DNA of 64,000 nt from Octopus vulgaris (lineage: Eukaryota): the NCBI GenBank assembly GCA_951406725.2, contig OX597814.1, forward strand, positions 224,130,001 through 224,194,000. Direction: 5' to 3'. The notes beneath the pieces are model-generated. The model did no database searches. It was not told where the DNA came from and was given only the letters and a program-made list of their open reading frames with translations. A program made the position numbers and the translations under genes. Shown here in pieces: positions 1-64,000 of the stretch. Each line of letters starts with the position of its first letter. Within the stretch, counting starts at the first letter, position 1.

Positions 1-580
1 ATGTTATAAATAAATAGGTACCGTAGTGAAGTACGTTTCACACCGTATGGGGGTGGAGACACATGTAACTGTTAACGGTGATTCGTAAAATTAAAGTACT
101 GAATTCGATGCTGCTTTTGGGCAAATCTTGTGTCAATGATTAATTAGCGTGTGTATTACATTACAAGATCCGGCTATGTTACAGAGTATTATGTTAACGA
201 TATTACTTTAGGGATCATTAGACAGGCTTATATTACAATGCAAACAGCACCTTACCATGGTAAAGAACGTAGGTCAAGAAATTCTAGGAGTCAAAGTTAG
301 TTAACCCGAGTGCAGGCATGGCCGTGTGGTTAAGCGGTTCGCTTCGCAATCACATGCTTTCGGTTTCGATTCATATGCGCATATCTAAAACATGTGTCTT
401 CTTTAATAACCTTGAGTAACTCCAAACCTTTTCAGTGAAACTAGATGATATAAGTCTGTAGGACTATACATATTCTTGATCGGTAGATTCACTCCATTGC
501 CCAGTTTTTATACATTTACCAAGTTCTATTAAATTTTTAAAAAATTTAAGTTACCTTCTCGAGTTATACCAACTCTTATA

Positions 581-790
581 CCGGCTTCCCGGTTTGATGC
601 GGTATGTATTCCTCACCTGGACAGGACGCCGGTCCATCTCAGGATTACTCATTTTTGCCAGATGAGTGGACTGGGGCAACTTGAAGTGAAGTGGTTTGCT
701 CAAGAGCACAATGCGTCGCTCGGTCCAGGAATCGAAACAATCTTACGATCAAGAGTCTAACACACTAACCCCTAATCCACGCACCTCCCC
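581..790 (-). mobile_element. Old tRNA-derived SINE (Nin/Deu-like central domain)
   Basis: Minus strand reads A-box-like TGGATTAGGGGTTAG, B-box-like GTTTCGATTCC, then TGTGCTCTTGAGCAAACCACTT...CCAGTCCACTCATCTGGCAAAAATGAGT. It is homologous to 18860-19022 and 38715-38960. Confidence 0.6.
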
Positions 791-1395
791 AACAAAGTCC
801 ACTCGGCTGAAAACATTACCAGCAGGTCTCTGCTTCGATCTTGATCTATTACTTCTTAGCAAAGTACTATTGAATTACGGACAAATCCAGATCAACATCA
901 CTCCCCGATAAACCTCGTAACAAAACAAGACAATGTAACGCATAGCAAATCCATGCCTTGCTCTTACCAGCAACACAAGACAAATACAGCTTGCCATCAT
1001 CACACTCAACAACATCAACATATCTCGGACATATTTGGATATGCGTGAGGTACAGTTTGTTAGCGCAACATGCTTTCGCCCAACAGTCTCTATGAGTACA
1101 TGGAAAATCACCTCCAAAGAGACACATACTACGCGAGACAAAAGCAGAAAGCACACATGTACTATGATAACCGCAGCATCAATAGTCCCAGGAGCCCCGA
1201 ACATTGTGATGGGATGCACGCCACATAGAATAAAAGCGGAACAGCAACTATTTTGCTTTGACTAAGTCCACTTCGCCCGCTTCCGCAGCGATCACAACCA
1301 AAACCTGTAGACGTACAGAAATAGACTAGACAGGAGTGAATACAATATGTTCAGACTATCTCGGATTGCAACCCACACAACTCATTGCTGTATGT
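791..1395 (+). pseudogene. Highly decayed non-LTR retrotransposon C-terminal fragment (I/Nimb-like?)
   Basis: Translation near 1260-1340 gives 'HFARFRSDHNQNL*TYRNRLD', resembling the RLRSGH...YRHRLD motif. Many stops. Confidence 0.3.
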
Positions 1396-1689
1396 TTTTG
1401 GTGTACGGCGGGGTAGTATGGTCTTCTGGTAAGTTGAAATATTATATAACATAATGCAAACGTGTAGCTTTTTTGTGCATTTTGTTTGCAGAAAATAAAG
1501 GAATAACAGTAATAACGGTAATAAATTATGCTTACTGCAAGTTATGGATAATTCTTTTATGACTTCATTGCTTTCAGGCTTAGCTTAAGATATTTTCGCG
1601 CCCGACATCACAAAATGCGTCTGAATAAACATTGTGGACAGCAAATAGAGACTCGGACATTGCTTAGAAAATAATTTTCATTTTTAATC

Positions 1690-1768
1690 TCGTATATAGT
1701 ACGCACTAGGGATTTTGACCTTTAAATTTTGGGGAAAAATGCGGATTATACTCAAGGATTTACGGTAT
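1690..1768. mobile_element. Terminal region of a Tc1/mariner-pogo-type DNA transposon/MITE
   Basis: Ends AAAATGCGGATTATACTCAAGGATTTACGG-TA, a typical TA-CCGTA-type TIR. The partner end was not found. Confidence 0.4.
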
Positions 1769-2530
1769 ACATGCATGCATTCATCCATCTTTTTTTTCAG
1801 ATAAATTCAAAACTATTTTGCCCTTAATTATTATAAGTTTAAAAGCTTTATATTTATTTAGATTTATATATTATATAAATAAATTTTATAAACAAATATT
1901 TTTTTATGTCTAAATTTCTTTTCTTTTCTTATTTCATAAACTTTTATAATTTTCCCCAGTCTACCTTATTAACGTTGCAAACTTCATGTGAGCTCATCTT
2001 GCGGATATCCAGATTAAGAATGCCAGATGTTGTGACTTCACCGTATTATATTTTATTTCAGGGTTCTCTTCTTTATTTTCTTTTTTTATTTAGGAAAATT
2101 GGTTGTCTCAGCGGGGTGAGGTCATTCCTTAGAAGAGCATTAATCGAAACGTTTTAATCTGTTTTGCAAATGTTGTTTTTTGTCAGCGTAAAGGCTTTCT
2201 CTGCAATGAGATATTAGCATTGGCACCATGTCTGGGCGTCGTTTATTTCCTGTGCAATCTTAAACATAATACGGGCTCATCTTTCTCGTGAATGTTTATT
2301 TATTATTTTTTCCTCTCTCGCTACATTTGTAACCTATTCTTTTAAAATAATCCAGTGTAACATTTCCTTTCGACAGAAGCGTAGTTTTTAACCAAAGAGA
2401 ATGTTTATAAATTTTAAACTTCTTTTAGAAACTACATTTTCTATTTTGGCAGCGTTACATACATTCATACATACATTCATGTATATACATATGTTAATGT
2501 TTATTTTTATGTCAAGTTATATGTAAGAAA

Positions 2531-3200
2531 CGGATCTTTTCGGTTTGGTTGCCAATTTTCGAAAATTCTAAGTTTATTGAAAATTTTTATATTTGGTACA
2601 TTAATGTAGTTTTCCAAGCTAAATTTCAGGAAGTATTTCACTTTTTCTAGAAAATTTTAATAAAAGTTATAGGCGTAGGAGTGGCTGTGTGGTAAGTAGC
2701 TTGCTTACCAACCACATAGTTCCGGGTTCAGTCCCACTGCGTGGCACTTTGGGCAAGTGTTTTCTACTATGGCCTCGGGCTGACCAAAGCCTTGTGAGTG
2801 GATTTGGTCGACGGAAACTGAAAGAAGCCCGTCGTATATATGCATATATATATATGTATGTGTGTGTATAAGTTTGTGTGGCTATGTTTGTCCCCCCCAA
2901 CATCGCTTGACAACCGATGCTGGTGTGTTTACGTCCCCGTAACTTAGCGGTTCGGCTAAAGAGGCCAATAGAGTAAGTACTTGGCTTACAAAGAATAAGT
3001 CCTGGGGTCGATTTACTCGATCGACTAAATGCAGTGCTCCAGCATGGCCACTGTAAAATGACTGAAACAAGTCAAAGAGTAAAAGAGGTTTAGATTTTAA
3101 TAGTTTTCACCCAGTCAGAAAACAGGATTTGGAAGTTGTCATTTTGTGTGTGACGTGTTTTTATGTGAAATTGTAAATAAATCAACTTCTGTTTTACGCA
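2531..3200 (+). mobile_element. MITE fragment (same family as 25756-26462), interrupted by a SINE
   Basis: Begins GGATCTTTTCGGTTTG. After the SINE it resumes GAGGTTTAGA...CCCAGTCAGAAAACAGGATTTGGAAG, matching 25890-25965. Confidence 0.55.
2672..3087 (+). mobile_element. tRNA-derived SINE family 1 (CORE-like head, internal (TA)n(TG)n, LINE-derived tail)
   Basis: A-box TGGCTGTGTGG, B-box GGTTCAGTCCC, CORE-like TTGGGCAAGT, internal microsatellite, tail CAGCATGGCC..GACTGAAACAAGT. At least 7 copies in the window. Confidence 0.85.
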
Positions 3201-3557
3201 CCGTCATAACATCAAACTCAAGGATTCCTCAATAGTTTTTGGCACTGTACATGTTTATGCTAAACTTTTAGAAGAAGAGGGGTGACAGTGAGTTCGAAGT
3301 TTCAACTGCTGCCGCACAAGGCTAACAGACCAAAATTTCGAAGTCACTTTCATCATCTCTTTCATCATTTGACAGTCTATTCTGTGGTTCGCTCTTGGCT
3401 GGGGCTGTTCACGATTGTCGTAAACAGCAAAGCTAGGGCGAAACTGAGTCAACCATCAACCGTTGAATAGTTGATATATTTATCCACTCTACCTAACGTG
3501 TTTAGTTCAACATCAAATAATGTACGATGTTAAAAAAGCATTGACGTAACTCTTTAC

Positions 3558-4102
3558 CAGTACCAGGCAGTGGCTCTCATGGCTGCTGATCTTAACTGAT
3601 TGGAAGTGTTATCATGTACATTGTTTTGTCTTGGTATAAAAGATGGGCTACAGCAAATATTCTGCTCAATACCACAGATTTGCTTGTCACTTTTTTGACC
3701 TTAACCAGTTGAGCATGTCCCTTAGTGGCTGACGATATGTGCATCTCTGATCACGAGCAGAAGTAGTGGGGGAGCATCATAGCCATGTGTTGAGAGGGAT
3801 TCTTTGGGGTTTGAATAATTCACCTCTGGAAACATGGGTGTTTCGTTCAACGTCCTTAAACAACCCTTATTCAGGGACTTTTTGTGCGGGATGGGTTACT
3901 CGATCTGAAGAAAATTCTAACTGGGCTCCACCTGCAAGGTCATGTGCTGTTTATCTTGATATGAGATCATCATGTCGCGCACATATGGTTGTGATGCATG
4001 TGCCTGGTGTGCCCTTATCAGACGGGTAGTCATGATGGGTATACTGGGCTTCGTATATTTTACCCCAGTGTCACTTTGATGGCATGCTCTGCTCGCTCAC
4101 TC
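3558..4102 (+). mobile_element. Non-coding ~555-bp retroelement 'X', slightly 5'-truncated copy
   Basis: Near-identical to 5142-5695. Ends CTCGCTCACTC followed by (AAT)n. Confidence 0.85.
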
Positions 4103-4127
4103 AATAATAATAATAATAATAATAATG

Positions 4128-5100
4128 ACTGTATCCAAGCAGAGGAAAGCAGCTTAGGGTGGTATGTAAATAATGCCGTGTAGCCATTGTTGAAACATAC
4201 AAAACGGTCGGCGTCATCAAAACTGAAAACTGTGTAATGAAAGAAAAGAAATGAATATCAAAAGTAAAAACATGGGAAGAAAATATACGGTCAGTTTGCA
4301 AGAGATGTGAATGCGAAGACAGATACAGAGGACCGGTGGCTATGGATGAGGAGGAGTGACCTGAAGATAGAGATAAAAGAACTTATATGCGCAGCTCAAG
4401 AACAAGCTTTAAGGATCATCTATGTGAAGTGCAGAACAGACAACACTACCGACAGCCTCAAATGCAGAATGTGTGGTGAGAGAGGTGAAACCGTATGGCA
4501 CATCTTTAGCGAATGCCCCAAATTGGCACAACGCGAATACAAAAGACGTCATTGGGATCTCTGTGGAAATCACGGCCCACAAAGAGCAAAGATGTGGTAT
4601 GAGAAAATCCCAGAAGGAGTCATCGAGAATGAGAATTGCAAAATCCTGTAGGATGCAATAATCCAGTGCGATCACCTGATCAAACATCAGAAACCGGATA
4701 GAGTTGTAGTGAATAAAAAAAGAAAGAACATGCATGATAATCGACATAGCATACCTCGGTGACAACAGTGTCAATGTGAAAGAAGAGAAAAAATAAACAA
4801 CTATGACGATTTGAAGTGGGAAATACGAAGGTTGTGGTCAATGAAGAGAGCAGACGTGATACCAATAGTAATTGGTGCAGTTGGAAGTATCAGCACTCAG
4901 CTACCAACATGGCTAAAAAAAGATTGGTGCAAGTGTGACGGTAGAACACCTATATAAATCAGCATTGTTAGGAGTTGCAAGAATTCTTCGCAGGGTTTTT
5001 GAAGTATGACTAGTAAACAAGTGTGACCTTAGTCTGCTGGCTGTGGACAGCTGACACTTTCCATCATACCCAGGAAAATAAGCTGTGAGTTTTAATCAAA
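4128..5100 (+). pseudogene. R4/Dong-clade non-LTR retrotransposon 3' fragment (CCHC zinc knuckle + restriction-like endonuclease)
   Basis: 'ICAAQEQALR', 'CRMCGERGETVWHIFSEC', 'YKRRH', 'KPD', 'PIVIGAVG'. Frameshifted and flanked by (AAT)n/(AAC)n. Confidence 0.85.
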
Positions 5101-5141
5101 TAACAACAACAACAATAATAATAATAATAATAATAATAATA

Positions 5142-5695
5142 GCCCTGATGCAGTACCAGGCAGTGGCTCTCATGGCTGCTGATCTTAACTGATTGGAAGT
5201 GTTATCATGTACATGGTTTTGTCTTGGTATAAAAGATGGGCTACAGCAAATATTCTGCTCAATACCACAGATTTGCTTGTCAGTTGTATGACCTTAACCA
5301 GTTGAGCATGTCCCTTAGTGGCTGACGATACGTGCATCTCTGATCACGAGCAGAAGTAGTGGGGGAGCATCATAGCCATGTGTTGAGAGGGATTCTTTGG
5401 GGTTTGAATAATTCACCTCTGGAAACATGGGTGGTTCTTTCAACATCCTTAAACAACCCTTATTCAGGGACCGCTTGAGCGGGATGTGCTACTCAACCTG
5501 AAGAAAATTCTAACTGGGCCCCACCTGCAAGGTCATGTGCTGTTTATCTTGATATGAGATCACCATGTCGCGCACATATGGTTATGATGCATGTGCCTGG
5601 TGTGCCCTTATCAGACGGGTAGTCATGATGGGTATACTGGGCTTCGTATATTCTACCCCAGTGCCACTTTGATGGCATGCTCTGCTCGCTCACTC
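5142..5695 (+). mobile_element. Non-coding retroelement 'X', full-length copy
   Basis: GCCCTGATGCAGTACC...CTCGCTCACTC embedded in (AAT)n on both sides. Same 5' and 3' ends as 10308-10863. Confidence 0.9.
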
Positions 5696-5765
<70 letters not shown>

Positions 5766-5767
<2 letters not shown>

Positions 5768-6164
5768 CCTTGCTACTAAAGGCACAAGGCCTGTAACTTG
5801 GTGAAAGGGGATAAGTCGATTACATCGTCCCCGAGTACTCGATTGGTACTTATTTTATCGACCTCGAAAAGATGAAAGGCCAAGTCGACCTTGGCGGAAT
5901 TTGAAATCAGAACGGAGCAGCGGGCAAAATACCTATTTCTATTTCTTTACTACCCACAAGGGGCTAAACACAGATAGGACAAACAAGGACAGGCAAAGGC
6001 ATTAAGTCGATAACATCGACCCCAGAGCGTAACTGGTACTTATTTAATCGACCCCGAAAGAATGAAAGGCAAAGTCAACCTCGGCAGAATTTGAACTCAG
6101 AACGTAGCGGCGGGCGAAATACCGCTAAGGATTTCGTCCTGCGTGCTAACGTTTCTGCCAGCTC
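5766..6164 (-). mobile_element. tRNA-derived SINE family 2 (Meta-like domain), dimeric
   Basis: Minus strand GAGCTGGCAGAAACGTTAGC...GAGTTCAAATTC...GACTTTGCCTTTCATTCTTTCGGGGTCGAT; the body is repeated twice. Confidence 0.8.
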
Positions 6165-6165
6165 A

Positions 6166-6224
<59 letters not shown>

Positions 6225-6394
6225 ACACACACACACACACAAATTCCCTTCGTTTCTGCATCTCTGGAGAAACAAATAACACTGAAATCCAATATTGTTT
6301 TAGGCCTCGCACATTATAGCTTGGAGAGTCTTATGCGGCTGGCGAGTCACAGTTTGGTGACCGTCGATCTAGAAGCTTCACCGCCTCTCATCTT

Positions 6395-6456
<62 letters not shown>

Positions 6457-6963
6457 ATCTTTCTCCCTCCCTTCCTCTCTGCCAGTAATATGGGTGTTTC
6501 CTCAGAACGATTGAGAGCACACTTTTCGTTGAATACAGCTTCAGACTAATGATGCCGGAATATAGGGTATCGGATAATTGTGACAAAGCTCAAATATCTT
6601 TATTGGGTCAACAAGAATACAATTATGGTGACTGGCAGACATATAAAACATCAACTTGATATGACATTGAGTCACTCGAGTTGGTTGGAGAAGGAAACCA
6701 GACAAGGTTAAGACATTTAGAAACAAAAAAGAAAAAAAAAAAAAGAGAGAAAATCGCATATATATGTATATATATATAAATACGAAATAAAATTCAAGGT
6801 TTGATATGTGTTATTCTCTTTCATGTAGTGATCCTCATCTGCCAGCCATCATAATTGCAGTCGCGTTGAAAAGATCCATTAAAAGCCACTTCACCATTGC
6901 TGTAATCATCCGATATTCAACTCTCTGTCTGCTATTTTGAATGAGGGAAAAGGGAAAAGATAG

Positions 6964-6999
<36 letters not shown>

Positions 7000-7279
7000 A
7001 TTTATACTTACACACACGCACACACATACACATTTTTATGCACACACAGAGAGAAAGAGAGCGATGTATATAGATATACATATAACGTACACACACGCTG
7101 ATGTACAAATATATATATATATATATATATATGCATATAGCCCCACCTACATAGGTACACACACAGATACATACATGCATAAATTATATACAAGTATATA
7201 TATATATATGTGTGTGTGTGTGCGTGTGTGTGTGTATGAATGTATAAATACATATATATAATGTATATATATATATATA

Positions 7280-7509
7280 TTTCTTTACTACCAACAAGGG
7301 GCTAAACACAGAAGGGACAAACAAGGACAGACACACGGATTAAGTCGATTATATCGACCCCAGTGTGTAACTGGTACTTAATTTATCGACCCCGAAAGGA
7401 TGAAAGGCAAAGTCGACCTCGGCGGAATTTGAACTCAGAACGTAACTGCAGATGAAATATGGCTACGCATTTCGCCCGGCGTGCTAACGTTTCTGCCAGC
7501 TCGCCGCCA
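7280..7509 (-). mobile_element. SINE family 2 copy
   Basis: GGCGGCGAGCTGGCAGAAACGTTAGC head, GAGTTCAAATTCC B-box and Meta-like domain on the minus strand. Confidence 0.85.
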
Positions 7510-7527
7510 TATATATGTATATATGTG

Positions 7528-7575
<48 letters not shown>

Positions 7576-7614
7576 CATACATACATACATACATACATAC
7601 ACACATACATATGT

Positions 7615-7668
<54 letters not shown>

Positions 7669-8324
7669 TAGCAAGAGTGTGTGAATGAGTGTCAATGAAT
7701 ATCCGCGAGCGAGAGTGAAGTAATGAATCAAATTATGTGGGTGGGAGAGAGAGGGAAGAAAAGAACGAGACAGACAGAGAGAGAGAGAGAGAGAGAGAGA
7801 ATATATACGTATGTGTATACGTGGTTGAATATGTGTTAGCTTATGTTTGTTTGTAAGTACGTGTTTTGTGTAAGCACGACGGGTAAAAGTGAAAGTTGAC
7901 TGGGCGTGAATAAAATTTCAGGACCAACTGACTAAATAAATATAGGAGTGAAGGAACAAGTGTGAGTGAGTGAGTGAGTGAGTGAGTGGAGGGAGGAAGG
8001 GAGGGAGTAGATAATGAGGGATGTATAAGGACACGACAATAATATGTTTAGTAATATCTATATGAAATGAGTGCGTCTCTTTGCTCCAAGTCATCAAAGG
8101 CGAAGATGAGTCACTTTTGGTATGTCACATAAATTTTTGTAAGAAGGGTCGTTGAAACAAACATCGTAGGAGTGGCTGTGTGGTAAGTAGCTTGCTAACC
8201 AGCCACATGGTTCCGGGTTCAGTCCCACTGCATGGCACCTTGGGCAAGTGTCTTCTGCTATAGCCCCGGGCCAACCAATGCCTTGTGAGTGGATTTGGTA
8301 GACGGAAACTGAAAGAAGCCTGTC

Positions 8325-8362
<38 letters not shown>

Positions 8363-8365
<3 letters not shown>

Positions 8366-8628
8366 GGTCCCGGGTTGATTCGGGGTTAACCACAGTAAAT
8401 AAGGTACTCAATACATAGCAGAGTAAAATTAATTTATTATATAGAAGGAGCTTCTACAGGACTAGAACTGTTTCATTCAAGAGAAATCTTCAGGAGCTTC
8501 CTGAAGATTTCTCTTGAATGAAACAGTTCTAGTCCTGTAGAAGCTCCTTCTATATAATAAATTAATTTTACTCTGCTATGTATTGAGTACCTTATTTACT
8601 GCGGTTAACCCCGAATCAACCCGGGACC

Positions 8629-8631
<3 letters not shown>
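8363..8631. mobile_element. Palindromic element A1 (133-bp arms, 3-nt loop) in (TA)n
   Basis: GTAGGTCCCGGG...CCCGGGACCTAC. Arms 8363-8495 and 8499-8631 differ by one mismatch that I could see. Confidence 0.9.
8492..8548 (+). ncRNA. Type I hammerhead ribozyme motif (family A)
   Basis: Stem I AGGAGCTTC/GAAGCTCCT; core CTGAAGA 8501-8507; stem II tTTC-tctt-GAAt; GAA; stem III ACAG/CTGT. Predicted cleavage after GUA at 8539. Confidence 0.8.
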
Positions 8632-8701
<70 letters not shown>

Positions 8702-8923
8702 TTCTGTGTCTGTGTTTGTCCCCCTAGCATTGCTTGGCAACCGATGCTGGTGTGTTTACGTCCCCGTAACTTAGCGGTTCGGCAAAAGAGACCGATAGAA
8801 TAAGTACCTGGCTTACAAAGAATAAGTCCCGGGGTCGATTTGCTCGACTAAAGGCGGTGCTCCAGCATGGCCGCAGTCAAATGACTGAAACAAGTAAAAG
8901 AGTAAAGAGTAAAGTGTATGCAT

Positions 8924-8967
<44 letters not shown>

Positions 8968-9089
8968 GCACACACACACGCACCCGCGCGCACATACTCG
9001 CGCGAGCATATATATATTTACCCACCCACAAACATCAGACGTATATTTATGTATGGAAGCGCTCTTGTGCGCGCGCGCGTTGTATGTAT

Positions 9090-9304
9090 ACTCTTTTACT
9101 TGTTTCAGTCGTATGACTGTGGCCATGCAGGAGCACCACCTTTAGTCGAGCAACAAATCGACCCCAGGACTTATTCTTTGTAAGCCTAGTTCTTATTCTA
9201 TCGGTCTCTTTAACCGAACCGCAAAGTTACGGGACATAAACACACTAGCATCGGTTGTCAAGCGATGTTGGGTCGGGGAGAAACACAGACACACAAGCAT
9301 ATAC

Positions 9305-9378
<74 letters not shown>

Positions 9379-9431
9379 GTATATATATGTATGTATGTAC
9401 ATATATATATATGTATGTATGTATATATATG

Positions 9432-9464
<33 letters not shown>

Positions 9465-9643
9465 GTATATATATATATACGACGGGCTTCTTTCAGTTTC
9501 TGTCTACCAAATCCACTCACAAGGCTTTGGTCGGCCCGAACCTATTGTAGAAGACATTTGCCCAAGGCGCCACGCAGAGGGACTGAACCCAGAACTATGT
9601 GGTTCGTAATCAAGCTACTTACTACACAGCCACTCCTACGCCT
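9090..9643 (-). mobile_element. SINE family 1 copy
   Basis: Reverse complement of 2672-3087 with an expanded internal microsatellite. Confidence 0.85.
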
Positions 9644-9750
9644 ATGTATGTATGCATGTATGTATGTATGTATATATATAATGTATATATATATACATCT
9701 GTTATATGTGAGGTCATAGGAAACCCAATGCTAGCTTTAAGTTGCAAGCC

Positions 9751-9828
<78 letters not shown>

Positions 9829-10241
9829 TAATAATAATATTAATAATGATAATAATAATAATGGTAATAGTGATGGTGTTGATGATGATGATGATGATAT
9901 AAAAACAAAAGTAAAAAATAAATCAAAACCAGTCAGAAAATTAATACTTTCACTTAGGAAGTAGAAAACAGAATATTAAATAGAAATGGTTTTTATTTGT
10001 CATCGGCTATCATCGTCATAATCGCTGCCGTCTTCGTCATCATTATCCTCATCCTAGTCGTCCGTTATCGTCGTCGTCGTTGTAATTAGCTGCCACCACT
10101 CTCCTTGTCCTCATCGTTGTCATCATCAGGGTCACTGTTATCGTTATTGCCATCATCGTCGCTATCACTATGATCATCACGACCATCATCATGGTCATCA
10201 TCATCATCATCATCATCACCATCATCATCATCATCCCACGG

Positions 10242-10279
<38 letters not shown>

Positions 10280-10307
10280 TATTATTATTATTATTATTAT
10301 CATTATT
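9751..10307. repeat. (AAT)n/(GAT)n/(ATC)n/(ATT)n trinucleotide arrays
   Basis: Direct reading. Confidence 0.9.
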
Positions 10308-10863
10308 GAGTGAGAGAGCAGAGCATGCCATCAAAGTGGCACTGGGGTAGAATATACGAAGCCCAGTATACCCATCATGACTACCCGTATGATAAGGGTA
10401 CACCAGGCACATGCATCACAACCATCACATGCGCGATTTGGTGATCTCATATCAAGATAAACAGCACATGACCTTGCAGGTGGGGCCCAGTTAGAATTTT
10501 CTTCAGGTTGAGTAGCCCATCCCGCTCAAAAGGTCCCTGAATAAGGGTTATTTAAGGATGTTGAAAGAACCACCCATGTTTCCAGAGGTGAATTATTCAA
10601 ACCCCAAAGCATCCCTCTCAACACATGGCTATGATTGCTCCCCCACTACTTCTGCTCATGATCAGAGATGCACGTATCGTCAGCCACTAAGGGACATGCT
10701 CAACTGGCTATGGTCAAACAACTGACAAACAAATCTGTGGTATTGAGCAGAATATTTGCTGTAGCCCATCTTTTATACCAAGACAAAACCATGTACATGA
10801 TAACACTTCCAATCAGTTAAGATCAGAGGCCACGAGAGCCACTGCCTGGTACTGCATCAGGGC
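10308..10863 (-). mobile_element. Non-coding retroelement 'X', full-length copy
   Basis: Reverse complement of 5142-5695. The 3' end abuts (AAT)n on its own strand and the 5' end abuts (GAT)n. Confidence 0.9.
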
Positions 10864-10865
10864 AT

Positions 10866-10923
<58 letters not shown>

Positions 10924-10933
10924 GCATCATCAG

Positions 10934-10973
<40 letters not shown>

Positions 10974-11801
10974 GTTGTCATTATCAATAAGCTGATCTTT
11001 ATGCTCATAATTGTTATCGTCATCATCATCACCATCATCACAAGTAGCAGTACCGTTACCATCACCATCATCACAAGTAGCAGTACCGTTACCATCACCA
11101 GCCATCGTCATCACCATTGTCATCATCCTCGCCATCCTCCTCCTCCTCCTTCTCCTCCACCTCCACTTCTTCTTCCTCCTCTATCTATTCCTCATGATTT
11201 CCCCTCCGTCTTTTCTTCATTTTCCTTATGATCATCACCATTGCCATTGACATCAGCCGCCGGTGGACTTAGCATCTCTAAATGTTGCCCTCCTCTCATA
11301 GTTGTTTGCTGTTGAACGATATCGTCCCTCTCTAACTTCACTCCTCTTCTGCCTCCTCCCACAATTCTGCCTTCTTCAGCCTTCTTCCTCACACATAGTT
11401 GTCTCCACCACCAGTTACGCCTCCATGTTCACAAGTATATATTCTTACATTATTACAAAGTATGTACTGTAAAACACTTTAGATGCATATACGATAGACG
11501 TCGTATATGTATTTGTGACATCATATATGTAGAGACGTCATACAGACGTCATATGTGTACGTGATGATAGACATCGTACATGTATTCGTTACGAGATCCT
11601 TTCAACAAATAACTTACTTTACCAATTAAACATTCGTTACTCCTGTAGTTTTTTTTTAGCCCATGTCAACTTGGTTGGCTACAACTATGACCAAAGGCTT
11701 TCCTTCCATAACCATCTGTCCATCTTTCGGCCATTTCGTACTATTTCGGACTATATTGACGAGGAATTTACCTGCTGTTGAACGACAGCAGTACACACAC
11801 A

Positions 11802-11861
<60 letters not shown>

Positions 11862-12402
11862 CTGGGATGCCCCCAGTGGACGTTGTTGGTCAGGTACCTA
11901 CACCCGAAACAATCATTAAAATGTCAAAAGGTTTAAAATCTAGAGGAAACGTTAGAGCGCCGGTTACATCTCTTTGTGTTCCGATTTTAAGCCCTGTCAA
12001 AGAAACTGATTTTCTTTTTCCGGATCGTTAAAGTAACTACTAGACATTCAATAATATAGGCTATATTCCATCGATACTAAATAATGTACGGTTTTGTGCG
12101 AGGTTCAAGTAAGGCGGATCTATCCTCGAGCCATTTATAATTCGTATAGTATTAATGCCATGACATTGAAAAAGGCATAAACACAGCTTACTATTTTCTT
12201 TACAGAAACCACATTGTGTTTGTGCCTCACCAAAATTATTAGCTGAATACAAACAGATACCTATCTACCTAAATGTCTCTACCATGACTGTAACAGTGTA
12301 AAAAATAGTAACACGGCCTCCTCCTCTAATCCCAGAGCACCTGCAAGGATCAAGGCACCTCCAGCCTCAGCAAGTATTATATATATATATATATATGTGT
12401 GT

Positions 12403-12463
<61 letters not shown>

Positions 12464-12527
12464 CATGCATATATATGTATATATATTTAAGTATATACAT
12501 GTATATATATGTATATATATGAATATA

Positions 12528-12590
<63 letters not shown>

Positions 12591-13049
12591 ATATATTTAT
12601 ATATATATGTATATACATGTATATATACATATATGTATACATATATACATGTATGTATATAGACATGTATATATATACACATCCCAACCCCACCCCACCA
12701 TCCCAACACATCCCAATCCCACCCCAACCAAACCCCCACACATCCCACTCCCACATACCCCACCCCTACCCCCACATCCTCACCCCAAATCCACATTACA
12801 CCACACCACATTATACCACATCACATCACCCCGCACACACTAGCACGGCCACTGCCTAGCACCCATACCATCATCCACACACTTACATACCCACACATCC
12901 ACACGCACACACTTACACACTCTCACATACACACGCACGCGCACCTTCGTTTTGGGATCACCACTACTTTATTATCTTCCCTTCTTCCTAGCTCTCCTGT
13001 CTAACCACCTCCGTCTACTCAGCCGCCATGACTGACCGCCAGCTGCTAA

Positions 13050-13217
13050 AGCTTTTTTTATTCTCTCTCTGTTTATTTTCTCGTGTTCCTTTCTGTTGAA
13101 GAGCGTAGGCCCGAAACGCAAACGACTCTCACCTTCCCGGGCGTTAAACATAATACACCTGTTTGTAGTTTATACACCTGTCTTCGTCTTTTGATTTTTT
13201 GTAAATTCCAACTATAC
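13050..13217 (+). mobile_element. Probable PLE pLTR relic with degenerate minimal hammerhead
   Basis: CTTT-CTGTTGAA-GAGC gtag GCCC-GAAACGCA at ~13089-13122. A related, more decayed copy lies on the minus strand at 27860-28000. Confidence 0.4.
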
Positions 13218-13520
13218 ACACGCATACACGCATATTAATAGTAATGGTAAGACAACAAAAGAATGAAAGAGAACTCGATATGTAAATAGAGGAATTTATT
13301 TGTAATATAATATGTGACCATTATTCGGTTGCCATAATAAAACTGCGCAAACGCGATTGCTATGGGCATTTTTACTCCTTTACTTTTTACTTCCTCCCCT
13401 TTGGTTTTTTCCCCTTATTTAACTGTCATTCTAATAGCTCTTTTTGTCTTGATAACAGTCAATTACATAGTAATTTGCCTTCGTTTAACAGTCTTTTTCA
13501 TAGCATATTTTAATTGCCTC

Positions 13521-13575
13521 GATAACTGAAGAGATGCCGGTTTGCGCCCCGACATCCGAAACTCGGAGTTTTATT
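13521..13575 (+). ncRNA. Type I hammerhead ribozyme motif (family F) in a partial inverted-repeat element 13298-13613
   Basis: Stem I GATAA/TTATT; CTGAAGA 13526-13532; stem II GATGcCGG/CCGaCATC; GAA; stem III ACTC-g-GAGT; GUU at 13570. Confidence 0.65.
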
Positions 13576-13613
13576 ATGGCAACCGAATAAATGTCACATA
13601 TTATGTCACAAAC

Positions 13614-13945
<332 letters not shown>

Positions 13946-15329
13946 GTTAGTTAGTTAGTTAGTTAGTTAATTTGGCTCAAAAGCAAATAGCAAGGCCATG
14001 TAGGGGGACATGGAGTTAAGTACAGGGTGGTGTTCATGTAAAGAGTTCAGGCCACTTGAGGTCCAGGGAGGCTTTGAACAAAGCGGTCGTCGGCATCTTC
14101 ACCATCTCGTCTGGCAGCTTGTTCCACGGATCCGCAACCCGGACGGAGAAAGCTCCTCTCCTTCGATTGAGATGAAATCGTCGCAGGTAGAGCTTTTCGG
14201 AATGACCCCGCAGCCGACGCTCCGGAGCAGGAGTGAAGAACAGCTCTTTCGAGAGGTTACACTTTCCGCTTATGATGTTGTGGGCGAGAATGAGATCACC
14301 ACGGCGGCGGCGTTTTTCAAGAGAATAAAGGTCGAGCGTCCTCAGCCTTTCTTCGTAGGACAAATTTTTGAGACCATGAACCATGCGGGTAGCCAGCCTC
14401 TGGACTCTTTCGAGGTGCTGTATGTCTTTGAGGAGATAAGGAGAAGAGGCTTGAATCCCATACTCCAATATGGGTCTCACCAGCGTGACATAGAGTGGCA
14501 GGAATATGGCTGCTGTGAGCATTCCGAATGACCGTCGAATCAAAAACAGAATTCCGAGCGCTTTGTTGGCAGCATGGACGCACTGGGCCGAAGGGGAAAA
14601 GGAGGAATCCACCAAGATACCCAGGTCCCTTACCTGATCGGTCCTCTCCAGCAGCAGACGACCCGGCTCGAAATCAAGTTGAGTTGCAGGAGTAGAGCCG
14701 ACAGGCAGATGACAGCACTTTGACACGTTCAGACACAGGTCCCAATCGTTAGACCACTTCCAAATTTGGTGGAGGCATCGACGAAGATCCTCTATATTAC
14801 CGCGAGGAGCGACCAGTTTGATATCGTCGGCAAATAGAAGGGTGTGTTGCGTGAGGTCGTCGGGCAAGTCATTTATGAAGACTAAGAACAACAAGGGCCC
14901 AAGCACTGAACCTTGAGGCACGCCACTGCTCGCACTGGAGACGTCGGACCGCGAACCATTAACTTGAACTTGGAAGGAGCGATCTGAGAGGAAGGCACCA
15001 ACCCATCGTACAATATCCGGATGGAAACTATATGCTTGAAGCTTGACAAGTAGTAGGCGGTGGTTTACCGAGTCAAAAGCTTTGGCAAAGTCCAATAAAA
15101 CGATGTCAACAGCATCACTATCATCGAGGATGCGCGTCACCAATTCTTCCATTACTAGTAAGTTGGTCAAGCATGATCTCTTCGGCACGAAGCCGTGTTG
15201 GGAATCAGTGATCGAGGCTGTGTTTAGGAGGTGGAGCATCATACTTTTCTTAAGGATGGTTTCGAACATCTTGCTGATTATTGATGTAAGGGAAACCGGT
15301 CGGTAGTTAAGCGGGTCTTCGCGGCTCCC
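13946..15329 (-). mobile_element. CR1-clade LINE, 5'-truncated, with uninterrupted RT ORF, 3' stem-loop and (TAAC)n tail
   Basis: 'NYRPVSLTS', 'QHGFVPKRSCLTNLL', 'LDFAKAFDSV', 'SGVPQGSVLGPLLF', 'LFADD', 'LERVQRLATR'; stop at 14034. 3' UTR hairpin CCATGT/ACATGG; tail at 13946-13970. Confidence 0.92.
14034..15329 (-). CDS. Reverse transcriptase domain of the CR1 LINE (partial, no native start)
   Basis: About 430 codons without a stop. The N-terminal ~50 aa of the listed 482-aa ORF are microsatellite read-through. Confidence 0.85.
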   Translation of the reverse strand, partial: GSREDPLNYRPVSLTSIISKMFETILKKSMMLHLLNTASITDSQHGFVPKRSCLTNLLVMEELVTRILDDSDAVDIVLLDFAKAFDSVNHRLLLVKLQAYSFHPDIVRWVGAFLSDRSFQVQVNGSRSDVSSASSGVPQGSVLGPLLFLVFINDLPDDLTQHTLLFADDIKLVAPRGNIEDLRRCLHQIWKWSNDWDLCLNVSKCCHLPVGSTPATQLDFEPGRLLLERTDQVRDLGILVDSSFSPSAQCVHAANKALGILFLIRRSFGMLTAAIFLPLYVTLVRPILEYGIQASSPYLLKDIQHLERVQRLATRMVHGLKNLSYEERLRTLDLYSLEKRRRRGDLILAHNIISGKCNLSKELFFTPAPERRLRGHSEKLYLRRFHLNRRRGAFSVRVADPWNKLPDEMVKMPTTALFKASLDLKWPELFT

Positions 15330-15340
15330 TATATAGATAT

Positions 15341-15377
<37 letters not shown>

Positions 15378-15525
15378 TAGACACATATATATACATACAT
15401 ACACACAAATATAGCTATTCATGTACACACAAAGCCATACGTATATGTATGTGCGTGCATGTATGTATAAATACATACACACATTCTCTTAATCTTTTAC
15501 TTGTTTCAGTCATTTGACTGTGGCC

Positions 15526-15601
15526 ATGAATGTATATACACATACATGAATGTATATACACATACATGAATGTATATACACATACATGAATGTATATACA
15601 C
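15526..15601. repeat. 20-bp minisatellite (ATGAATGTATATACACATAC)x~4
   Basis: Direct reading. Confidence 0.85.
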
Positions 15602-15682
15602 GTTTAAAACTTCTGTTTTAACTTATATTGTCTTTTCACGTGTTATCCCCCTCCACTCTCTCTTTCTCTATCTCTCTTTCGT

Positions 15683-15761
<79 letters not shown>

Positions 15762-15820
15762 GTATAAGTATGTGTATGTATGTATATATATATATATGTT
15801 TATATATGTGTAAGTATGTG

Positions 15821-15869
<49 letters not shown>

Positions 15870-18413
15870 ATGTATATATAAAACTCTGTGTGTGTGAATG
15901 CATGTATCTACACGATGTATATGAATGCAAACGTGATGACTACTTAGATCTTAAGACAACTTCCTCTACTTTATTTCTCCTTTCTTTTTGTTTTCCTTTT
16001 AAATCAAAGAGTTTGTTAATGTTGATTCACTTCTCTGAGGAGTTTTAAAATACTTCTTGAACCCAACAGATTATGAGTAGGTCTCTCTACAGATCTACTC
16101 CTATCACCGATAAAATATGTTGGGCGGCTCTTCTTTGTCGATTGAGTTTCCTTTTTTATTCTTAGGTCGCCATGTGTTTATATTTGTGTTTTCGCATTTG
16201 ATTTCTAGTATCCTTTGATGGCGTGTACTTTTCTCAAAGGTTATAATGTTTTTAATCATTTTGAAGAGTAGGATATATAATCTATTTATTGCTAAGCATT
16301 ATATCTTCTTCCCTGTTTTGTTTCGTCACTCTTTTCTCGTGGATTACAAATTGTCCAATTAATACAACTAATAAAGCCATGAATTTGGAAGGAAGCTCAC
16401 AAGGAGCGCTGCTTATTGCTCAGTGTTAAGTGTTCGCTGAAAGAAAAGTAATCCTTACTGTAAATATGAAACAAACTTAAGTGAATTGATCATAAGATCT
16501 GGTGGATCAGCGGCTATTCGTGATAATTAAGTGAACCGGGGTATAGGCTTGCATACCAAATACACAGAACATTTGCAATTAATTTGAAAGCAAGACTTAA
16601 AGTCACATATTCTGTTTCGTCATCCTTTTCCCTTTAGCAGTTTTAATTTAAAAGTATTTGTCGAGGGTTTTATTGCTTTATAGAACTAAGGAACCGAATT
16701 TGGTTCGTGCCAATTGGTGAGTGGACAATTTTAAGTTAGAATTCACCAAGGTAAAGAGATTTTTAAAAGTCTCATTAGAACCAGCCTATATTTCAAATAT
16801 TTTATACACAAATCTAGTAATTAGTTTTGATTTCTTAAACATGTTTCTCGAAATGTTCTGATCTTCGACACACACACCTAAACAATGAAAAGAATTTCGT
16901 TTTGAGAGTAGGAAAATGTACATCATCTTTCCAGTCCAAACTAAATATCGTCCAAATTTCTACTAAAATAATGTATGCGAGGGTCTCTTTCAACTCCGTC
17001 AGCCACTAGAGCACAGAGAAATAGAAACACCGAATTCAGATGCAGCGTTAGGCAAGTCTATTATCATTTCTACCAGGTCACCGGATTTAATGAAGATATA
17101 AAACATTTAGCAGAAATATTATAACTGAATGGATAAATTTATCATTTGAATCACCAGTTTATAGGTATCGAAGGAAAATCGTAGTATTTTTGAGAATACC
17201 ACTTAATTTAGCACATCTTATTTCAGTCAGTTAAAGGTACAGATTACCTGCAGAATGCGATAAATTTCGGTCCTTAATGAATGAAAACTTTATCTTTTAT
17301 TAAAATTAATACCGAGAAAGCTTTTCGATGAACCAACGAGAAATCCTTTATGTTGTTGCCCGAGTTGCTTGAAGCAGTGACTGATCTAATTCACGTTCAT
17401 AGCATCAAACCCCAACACCTCTAAAATGGCAAGAAAGGACACCTTGTACAATGCGGTCCTAGATACATTGTGTCCGAAGAATATAAACCGGAGAGGATCA
17501 TGGCTGGAACGCCTTTTATGATGAAAGGAAAGCCTTTCATCACTGCTATTCTGAAAAACGACATTCATATATTAAAGATTATGGATTATATATATGTAAC
17601 AAGTGTTTAGGAGAAAGATTTTGAATTAGGGATTTTCACCGTTCGCAGTCACAATAAGATTTTTGAGATCCTCTGAAGACCCTTAGTTCTCGTATAGAGC
17701 TTTATATGAATACAAAATATACTTCGAAGGTTCTAAATTTTGACGAGTCCTTAGAATACCTCACACTACACGCTGCCATTTGTCTCCTGTAACGACAGAA
17801 TCATACAATAAATCACTTTTCAGTATGAATACAAAATGCCTGTTGACACATTTACGTATATTCCCCATTGTTAAACGTTTTTAAAAAGCATATCATCGCA
17901 CGCAGCAGTGGCCGCAGTATCATACAGCGCCCCTTCATATACTATTGGTATTTCCTGTGTCACCTTTTCCTGTTCCATATCTTTCTTTTCGTTTATTTTT
18001 CATTGTTCTTACATATTATTTTCTCCTCATTGTTATTTTATATATTTCATTTATTATTTTTGTTAATAATTGTTTCTGATAATTTTTCTTTCCTCTGCCA
18101 GCCTTTTTCTCTTATAATAATGAAACACATTTTTGAAAATTGACATCCATGTATTAAAAATTATGAATTATATATATGAAAAAAAGTCTTGAAAAAGGCA
18201 GTTTAACAAGGACCTTAACGAAAGACGCTTTGTGTTAGGGCTTTTCAGTGATTTATTTTAAATCGCACGTGTGTCTGAATGGCTGAAAACTGCGAAAAAC
18301 GCTTACATGTAAACTTCTAACAATGAAGTCTGTGTTAATCGGCATTTTTAAAAGAGTTTTTAAAATACTTTATTGATAATTTTTAATTTAAGAAAAAATC
18401 CATTCTGATTCTG

Positions 18414-18462
<49 letters not shown>

Positions 18463-18507
18463 TATAAATATGCATGTGTATATATATATATATATATAAA
18501 TATATAT

Positions 18508-19309
18508 GTACATATTTGGTAGAGCTGACCATGTACAGACCAAAGGAAACCATGGACATGCAGCCCACAAGAAACTCTCAAAATCTTTCCAGCTTGAACT
18601 TCCATAAGGCAAACTGGAAACAAATTGAGAAAGCGATCCTCAAATAAAACTGATCTAAATGTCTCTCCTCACTGAATATCGACATGAAACCTCAACAATT
18701 CCTGTCTGTAATGTAAAGGGAGCACTCCGTCGGTTACGACGACGAGGGTCCCAGCTGATACGATCAACGGAACAGCTTGCTCGTGGAATTAACGTGCAAG
18801 TGACTGAGCAATCCACAGACACGTGTACCCTTAACGTAGTTCTCATGGAGATTCAGCGTGACACAGAATGTGACATACAGGTACAACTCATTTTTGCCAG
18901 CTGAGTGAACTGGAGCAACGTGAAATAAAGTGTCTTGCTCAAGGACACAACGCATCGCCGGGAATCGAACTCACGACCTTAGAATCGCCAGTCGAATGCC
19001 CTAACTAAGCCACGCGCCTTCCTGTAATACAAATGTGGCCGGAGAGAAAGGCCACAGTACACAAGAACAAAATCCCCAGGGAGAGGAAAATTCTTATGAG
19101 ACGGTGTACAAAAGTTTCAAATCGCCTAAACAAACAAATTGAAAGCAGTGAAAAGTCCCGCCTGAAAATACAACTGCTGGAGATTGAAAAAAATCTGCAA
19201 CTCTCCCATGAAAAAGAAAGAGCAGACAAAGAAGCCTGGGCTATAGACAATATAAAATCTAACCCCGGAGCTTTCTATAAGTTTGCCAAAGAAACAGCTT
19301 CAGTGCACC
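18508..19309 (+). pseudogene. CR1/L2-group LINE ORF2 endonuclease-RT linker fragment, interrupted by a SINE
   Basis: 'LNFHKANWKQIEK' before the SINE; 'IPRERKILMRR...EAWAIDNIKSNPGAFYKFAK' after it. Confidence 0.65.
18700..19022 (-). mobile_element. tRNA-derived SINE family 3 (Nin/Deu-like domain)
   Basis: GGCGCGTGGCTTAG A-box, GAGTTCGATTCCC B-box, TGTGTCCTTGAGCAAGACACTTTA...CAGCTGGCAAAAATGAGT. A 3' part recurs at 23915-24000. Confidence 0.75.
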
Positions 19310-19720
19310 GCATCAAATCGCACCTCCACAGTTGCGTATTTCCTCCCTCTGGCAAGGTAGGTGAAATCCTGCTAGATGGGTCTCAATGCCCTCTCAACTT
19401 GTAGTTTTGTTACTATCTCCATTCTCTTTCCATCCAGATTATAAGTTCTATATATTATTGTCTTTTTTTGCGTCCTTTGTAACTTCATTTGGAGAGGTCA
19501 CTTTTACTTCGAGCCCCTTCCTTCGCAGGATTGCTCTGTACGTGTTCAACCCCTCTTTCTTAATAAATATCGCTTCTCTTGTTTCACCAGCGGCAGCTGC
19601 AAAATTCATTTTCCCCTCTTCTTGGCCATAATATTCAAACTTCTCAGTAGTTCTTCTTCAGACGTAACGACCTCTGAAGAATTCAGATCTTCAAACATCA
19701 TGAAGTAATATGCTTCCTCC
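19310..19720 (-). pseudogene. L1/Tx1-like ORF1 N-terminal fragment
   Basis: Minus-strand 'RGRKYATVEVRFD', homologous to 'RGGKFATIEASFE' at ~62840-62878. Confidence 0.45.
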
Positions 19721-20018
19721 TCCAAACAAGGGAGACAGCGTTAACAAAACTGTCCTAAGGCAGCAAAAGCAACCGTCTCAAGACACAACAATTAACAACA
19801 GAGTTCAACAATTTTTCACTAACTTCTCGAACGACGCACAAACAAAATTTACAACCAACTCGGTCACAGATGATTGTAAGAACGGTGAAAAATATTTGGG
19901 AAAGTCTATGTCTGTATTATCAGACAATGCAAAAACAATGTTTAAAATAGGATCAAAACACTGCGAAAATCCAGTACAAACTCTTCACGGTTCAAAATGT
20001 TGCTTACTTTTTACTCAA

Positions 20019-20093
<75 letters not shown>

Positions 20094-20095
<2 letters not shown>

Positions 20096-20543
20096 CGTTA
20101 TATTTCGGAATGGTCATATTGCCAGTTTAGCCAATAAAAACACACGCACTATATATTTGGTGTTATTTTGCTTCAGTGATATTTATTTTTTACATTAATC
20201 TTAATCTTATTTCGGCCAAAGTTCTTTCGTCACACTCCTGTGACCGCATCAGTGGTCCTTTGTTTTCTTCTCACTTATTTGTGTCTCTCCTTACTAACCG
20301 TCAGCCATTTTGTATTTCTAAATACAAAATGGCTGACGGTTAGTAAGGAGAGACACAAATAAGTGAGAAGAAAACAAAGGACCACTGATGCGGTCACAGG
20401 AGTGTGACGAAAGAACTTTGGCCGAAATAAGATTAAGATTAATGTAAAAAATAAATATCACTGAAGCAAAATAACACCAAATATATAGTGCGTGTGTTTT
20501 TATTGGCTAAACTGGCAATATGACCATTCCGAAATATAACGAT
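20094..20543. mobile_element. Palindromic element B (224-bp arms, 2-nt loop) plus one-sided tail 20544-20600, in (TA)n
   Basis: Arms 20094-20317 and 20320-20543 appear perfectly complementary. Confidence 0.9.
20379..20423 (+). ncRNA. Variant/degenerate minimal hammerhead-like motif (family B); mirrored on the minus strand at 20214-20258
   Basis: GGaCCA-CTGATGCG-GTCAC aggagt GTGAC-GAA-AG aa CT-T-TGGCC. The core deviates at A9. Confidence 0.45.
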
Positions 20544-20598
20544 ATCTGTTTCAACACACGACTTCACATAAAAAATCTTGCACAACAAATATTTAAAC

Positions 20599-20650
<52 letters not shown>

Positions 20651-20884
20651 CAGATATGTGTGTGGGTGTGTGTTTGCATTTATGTTCAGTTATGATAGAA
20701 ACAATTTTACATTAATCTGATGGATTATTCTATACTTTTGTAGAGCACAAATTTATCATTGTTATACAAGAATGTCGTTGGCAGTGACTTCGAAATTTCG
20801 GTCAGCTAAGCCATCGGCAATCCGATGGCTCAGTTGGTGGGAACTTCGAAGAGTTACTCTCAACAACATTCTTGTGTAAGAATA

Positions 20885-21381
<497 letters not shown>

Positions 21382-21835
21382 GTCAGACCACTGAACATGC
21401 GAGAAGTATAGTTTATTGCAGCAGCAAATTTCACCATTCAAAGATGCAATAATTACGCGTTCATCGTTTCGTTTCCACCCCTCCCCCAACAAACATAAAG
21501 AAAATAGACAAAAAGCAAGAAACTTCTGCAACAACAACAACAACAACAACAGAAACGACTGTTACTTCCCACTCAGTTTAAATAAATAGAAACAAATCCC
21601 TGCAAACAAACACGCACACCCCAAAATTGCCAATGAAGTCTTTAGTGTGGAAGCATTGTGTCTAAATGCCAAACGACGTGTCTAGTAGAAGAAAGCACAA
21701 GGTTTGGCTTCCCAACTCGGACGCTCCTTCTTATACAATATTCGAACACATGTCATATAACAACATTGTGACACAGCTTTTTCCATTTTACTTCAACTGA
21801 TACTGCTTTATTCAAGATATGTTACTGAGTTTTTA

Positions 21836-22162
21836 AATACCTATTTCTTTACTACTCACAAGGGGCTAAACACAGAGGGTGCAAACAAGGACAGACAAAC
21901 GGATTAAGTCGATTAGATCCATTCCAGTACACAACTGGCACTTAATTTATCGGCTCGAAAGGATGAAAGGCAAAGTCGATCTGGACGGAATTTGAACTCA
22001 GAACGTGAGAACAGACGAAATACCTATTTCTTTACTACTCACTAGGGGCTAAACACAGAGGATGCAAACAAGGACAGACAAACGGATTAAGTACGATTAT
22101 ATAGACGCCAGTGCATAACTGGTACTTATTTAATCGACCCCGAAAGGATGAAAGGCAAAGTA
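21836..22162 (-). mobile_element. SINE family 2, headless dimer
   Basis: Two tandem bodies joined at GAAATACCTATTTCTTTACTAC. Confidence 0.75.
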
Positions 22163-22726
22163 GCAAACAAACTACCAACTCCAGAATACATTTCGTCAGA
22201 CAACTATTCCCTTCTTGAGAGAATTATATCCTAAAATATGACAACCATTTAGCATTCAAATAACTCAGTCAAATTGTTTTGAATGAATCATGCATTATCT
22301 AGAAGCCTTGGGATTTTCATAATGTGATTCGGTTTTACAAGACATTGTAACATAGGTGTGAGAAACTGGACACGACCAGTTTGAACATGAAGCAGGTAGA
22401 ATATGTAGGCTGGATGGATATGGCCGGTTTAAATGCTAAAGAGTTTAGAGATTACTCCCCCTCCTCCCATTTTGTATTAAATTAGAAAAGGCCCGGGACA
22501 ATAATGTCCAAACTCTAAGTTACCAAAGTTCACCTTTCCCGCTCCAAGTGGCCATTCGATCTGATGAATAAATAAGTAAATAAATAAAATAAAAAATAGT
22601 TGGTAGATCACAGCCTCACATCTTGGAAAATGGAGAAAATATTGGATAATGTAGTCGCTAATATACAAGAATACTTGATGGGTCACGATAGCGACGCCTT
22701 TGAGCCTATATACAGGTCTGCTTAAA

Positions 22727-22955
22727 GGCGGCGAGCTGGCAGAGTGGTTAGCACACCGGGCGAAATGCGTAGCCGTATTTCGTTTGCTGTTACGTTCTGA
22801 GTTCAAATTCCGCCGAGGTCGACTTTGCCTTTCATCCTTTCGGGGTCGATAAATTTAGAACCAGTTACGCACTGGGGTCGATGTAATCGACTTAATCCGT
22901 TTGTCTGTCCTTGTTTGTCCTTCCTATGTTTAGCCCCTTGTGGGTAGTAAAGAAA
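22727..22955 (+). mobile_element. SINE family 2 copy
   Basis: GGCGGCGAGCTGGCAGAG...GAGTTCAAATTCCGCCGAGGTCGACTTTGCC...GGTAGTAAAGAAA. Confidence 0.85.
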
Positions 22956-23511
22956 CATATATAGGTCTGCTTTATCAGGAGACACTACTACTACTACTAC
23001 TGCTACTACTACTACTACTAGTAGTAGTAGTAGTAGTAGTCGTAGCAGCAAAAGTAATTGGACAGAGAGAAAAAGAGATATGAATAATAGGAATATTTTA
23101 TGTTTTTAAAGGCATGTAAGTCATGACTTCTGACAAAGAGATCTTTGCAGAAAGTCAAGAGAAATCAATACTACACACACACATACAAACATGTGCGCGC
23201 GTGTGTGTGTGTGTTCAGAATAAGAAATATAAACCGAAGTGTGACATAGTTTCGATTTCCATGTAAAACCATTTTGATGAACGTACGACACTGTACTTCT
23301 CCGAGTGGGCATAAATAGCACACAATACGTTTTCTATAATTTCTCTTAAAAGTCTTAAAACCACTGAGTTTAGTCGGAACGAAAATTGTTATGCAAACTG
23401 AATTGTTGAAAACAATGGGCTGAGAAAAAGTCGTCCCGTCTGTGAAGAAGACTCGACTAGTTATATCACATGACCGACCCTGACTGGTACCCACTCTCAA
23501 AATATAGATCT

Positions 23512-23901
23512 CAAAGTTTGGCACAAGGCCAGCAATTTCGTGGGAGGTGGGGTGGGGGGTCAGTCGATTACATCGACTAGTACTTATTTTATCGGCCCGA
23601 AAGGACGAAAGGCAAAGTCGACCTCGGCGGAATTTGAACTCAGAACATAAAGGCGGAAGAAATGTCTATTTCTTTACTACCCACAAGGGGCTAAACACAG
23701 AGAGGACAAACAAGGACAGACAAATGGATTAAGTCGATTATATCGACCCTAGTGCGTAACTGGTATTTATTTAATCGACCCCAAAAGGACGAAAAGCAAA
23801 GTCGACCTCGGCAGCGAAATTTGAACTCAGAACGTAGCGTCAGACGGAATACCGCAAAGCATTTCACCCGGCGTGCTAACCACTCTGCCAGCTCACCGCC
23901 T
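23512..23901 (-). mobile_element. SINE family 2, dimer
   Basis: Head at 23880-23901, two Meta-like bodies, two different tails. Confidence 0.8.
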
Positions 23902-24856
23902 TTTGGTTTGCTTTGACCACTTACACGTAAATTTCACGATCAGGCTTTTCCGTTGATCGTATCAATTGAAACCCTCGTCGTTGTAACCGATGGAGTACCA
24001 GTGCCAGATATATCTCCGAAAAGCTAGGGTAATCATTTGTGGAAAGCCAGTGATTGTGGATTCGCTGAATGACGGTTGAGTTGCAGCTAAACGACAACTA
24101 GAATAGCAACGATTGCATTACTTGAAAAGAAAGATCATATACTCAGCTTTTATCCATTCATTCAATTCATTCAGTGAGTGAGTCAGTCAGTAAACCTGTA
24201 GGCAACCATTCATTCATCTAGTTTTTTTTTTTATTCAGCAATTATTGTGGTTTATATAAAGCTTTTTTTTTCCTCTTTCAACTTCCCATGAGAATTAAAA
24301 TTAATTTTTTTTCATAACATTACACCCATGGAAAAAAAAATCAGATATTCAAATACATACACATAGACGTTAGCAGGACTCTGCATTTCACACACATACA
24401 CACACACACACACAAACTTTAATGACTGCTTATGTTTCATTCAACTTGACGATATAATGCAAACATTTAATACGCTGTTACAACCACTTGCGTACAAGCA
24501 ACTCCTGCAGGCCTTATTAGATCGAGGTCGGCAAAACTGTTCAAACAGCTTATACCATCATGTTACAATTTTGACGAGTCAGTAAGAAAAAAATTGTTAT
24601 AGAACTGCCAAATTCGTTTTGGCAATTCAATGCACATTATTATCTGGACCATTAGAGCTGCATTGGATAAATTCCTCTTCATGTGAACTTCCATTACATT
24701 TACTGGAGAGAGGGCAGACCTTTCAGCCTTTATTTATTCATTTGAGGACCATTACGATACAGACTGACCTGAATTATATATAATGGGTGCGTGCGTGCTC
24801 TCGCGTGTGTTTGTGTATATATGCATGCATGTATTTAGATATATATGCGTGCAATG

Positions 24857-24915
<59 letters not shown>

Positions 24916-25755
24916 GACAGAAAAATAGCAAAAACTGAAAAAAAAAATCATAATACAAATAAAATCAAAAGCTTGGAGAGAATTGACGGTACTTAAGAGG
25001 TGTTTGTATGCAGATTGGTAGGCTTTGGGGGTTAAACATGACGCACAGCCACCGTCCCTACCTTGATTCAATCACAGCAGCAGCAGTAGCAGTTCCACCA
25101 CCACCACCACCACCATCATCAACACCACCACCACCACCACCACCACCATCACCATCACCACCACCACCATCACCATCATCAACACCCTCAAATCTGATGA
25201 TCGGAGTTTTTTAAAAATGTTGAGTGTGACAGTCTGAGAACTTCGTCTCCAAATAGACGCTAGTCAGGTAGACAGAAGGATTGGCTATAATAAAATAAGA
25301 AAAAAAGAAAAAAACTATGAAAAACTAAAAAAAATAAGACATACAAACACATGACTAGAGATATCCCTGTGACCTGGAATGTCGTGAGACAACAACTTGC
25401 TCTATCAATGTTACTGAGGTGTATCTGCGTATTCGATGCAAATTGTCTCTGAAATAACTGCTCGATCAACAGATTACGTTCTCGATAGAGAAAGTTTCTG
25501 AAACTGACCTTTAAACTTTCGTTTAATACTCGCTGATTTCCCGTCAATGTAATGATATTGAATTTCGTCTAATGTGTAGAAGACTTACATATCTTTCGTC
25601 GCCTTTTCACGTGGATTGAGCTATTAGTCTGCCTATACGTGATAAATGACTTCTAAAAGATATGCAGGTGAACGAAGATACACTCACCTAAATTTGAGGA
25701 AAGCATCTATCATATAATATTATCGAAGTTTCTGTTGTTTTGTAGAAATGGGAAG

Positions 25756-26462
25756 GGATCTTTTTTGTTTCACTGACACCTTTTTAAATTTTAAAATTAA
25801 GTGAAAATTTTCAAATTTGGTTTATTGATGTAATTTTTCACTCTGAATCTCAGGACCTAGTTCACTTGTTCCCGAAAAAAAAAAAATAGTTGGAGAGGTT
25901 TAAAGTTTGATCATTTTTACCCAGACAGAAAACAGGATTTGCAAGCTAACATTTTGTGCGTGACTGCAATCGTAAGACGTCAAAACGATAATATAAACAT
26001 TGCGACGATAGCACGTGTTTTAAGCATTTAATAAGCGAAAAATGACTTTAAAAATAAAACGAGTAAACATATATTTTGTAGTTTTACGCATTCAATATGC
26101 ATTTAATGAGAAAAGACGAGAGTAAACAACACATTTAGTAGTTTTAAGAGTAGAAAATAAAATGTGTACAAGCAAGAAAACAGAGCGTAAAGCACCTGTT
26201 TGTAAACACAGGTGGTTTTTCGTTAAACGCTTTTCGAATGCTTGGCTTGTTACTTTGGAAACAGGCACTTATATGTCTGTGGCTTTTGATAGGCTAAAAT
26301 TAGTCAAAATTTGCAAACTTTAAAAGCTATTAACTGTTTATTTATTAATTTTTGGCGAAAATGAATTTCATGTCAATAATGAGTATACAAAACTACACCA
26401 AATTTCAAATCAATTGGTACAAATTTGAAGAAATTGAAAAGTAGCTGCCAAACAAAAAGATG
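25756..26462. mobile_element. ~700-bp MITE with short terminal inverted repeats
   Basis: GGATCTTTTTTGTTT at the left end and AAACAAAAAGAT at the right end; internal homology to 2531-3200. Confidence 0.55.
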
Positions 26463-27519
26463 ATAGTGGAAAATTTCTCCACTTGGTGATTTTATGAATT
26501 GTAGTTGGTCAAAGGTGAATGATGTTATTGATATTTAGAATGAGTAGTACGTACTTGGAAGTGAAGATAACCAGTGCTGGAGAATACTAATGATCATCGT
26601 AAAATTGCATTTATATGTCTATTACACAGTTTTGAGAGCATGGATGGTCAGGTCAGAAGAACTGACCTCAGTTCACTTAGCTGTAAATAGGTACATTATT
26701 AGAGGAACAACTTAACGTCTGCTATGAAGCAATGGCAACACTATAGAAAAGGATGGTGTCACGTGAACTTGCTGCAGTGAGTCCCACTCTGTATATAGAG
26801 CTTTGAGAAGCATAAATAGTTCTAAGTTAGCTTGCCTTAGATATATGAAGACCATGCAGTAGGTTATGAGAGAATCATAATGCGATTCTAGCAGTTAAGC
26901 TGGCGGAAAAATTGCTTTGTGTTCCGATTTGTAATCTCTCTATATCCTCATTGTCGTTTTTCCCCCCACTTTAGTTAAAATAAATACCAATAATAAACTG
27001 TAAACACACACCTACACAAACTTTCCAACTAGATTTGGCAGCAGACATAAAATAAAAAAAAAAAGCATTATTATACAGTTTATTTTCTTATTCATCAGAT
27101 TTTGTGTTTGTTTATTTTGCATTTTATATATTCCTAAAGTATATAATGAAAGAATTCTTCGGCGCTAACGAGCATTTTTTGTTTATTTATTTATATTCTT
27201 TTGTGGTGAAAAAATCGTCAGAATTTGATAAGACTAAGAAGGCTGAAGATTAGTCTTAAATGAAAATTTATAAACAACTTCAGGTTGTTTATAAAAGAGA
27301 GCTACTTGAGAATAGATAAAGAACTTCAACACGATAATTGTTTTTAGTTATTAGAGGGCGATTGTAAGAATGGTATGAATGAAAGACTCAACTCGCCAGT
27401 TTTGTATACATAATGGCACTGGAAGAAAGCCTATCTCTTCAGATGAGAGCCATAATTGTTTCAGATTATTCTAATCCAGTTTGAGAGATTAACCTTTTGT
27501 CTCTGTTCTTCTTTCGTAT

Positions 27520-27623
<104 letters not shown>

Positions 27624-27790
27624 TATATTAAATTAGAGATAAAACCACTATTAGGCAAATCATACAATGAAAAACTTAAGCCAATAATTTAATATAATAT
27701 AATATTTTACTATAAAATTGGATTCAATCCTAAATCTGATTTTTTCCCTGTAATTTTGGATTTATTCCCTAATATTTATTATTATTATTA

Positions 27791-27836
<46 letters not shown>

Positions 27837-29227
27837 GTGTGTGTATATATAGTCAATTCAAAAAAATAATAAATTCAAAGAAACTAGTAAAATTAATGGA
27901 AACAACAGGACGTGCACAAGAACTGTATTAGCTTGACACTCGGTGAAAAGAGACAGCTTAACGCTTCGAGCTCTTCGTCGGAAAGGGGAAAGGAAAACGT
28001 CCAAAGAAGGGGAAAAAATGTCAACAGCACTTGTGTACATGTGTAATGTGTGTGTGCGTGCGCGCCTGTTAATATTATTACTTTATAAGTTTAACTGATG
28101 GTATGATATTGCTGGTATAACATCCCTTTAAGTCTCTGTTATATTTTGTGAATTTCCCGTTATTTCTTGGGTATCAATACTTTATAAAAAGAATTAACTT
28201 CATATGCTGTACGTTCTGAGTTCAAATTCAAATTCTGCTTTTCATCCTTTCGGGATCAATAAAGTAAGTACCAGTTGAGCCCTGAAGCCGATGTAATCTA
28301 CTACTCCTATCCCCTAAAATTGCAGACCTTATGCCTGAACTTTTAGGGGACGTAAGTAAAAAGTAAAACAAGATTATTTCGTGTTTTACTTTTTCATCAT
28401 TTCCTTCTGACTTTATCATTTATCTTCCGCTTCTACTTCTTTTCCCGACGTCCGTTGATATTCCCAGATGTCAAATAACTTTCCTAGAGAAACAATGTTT
28501 TTTACAGTCTAGTCGAACGAAAATGAATCTATGATGAGGGATAAAAAAATAACAAACAAATAGGAAATAGAAAAATACCGTACAAAGTGTGTACATTTTT
28601 CGTGTCTGTTCGCCACTCACTAATCTAGAAAGCAGACATTGTTAACAGTTCTAACTAATGAACATTCAAAGAGGATTTCAACAGCTTATAATATTTTTTG
28701 CTTACCCAGTGAAGAAGATATTGATACCGGAAGTGAATGAGTAGTACCTACTTGTAATGATTTGTGTAGTTTGTAAAATATTCTTAGCTGGTTACCAACG
28801 AAAAGGTTTCTAAAGACCTGATATTATTTTTGAGTAAGATATTTATTTCTTTATACATGTTAAAAAGTTTATAATGCGTGATGTTAAATGTCGAGTAAGC
28901 TAATTATAATCAGTGTTATAAAATACTAATGTATTTTCTTAAGAAATGCTCCATTAAACTTAACTGTAGTTGAGCTATCACTGCACAACCAATGAAAGCT
29001 GAAGGCAAATTGAAGAGTGGCGTATTCTTTCATGTTTAAACGAATGAAAGATATCATTTGTTTTATAATCGGGTATGAATGGCAATCAAAAGTATAAAAC
29101 TGACCTGTTTTAATTAGAAACAAAACTAATTTTTTTATTAGTCTGTTTAAGCTGGATTGTCTTTTACAAGATTAAATTTTACCGACTTGCCTTAAGCAGT
29201 TTACTATTCTGACATAGGATCTCTTAT

Positions 29228-29630
29228 CTTGCACTTGTTACAGTCATTGGAGTGTAGCATGCTGGCTGATCGACTGACTTTGTAGGGTTTAATAAAACAA
29301 TTCGACTCCCGTACTTATGTTTTATGTCCGGTACTTATTGTATTGATCTCCTTTGCCGAACTAGCAAGCTATGTTACAGGGATGTAAACAAACCAAGACA
29401 AGCTGTCAAGTGATTTTGAAGCGACAAACACGAACACATGCACATATATTTACCTACATACATACGACGGAGCTTCCACACAGTGTCTATCTACCAAATT
29501 CACTCAGAAGACGTTGGTCACCCCATGCTACAGTTGAAACCACTTACCCAATATGACATGTAGTGGGGATGAACCCAAGAGAACGTGGTTGCAAAGCGAG
29601 CTTCTTAGTTACACAGCCACGTCTGCACCC
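29228..29630 (-). mobile_element. Old diverged SINE family 1 copy
   Basis: Degenerate match to head (ACACAGCCACGTCTGCACC) and tail (ACTTGTTACAGTCATT). Confidence 0.6.
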
Positions 29631-30647
29631 AGAATCTTGAGTTATTTGAACTTATAATTAAATAAATAAGAATTTTATTTCGTCAGGTTGTTGGGGCAAG
29701 TTTAACAAATATCTCTTTTGTAAATATCTATGTAGCAAAACTATGGACACGGATCCAATAAGAAATTTATCATTATAGATCAGGTGCCGTTTCACAGCCT
29801 AGAGAGATTACAATACCATATTTCGTCAGAAGAATTTGTGAAATTTCTAAATCTCAGTATATTTCGCTCAGACCATCCATTGCTAAGTGGATATTGATAC
29901 AATAAAACAATTACGTACTTAGAGGCTACAGTGATGCTGATGGTAGGGATTGAACCTAGATTTTGTCATGAATCACGGCCCCAGTATGAATGCAACAGTC
30001 TCTCAGCATTTAAATATCTCGCTCAGACAGAAGGGTCTGAAGATCTGTGATCGAAGATATTTAAGATGGTAGAATATAATCTGAGGGAGATTTGAGAGTT
30101 ACTTCTAAAAGGTCAAGAGACCATGAAAAGGCTTCCTGATAGCATCTTTATCTTTCTTTAAGTTTTATAACACAATATAAAAATAACAAATCTAGTTTCT
30201 CGTATAAAATAAAACCTGTACAAGAGTTGCTTAATGTTATATTTGATATAAATGAGGACAAAGGGAGTCAGCCTCACTTCTAATCATATTCATGGAAGAG
30301 TTGAAGGCAGCGATGCAGACCAACCTAACCTCATCACTTTTTTAGCAATAAACTGTCATCTTATAAATATATGATAAATCTCACGAGTTAAAAGGGCGCT
30401 TCTTTATTGTTGGTCAAGTAACAAATAATATTTCACCGTCTTAATAATGACCTTAAATGTTATACAAAAAGTACATATAACACAACATAGTTTTAGTTGC
30501 ACTATATCTGGAGGGGAAAAAGAAAAAGAATCTGGAGTGGTAATGATCTTCATTCGGTTAGATCAGAATTAACCAGAGGCTAAACAACACCAACAAACAG
30601 CTTGTTGCTACAAGGTGAACAGTATAACTGACACACACGCTGCGTGC

Positions 30648-30708
<61 letters not shown>

Positions 30709-31057
30709 GCACTTTTAGCTCGTTCACTAAATTATAAATAAATTAGATTTGATGTCAGATTATTATTTAAGATGACAACACGGTTTTGCAATTTTAATTA
30801 AAGGGAAAACGAAAACAAAAACAACAAAAAAAAATGTAGAAATGCCAGCTCTAAATAAATATAACTTATCTTGTGGAATAAGAAATTTAGGGAACGGAAA
30901 TTGGTTCGGTGTGTTTTAGACCACAGCTGTTAATAGACTTACCAATGACTCTTAGATATGAAGCATTCTTGATTGCCACTACACACAACCAATCAGCCTG
31001 GAAGTCCTCAGCTTCACAGCTACTAAATGAAACAACAACAACAACAACATACTTGTA

Positions 31058-31129
<72 letters not shown>

Positions 31130-31276
31130 AAACTACTCTAAATGGTAATCTGGGTGTTGATAATTAAAATGTTTAGTGACCTTAGTTACTGCTTAGAGAA
31201 TTTTTATAACTCCTACGACCTCGCTACATACATGCATGCACGTGCGCGCACGCACACACACACAAACACATATATG

Positions 31277-31328
<52 letters not shown>

Positions 31329-31587
31329 TGTGTTACTTTTATTACTATAAGAGGCCAGGAAATGAACAAGGTATTTACTCTTGCTTTTCGATTCGGTTCC
31401 ATTTCTATTTCATGAAGTAAATGATTATCATTCCTCTGAAGTCATTAAATTTTTGATACAGCTCTTAAGAATAGATCACTCTCAATTTCTTATACATTAC
31501 GATGTGTTCTTATCTGGCACGCTTTTCTAAACAAACCTATACATACATACATACATACATACATACATACATACATACATACATACA

Positions 31588-31621
<34 letters not shown>

Positions 31622-32029
31622 CACACATACATATATGTATATTATGAATATTATATATATATATAAACGAGCAAAAAGCCCCCCGTCCAATGGACGGTGC
31701 TGAATTGTCAAACATGTAAACCAAATTTTCTTAAAACATCTTTTCCGACTGTCTCACAGGCCTCCCCTTTGAGAAACACTGATTTAACCTAAATTTGGGA
31801 CACCATCAAAAGAAGAAATAAAGATAGACTTTTTTCTATTCCAAAGAAAAACGATTTTATTCACACAAATATGCAACCGAAGAGTTTAAAGTACCAGTAA
31901 TGATAAGGCTGTTGACTGGAAGAACACAAACATGGTTTAAACAGTAAGCTTGGCAGACAAGAAACATGCCTTTAAGCAGTACAAAAACACCATAAAATGG
32001 AAGGTGCAGTTATGTACAGGTTGGCGGAA

Positions 32030-32225
32030 GAAAAGCAGGACAAAAACGGCTTTATCGATCGCATTCTCAGCTGGAATCGATTTTTGTAATTTTTTCAAGA
32101 CTTATACACGCCCTGATACCGTCGGTATCTACATATCAAATTTGAGCGCAATCGGATGGAGAATGCCCGAGATCCTAGAAGACACACACATACACACGCA
32201 GACAGACAGAACCCAACTTTTAAAT
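32030..32225 (+). mobile_element. Possible non-autonomous Helitron/Helentron-type 3' fragment
   Basis: CAAATTTGAGCGCAATCGGATG...ACACACATACACACGCAGACAGACAGA, a motif order typical of such elements. Confidence 0.35.
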
Positions 32226-32586
32226 TCTCTTTGAAATAATGCGAGTGTGAATTGCGTTTTTTGTTCTCTTCTTCGCAACCGCTTTCATCTGGTTTATGTC
32301 ATCAAATCATAGTCCTCGAAGTCTGTGATCTTCATGGAGCCGAAAAGTCGGAAGACGCCAATTTCGGAAAGTACGGTGAATGATCAATCCAATTTACCGA
32401 TTGCTTGATTTGTTATGGCGATTGACACCCATGACACACTCGAAAACTATCACCATGACTTTCTGTGCTAATCGCTGTCTCTTGAAATTTTAGGCTTTGG
32501 GCAAGTGTCTTCTACTATCGCCTCGGGCCGACCAAAGCCTTATGAGTGCATTTGGTAGACGGAAACTGAAAGAAGCCCGTCGTATG

Positions 32587-32644
<58 letters not shown>

Positions 32645-32763
32645 GAAAATAGTAAAAAGGAAAAAACTACAGAAGGCTTGTTTTAAAGGTTAAAAAATAT
32701 ATATTTGAGTCAATATGTCTGAAGAATGTTATAAATTTTTTTCATACAATGACATAGTTTTTG

Positions 32764-32803
32764 AAGAAATGACCGGTTTCGCGTTCAGCTTTTCAAATTT
32801 CTT
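32764..32803 (-). ncRNA. Minimal type I hammerhead (family C), antisense copy
   Basis: Exact reverse complement of 32813-32852. Confidence 0.8.
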
Positions 32804-32812
32804 AAACGATTT

Positions 32813-32852
32813 AAGAAATTTGAAAAGCTGAACGCGAAACCGGTCATTTCTT
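32813..32852 (+). ncRNA. Minimal 40-nt type I hammerhead (family C) with U3-A8 core
   Basis: Stem I AAGAAAT/ATTTCTT; core TTGAAAA; stem II GC-tgaac-GC; GAA; palindromic stem III ACCGGT; GUC at 32845. Confidence 0.8.
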
Positions 32853-33014
32853 CTAAATTATGTCATTGTAAGAAGAAAATTGATAACATTCTTCAGACAT
32901 ATTGACTCAAATATATATTTTTTAACCTTTTAAAACAAGCCTTCTGTAGTTTTTTCACTTTTTACTATTTTCTATATATTCAACCACGTGCTTTCACAAA
33001 CCAACTTTCTCATC

Positions 33015-33091
<77 letters not shown>

Positions 33092-33099
<8 letters not shown>

Positions 33100-33280
33100 G
33101 GAGCTTTACAGGACTAGAACTGTTTCATTCAAAAGAAATCATCAGGAAGCTTCCTGATGATTTCTTTTGAATGAAACAGTTCTAGTCCTGTAGAAGCTCC
33201 TTCTATAAAATAAATAAATTTACTCTGCTATGTATTGAGTACCTTATTTACTGTGGTTAACCCCGACTCAACCCGGGACC

Positions 33281-33283
<3 letters not shown>
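33092..33283. mobile_element. Palindromic element A2 (same family as A1; left arm truncated)
   Basis: Right arm 33150-33283 matches 8496-8631; perfect centre GGAAGCTTCC. Confidence 0.9.
33148..33198 (+). ncRNA. Type I hammerhead ribozyme motif (family A)
   Basis: AGCTTC-CTGATGA-tTTCttttGAAt-GAA-ACAG ttctagtc CTGT-A-GAAGCT; predicted cleavage after 33192. Confidence 0.8.
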
Positions 33284-33357
<74 letters not shown>

Positions 33358-33659
33358 CTGTGTTTGTCCCCCCAGCATCGCTTGACAACCGATGCTGGTG
33401 TATTTACATCCCCATAACTTGGCGGTTCGGCAAAAGAGTCCGATAGAATAAGTACTAGGCTTAGAAAGAATAAGTCCTGGGGTCGATTTGCTGGACTAAA
33501 GGCGGTGCTCCAGCATGGCCGCAATCAAATGACTGAAACAAGTTAAAAGAGTGAAGGAGTATATATATATATATGCACACACATACACACATATATAATA
33601 TTTATATTATTATTTGATTGGACACCACGCATTCATTTCCAAGTATGCATGTATGCATG

Positions 33660-33693
<34 letters not shown>

Positions 33694-33833
33694 TGTATGT
33701 ATGTATGTATGTATGTATGTGTGTGTGTGTGTGTTTGGGTGTGTGCGTGTGTGTGCTTGTGTGTGTTTGTATTTGTGTGTTTGAATGTAGTATGTACATA
33801 TGTAGCAAGTACATACATACATACATACATACA

Positions 33834-33867
<34 letters not shown>

Positions 33868-34434
33868 CATACCTAATGAATCTGAGATCTATTCGACCTT
33901 TACTGGGCATGTTATATGGAATTTCGGCTCACGAAGCAAAATAATAAATAAACAAGTAAAACACAGACCAAGATTTAAGTTTCTCTAACTATGCAAGGAA
34001 TGTGTGGGCTGGAGCGTCGTACATTCTTGAATTGGGACGCTTTTTCTATGAGACTGGTACTCTACATACATTCATATATATATCAGTATGCTTATATATA
34101 TATATATATATTTATATATCTATATACGCACACACACGCACACGTATAGATATATATGTGTGTTCATATGAATATATATTTCTTTATATATATATATGTG
34201 AGTGTGTAGGGCGCTTGGGATAGAGTGGTGGCTGTGAGAATAGTTATACATCCTCGCGTATTTATATGCATGCTTAAATATCATGCATTCACGCGCACTT
34301 TACATAAACATATATACTTTGTGTATTACACCCATTACATTTCTTTACATATGTATATACATGCATGAAAATATTGATTGTAATTGTGTCGTGTTTTAAG
34401 AAAATTTAAATTGGAGTTAATAAATCTTTCTCGT

Positions 34435-35790
34435 TTTGGTACAAGGCCAGCATTTTAAATGGAGGGACAAGTCATTACATCGACTTCAGTACTTGACTGG
34501 TACTTATTTCCTCGAATCTAAAATGGGACGAAAGACGAAGTTGATCTCGGCGAGATTTGATCTTATAACGTAGAGCCGGAAGAAATGCCGCAGAGTATTT
34601 AATCCGTTGTACTTGATTTTGCTATCCGCTTTTTTTAGAGTTAATGAATTCTCATTTTAGTAGAAGGCCATAATTCTACTAATACTTATTTTATCCATTG
34701 AAAGGATGAAAGGTAAAGTCAACCTCAGCAGAATTTGAACTCAGAACGTTAAGACAGACGAAATGCCACTAAGCATCTTGAGCGGTGTGCTAAAGATTCT
34801 TCAAAATCGTCTTGGGAGTTATTAGATAATGGTTTCAAAGGTCAGTTATTTCGATTACCTCAACCCCAGTGATCAACTGGTATTTATTTTATCGACCCCC
34901 ACCCCGAGGAAAGGAAAAGCAAAGTTGACCCCTGTGATCAATTGGTACTTATTTAATCGACCAAAGGAGAAGGAAAAGCGAAGTCGACTTCGGTGGAATA
35001 GGAACTCAGAACGTATAGACGGACGAAATACCGCTAAGCACATTGTGCAGGCGGCGTGCTAACGATTCTGCCAGATCACTTTGGAAGTCAATAAATATTA
35101 TTTCAAATTTTTGCCACATGGGCAGCTTAGAGGACATGGGGATGAGTCGATTACATCAACCCCAGTGGTCAACTGGTATTTATTTTATCGATTCCGAAAG
35201 GATGAAAGGCAAAGTCGACCTCGGCGAAATTTGTTCTCAGAACGTAGCGACGGGCGAAATACCTGTTTCTTTAGTACCCACAAGGGCCAAACACAGAGAG
35301 GACAAACAAGGACAGACAAACGGATTAAGTCGATTATATCGACCCCAGTGCGTAACTGGTACTTATTTAATCGACCCCGAAAGGATGAAAGGCAAAGTCG
35401 ACCTCGGCGGAATTTGAACTCAGAACGTCGCGACGGGCGAAATACCGCTAAGCATTTCGTCCAGCGTGCTAACGATTCTACCAGCTTGCTGCCTCTTGTA
35501 AGTTAATTATAATGAAATCCATACACCGAAGGAAAAACAAACGCGTATGCATATATACATGGACATTTTCGTGAACCCTAGAACCCTTAAAGGCCAGTAA
35601 TTTTGAAGGGAGGAGACAAATGAGTAACATCGTCCTTAGTACTTGACTAGTACTTAATTTTATCGAGCCTGTAGGGATGAAAAGCAAAGCTGACCTCGAC
35701 GGAATTTGAACTTAAAGCAGAAAGTGAAAGGCAGAAAAAATGCCGTTAAGTGTTTTGTAAGACTGTAACGATTCTGCCAGTTCGCTGTTT
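34435..35790 (-). mobile_element. Cluster of at least 6 same-orientation SINE family 2 units of mixed age
   Basis: Recurrent GGATGAAAGGCAAAGTCGACCTCGGCGGAATTTGAACTCAGAACG-type motif at ~34530, 34705, 34970, 35200, 35383, 35676. Confidence 0.8.
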
Positions 35791-35799
35791 AGTATATCG

Positions 35800-35834
<35 letters not shown>

Positions 35835-36449
35835 GGTGGTAATGGTGTTGTGATGGTAAAGAACTGTTGTATATATATATTTGTCTTTTGCATTAGTTAA
35901 TGTGGTGACTAAAACATATGTTGCTTCCGAGCAGTGTTTATCACCACCAATATCATTTTCCAACATTTACCAACTCCAGAATTACTATTCTTGTCGTTCT
36001 CCCCACCGTTGTTGTCCTCACTCCTCCTCCTCCTCCACCTCCTCCACGGCGTCGATTTCATCGTCGTCGACTTCAGTGACTTCAGCGAAACTTGAATTCA
36101 AAAAGCAAAGACGGGACCTAACTAAATAATCAAAGTATTTTGTTTGTTTAGCACTCGACTGATTTTGCCAGCCTTTATAATATATCAAATACTGATGTAT
36201 TATCATAAAGGTATTAGCTTTCCAACAAGTATAATGTGGTTGAAAAGAGTAGTCTGGAATGAAAAAAATAGCAGCTCAAAAAATAAATCAATAGATAAGT
36301 CTTTGTTCTATAAGTACAAGGCCTAAAATTTTGGGAGAAGGGGCTAGTCGATGAAATCGATCCCCGTGCTCAACTGGTGCTTATGTTATCGACCTCAAAA
36401 GGTAAAGTCGACCTCGACGGTATTCAAACTCAGATCCTAAAGATGGATC

Positions 36450-37000
36450 TGCTGCTACTACAACGGCCCTGCCTTTTTGAACTACCTGTCTATTTCGCAA
36501 AGTAAATGATTATCATATCTCTGAAGTCATGAAATATTTGGTAAAGCTCTTAAGAAGAGATCCGTCTCAGTTTTGTACAAACCATGATGTGTCTTCATCT
36601 GGCACGTGTTTCCGCTTTGTTTCGCTTTGCCAATTTTCATTTTGGAGTTCCTTGATGTGAACTTCCTTGTCTTCATTCCTTCTGGTGCTACAACAACGGC
36701 CACTGCTCTTTTGAACTACCTATCTGCATGTACTCTTCACCGAGGACTATCCGACCCACCTGCTTTTTTTTTGTTTGTTTTTTCAACAGTCAATTACACT
36801 GACTCATTTCCGACTAATCCTTCATGTCCAGAACCGTGACTGTCAAAATCTCCCCTAATCCACCCGCTTATACTTTTCATGCAAAGATTCATCTACAAAT
36901 GTTTAAGATGAACCAGCTGCTTCCGTTCTAACAGTATCAGAGAGATTTACGAAGTTGTGAACACAGCCTCGCTTCCTTTGATATAATCAAAGGATAGAGA
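36450..37000 (-). pseudogene. Decayed repeat, possibly L1/Tx1-like ORF2 3' end; homologous copy at 31412-31528
   Basis: AAGTAAATGATTATCAT..CTCTGAAGTCAT...GCTCTTAAGAA..GATC...ATCTGGCACG is shared between the two loci. The protein similarity is weak. Confidence 0.35.
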
Positions 37001-37289
37001 GAAGAAAACAAAATACATTCCTATTCCAAACATTTGGAATGGAGCTATCACTCCCAACATTTCCTGGGAAATTGTGGTCACTCATTTATTTCATAGATAA
37101 TCCCAAATCAAAGTTTTCGATTCATTACATTACATACGTGAGACTCTACTCTTCTTGAATATAGTTGGCAGAAAGTTCCTTGAAGCATTTTCTTCTTCAG
37201 CTCTTCCATTATGAGGCGAGTGGGCAAAAGAACCCCCCCCCCAAAAAAAAACACGACATAAATGCAGCCAATCTGTGACAAACAGACGT

Positions 37290-37329
<40 letters not shown>

Positions 37330-37528
37330 GTCACCTTACCCTAATTAAATTTATTCTAAATAACTTGAGATACTCATCCTGCGTTGGATTTATTGTCCCT
37401 TTACTTCTAACATAATATATATCTGCTAACACGGAAGCCTTATACAGATTCCTAGCCTCAGCTGTGAACTTGGAACCTAAGGGATGACCAGTTATAGCAC
37501 TTACTCAGCGTACCTCATATTACATACA

Positions 37529-37627
<99 letters not shown>

Positions 37628-37678
37628 AAAATTATAAGTATATGAAAGAATGGAGTTGGACGACTAGTTAACAAATAT

Positions 37679-37773
37679 CCTTTATTCTCGACATATGTTT
37701 CGAAGGCTGCATATTCCTAATTCCGAAGGAATAAGGAGTACATTATGCAGATTTCTCATCAGGAAAATCAAGG
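37679..37773 (-). ncRNA. Type I hammerhead (family D), antisense copy
   Basis: Reverse complement of 37908-38002. Confidence 0.85.
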
Positions 37774-37907
37774 AACTTATGTCGACATCAAAATGCACAA
37801 AAAACTTTTAGCTGACCGCTCTCAAGGAGCCCATGGCGATAATCATTATCGCTCCTTGAGAGCGGTCAGCTAAAAGTTTTTTGTGCATTTTGATGTCGAC
37901 ATAAGTT

Positions 37908-38002
37908 CCTTGATTTTCCTGATGAGAAATCTGCATAATGTACTCCTTATTCCTTCGGAATTAGGAATATGCAGCCTTCGAAACATATGTCGAGAATAAA
38001 GG
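37908..38002 (+). ncRNA. Type I hammerhead (family D) with extended stem II
   Basis: Stem I CCTTgATTTTC/GAGAATaAAGG; CTGATGA 37919-37925; stem II GAA..CTGCATA/TATGCAG..TTC; GAA; palindromic stem III ACATATGT; GUC at 37991. Confidence 0.85.
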
Positions 38003-38198
38003 ATATTTGTTAACTAGTCGTCCAACTCCATTCTTTCATATACTTATAGTTTTAAAATAAACATACAAATTTCCGCACGAAGACACGTGGTCTATGCCCT
38101 ATGGACGTAGCTTCAACCGTGTTCTTTCTGATGTGAATTTGCTACCCAGGTATCGGTTATCTTTCGAATTATCCTTAATAAGATAAGTCATTCAATTA

Positions 38199-38264
<66 letters not shown>

Positions 38265-38625
38265 TATGTACGTGATCAAGCGTCATCGTATAACTAATAT
38301 TCAACCGCACTCCCCAAAATATACACCCGAATGTGATACATATATATCTTCTATACCCACGTGTGTGTTACGACTTATGTCGCAGAAAAAACTGCTGTCT
38401 CGATCATGGAGTAAATTATAATTTTAATAATAATATAGGTTAAAATTAATTAATTAATAATTATCACATACGTACACACACATGCACACGCAAACACACA
38501 CACACATACACACACACATGCACATACACACACAAATATAGGCTGTAGTTGCACCAACATCAAAGCCACCAGCTGCCTATGTTACCAACTTCCCATTTTC
38601 TTCCCCCATATCCTCCTCCTCCTTC

Positions 38626-38663
<38 letters not shown>

Positions 38664-38714
38664 GTCATTAATTAATTGTTTTTTTTATTAATGAAAATGC
38701 ATTTTGTAGCGTGT

Positions 38715-38960
38715 GAAGGTGTGTGGCCTAGCGGTTAGGGTTGTTGAGTTCAAAGTTTTAAGTTCGCTGTTTCGAATTTCTGATTGGGCGGTGCATTTGT
38801 TCTCTTCAGCAAAACACTTCATTTCACGTTACATCAGTCCGGTCAATTAGAAATGAATACCAGCAGCAGCAGCTGGCTTTTAACCCTTGAACGTCCTAAC
38901 GTCGGGTTACGCGCGCGCCAGCGCGTGTGTGTGAGCCATGGAAACAGGAGCTTGATGTGT
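38715..38960 (+). mobile_element. Old tRNA-derived SINE (as 581-790)
   Basis: GTGGCCTAGCGGTTAGGG A-box; TGTTCTCTTCAGCAAAACACTTCATTTCACG. Confidence 0.55.
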
Positions 38961-39747
38961 AAGTGACCTAAAAATACATTACACTTGATCCCCTGAAATA
39001 ATTGTCAGCTGTTGTTTTAGCTCGAGGTAATTTCTGATCGTGTAAATCTTTGATCAAACGCATTCCAATCATGACCCTTTCGGGGGTTTTTTTTTCAAGC
39101 ATGATGAATCTAGGATTACATTACTTAATTTCTTCTCTTTTTTTTTCTCAAAACAATGAGGTGAGTTTTGAGTGCAATTTGGCTGCTATATTTAAAAGGT
39201 CGGAATACTTCATTGAAGCTGTGTCGTTGACATAAATGCTTCATTGTTGACATAAATAAGTCTTGATAAAGATGTAGATCCAATAGATTGGAACTAATCT
39301 TATAAAACTATCCCAAGCGTCTCATTAAAGAATATTTGATCTCAGGACGTAACGAACTGGAGCAAACATGTGACTTTCTGTCCGACACTCTATCCCTTAA
39401 TAACTGTTTCTGATTTAGGCACAAGGCAGACGATTTCGAGGGGAGAGTTTTAGTCGATTATATTGATCTCCAGTAGATAAGTGGTACTGGATTTTATCTA
39501 CTCTGGTGAGATGAAAAGCGAAGTTGATCTGGACGGGGTCTGAAGTCACAACAAATACCACAAGGCATTTTGTCCGACGCTCAAAAGTTTCTGATAATAA
39601 TTATTTGTCTTGTTTTGCCATCAATACTCATTATTGCATACAACGACGAGAGGGGGGGTTACAAAGACTTGTAGAGATGTATCTACGTAATATTATTTAA
39701 AGTATTACAAAAATATACCGAAAAATGTTACACAATGTACTCTCTTT

Positions 39748-39947
39748 CTCTCTTTTACTTGTTTCAGTCATGTAACTGTGGCCATGCTGGAGCACAGCCT
39801 TTAGTCGAGCAAATCGACCCCAGGACTTATTCTTTGTAAGCCTAGTACTTATTCTATCGGTCTCTTTTGCCGAACCGCTAAGTTACGGGGACGTAAGCAC
39901 ACCAGCATCGGTTGTCAAGTGATGTTGGGGAGACAAACACAGACACA

Positions 39948-39996
<49 letters not shown>

Positions 39997-40171
39997 ACAC
40001 ATATTTTTATATATACATATATACGACGGTCTTCTTTTAGTTTCCGTCTACCAAATCCACTCACAGGGCTATGGTAGAAGACACTTGCCCAAGGTGCCAT
40101 GCAGTGAGACTGAACCCGGAACCATGTGTTTGGTAAGCAAGCTACCTACCACACAGCCACTCCTACGCCTA
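39748..40171 (-). mobile_element. SINE family 1 copy
   Basis: Reverse complement of 2672-3087 with a small deletion. Confidence 0.85.
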
Positions 40172-40239
40172 TTGAAACATGTAAAACATTTTCATAAAAA
40201 TAAATGTATCGATTTAAATAAGATAAATACAAGTAAAAC

Positions 40240-42260
40240 AATAAAAGCAAATGAGGTCAATTTATCCAAATACGAGTTGGAAGCCGCTAAGTTGGATCTG
40301 AGCAACACCACGACTCCAATCGCCTTCACCCCTGATACTGTAAGCTAAATCAACCCGTGAATATCATCCTCCGTATTGGAAAGAATAAAAGGTATCCCAC
40401 TTCCTCTGGGCATAATTTCAGGTGATGATAGATTATCGTTGTGTGTTTTACCAATAATTCCCCAATCCGTCTGTGTTGTGAAGTTTGGTTTTATTTTATA
40501 TATCTTTATCGTCTTTCTTCATGCACCCGGTCAGTTCTATCACAAAACCCCGTCAATTCTATCACAAATTATTTCACGGCTGTACGAAGTACCAAAAGTT
40601 AGTACTTCGTACAGCCGTGAAACCATTTCATCCTGTGTGGGACAGGAGTATTCTTCTTCGTTTGTGATACACGCCTTTGCTTTGGATTGACATTTCTTCG
40701 TTTGTTTCTTTGTTTCTTTGTTTCTTTTTCTATTTTTGTGACTTTTCGTTCAATTTGCCTTTCAAGGTAATTTTCTCCTCCTGTCTAACTTCCATTTGCT
40801 CCCCATCGCCGAGAACTGGTATTAGTCTTCGGTTCCTGTTACGTAGACGACGCGAATTTTTCAGCTATCCTCAGAACTGCAACTGACAACACTCTAGAAA
40901 CGGTAGTTTCTGGGGTCTGCTGCTGCTGTTTCCATCTCTTCTGTTTCTCCCTGTTATTCTTCTTTCTCTGCATTTCCCGTTTCTCTAAACATCAAAACCT
41001 CAAGTATAACACAGAAAACAACTGGGCTTTATGTCCTCAACTACCAGCTTCTTCGCTTTTCTCTTTACCCCTACTATAGGCTTCCAGGAGCTCATCAGGA
41101 TTGACACGTCCATGTATGCCATATACGACAAAATTTTGTCATGTCACCTCCGCTCTAACTGATGCCCCATACTGTCCAGAAAACTTTAGGGAGACTTCAA
41201 AGTCAATGCCAAAATAAAACATGGGACCCCCCCCCCTTTTCTTTTACTTGCTGAGTCTGTAGGAAAGAGAAGAGACTATGGTCTTTGCAGGCATTTTGAG
41301 ATGCCGTTAATGTTATATTTAAACTGTTTTAGGTAAACTGTTGCAGGATAAAGCACGAGAGGAGAGAAGCTTCCAGAGGAACGATGTTCTGGAGAAGAAA
41401 AGCATATTCAATAGTGCCAGAAAAGGAAGATGGTTGCAATACGGGTCACGAGAGATGAAGATACGAATGGTTTTGAGGTGCCTGAGTAGTGAAGGTACAG
41501 GGCCGGCCAGCTCTGAGGAGCAGATACTATTATAGTAGCGATAGAAAAGACAGACGTAAAAGATGATCGCATGTTCGTGGGTCAGAGACTAAAGCGTGTC
41601 CGTAGGTCATTGGAATATCAATCAGTCAAGTGGCCCTTCTCTGGATTTAGTCCTTTTTTACGCTTCCTCATATATTCCGATGCTAGTGTGTCTGCAGCTG
41701 CATAACTGACCAACTCGTACCGACACCTTATCTCTCGTCCTAAAAACTAGGCGCACGCATCCATACTTGCTACCCTGCTTACGTAAACATCATCGTATTA
41801 CATATCAACCAGTGCTTCTTCCAACTGTTCTTTTGTTGGAATATGACAGTATATTTCAGTTTTGGCAATACAGAGAGGTACTTTAAATCTGGCTCTTTCC
41901 TGGACCCATTCCTCGAACGGAAAGGTCCTGTCTCTCGTAATATAACTCAACCAATTTTTAAAATTTTATCTGGAGCCAACCTATGGACACATTAGCCGAA
42001 CTCTTGTTAAAATTTTGGCTATTGCCACTTGTGATGTGTACTGAGGTCTGTTTTTATCTATTTTTGCAAAAGTATCTGTGAAACTAATTTTCTTTATTGT
42101 TTATCTTTTATTAAATCTGTAAAGAAATTTTTAGGTGCAGGATGATGGTGGCTAAATGCTGTTACCATTTTTGGAGTGGCTTTCCCTTTAATGAATATCA
42201 TGTTTACATTTTTTTTTAAATGTCTGACAGCAAAACAAACAAGAATTGTTTCAAAGTCTT
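40240..42260 (-). pseudogene. Decayed L1/Tx1-like LINE 5' half (ORF1 into APE endonuclease start), interrupted at 41240-41650
   Basis: ORF1-like 'PTKEQLEEALVD..VYVSR / SKYGCVRLVF..SEYMRKR' and APE-like 'TVSGVKAIGVVVLLRSNL'. Many frameshifts. Confidence 0.4.
41240..41650 (-). pseudogene. Jockey/L2-group LINE RT C-terminal fragment
   Basis: 'IQRRAT*LI', 'YNSICSSELAGPVP', 'FFSRTSFLW', 'QFKYNIN'. Confidence 0.6.
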
Positions 42261-43316
42261 TTTCTTCTCCAATCGAGAAAAAGACACAAGAATCTCCTCC
42301 TCACCACCCTATTAACTGCTCCACATGAATACACCCTAAATAAATAATTAAAAAAAAAAAACGTAAATATAAACCGCCTATTTAGAGTGTATTCTAATAT
42401 TTTTGTAAAACTCGCGATTTTGAAAAATACAAAAAAAAAAAAAATTCCCCATCCTTAAGAAAATAAAACAAACAGCCAAAAAAGTTTGTCGCCGACTCCT
42501 CCTCCATATGTCTCCGTGAATGTTAGATGTTCTCACATCTGAAGAATAAGATTACAACGTCATAGCTTTATTCAGACACATGTTGAATACATATGCCTAA
42601 AGAAGTTCTAAGAAGCAGATCTCATATCAAAATTATGTATTGTTTATCGGATGAGTGAAGAATCTACGTTTCATCTGAATAAGAAACTAGTCTGTCGGAT
42701 ATAAATTTCCCAGAAATGTTACCCTGGTGGGATTTGAAATCGGAGCGAAGAAAGACGAAATTAAATACACGAAGAAAATTAGTTCAGCAAAGCGTTTCGC
42801 CACATTCACACTTTTTAATAAAGGATAAGATATGAATCAGTTTAAGGTTGGTGGGATGCCATACAGAATTAGACAATCCAAACGGCTGTTTTAGTGGCTG
42901 ACATTTTTATGTTCAAAAGCCATGTAAATGGGAGGCAGAAATTCCGCAGTCCCCAGTGGAGTTGAACCATAGAACGTTCGAGACAGAGTATTATCATATT
43001 TTATCTCACAGAATTCCCAGGTCTTAGAATGGCTCGAGAAAATAAAGGTTTTTCGTAAATCGACACTAAGTACTGAGATAACTTGATGACTGGCAAAAAT
43101 ACCCAGGGACGCGGTTTGTTTCAAAAACTAATGGTGTAAGTTGGTAAATGGCAGTGTCTACAAATGAAACAGCATGTGATATATAAAAAACAGAGTGTAT
43201 ACATATTATATGTTTAGAAGCAGAATCTCCTGGGACAGGACGTTTAAGCTAAAGCTCAAACGCACCGTTCTGATCTTTAACGGATACATACTTGAGCAAT
43301 AAAGCATCTCTTTTAC

Positions 43317-43389
<73 letters not shown>

Positions 43390-43663
43390 ACACACACATA
43401 CACACACACACACACATTCAAACATTATGATGCACCAAGGCATTTCATCAGTGATGTCTTGTGGAGTCATTTGATATTTGGAGTCTTTCAACAATCAAGC
43501 ATCGAGGTAACCCAACCGAAGTTGTTTAAGCCTTAACTTATGTCCATTTAGCATCACCGCAGTTACTTCTACCTCTTTCGCAGATCACATTTCTTGATCA
43601 ACACCAGTCTTAAAGTAATGTCTCCTGCCTCCAAGAGCCAATTGGATGATCATCCGCTAACAA

Positions 43664-43862
43664 GGCGGCGAGCTGGCAGAATCGTTAGCACGCCGGGTAA
43701 AATGTTTTGTGGTATTTTGTCCGTCTTTACGTTCTGAGTTCAAGTAGACATTGTCTTTCATCGTTTAAAGGTCGATAAAATAAGTATCAGTTGAACACTG
43801 AGGTCGATGTAATTGACTTAGCCACCCCGCGAGATTGCTGGCCTTGTGCTAAAATTTTAAAT
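43664..43862 (+). mobile_element. SINE family 2 copy
   Basis: GGCGGCGAGCTGGCAGAATCGTTAGC head; tail GGCCTTGTGCTAAAAT. Confidence 0.75.
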
Positions 43863-43935
43863 CAATACGTGTGTGTGTGTATACGATAAAAGTTAGGAGG
43901 CATAGGAAGAGAATTTAACCGCGTGATGTCCTTAA

Positions 43936-44088
43936 GATTACGGCTGTTTCGCAACCTTCTTCATGAAGTATTAATTTCAGTGTAAGAGAAATGTTTTCAC
44001 GTTTGCAGTAATATGTAGGCTAGACATTATACAATACAATAGTATATTTACAAATCAATGAAAATAAAGAAAGCTGGCTTATCAGATC
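43936..44088 (-). ncRNA. Degenerate hammerhead-like motif with very long stem II insertion (family H)
   Basis: Minus strand GAT-CTGATAA-GCcAGCTTTCTT...(~105 nt)...AAGAAGGTTGC-GAA-AC agcc GT-A-ATC. Confidence 0.45.
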
Positions 44089-44671
44089 ACCAGAACGTCA
44101 AGGTTACACCAACGGTTCAACTCTAAATATACATACAAAATATTCTCTTTACAAATACAATGTATAGGAGGTCGAACCTGGACATAGCTTGATTTGGTCA
44201 ATAAAATTAAAGATTTGTTGATTCATATCCATTAAAGCACTAGGTGCAAATTCGAAGTATTGACTATTCTGAATGTAAACTAAAACGAGGAAATGAGAAG
44301 TGAAAGTAAAAGTAGATAAAGTAAATATATAAAATAAAATAAAATAGCTTAAAGCTTGTAAAAATATATAAATGAATTTTTAGCCGAAGTAATCATGTGG
44401 ATGGATAAATGGGGAACAGACAGACAAAGATATAATATTAAACCAAAATATAATATTGAACAACAGTGAAACTCAAAATAGAGTTAAATTGTCGCATGGC
44501 TTCTCACAAAAGAATTTGAACTTCTAAGAATTTTAATCACACTTTCCAATCACATCGCAAAATACTTTCCAGTTCAATGATCTGGATTAACACAAAAACA
44601 TACACACACTCACAGATAAAAAGAGGAGGTTTCTGTGAGACACACGAGTGTCCGAATCCACATCTTATAAT

Positions 44672-44707
<36 letters not shown>

Positions 44708-44724
44708 GTATACACACATATATG

Positions 44725-44765
<41 letters not shown>

Positions 44766-45123
44766 CTGCTTTCTCAATATTTTTAGTATTTTAAAGTATT
44801 TTATAAATTTTTAGTCGTTTTTTGATGGGATGTTACTATACGTATTTTTTTTCCGCATATATGCATATTTTTACCTTGCTGGTTTTCTGTATTTGTATGT
44901 CTTATATATTTTATATTTTGATTTATATATTATGAAAGCCATGGTAATGTTTATTTATATATGATGTATCTTGGAGGTTTGATACCGTATATAAAGTTGT
45001 TAACTCATTTTAATGTTTGTTCGATGACCTATATTTAATTATCCTTGCCTCATTTATTCGAGGACTTCTTTTTTGCAGTCTTATATGCTGTTTGTCTCTT
45101 TTGAAAGAAACAATAGTTATTCT

Positions 45124-45264
<141 letters not shown>

Positions 45265-45528
45265 AATAAATTTAACAATTAAGGATAACTTCTTAATAAC
45301 GAATCTTAACAAGAAATTATCAGGTAGTTAGCGTGAAAAACCTCATAAAAGAAAAGAATTCGAAAATAATTTTTTTCTTTTGAACAAATTAATTATATCT
45401 ATATTGTGTAGAGGGCATTATTACACATAAATGCCTCACACTAAGAGGGACAAAGTCATTACTACCAAAATTACACCAATCATACCTAAATGCAGTTCTT
45501 CAAAGCAAGACATTTAAAAAATGAATTT

Positions 45529-45585
45529 AGTTCTGTATCACAATGATTTCACATTTAACTTACGTCTATGATCATCAGCAGAACT
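45529..45585 (-). ncRNA. Type I hammerhead (family E), antisense copy
   Basis: Mirror of 45597-45653 with one stem III change (ATCAT-t-GTGAT, pairing retained as U-G). Confidence 0.8.
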
Positions 45586-45596
45586 GATTCAGAATC

Positions 45597-45653
45597 AGTT
45601 CTGCTGATGATCATAGACGTAAGTTAAATGTGAAATCACTGTGATACAGAACT
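45597..45653 (+). ncRNA. Type I hammerhead (family E)
   Basis: Stem I AGTTCTG/CAGAACT; CTGATGA 45604-45610; stem II tCATaGAC-gtaa-GTTaaATGt; GAA; stem III ATCAC-t-GTGAT; AUA at 45646. Confidence 0.8.
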
Positions 45654-45812
45654 AAATTCATTTTTTAAATGTCTTGCTTTGAAGAACTGCATTTAGGTAT
45701 GATTGGTGTAATTTTGGTAGTAATGACTTTGTCCCTCTTAGTGTGAGGCATTTATGTGTAATAATGCCCTCTATACAATATAGATATATATATATATTTG
45801 TGTATATATATA

Positions 45813-46262
45813 TTTTAAGTTTCAGCCCAGAGCTGCGGCCATGCTGACGCACCGCCGTTTTCCGCTACACTGTTATTACTAGGAGCCTCCTCTAATATGT
45901 GGCACTTGATGAAGAATGGAGTTTGATATAGCTACCCTCATTTGCACCTCTTGCCGTGAGGTAGGCTCATCTGGGACTCTCGACAGGAAGCGGTCCAGCT
46001 TTGATTTACAAACCCCTACATCTACTTTGTGCAAGTTCCTCAGACTCTTTGAGAGAATATTAAAAAGCTGTAGGCCCTTGAAACCCAGGCTGTTGCAGTA
46101 ACTGATCCTGAAGCGTGATGGCGTTGCTGGGATCTTTGGCACCATGCAGTGTCGTCCCGTTCTGGCATTGGTTTAGCTTTCAATGCCAAAATTTAGCACA
46201 GCTCCTTCCAGGATCTTCCAGATATATATTACTGCATACCTCTCCCGTTTTCTCTCCGTCTT
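45813..46262 (-). pseudogene. CR1/L2-group LINE 3' end (RT C-terminus + 3' UTR)
   Basis: '[18 protein letters not shown]', 'GLQLFNIL..SLRN', 'KSKLDRFLSRVPDEP'; 3' UTR GGCGGTGCGTCAGCATGGCCGCAGCTCTGGGCTGAAAC. Confidence 0.8.
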
Positions 46263-46279
46263 ATGTACATATATATATA

Positions 46280-46334
<55 letters not shown>

Positions 46335-46397
46335 ATGTGTATATATATACATATACCTACGTATGTATATATATATATATAAATGCATATATATATA

Positions 46398-46443
<46 letters not shown>

Positions 46444-46459
46444 CATATATATATGTATG

Positions 46460-46491
<32 letters not shown>

Positions 46492-47090
46492 TATGTATAT
46501 ATATATGTATATATATACATAAATATACATCTTACAACAGAGATGCAGAGGAAAAGTGTGCGTGTGCGCGCGCGCTTATATTTCTGAGACTTAGCAGACC
46601 ACTTCAACCCACCTATCACCTTTTCTCTTAAGGTCAGTGTTAGTCATGAGTCTGACAAATTAAGCCCTAGTTGATAGATGACACTCTTCAAACTGTAATT
46701 TAGCGAGCCTGTGTATTTTTAAGTATTGTGAATGTGTGTGTGAGTGTGTGAGTGTGCGTGCGTGCGCGTGAGTGTGTGTGCATTTGTGTGGACGTGAGCG
46801 CAGATGCATAGATGAGAGTATTGAGATGCACACGACCATGTCTAAACAAAAACCAACACAAATATACTAGCGCGTGTGCGCACGCGCATGAGTAGACTAA
46901 TACAGATATATGCACAACAGACACACACATATACAAATAGGCCCATAGAGAGGAATAACATGACGGATGTGATGCATATCTGTGTGTGTATATATGCACA
47001 TACATACACACACACATATATATGCACATACAAACACATATATGTGTATATATATATATGCACATACATTTGAATACATATGAAAATTAG

Positions 47091-47640
47091 CACATCTCAC
47101 TCCTCTGGAACTTCACCATTCAAACTGACAGAAAGATAGATGCAAATAGGCCAGACATTATATTGAAAGACTTCAGACAAAGAACATGCCTCCTCATTGA
47201 TATGACTGTCCCAATCGATATAAACGTATCCGTCAAGACCTACCAAAAACTGAGCAAATATATAGATCTTGAAATAGAAATCATCAAAATGTGGAACCTG
47301 AAGACTAAAACAATACCTGTTGTCATAGGTGCCCCTGGGAATGATAGCAAAACTCAGATGCTACCTAACTCAGATACCAGGAAACCCCAAAATGACAGAA
47401 ATTCAAAAGATAGTGCTCATGGGAACTGCTCACATCCTACGCAAAATACTATGTAATCTCAAATTTTAAAACAAACATAATTTTCGTATGGCTCTTTAGA
47501 CATTCACTAGTACAACACTAAATACAAAACCAAATATATGGCACACTAGGCATAACAACAACATGAACTTCCAACCTGTTGTCTCTTGAGGTCTCTGGGT
47601 GAGACTTGGAGCCAACTTGTACAAATGTAAATTCAAACAT
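47091..47640 (+). pseudogene. R4/Dong-clade 3' fragment (restriction-like endonuclease)
   Basis: 'LWNFTIQTDRKIDANRPDI', 'CLLIDMTVP', 'KLSKYIDLEIEI.KMW', 'IPVVIGA'; ends near AATAATAATAA. Confidence 0.85.
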
Positions 47641-47970
47641 AGAATAATAATAAAACAACGCAAACTAAACAATCCACAAACACAAAACACTCTGTATAGC
47701 AAATATCCGATAAAATAAACAACCACCCACAGGTTACATATCCAACGGAAGAAGAAAACTCGCATGACACAAACAACACATAATACAAACGCTGAATACA
47801 ACAAAGGACTGCAACCAGACACCATAGTAAAACAAGCATGCAAAACAATACCGGGAAGCGTTTTCACACTCGCAAGAACAAAAACGAACACACAATGCAG
47901 CACTCACCCCAGCAAGACGGAGGTGAGCAGGTGATGAAGTAAAAAACTTGTATGAAACTACCAAATTTTT

Positions 47971-47971
47971 T

Positions 47972-48069
<98 letters not shown>

Positions 48070-48071
48070 AT

Positions 48072-48139
<68 letters not shown>

Positions 48140-48176
48140 ATAATAATAATAATAATAATAATGATAATAATAATAA
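47971..48176. repeat. (ACT)n(GCT)n(ACT)n(AAT)n array
   Basis: Direct reading. Confidence 0.95.
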
Positions 48177-48307
48177 TGAGATTACCATGCCACGCGCACA
48201 TTCTTGTGATGCATGTGCCTGGTGTACCCTTATGAGACGGGTAGTCATGATGGGTATATTGGGCTTCGTATATTTGTATCCCAGTGATACGTATTACTCT
48301 CTCACTC
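48177..48307 (+). mobile_element. Element 'X', heavily 5'-truncated
   Basis: Matches 5553-5695 with a small deletion; (AAT)n on both sides. Confidence 0.8.
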
Positions 48308-48329
48308 AATAATAATAATGGTGATAATG

Positions 48330-48690
48330 ATTTCAATTTTTGGCACAAGGCCAGCAATTTCGGCTGAGAAGGTAAATCGATTCGATCGCTCCTAGAATTT
48401 GAGCTCAGAACGTAAAGACGAACGAAGTGCCGCTAAGCATTTTGTCCGGGGTGCTAACGATCCTGCAAGCTCGCCGCCTCAATAATAATAATAATAATGT
48501 TCCTTTTTATAAAAGGTACAAGGCCTGAAATTTGGGAGGAAGGGACTAGTCGATTACATCGACTCCAGTGTTTCACTGGTACTTAATTTATCGACCCCGA
48601 AAGGATATTTGAACTCAGAACGTAGCGACGGGCGAAATACCGCTAAGCAGTTCGTCCAGCGCGGTAAAGATTCTGCCATCACGCCGCCCT
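48330..48690 (-). mobile_element. Two SINE family 2 copies in (AAT)n
   Basis: Heads at 48460-48479 and 48670-48689. Confidence 0.75.
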
Positions 48691-48705
48691 AATAATAATA
48701 ATAAT

Positions 48706-48776
<71 letters not shown>

Positions 48777-48778
<2 letters not shown>

Positions 48779-49693
48779 GTTATAAAACAAATGAAATCCA
48801 AACTAAAAATAGAACAGCAACGAACCATGATAAAACGATGGCAAGAAAAGCCCCTTCATGGTAAATACTGCACTAAACTAAACGCAAAAGAAATAGACAA
48901 AGAAAAATCCCAGCAATGGTTGAGAAGCTCAGGACTCAAAGCAGAAACAGAGGGATTTTTAATTGCAGCACAAGACCAAAGCCTCCCCACCAGAAATTAC
49001 CAAAAACATGTAATGAAAAGAAATATTACAAGTAACTGCAGAATATGTGGAGATGGACAAGAAACAATAAATCTAGCTGCCCAGTCCTGGCTAAGAAGGA
49101 ATATATTCACAGACACGACAGAGTTAGGACCTACATACACTTGAAGCTATGCCAACATTATGGAATAACAACAGAAAAAAGATGGTATAGGCACACACCA
49201 GAAAAGGTCACAGAAAACAAGAAAGCAACCATACTCTGGGATATGCCGATACACACAGATAGAGAAATTAAGGCCAACAGACCAGATATAGTTGTCAGAG
49301 ATCATGAAGAAAAAAATGCTTTCTAACTGATGTATCAATACCGGCAGATGACAACGTGTCTCTAAAAGAAATGGAGAAACTCTCAAAATACAAAGACCTG
49401 GAAATAGAGGTAATTAGAATGTGGAATCTGAAAACAGAAACAATTCCTATCATAGTAGGTGCATTAGGCATGATAAAAAAATATTCAGACAAATACATAA
49501 CAAAAACACCAGGACTTACAAACACATATAACATACAGAAAATTGCACTACTAGGCACTGCACACATCATACGCAGAACACTTTCCATACAATAACCATC
49601 AGAGCATCACAACAAATCACAGCACATACCCAAGGCTCACAGAGCTGCGCTCGGTAGTGAAGTGAAAGCACGCTATAAAAATAAAACTACTGA
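48777..49693 (+). pseudogene. R4/Dong-clade 3' fragment
   Basis: 'WQEKPLHGKY', 'LKAETEGFLIAAQDQSLPT', 'CRICG', 'YIHRHDRV', 'RPDIV', 'KYKDLEIE', 'PIIVGALG'; flanked by (AAT)n. Confidence 0.9.
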
Positions 49694-49699
49694 ATAATG

Positions 49700-49745
<46 letters not shown>

Positions 49746-49774
49746 TAATAATAATAATAATGATGATGATGATG

Positions 49775-49839
<65 letters not shown>

Positions 49840-49862
49840 AATAATAATAATAATAATAATAA

Positions 49863-50140
49863 TCTGGAAACATGGGTGGTTCTTTCAACATCCTTAAACA
49901 ACCCTTATTCAGGGACCTTTTGAGCGGGATGGGCTACTCAACCTGAAGAAAATTCTAACTGGGCCCCACCTGCAAGGTCATGTGCTGTTTATCTTGATAT
50001 GAGATCACCATGTCGCACACATATGGTTGTGATGCATGTGCCTGGTGTACCTTTATCAGACGGGTAGTCATGATGGGTATATTGGGCTTCGTATATTTTA
50101 CCCCAGTGTCACTTTGATGGCATGCACTGCTCTCTCACTC
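49863..50140 (+). mobile_element. Element 'X', 5'-truncated half copy
   Basis: Matches 5418-5695; (AAT)n on both sides. Confidence 0.85.
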
Positions 50141-50190
<50 letters not shown>

Positions 50191-50192
<2 letters not shown>

Positions 50193-50806
50193 TTACAATA
50201 TTACAATATCAAAACTGCCGACAAATGGTATAATCACCACCCTGAAGCTGTAACTGAAGGAGAAAATGTAACGATTCTGTGGGACTTTCCAGTACATACA
50301 GACCGAACCATCAAAGCCAATAAACCGGATATTGTTGTGAAAGACCAAAACAATAAAGTTTGCTTATTGATCGACATGAGCATCCCCTGTGATCATAATA
50401 TCTCGGCGAAAGAGTTTGACAAGCTCAGAAAATATAAAGACCTGCTCATTGAAATTGAGAAAATGTGGCATCTCAAGGCGGTTACAATACCAGTGATCGT
50501 AGGAGCACTAGGAATGATCAAGAAGGGAACCGAAAATTATATGAGAATGATCCCTGGCTTACCATCCCTGCAAGAAGTGTAAAAGATTGTCTTAACTGGT
50601 ACATCACACGTATTGAGAAGAGCATTGTCGATGTGAGAACTATTACTACCCATGTATTTTAATTTAACTTTAAAAAAAAATGAACGAACTAGTGAGTTTA
50701 GTTTAATGGCCTACCAATGTATACTATGAATTTCTTTGCCCTAGGAGTCGGGAAGACACTCGGCAAGAAATGGAAGCAAATTTGAAAGAAGAAGAAAAAA
50801 ATAGAT
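50191..50806 (+). pseudogene. R4/Dong-clade 3' fragment
   Basis: 'ILWDFPVHTDRTIKANKPDIVV', 'CLLIDMSIP', 'KYKDLLIEIEKMW', 'IPVIVGALG'; flanked by (AAT)n. Confidence 0.9.
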
Positions 50807-50813
50807 AATAATA

Positions 50814-50879
<66 letters not shown>

Positions 50880-51392
50880 TCCTTTCTACTAAAGGCACAA
50901 AGCCTTGTTTCCGCTGGCGATTTTATTATTCTATATTTTTATTTGTTTAAGTCATTTGACTGCTTCTCAATGAAATATAAACATACCTATAAATATATCT
51001 ATCTACTTCGGCAAATATTTTTATAACAACGTTTTTATAAGTGTATATCATTGATATATTGACCAATTATACGGAAATCTGTACATGCGTGTATATGCAG
51101 ACGTACGATTGTGAGTATGGGCATGTGTGTGTGTATTGATGTGTGTATTGAGCGAAAAGGGCGTGATTCGTGATAGTGTGTGTGTGTGTGTGCATGTGTG
51201 TCTGTGTGTGTGGTGATGAGAAATTGTGTAACATGGCCGTGAAGGATTTATATCATATATTTTTACTGAACACACAGACACAAACACACGTATGCATCTA
51301 TACATACAAGCACTCACATATGTATATATCACCCAGACACATATAATATCAATCCCTCTCTTTTTCTCTCTCCCTCAACAGATATAGGTATT

Positions 51393-51447
<55 letters not shown>

Positions 51448-51716
51448 GTCTATCTATCTACTTGTCTGTCTGTCTGCCTGTCTGTCTATATATTTATATA
51501 TATATATGTATATTCATATGTATGTATATTTATATGTACGTATATTTATATTAATATATACATATATTTATATGCATGTATAGACTTTTAAAACGCGCGC
51601 ACACACGCACACGCAACGCACACGCAACGCACACACACACACACTCACAGATAAATATGTATATATATAAATATGTGTGTGTGTGTGTACATATATATAT
51701 GTGCGTGTGTGTATAT

Positions 51717-51762
<46 letters not shown>

Positions 51763-52819
51763 GTTCATATTCATAAATACATGTATGTATTTATGTATGT
51801 ATGTATGTATATATATGTGTGTGTGTATGTGTGTTTATCTTTCTCTCTCTCTCTCTACATATATATATATATGCATGCATGTGCGTAGGCATGTACGTAA
51901 CTGTGTATGAATTTATTTATTTATGCATACTGTATCAGATACTTCCTTTTTTATTTTCATGTATTCACCAAGTGGTATTTCCTGCTTTTAGTTGAAGTTC
52001 TCTGGTGAAACTAGCGATCTGTAAGTTAATTAGTCAGAAACCCATATTTCAACAGACCCTAGCCACTATGTGGTTCTTGTGCCAACACAGTTTAGTCAAG
52101 GAAACACACATTATAATCTCCCTAACAAAACGTCTTTCAACCAATGTTTCCTTTTTATAACATCATAATTCGTTGTCTTGAATAATTTTTAATCTCTGTA
52201 ATCGTATGTATATATGCATGTATGTAGGCATGCATACATACACAGACACACACACACAAACACACACACTTACAAAAGATTGGGAAAATCTTTGGTATTA
52301 TTTAATCACCATTACACATGTTTCGTCTGCTAATAGGAATTACAAACTTGTACCAATAGTAGAAAACATAAGTTTTCTCCTATTAGAAATTCTTCATATA
52401 GAGAATATTCGATTCTCTGTCTGAAGAATTTCTAATAGAAGACACCTTACATGTTTCCTACTACATGTACAGTTCTATAATTCCTATTAGGAAATGAAAA
52501 ATGTATAATGGTGAATAAATAGTCCTTTCTACTATAGGCACAAAGCCTGAAATTTGTGGGGAAGTGTCTACTCGATTACATCGACCCCAGTGTTCAACTG
52601 GTACTTATTTATCGACTTCGAAAGGATGAAAGACAAAATCGACCTTGGAGGAATTTGAACTCGGAATGTAAAGACGGAAGAAATGCTGCTAAGCATTTTG
52701 CCGGACGTGTTACCGATTCCCCAATCTCTTGTTTTGATACATAATTACTCTGCTGAAAATATTTTCTAGTATTTTCAACTCTTAGGTATAAGATTGGGTT
52801 TGAAACTTGTTGATAATCA

Positions 52820-53600
52820 TAGGGAATTCGAAGGCCCTTGAACTGAAATAGCATATCTGAAGGACTCATCCAATCAGATATGCTATTTAAGTTCAAGCGT
52901 CTGGAATGTGTGGAACGGAAACGTTTTTTTATCTTGTTACAACTCGTCATATTGTTGGCTGCTATAATATGGGGCATAAGTTTGACAGCTAATTAGGTAC
53001 AATTATTGAGATTTCATGCATCCAAATTTCGTCGTAATAGGTGCTCCTGCTTTCAGTTTTCGGCTGTTTGGAGGGACATCAATCAGCTGAAATGTATTTA
53101 GAAACCCTGAGACCATTGGCAGTGACGTTAACGTCAACAACAATGTAAATCGACTTGTGATCATTTAGATTAGGCCGGTATGTTGAATGATCGCGACATT
53201 TATATAATCTCAATTTTGATTGTAACATAAGCATTGATTAGCATTTCTTGAGTTTCGTGAATGGCTGATCTACAACGTCTTTTAGCATTTTGTTAGTTCC
53301 ACATTCTGCATAAAGTAACAGCAGACTATCGTCTCCAACCGAAGAAAAACTTTTGGAAACTGGGCTGCTGAGATATTTCTAAGAAGTACAATTCTCATGC
53401 TGGTAGCAAGATGAAATTTTTCCACACTCCCTTCTCCAAATACATGTTTCTTTGAGGCATGCTCTTAACTCATTAGATGGAATACTCTACCTAAAATCAT
53501 CGTCTATGACGTTAATGTTGCCTCGGAAAGTTTGTAAAGTACGATCGAAAGCTTTATGCGTAAATCACAAAAAATTTGGATTTGAAATTCTCACTTTTGC
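52820..53600 (-). pseudogene. Helitron PIF1-like helicase relic
   Basis: 'FLNTFQLIDVPP', 'KLKAGAPI', 'LAVKLMPHII', 'PSDMLFQFKGLRIP' match the Helitron helicase motifs LKVGAPIMLLRNL..NGTRL..P.DMPFQFKRLQFP. Confidence 0.7.
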
Positions 53601-53660
53601 TCTTATCTCATAAATTCAGTCTGAACTTGTTTCAGGGCTTCTATCTGTTCAGATGATATG

Positions 53661-53822
53661 GGCACAGGCGTGGCTGTGTAGTAAGAAGCTTGCTTCCCAA
53701 CCACATGGTTCCGGGTTCAATACCGCTGCGTAGCACCTTGAGCAAGTGTCTTCTACTGTAGCCTCAGGCCGAACAAAGCCTTGTGAGTGGATTTGGTAGA
53801 CGGAAACTGAAAGAGGCCCGTC

Positions 53823-53855
<33 letters not shown>

Positions 53856-54060
53856 CGTGTTTAAGTGTGTGTATTTGTGTCTGTATTTGTCCCCCCCCCA
53901 CCTCACCATCACCAGACAACCGATGTAGTTCGGCAAAAGAGTCCGATTGAATAAGCCCCAGGCTTACAAAGGATAAGTCCTAGGGTCTATTTGTTCGACT
54001 AAAGGCGGCACCCTAGCATGGCCGCAGGCAAATAACTAAAACAAGTAAAAGAGTAAAATA
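53661..54060 (+). mobile_element. SINE family 1 copy
   Basis: Colinear with 2672-3087. Confidence 0.85.
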
Positions 54061-54075
54061 ATATTACATACAGGA

Positions 54076-54695
54076 AGGCGGCGAGCTGGCAGAATCGTTA
54101 GCACGTCGGGCGAAATGCTTTGCGGTGTTTCGGCTGCCGTTACGTTGTGAGTTCAAATCCCGCCGAGGTCGACTTTGCCTTTCATCCTTTCGGGGTCGAT
54201 TGAATTAGTACCAGTTACGCACTGGGGTCAATATAATCGACTTAATCCGTTTGTCTGTCCTTGTTTGTCCTCTCTGTGTTTAGCCTCTTGTGGGTAGTAA
54301 AGAAATAGATATTTCGTCTGCCGTTACGTAGTGAGTTCAAATTCCGCCGAGGTCGACTTTGCCGTTCATCCTTTCGGGGTGGATAAATTAAGTACCAGTT
54401 ACGCACTGAGATCGATGTAATCTACTTAAATCCCCTTGTCTGTCCTTGTTTGTCCCCTCTATGTTTAGCCCCTTGTGGGCAATAAAGAAATAAGAAACGT
54501 TAGCACGCCGGGCGAAATACTTTGCGGTATTTCGTCTGTCTTTATGTTCTGAGTTCAAATTCCGGCGAGGTCGACTTTGCCTTTCATCCCTTTCAGGGTC
54601 GATAAATTAAGTACTAGTTGCGTACTGGGGTCGATCTAATCGACTGGTCCCCTCCCCCAAAATTGCGGGTCTTGTGCCTAGAGTAGAAAAGAATA
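54076..54695 (+). mobile_element. SINE family 2 trimer
   Basis: One full head plus three B-box/Meta-like bodies at ~54150, 54333 and 54551. Confidence 0.85.
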
Positions 54696-54849
54696 ACATT
54701 AAATACAGGAAAATCATTGTGTGTAAGATTGAATGGCAGCTTAAAAGCAGAATTAGCCATCCTGCTATCTGTGAACAAAACTGAAGCAAGTTTAGATAAA
54801 ACTACTACAATAGCAATTTGCTTGAGCGAACGCACTATTTTGGCAAAAT

Positions 54850-55266
54850 TAATTTGAACAAAAGTATTTCATCTGCTCTAACAGAAGTATCAATGAAAAC
54901 AGAATGAAACGTCAACAGAATCAAATATCACCAATTATATGATCCTTCGATAGTATTTTGTCATCTGGGACTATTGTATTATAGGTTTGGCAGCTGATGA
55001 CGGGATTGCATATTTGTTATGTTCGTTTGTGGATTTTTATATTTTAGTATCGTTAATTTGAGTTCTCCTTCATTCTTAGGAAAGTGGAAAATGTTTGTGG
55101 ATTTATAGTTTATGGAGATTACTTAGATTGATATTGGTTGTTGCTTTTTATATATATATATTTTTTTTGGATCGATGTTAAGCCTTCCGCCTTGTTTACG
55201 TTTTAGGTATAGGCGGTCTACATCACTGTTTATGTGGAAATTATGTGTGCTTGTTAGTATTTTCGG
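54850..55266 (-). pseudogene. R4/Dong-like RT thumb-region fragment
   Basis: 'KILTSTHNFHINSDVDRLYLKRKQGGR'. Confidence 0.65.
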
Positions 55267-55290
55267 GTTTTTTATGTATGTATGTACGTA

Positions 55291-55513
55291 CACCAAGGGG
55301 TGCTGAAAAGTTTCTGATTTTAAGGGTATTGCACAAAAAGGCCTGGTAGGAAGCCCAACCTTTCGAGTTCTCTTACAGGGCTTAGAAAAATTGAAGGACC
55401 GCTGCAATATGTGTGTGAATCAGAGAAAGGAATATATTGAGTAAAACCATAATTAACTGATTCTCCTGCATATTCTTTTATTCAAAGCCAGGAATATTTC
55501 GGCCCCCCTCAAA
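55291..55513 (+). mobile_element. mariner-derived MITE
   Basis: Imperfect TIRs AGGGGTGCTGAAAAGTTTCTGATTT / AAAGCCAGGAATATTTCGGCCCCCCT with TA flanks; internal 'GLEKLKDRCNMCV...EYIE*' resembles a mariner transposase C-terminus. Confidence 0.7.
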
Positions 55514-55676
55514 TATCGGTGAATCTTGAAGCAAATGAAGCAATAAATAATAGCGTATAAATATCGGATTAAAAACCTTTTGGATAGAAGGGTGGGACGT
55601 AAACAAACCAACGCAATCGTCAAGCGGTGGTAAAAGACAAACACACACAGAAACATGCAAACGCATACACACACCC

Positions 55677-55726
<50 letters not shown>

Positions 55727-55867
55727 ATACACACACACACACATACACACGCAATATGATAAATATCGGTGTTAAGAAAGTTAGTCAAGTTCAGATCAGA
55801 GAAGCAATGGATTGAAACCTCAACTTCCGAATAAGTCAATAAACTCTTCGAGATGTATCCAGTACTT

Positions 55868-55898
<31 letters not shown>

Positions 55899-55909
55899 AC
55901 AGACACACA

Positions 55910-55946
<37 letters not shown>

Positions 55947-56046
55947 GTATGTGTGTGTATTACGTTATATGTATATACAATTTCTTAATGTGAAAAAAGG
56001 GTTACAATCACACCCGTATAACGATAGATGAACGTGAATTTGTGTA

Positions 56047-56094
<48 letters not shown>

Positions 56095-56721
56095 TTCCGT
56101 GTACGTACGAGCGTGTAATCTTTATTTTCTAGCTTGTATATAAATATTTATGTTTGTGACATATCTTTCACAGAAAAGGCATTTACAAATGTCTCTGGCG
56201 CCTGAAATACACACCACCCAACCATACCAACCACCCTAGAGTAATGTAGCTTTAACACGCCGATTAGAGTTTAGCTCCTTACACTATCAACAGCTGATAG
56301 ATAAAATACTAGAGCGGTTAACCGCGTTCATTGAATACTTAGCTACGATCACGTCCGAAATAAATGCCATACATTTGTGATAGTGTTTAAGTTTGTTTCT
56401 TAATTGTTTCATTAGCACAAACTGTGTTTGGACATGACCGCAGTATGTTAATTTTATAAATGAAATCTGAAGAAATTTAATGCAAAGCTATTTATTGTTA
56501 TGAATCTGTTATTGTTAAGGAACGGCTCTGATGGTCAGCTGAACTTGATCTCTCGATGTTACAGCTTTTGATGTTGCTTAGCCCCCAGGTGAGTACTGAT
56601 GGAGCCGGCCTATATAATCTAAGGAATCTCCAGTCAGGACCAACTAATCTGTTCATATATTAGGATTTACAGCTACAAATGTATTTCCAACGTTTTCCTT
56701 TTTTTTCTTCTTTCTTTCAAT

Positions 56722-56932
56722 GCGGCGAGCTGGCCGAGTCGTTAGCACGCCGGACAAAATGCTTAGAGGTATTTCATCCCTCTTCACGTTCTGAGTTCAA
56801 ATTCCGTCGAGGTCGATTTTACTTTCATCTTTACGCGATGGATGAGGCAAATACCAGATGAGCACTAGGATCGATGTGACTGACTAACTCCTCCAGCAAA
56901 ATTTCAGGCCTTGTGCGTATAGTAGAAAGGAA
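56722..56932 (+). mobile_element. SINE family 2 copy (diverged)
   Basis: GCGGCGAGCTGGCCGAGTCGTTAGC head; tail GGCCTTGTGCGTATAGTAGAAAGG. Confidence 0.75.
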
Positions 56933-57109
56933 TTAGGACACTAGAGTGTGACTTGAGAGCGATTATAATGCTGTTGGTAGCTGAATTGGTCCAGATGTAG
57001 CAGGTCAAGTAAATTTTCAATCGTTGTTTTTAGTCTTTGTTATCCTGCTTTCATTGTGGTCCATGGCACCTCAGCCTTTAAGAATGAAAATACGTGGATC
57101 TGCTGGTTA

Positions 57110-59307
57110 AACTGTGCAACAAATTTCAGGTTTTAAAAAAAGTACAAGTTAAGTAAGAATTGTTTCTGGGTCGAAAAATTGTCCTGATTCTGATTCTGAC
57201 CTTTATTTCTCCAGATTAGGAACCGTTTTCCTGTACCATGTATAATATACTGTATAATATACTGCATAATATTGCGTATTGAACACAACATTGCAAATAC
57301 TGAAAGTTACAAACAACAAAACAAAAATTTAGTTGGTATAACAAAACATATATTGGTTATGAATTAAAAACACACCTGTCTGTTTAAACAACTTTTGTCC
57401 TTCTAAGCCTCTTGTGCGGAGTGTGATCTTTTTTTATACCTCAGCAGTAGTCTATCAACATGCCAGGGTTCCATTTTCCTTTGAATCGTCACGCCATCAC
57501 TGAAATATCCTGATAGAATCTTTCGCCATGTTCATCACTCACATCACCAAGATTTTCCGCAAAAAATTCCAAATGAGAGTGAAGCACATGACCTTTTAGA
57601 GACATGTTACATCCCATATCATGATAATGACTCAGTAGATCATTCACAATTCGCACATAGTCTTCTGGAACGATGGTTGCCCAGGAAGTTATCGCAAACT
57701 TTCTTGAATGACTCAAAGGCAAGCTTCTCTTTTCTCTTGAGATGTGTGATGAAGGTTTCATCAAGTATAATTTTTCGAATTTGGGAACCTATGAAGAAAC
57801 CTTCTTTAATTTTAGCTTGACTCAGGGAAGGGAACTTTTCTGCAAGATATGCAAATGCGGAGGATTCCTCGTCCAAGGCTTTCACAAATTGCTTAAAAAA
57901 ACCAAGTTTGATATGCAAAAGTGGTAAATAAATTCTATCACTTTTCACAAGTGATTTGTGCATGATGTTGTGTCTTCCTTGCTCAATTTCATCTCAGATC
58001 GGCCAATCCTTGCGTACATAATGTACAGCTCTTGCTCTGAATTTGCATAAGCACAGGAAGAAGCAAAATTTAGTATAGCCAAGCTGAAGGCCAGTAACCT
58101 TAAAATCTGCACAAATATGCCAGGTATGGTCATCATGCTTGTTAGAATTGCTTTCAGATTTTTATATGTTTCTTTCATGGTTGTGCTATAAGCTATGGGA
58201 ACAGAAGGCAGAGTGTTACCATTGTATAGCAGAACAGCTTTGATGCTGTCCTTGGATGCATCTATGAAAAGTCGCCCGTTGGTTTTATCCTATGGTATTT
58301 CCAATTGCTCAAACATTTCAGTGATGTCATTACAAAAGCAAAAGTCATCCTTCATGGCGAATAATGCAAGCAGATCCTCTGTACGTTTTCTGTACAGTGT
58401 TATCTTCACTCCTTTCTCAAGAAGATTACGTTCTTGAAGCCTTGATGCCAGAAACTCACTTTTCTCTTTGGTTAAATAGAGATCCCTGCAGAAGTCATTT
58501 AGAACCTCTTGAGAAAATGGTATTGGTTTATTCTCACTTTCTGGATCATTGGGCTCTACACATTCACCACTGGAATGTTCATCTGCACTGCTGGAACTCT
58601 GCATTTCTTGACCTGGAGGTTTGGGCACAGATAAATTTTCTAAGTACTCTACTGAGTGCATTGCTGATTGCAAATTTGGGTAAACAATGTGTTTCTTTTT
58701 CTTTGCTGTAGTACAGCCTGTAAAGTCATGGTGACAGAAATAGTAATCCCTAGAATGATCTTTCTGCTCACGCCAAATCAATGGCACACCAAACTTCATG
58801 TGAACATTTTTTCCTGCATCCCAGGCACTCAATGTCTTCACACATGTAAGGCAACACACATGAGGAGTCCATGACTTATCCTGGTCTCCTAAGTAACAAT
58901 CGAAGTACGCCTTGTATATTTTCTTGATATGGCCTGTAATACTGCGCTTTTATTTAGCATAGGTCAATTCCCCACAGATATAACAGAATCTGTTTGGATT
59001 ATTTTTGAACTGTCTTGCACTCTATCTTGAAAACAAATAAGATCTGAAAGATAAAAAAATAACATTAAACGCAAGCTTTGAATCACATTGTAGGTGTTAC
59101 TAAGATTGGTCTCTAGCCCTGGATTGAAGCCCATTTTACAATGCGGTAAAGAAATTTATTTAATAATAGTGACAAAAAGAGTATACAGTGACAATTCTGT
59201 AGAAACCGTGCCTAATTCAACAAAAAGGTCAGAAATGGATTTCCCATGGCATTTTGCATATAAAAATGGCCACAGATCTTCTGTGCTTTTTTTAATGTTG
59301 CACAGTG
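57110..59307 (-). mobile_element. Full-length decayed Chapaev3-like (CMC) DNA transposon
   Basis: TIRs (a)ACTGTGCAACA / TGTTGCACAGTG, subterminal inverted TTCTGACCTTT...ATTAGG, and TTA target duplication at 57107-57109 and 59308-59310. Confidence 0.8.
57400..59022 (-). pseudogene. Chapaev3-like transposase pseudogene
   Basis: 'FCYICGE', 'LGDQDKS', 'MKFGVPLIWREQKDH', 'LASRLQERNLL', 'LPLLHIKLG..KQFVKAL', 'KIKEGFFIGSQIR', 'NMSLKGHVLHSHL.FF.ENLGDVSDEHGERFYQDI'. Several stops and frameshifts. Confidence 0.85.
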
Positions 59308-60049
59308 TTATAGAATATTTACTTGCTACTGGAATGACAGCCTGCTAAGTGTGTTCCTCCACTGATCTGTAATACACTGATTTTGTTGATATTCCTACAT
59401 TCCTTCTCGGTTCCCATTTATCTCCTTAACTATCCTCAATCCCTTGCCAATGAAAGAGTTCCTGTGCAGTCGCTCCATTTGTACGAAGCAGTAAACAAAG
59501 CTTCCTCGACTTATACCATACCATCTTTAATGAAGAAAAAAAAAAGAGGGCAAGTTCTGAATACATATGGAAAGAAATGCCTACTTTTCTATCATTCTCC
59601 CTAACTTAAAACACCTTGCCCCAAAAGATGAACGATGTACAGTCTAAGACGCGAAATGCTTGTGAGCCTGTGATAAGGGTTTATAACACTACGGTGGATT
59701 TAGTCACTTTCGGAAGAGCTTGCGACATCCTGAAGTAGTTCCAGCAGTTTCTACTAGAGGTAAAGCATCTCTGATATTCATTTCACCAGTAATCTTTTAA
59801 ATCAGCCAGCTCATATGAAGATAAGAAATCGAAAATTTAGGACAAAGAAAGGAGAAGGAACGGAAAGAGGAAAATGGGGAGAGAATGGATTAAACGCAAT
59901 TTTGTTCAAGGAGAGAAGATTTCTCTTTTAACAATCTGCAAAAGTGCAAACCATAGCAACCACATTCATCTGGATTTCTTGGAGAACTTTTAAGGAACAT
60001 AACTGATTCTTCCCCAGCCATGATGTATTTATCTTTTTCTATCCTTTTA

Positions 60050-60344
60050 TCATTTACTTGTTTCAGTCATTAGACTACGGAAATACTCGGGAACGCCTAG
60101 AAGGGTTCAGTCGAACAAAATGATCCCAGTACGTTCATTTAAGTCTGGTATTTATTTCTCGGTGTCGGATTGCCGAACTGCTATGTTACGAGGACGTAAA
60201 CAAATCAGTGCCGGCTGTCAATCGGTGGTGAGGGTTTAGTCCCACTGCATGGCAACTTGGGCAAGTGTCTTCTACTATAGCCTCGGGCCGACCAAAGCCT
60301 TGTGAGTGGATTTGGTAGACGGAAACTGAAAGAAGCCCGTCGTA

Positions 60345-60402
<58 letters not shown>

Positions 60403-60632
60403 TATGTGTATATGTGTATATGTTTGTGTGTCTGTGTTTGTCCCCCATTATCGCTTGACAACCGATGCTGGTGTGTTTACGTCCCCGTAACTTAGCGGTT
60501 CGGCAAAAGTGATCGATAGAATAAGTACTAGGCTTCCAAAGAATAAGCCCTAGGGTCGATTTGCTTCACTAAAGGCAGTGCTCCAGCATGGCCGCAGTCA
60601 AATGACTGAAACAAGTAAAAGAGTAAAGAGTA
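60050..60632. mobile_element. Two SINE family 1 pieces (old minus tail 60050-60230; younger plus copy 60231-60632)
   Basis: Homology to 2672-3087. Confidence 0.8.
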
Positions 60633-61419
60633 ATACTTATTTTATTTATATACCCAGGAAGGTGAAAGGAAAGGTCGACATTACCAGGTTTTGAATTCAC
60701 AGTGTAAATGAAAGACAGCAAATAAATACAGGAAGTATTTTGTTTGTAGCGCACATCAGTGATATCCTCGCTGTTTGAGAGACATCATACCATTAATGTC
60801 GTGGCAGATAGCAGCTATCCTTCGGTTGTTTAGGCCAAGTTGTGTCCGCTACTCTGATTGGTTGGTTCTGGTGCCACTACAAGCTTTATCTTCTCGTGCT
60901 CCGCACTCAAGGGGAGGTCTTGTAGTGACGGCAGGTTTCAGACGCCACTTTGGGATGTTCATCTGCGCATGTTGTTCTAGTGATTATACCACTCGACACT
61001 CCCGATAGAAAGCCACTTGTATCCGGTATTGATAAAATAATTGCCAGTAAAACATCAGGGTTCATTCAACAATAAGGAACAATGGGAACTGACACAGTGG
61101 ATTTATATTATGGTCAAATTGTTATTTTGGCTTTATAACTAAATGACGACAGAAAATAAATAATTAGCATATACAATAGCATACTATGATTAGAATAATT
61201 GTGGTTAACATTTCATGGAAGTTTGTACGTGTGTATGTGCGTGTGTGTGTGTTTGTTTGTGAGTGTGTGTTTGTGTGTGTGTGTGTGTGTGCGCGAGTGT
61301 GCGTGCGCGTCCGTGTACGCGCGCGTAATATGCACAATAATCTTCTACATATACAAATACGTACATTACACACGTACGTACATATACATACACATATATA
61401 AATATGTATATGCATTAAA

Positions 61420-61524
<105 letters not shown>

Positions 61525-61620
61525 TCTATATACATACATACATACATACATACATACATAAATACATACATACATACATACATACATACATACATACATA
61601 CATACATACATACATACATA

Positions 61621-62170
61621 CGATGTCTCCGCACCATCCTCAACATTCACTGGAGTGACTTCGTCACAATCATTGAAGTCTTGGAGCGGGCCGAGATCCC
61701 CAGCATTGAAGCCACGCTACTGAAGTCCCACCTCCGATGCGCAGGGCATGTCTCCAGAATGGAGAACCATCGCCTTCCAAAGATTGCTCTGTTTGGCTAA
61801 CTCTCCACCGGCCACCGAGTGAGAGGAGCTCCGAGGAAGCGCTACAAAGACTACCCCAAGAACTCTCTCAAGAACAGCATGTCATATTAACCACCAATGC
61901 TGGTCAGACCTGGCTGCGGACAGTGATGTCTGGCGTCACACGATCTTCAACGCAGTCAGCAAGTTTGAGGAACAAAGAAGAGACGCACTTAAAGACAAGA
62001 GACACAGGAGGAAGGCGCGAGCCGCCTCTGACACCACACCAGATGCTACCTTCGTCTGTGGACACTGCACACGGACCTGCCTTTCCCATATCGGACTTGT
62101 CAGTCATGAGCGTGCATGCACGCGACGTGGACAGCCTTCCTGATCTTCTTTCGCGAAGCCGAGCCATGAC
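61621..62170 (+). pseudogene. RTE-clade LINE 3' fragment inserted in (TACA)n
   Basis: 'RCLRTILNIHWSDFVT..EVLERAEIPSIE', 'AGHVSRMENHRLPKI', 'RGAPRKRYKD', and a C-terminal C2H2-like 'FVCGHCTRTCLSHIGLVSHERAC'. Confidence 0.88.
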
Positions 62171-62629
62171 ATACATACATACATACATACATACATACAT
62201 ACATACATACATACATACATACATACATACATACATACATACACACACAGACACATGAAAATATAAATATTATTAAAATAGTAATATTATTATCCAACAA
62301 AAAATAAACCAGAATATATAAAGCCGTGGTACATGAAGCATAATTATTGCTAGAAATAGCAGCCGGTAAGCTTTCGACGCTATTTTTTTCACCGAACTCG
62401 GTTCTAATTATCACTGAATAAACAGGCAGAAATATAGTGGACCAGATTATGACCCGTCGTTGCCAGGTCATAGTGCTAGTGCATGTATATATGTATATAT
62501 ATATATATATATGTGTACATATTACATGTACATCTATATATATACATCTACACATAAAATACAAAATACAAAGTTATATCTTGATATCGCTAGTGATAAC
62601 AATACCCAAAATATATAACAGACTGACAT

Positions 62630-63330
62630 TGTAGGCCCGTCTCTTGCAATTTCGATCAATTGTATCTTGTCCTCCCTCTTGTATAGAAATGTGGCTACAA
62701 TCCAGCCTACCTCTACTTCTGGGGGGACATTTTAAATTTTTATCCGGGACGTCCTACGTCCCAGATATAAAGGTAAAAATAAAATATTTCCATTTTGCAA
62801 GGTTCAAGTCGAGTACTCCCTTGCACGCTCTGTTGACTCGAAACTTGCTTCTATTGTGGCGAATTTACCGCCTCTGGTTAGATATCTTTCATAGCCGCAC
62901 CAAGAAACTTTTCGATGGTGCTTTCCTCCAGGTGTTCAAAATTTTTTTTCTCTACATTGTATACTTTATAGACAGTAGTATTTTCTTTAATTTAATTTTT
63001 TATTTCGTTTGGTGGTGTTATCCTAGATTCACCGTCTTTGTCGGTGATCAATCCGAAATAGGTTTGTATTTCTTCCATTTTAATTTTAATGAGTTCGCAC
63101 CCGCCGACGGCTGCAGCGAAATTCATTTTTGGACTTTCTTCTATCGAAGGCATTTTAACAAAGATGCTTCCGTATAAACAGTGAAAATATTGTCAATTTC
63201 CCCAAACAGGGACACAATTCAATTTTTAAACAATAACCAAAGCTCCTTCTCCCAAAGAGGGAGGGTTACAATTTACAATTATTTAACAAATGCAACACAA
63301 CAACGTTTCTCTTACGAAGAACCAACAAAC
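62630..63330 (-). pseudogene. L1/Tx1-like LINE 5' end with ORF1 fragment
   Basis: 'MPSIEESPKMNFAAAV...', 'RGGKFATIEASFE', 'FLPLYLGRRTSRIKI.NVPPEVEVGWIVA'. Confidence 0.5.
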
Positions 63331-63824
63331 TTGATAACAGTAATAGTGAAACAGTAATAGTAATAACAACAAACCTTACGGTGAATCAAAAAGCAGTACG
63401 CAGTTGAAGCTATAGTCCTTTATGTATAAGAAATAAACCAACAGCAGTACTCAATAGAAGCGAGACTTCATATAGATACTTAATGCTAGCTAATTAGCAG
63501 ATAATCTAATCTAAAAGCCGTGGTAAACGGTATGTGCACAGCTCCATCTGGACTATTCCATTTCTGCACACCAATTTTATTTTTAATTTATTCGCATTCA
63601 TGTGAAAGCACTTATTCAAGTTCAAGTCATTGATGCAATTTTATGCCAATTGCTATTTTTACTTTTGTTATGTTACGATTATATTATAGTTTAGTTTGAT
63701 TTTAATTATTACTTACTACATATAATTCAATTGTTATTATCTCTAATTCTTATTGTTAAAGTGAAAGTATCTGACATAAAATAGAGAAATGTTTTTGTTT
63801 CACTTTTAACACGTAATACTGAAA

Positions 63825-64000
63825 TAGTGGAGAAGATATGATATTGCTATGGGCTCGCCCTAGGCAAGAAGTTGAACATTTTTTTACCATGAAAGTACAT
63901 GGACCCTAAGTAAGGCATGTGTAAAATTTGAATAAAATTGGTTGTGTAGTTCTCAAGTTTTAGGGAATCGTAGTGGAGAAGATATGATATTGCTGTGGAT
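63825..64000. repeat. Start of a ~146-bp-period tandem repeat (possibly Helitron-associated)
   Basis: TAGTGGAGAAGATATGATATTGCT at 63825 and 63971; the window ends within the second unit. Confidence 0.55.

What the first reader, a model, noticed from the sequence alone, without database searches (positions are those of the whole stretch)
37626..38202. Palindrome D: canonical hammerheads on both strands and a snap-back scar at the centre
Seen: fully canonical core with 11-nt stem I, long stem II, palindromic ACAUAUGU stem III and GUC. The 20-nt spacer contains its own hairpin GCGATAAT-C-ATTATCGC overlapping the right arm, so the true turn is at 37844 with a 7-nt insertion in the left arm. Inference: the footprint of self-primed fold-back DNA synthesis with a template slip. 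This is the best candidate for an active ribozyme.
Basis: partly seen in the sequence, partly recalled or inferred. Interest (0 to 1): 0.7.

Follow-up and report, generated by a model that had tools for sequence, protein, structure and literature searches.

The report
Mirror-image Penelope retroelement stump with ribozyme
This is most likely the ribozyme-bearing end of a common jumping gene, inserted as two head-to-head copies in a TA repeat, a known pattern for Penelope-like elements; the odd seven bases at its centre are missing from one arm rather than added to the other.

Summary
The palindrome and the hammerhead are real: 198-bp perfect arms (37633-37830 / 37851-38048), a type I hammerhead on each strand (cut sites 37991+, 37690-), the turn at 37843/44, a one-sided 146-nt tail and (TA)n on both sides. 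This matches the published layout of Penelope-like element (PLE) insertions. The window holds six more such palindromes. Contigs from four public runs show a diverse, many-copy family with no listed variant in the catalytic core. Both arms share a base rare in the family, which favours one template per insertion. Fold-back is plausible and already proposed for PLEs, but the order of events is unresolved. Activity is doubtful as proposed: stem III is 2 bp and needs a dimer, and read-through RNA folds into one long hairpin that hides the ribozyme. No RT or endonuclease gene could be linked, so PLE membership rests on architecture. One open lead: 5 of 5 inversion-type joints have an arm ending near the same site, possibly an RNA 5' end.

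The parts
37578..37623 (.). left (TA)n tract, the presumed target
   Evidence: preceded by a (TACA)n array
37626..37843 (-). short (left) arm, element sense on the minus strand; matches family contigs at the 7-nt site and at the mirror of 38049; ends in an AT-rich spot against the TA tract
37678..37774 (-). mirror copy of the type I hammerhead, core starts 37762, C17 at 37690
37831..37837 (-). the 7 nt that the right arm lacks (register can slide between two GC dinucleotides); family sequence, not an insertion
   Evidence: loose ends before 37851 in runs X1, X5, X10; exact match to the minus strand 37831-37843
37843..37844 (.). head-to-head turn; both arms end within 2 nt of the same family position, T37843 fits either arm, C37844 is the single central base
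37843..38055 (+). long (right) arm, element sense on the plus strand, with a 7-nt deletion at about 37851 and G at 38049
37907..38003 (+). type I hammerhead: stem I 37907-37918 / 37992-38003, core 37919-37925, stem II 37926-37979, GAAA 37980-37983, palindromic stem III 37983-37990, predicted cut after 37991
   Evidence: family variation, test
38056..38201 (+). one-sided 3' extension (tail), 146 nt, family sequence
   Evidence: contigs cover it and one spans 37975-38101
38202..38256 (.). right (TA)n tract

Best explanation
D is a protein-less stump of a hammerhead-bearing Penelope-like retroelement: about 360 nt of its terminal repeat (pLTR plus tail), inserted into a (TA)n tract with an adjacent inverted, shorter copy. 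Shown: anatomy, many-copy family, conserved core, polarity of the 7-nt gap, a rare base shared by both arms. Inferred mechanism: a PLE RT/GIY-YIG protein acting in trans nicks (TA)n and reverse-transcribes the RNA from near its 3' end. The second arm is made from the same molecule during that event, either by a U-turn onto the new cDNA or by a second priming from the other target strand that stops at the same RNA end. The short arm stops at an internal AT-rich spot, leaving the tail on one side. The 7 nt were lost from the right arm by slippage between two GC dinucleotides 8 nt from the turn, during synthesis or later. The hammerhead is inherited pLTR equipment that would cut best as a dimer or with protein help, and it is probably silent at this locus. 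My split for the order of events: long arm first with later deletion 0.4, two cDNAs ending at one RNA end 0.35, short arm first with a slip 0.25.
For: Inverted truncated copy, one-sided tail, (TA)n target and pLTR hammerhead are the published PLE layout (PMC8557442 passages; PMC3846280). Paired hammerheads on opposite strands 100-700 bp apart and palindromic helix III are reported for PLEs (PMC4209133). 20 of 24 listed runs, in 8 studies, hold half or more of the sampled words. 1680, 1215, 407 and 162 contigs were laid in 4 of 4 runs. 0 of 19 listed variable places in 37889-38025 fall in the 21 core places, P = 0.033 (3 of 43 table rows hidden). Six more palindromes lie in the window; 6 of 6 well-preserved ones (D included) abut TA runs on both sides and 5 of 6 have a one-sided tail. 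Arms of 8497 and 33149 each share their own locus's letters at two sites, and both D arms have C at 38022 where about 99.9% of summed contig depth has T. A purified PLE protein extends both target strands and starts internally on the RNA (PMC11167929).
Against: No RT or GIY-YIG frame could be tied to D: 0 of 245 scanned frames in the window hit a GIY-YIG family, and the laid contigs showed only 30 upstream letters. The 146-nt tail is far longer than the 30-40 bp in PMC8557442. No target-site duplication can be read in (TA)n. The empty site was not seen. Of 13 stem variants checked, 6 break a pair unless a partner also changes, and phase is not visible in contigs. Arm identity could also come from gene conversion. 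Contig depth is not copy number.
Confidence: 0.85

Rival explanations
1. D is a fixed non-autonomous palindromic element (MITE-like, or a palindromic PLE derivative) whose centre is inherited; the 7-nt gap and the other junctions are later decay of an unstable palindrome.
For: 4 of the 7 joints listed start at 37840-37843, as expected if one centre were shared and the other arm later lost pieces. The two copies of the 8497/33149 family turn at the same AGCT site.
Against: Contigs in 3 of 4 runs continue into non-palindromic upstream sequence. The ends are unequal (tail on one side), unlike terminal inverted repeats. 8497 and 33149 differ in centre by one base and in short-arm length (134 against 55 nt). 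A hammerhead has no role in a DNA transposon.
Confidence: 0.08
2. D is a remnant of a non-LTR retrozyme (tandem hammerhead repeats copied through circular RNA) that became inverted by DNA repair.
For: Type I hammerhead with a short palindromic helix III and a unit of a few hundred bases; retrozymes are argued to derive from PLE pLTRs (bioRxiv 10.64898/2026.07.22.740005, first fifth read).
Against: No tandem copy in the window, and none of the 7 listed joints goes back head-to-tail. Six other palindromes of five unrelated-looking families show the same head-to-head layout.
Confidence: 0.04
3. The palindrome is a sequencing or assembly artefact (fold-back reads) at an ordinary single pLTR copy.
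For: Near-perfect arms; no laid contig spans the stretch, and raw reads across this locus were not available.
Against: The arms differ by a 7-nt gap and a substitution, and the left arm has family sequence that the right arm lacks. Other palindromes in the window show graded decay (0 to 16 mismatches). All are oriented head-to-head, and inverted joints occur in independent runs.
Confidence: 0.03

Closest known systems
EN+ Penelope-like element insertions with inverted pLTR and one-sided tail (PMC8557442; PMC3846280)
   Same: Head-to-head inverted truncated copy, tail at one end, pLTR hammerhead, (TA)n target as in Neptune, Hydra and Naiad clades, palindromic junction read as self-priming.
   Different: D has no coding body at all, both arms end at the same place, and the tail is 146 nt rather than 30-40. 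Clade not determined; a canonical hammerhead argues against Naiad.
PLE type I hammerheads (PMC4209133)
   Same: Canonical core, G10.1-C11.1 pair, palindromic helix III suited to dimers, pairs of motifs on opposite strands 100-700 bp apart, high variability in stems.
   Different: D has an unusually long stem II (54 nt) and a long stem I; Rfam models do not detect it.
Poseidon element of Anolis in vitro (PMC11167929)
   Same: Internal starts of reverse transcription downstream of the hammerhead explain a one-sided tail; extension from both target strands; AT-rich targets.
   Different: There the ORF starts at stem II, whereas the ATG at 37922 in D opens only 25 codons. The parts of that paper read here do not explain inverted junctions.
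Non-LTR retrozymes (bioRxiv 10.64898/2026.07.22.740005; PMC7229834, listing only)
   Same: Short, non-coding, type I hammerhead, PLE-related.
   Different: Retrozymes are tandem head-to-tail arrays; D is a head-to-head pair.

Membership tests
Type I hammerhead ribozyme | Core CUGANGA ... GAAA ... UH with stems I and II closing the junction | tested here: met
   stems I and II pair at probability 0.89-0.96 in 37900-38010
Type I hammerhead ribozyme | Core conserved across copies while stems vary | tested here: met
   0 of 19 listed variable places in 21 core places, P = 0.033; 3 rows hidden, so modest support
Type I hammerhead ribozyme | Helix III stable in the monomer | tested here: not met
   pair probability about 0.02; hairpin +2.4 kcal/mol against -7.0 for the intermolecular duplex; typical of metazoan dimer-type motifs
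Type I hammerhead ribozyme | Self-cleavage after C17 | not testable with these tools
   only contigs were laid; they cannot show RNA ends
Type I hammerhead ribozyme | Match to an Rfam hammerhead model | tested here: not met
EN+ Penelope-like element | ORF with PLE reverse transcriptase and GIY-YIG endonuclease joined to this repeat | tested here: inconclusive
   none in the window (0 GIY-YIG hits in 245 frames); no genome held; upstream family sequence exists but only 30 letters were shown
EN+ Penelope-like element | Adjacent inverted 5'-truncated copy, head-to-head | tested here: met
EN+ Penelope-like element | One-sided tail | tested here: met
   38056-38201; longer than the published 30-40 bp
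EN+ Penelope-like element | Hammerhead within the terminal repeat, in sense, upstream of the 3' end | tested here: met
   cut site 64 and 210 nt before the two arm ends
EN+ Penelope-like element | Insertion into (TA)n (Neptune, Hydra, Naiad) | tested here: met
   both junctions; about 1% of positions lie within 5 nt of a TA-tract end
EN+ Penelope-like element | Dispersed many-copy family | tested here: met
EN+ Penelope-like element | Target-site duplication or empty allele | not testable with these tools
Non-LTR retrozyme | Tandem head-to-tail units each with a hammerhead | tested here: not met
MITE / TIR DNA transposon | Equal inverted termini and a fixed internal structure | tested here: not met
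   unequal ends, and the family continues upstream of the centre

The most novel reading that the evidence does not exclude
These stumps are not random 5' truncations but complete copies of a short, capped, pLTR-only transcript whose first base lies at about 37844-37845, on an initiator-like TCATT. Each insertion is built by running to that RNA end, adding a C opposite the cap, turning onto the new cDNA (here with a 7-nt slip) and finishing on a second, tail-primed cDNA. D would then record the order of steps of PLE integration, and several such SINE-like pLTR families would be spreading as head-to-head dimers in this genome. Support is thin: 5 of 5 inversion-type joints have an arm ending at 37840-37851, with a known bias toward that region; 8497 and 33149 turn at one site; 3 of 4 tailed palindromes with a spacer start it with C on the short-arm strand (noticed after the fact). 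At D the C also matches family sequence.
Probability: 0.2. Interest if true: 0.6.

Novelty: new member of a known kind. Interest (0 to 1): 0.3.

Why it matters
The structure itself is known. Its value is as a natural record of an unsolved step: how PLEs make inverted copies, which PMC8557442 names as an open task. Tiny, young, near-perfect palindromes with both junctions intact are the best material for that. Seven in 64 kb suggest that a whole genome of this animal holds thousands, enough to separate fold-back from two-strand priming by counting turn positions and which arm carries new errors. If the turn is a fixed RNA 5' end, these are SINE-like PLE derivatives rather than broken copies. 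As a ribozyme D is ordinary.

Tried and rejected
7-nt insertion in the left arm: rejected. Two ribozymes cooperating on one RNA: rejected, they are mirror copies. Rfam miRNA and snoRNA hits over D are below gathering score and reflect the hairpin only. No whole genome is held. Two metagenome scans found nothing. One viral-contig hit is a lone 22-nt match with no hammerhead, taken as chance. No RNA holder listed on record; run X10 is only guessed to be RNA, so expression is untested. The fall in contig depth near 38049-38062 would fit a common short-arm end, but depth swings as much elsewhere, so it was not used. Translating both arms gave no frame over 30 codons from an ATG. Pfam scan of 245 frames (55 codons or more, low-complexity frames dropped) found one RT above cut-off and no GIY-YIG. 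The bacterial promoter scan was at chance level and is not relevant here. Similarity of D to the 45591 palindrome is limited to a short stretch at the tail end. Searches of earlier findings by place and by sequence were empty. Literature searches found no paper on such mini-palindromes in cephalopods; most subscription papers and Repbase are outside the library, and no supplements were read, so this does not show absence from print.

Full report
Setting. The window is AT-rich DNA (GC 0.28-0.43) packed with microsatellites, short interspersed repeats and LINE fragments. It looks like octopus DNA to me; that is recall, not a test. No whole genome is held.

Observation. D has perfect arms of 198 bp, 37633-37830 and 37851-38048, around 20 nt. 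With one mismatch they reach 37626 and 38055. The left arm then meets (TA)n, while the right arm runs 146 nt further to 38201 before (TA)n. Aligned about 37844, the arms match except for 7 nt present only on the left and one substitution. Each arm holds a type I hammerhead pointing away from the centre. In 30 shuffled windows a canonical core with a stem I of 6 bp or more arose 0.07 times on average. The fragment 37900-38010 folds with z = -2.8. Rfam does not detect it.

The family. 20 of 24 listed runs, from 8 studies and 4 organism labels, hold half or more of the sampled words. I laid 37811-38212 on contigs of 4 of them: 1680, 1215, 407 and 162 contigs fit, at a wide spread of identity. Of 19 listed variable places in 37889-38025 none falls in the 21 core places (P = 0.033; 3 of 43 rows hidden). 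Of 13 stem variants checked, 5 repair or improve a pair (37929, 37930, 37994, 38004, 38005), 1 keeps a pair, 1 (37964) could be compensatory with 37946, and 6 break a pair. Phase is not visible.

The centre. Among the 24 loose-end rows shown (159 hidden), runs X1 (8 contigs), X5 (2) and X10 (1) have letters before 37851 that end in CTCATTATCGCCATGG. The last 13 of these match the left arm exactly, 37831-37843 minus strand. One X10 contig is identical to the window over 37851-37987 and carries 70 such upstream letters. So the left arm is family-type, the right arm has lost 7 nt between two GC dinucleotides, and the family continues upstream as ordinary non-palindromic sequence. The left arm ends at the family's ATTATC; the right arm starts 2 nt earlier, at TCATTATC. 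T37843 fits both arms, and C37844 matches family sequence in the right arm's sense. At 38049 the left arm agrees with about two-thirds of contig depth. At 38022 both arms have C where about 99.9% of depth has T, so both came from one source molecule or locus, or were homogenised later. The runs may be other individuals or species, so 'rare' is relative.

Neighbours. Self-comparison shows seven palindromes, centred at 8497, 20318, 32808, 33149, 37844, 45591 and a decayed one near 52410. The six well-preserved ones abut TA runs on both sides, have centres of 0-3 nt, and five have one-sided tails of 39-146 nt. 32808 passes the strict hammerhead descriptor with a U3-A8 core, a variant reported for PLEs. 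8497, 33149, 45591 and 20318 show hammerhead-like cores by eye but failed the descriptor. 8497 and 33149 are one family; they differ at two sites in the shared part, and each locus has its own letters in both arms.

What is known. PMC8557442 (passages) describes for PLEs an inverted 5'-truncated copy, a 30-40 bp tail at one end, hammerheads in pLTRs and (TA)n targets. PMC3846280 (passages and Discussion) reads palindromes at inverted junctions as self-priming and notes initiator-like motifs in a pLTR. PMC4209133 (first half of text) reports hammerhead pairs on opposite strands 100-700 bp apart, palindromic helix III, and low activity that needs dimers. PMC11167929 (first half) shows a PLE protein extending both target strands from internal RNA sites, with a hammerhead that needs the protein and is dispensable for insertion. 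PMC13282606 (passages) lists recently active Penelope-like families in Octopus vulgaris, with no mention of palindromes or hammerheads in the main text. An earlier AI follow-up reached a similar reading in a shark; it is a lead, not support.

Mechanism. On the plus strand the left flank leads into antisense sequence, and on the minus strand the right flank does too, so either arm can be a target-primed cDNA. Three orders fit. (a) The long arm is made first, turns with the native TGA as loop, and is copied as far as an AT-rich spot; the 7-nt gap must then be later. (b) Two cDNAs, one from each target strand, stop at the same RNA end and join by one base pair. (c) The short arm is made first, turns, slips 7 nt after 8 bases and finishes on a tail-bearing cDNA. 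The data do not choose among them.

A lead. Of 7 listed joints, 4 join a left-arm end at 37840-37843 to 37915, 37922, 37988 or 38127, one joins 37851 to 38030 on opposite strands, and 2 are plain skips. All 5 inversion-type joints thus have an arm ending near D's turn; the one with known filler stops within 1 nt of it. Caveats: my reference held only 33 nt of left arm, which favours this class; three of the four are flagged as possibly hiding letters; later deletions in palindromes with a shared centre would look the same. The site is an initiator-like TCATT. The initiator consensus and copying of the cap as C by reverse transcriptases are recalled, not tested.

Activity. In 37900-38010 stems I and II form (0.89-0.96) but stem III does not (about 0.02); the active fold costs 3.0 kcal/mol. 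The stem III palindrome gives -7.0 kcal/mol as a duplex between two RNAs against +2.4 as a hairpin. In 37851-38201 stem I falls to 0.06, and in the whole palindrome all stems fall to 0. D is a plausible dimer-type ribozyme and probably silent in read-through RNA from this locus.

Verdict. A real feature and a new member of a known kind. It works like a PLE stump insertion (0.85); formal membership lacks the protein link. Interest 0.3.

Noticed in passing
window 8363-8631 and 33095-33283: Two palindromes of one family, turning at the same AGCT site just before a hammerhead-like core with a GUA triplet. 8497 has two full arms, 33149 a 55-nt short arm. The centres differ by one base.
   Followed up: partly
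window 32640-33015: Palindrome with a compact type I hammerhead bearing the U3-A8 core variant in both arms (32820+, 32796-) and a 39-nt tail.
   Followed up: partly
window 20094-20599: Perfect 224-bp arms with a 56-nt tail; degenerate hammerhead-like motif near 20386 with a 6-bp stem II and a changed core.
   Followed up: partly
window 45262-45781: Palindrome with a 139-nt tail on the left and a hammerhead-like core directly after the turn; its tail end shares a short stretch with the tail end of D.
   Followed up: partly
window 52299-52521: Decayed palindrome (16 mismatches, 4 gap columns in 111) with remnants of a long-stem-II hammerhead; not flanked by TA tracts.
   Followed up: partly
window 13515-13615: Lone hammerhead-like motif (core at 13526) about 40 nt before a long (TATC)n array, with no inverted partner; failed the strict descriptor.
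   Followed up: partly
window 14037-15488 (-): 484-codon open frame with a reverse transcriptase domain (Pfam RVT_1, E 6e-32); looks like the 3' end of a CR1/L2-type LINE by recall.
   Followed up: no
window 3558-4126, 5115-5760, 10243-10891, 47091-50582: Several 94-96% identical copies of a LINE 3' end that stop in (AAT)n tracts; weak zf-RVT match at 4268-4648.
   Followed up: no
window 57640-58949 (-): Broken run of open frames with transposon-like protein sequence and no Pfam match above cut-off.
   Followed up: no
laid contigs at window 37866, 37878, 38014, 38107-38125, 38158-38159: Loose ends show several related subfamilies with different sequence upstream of the hammerhead and in the tail.
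   Followed up: no
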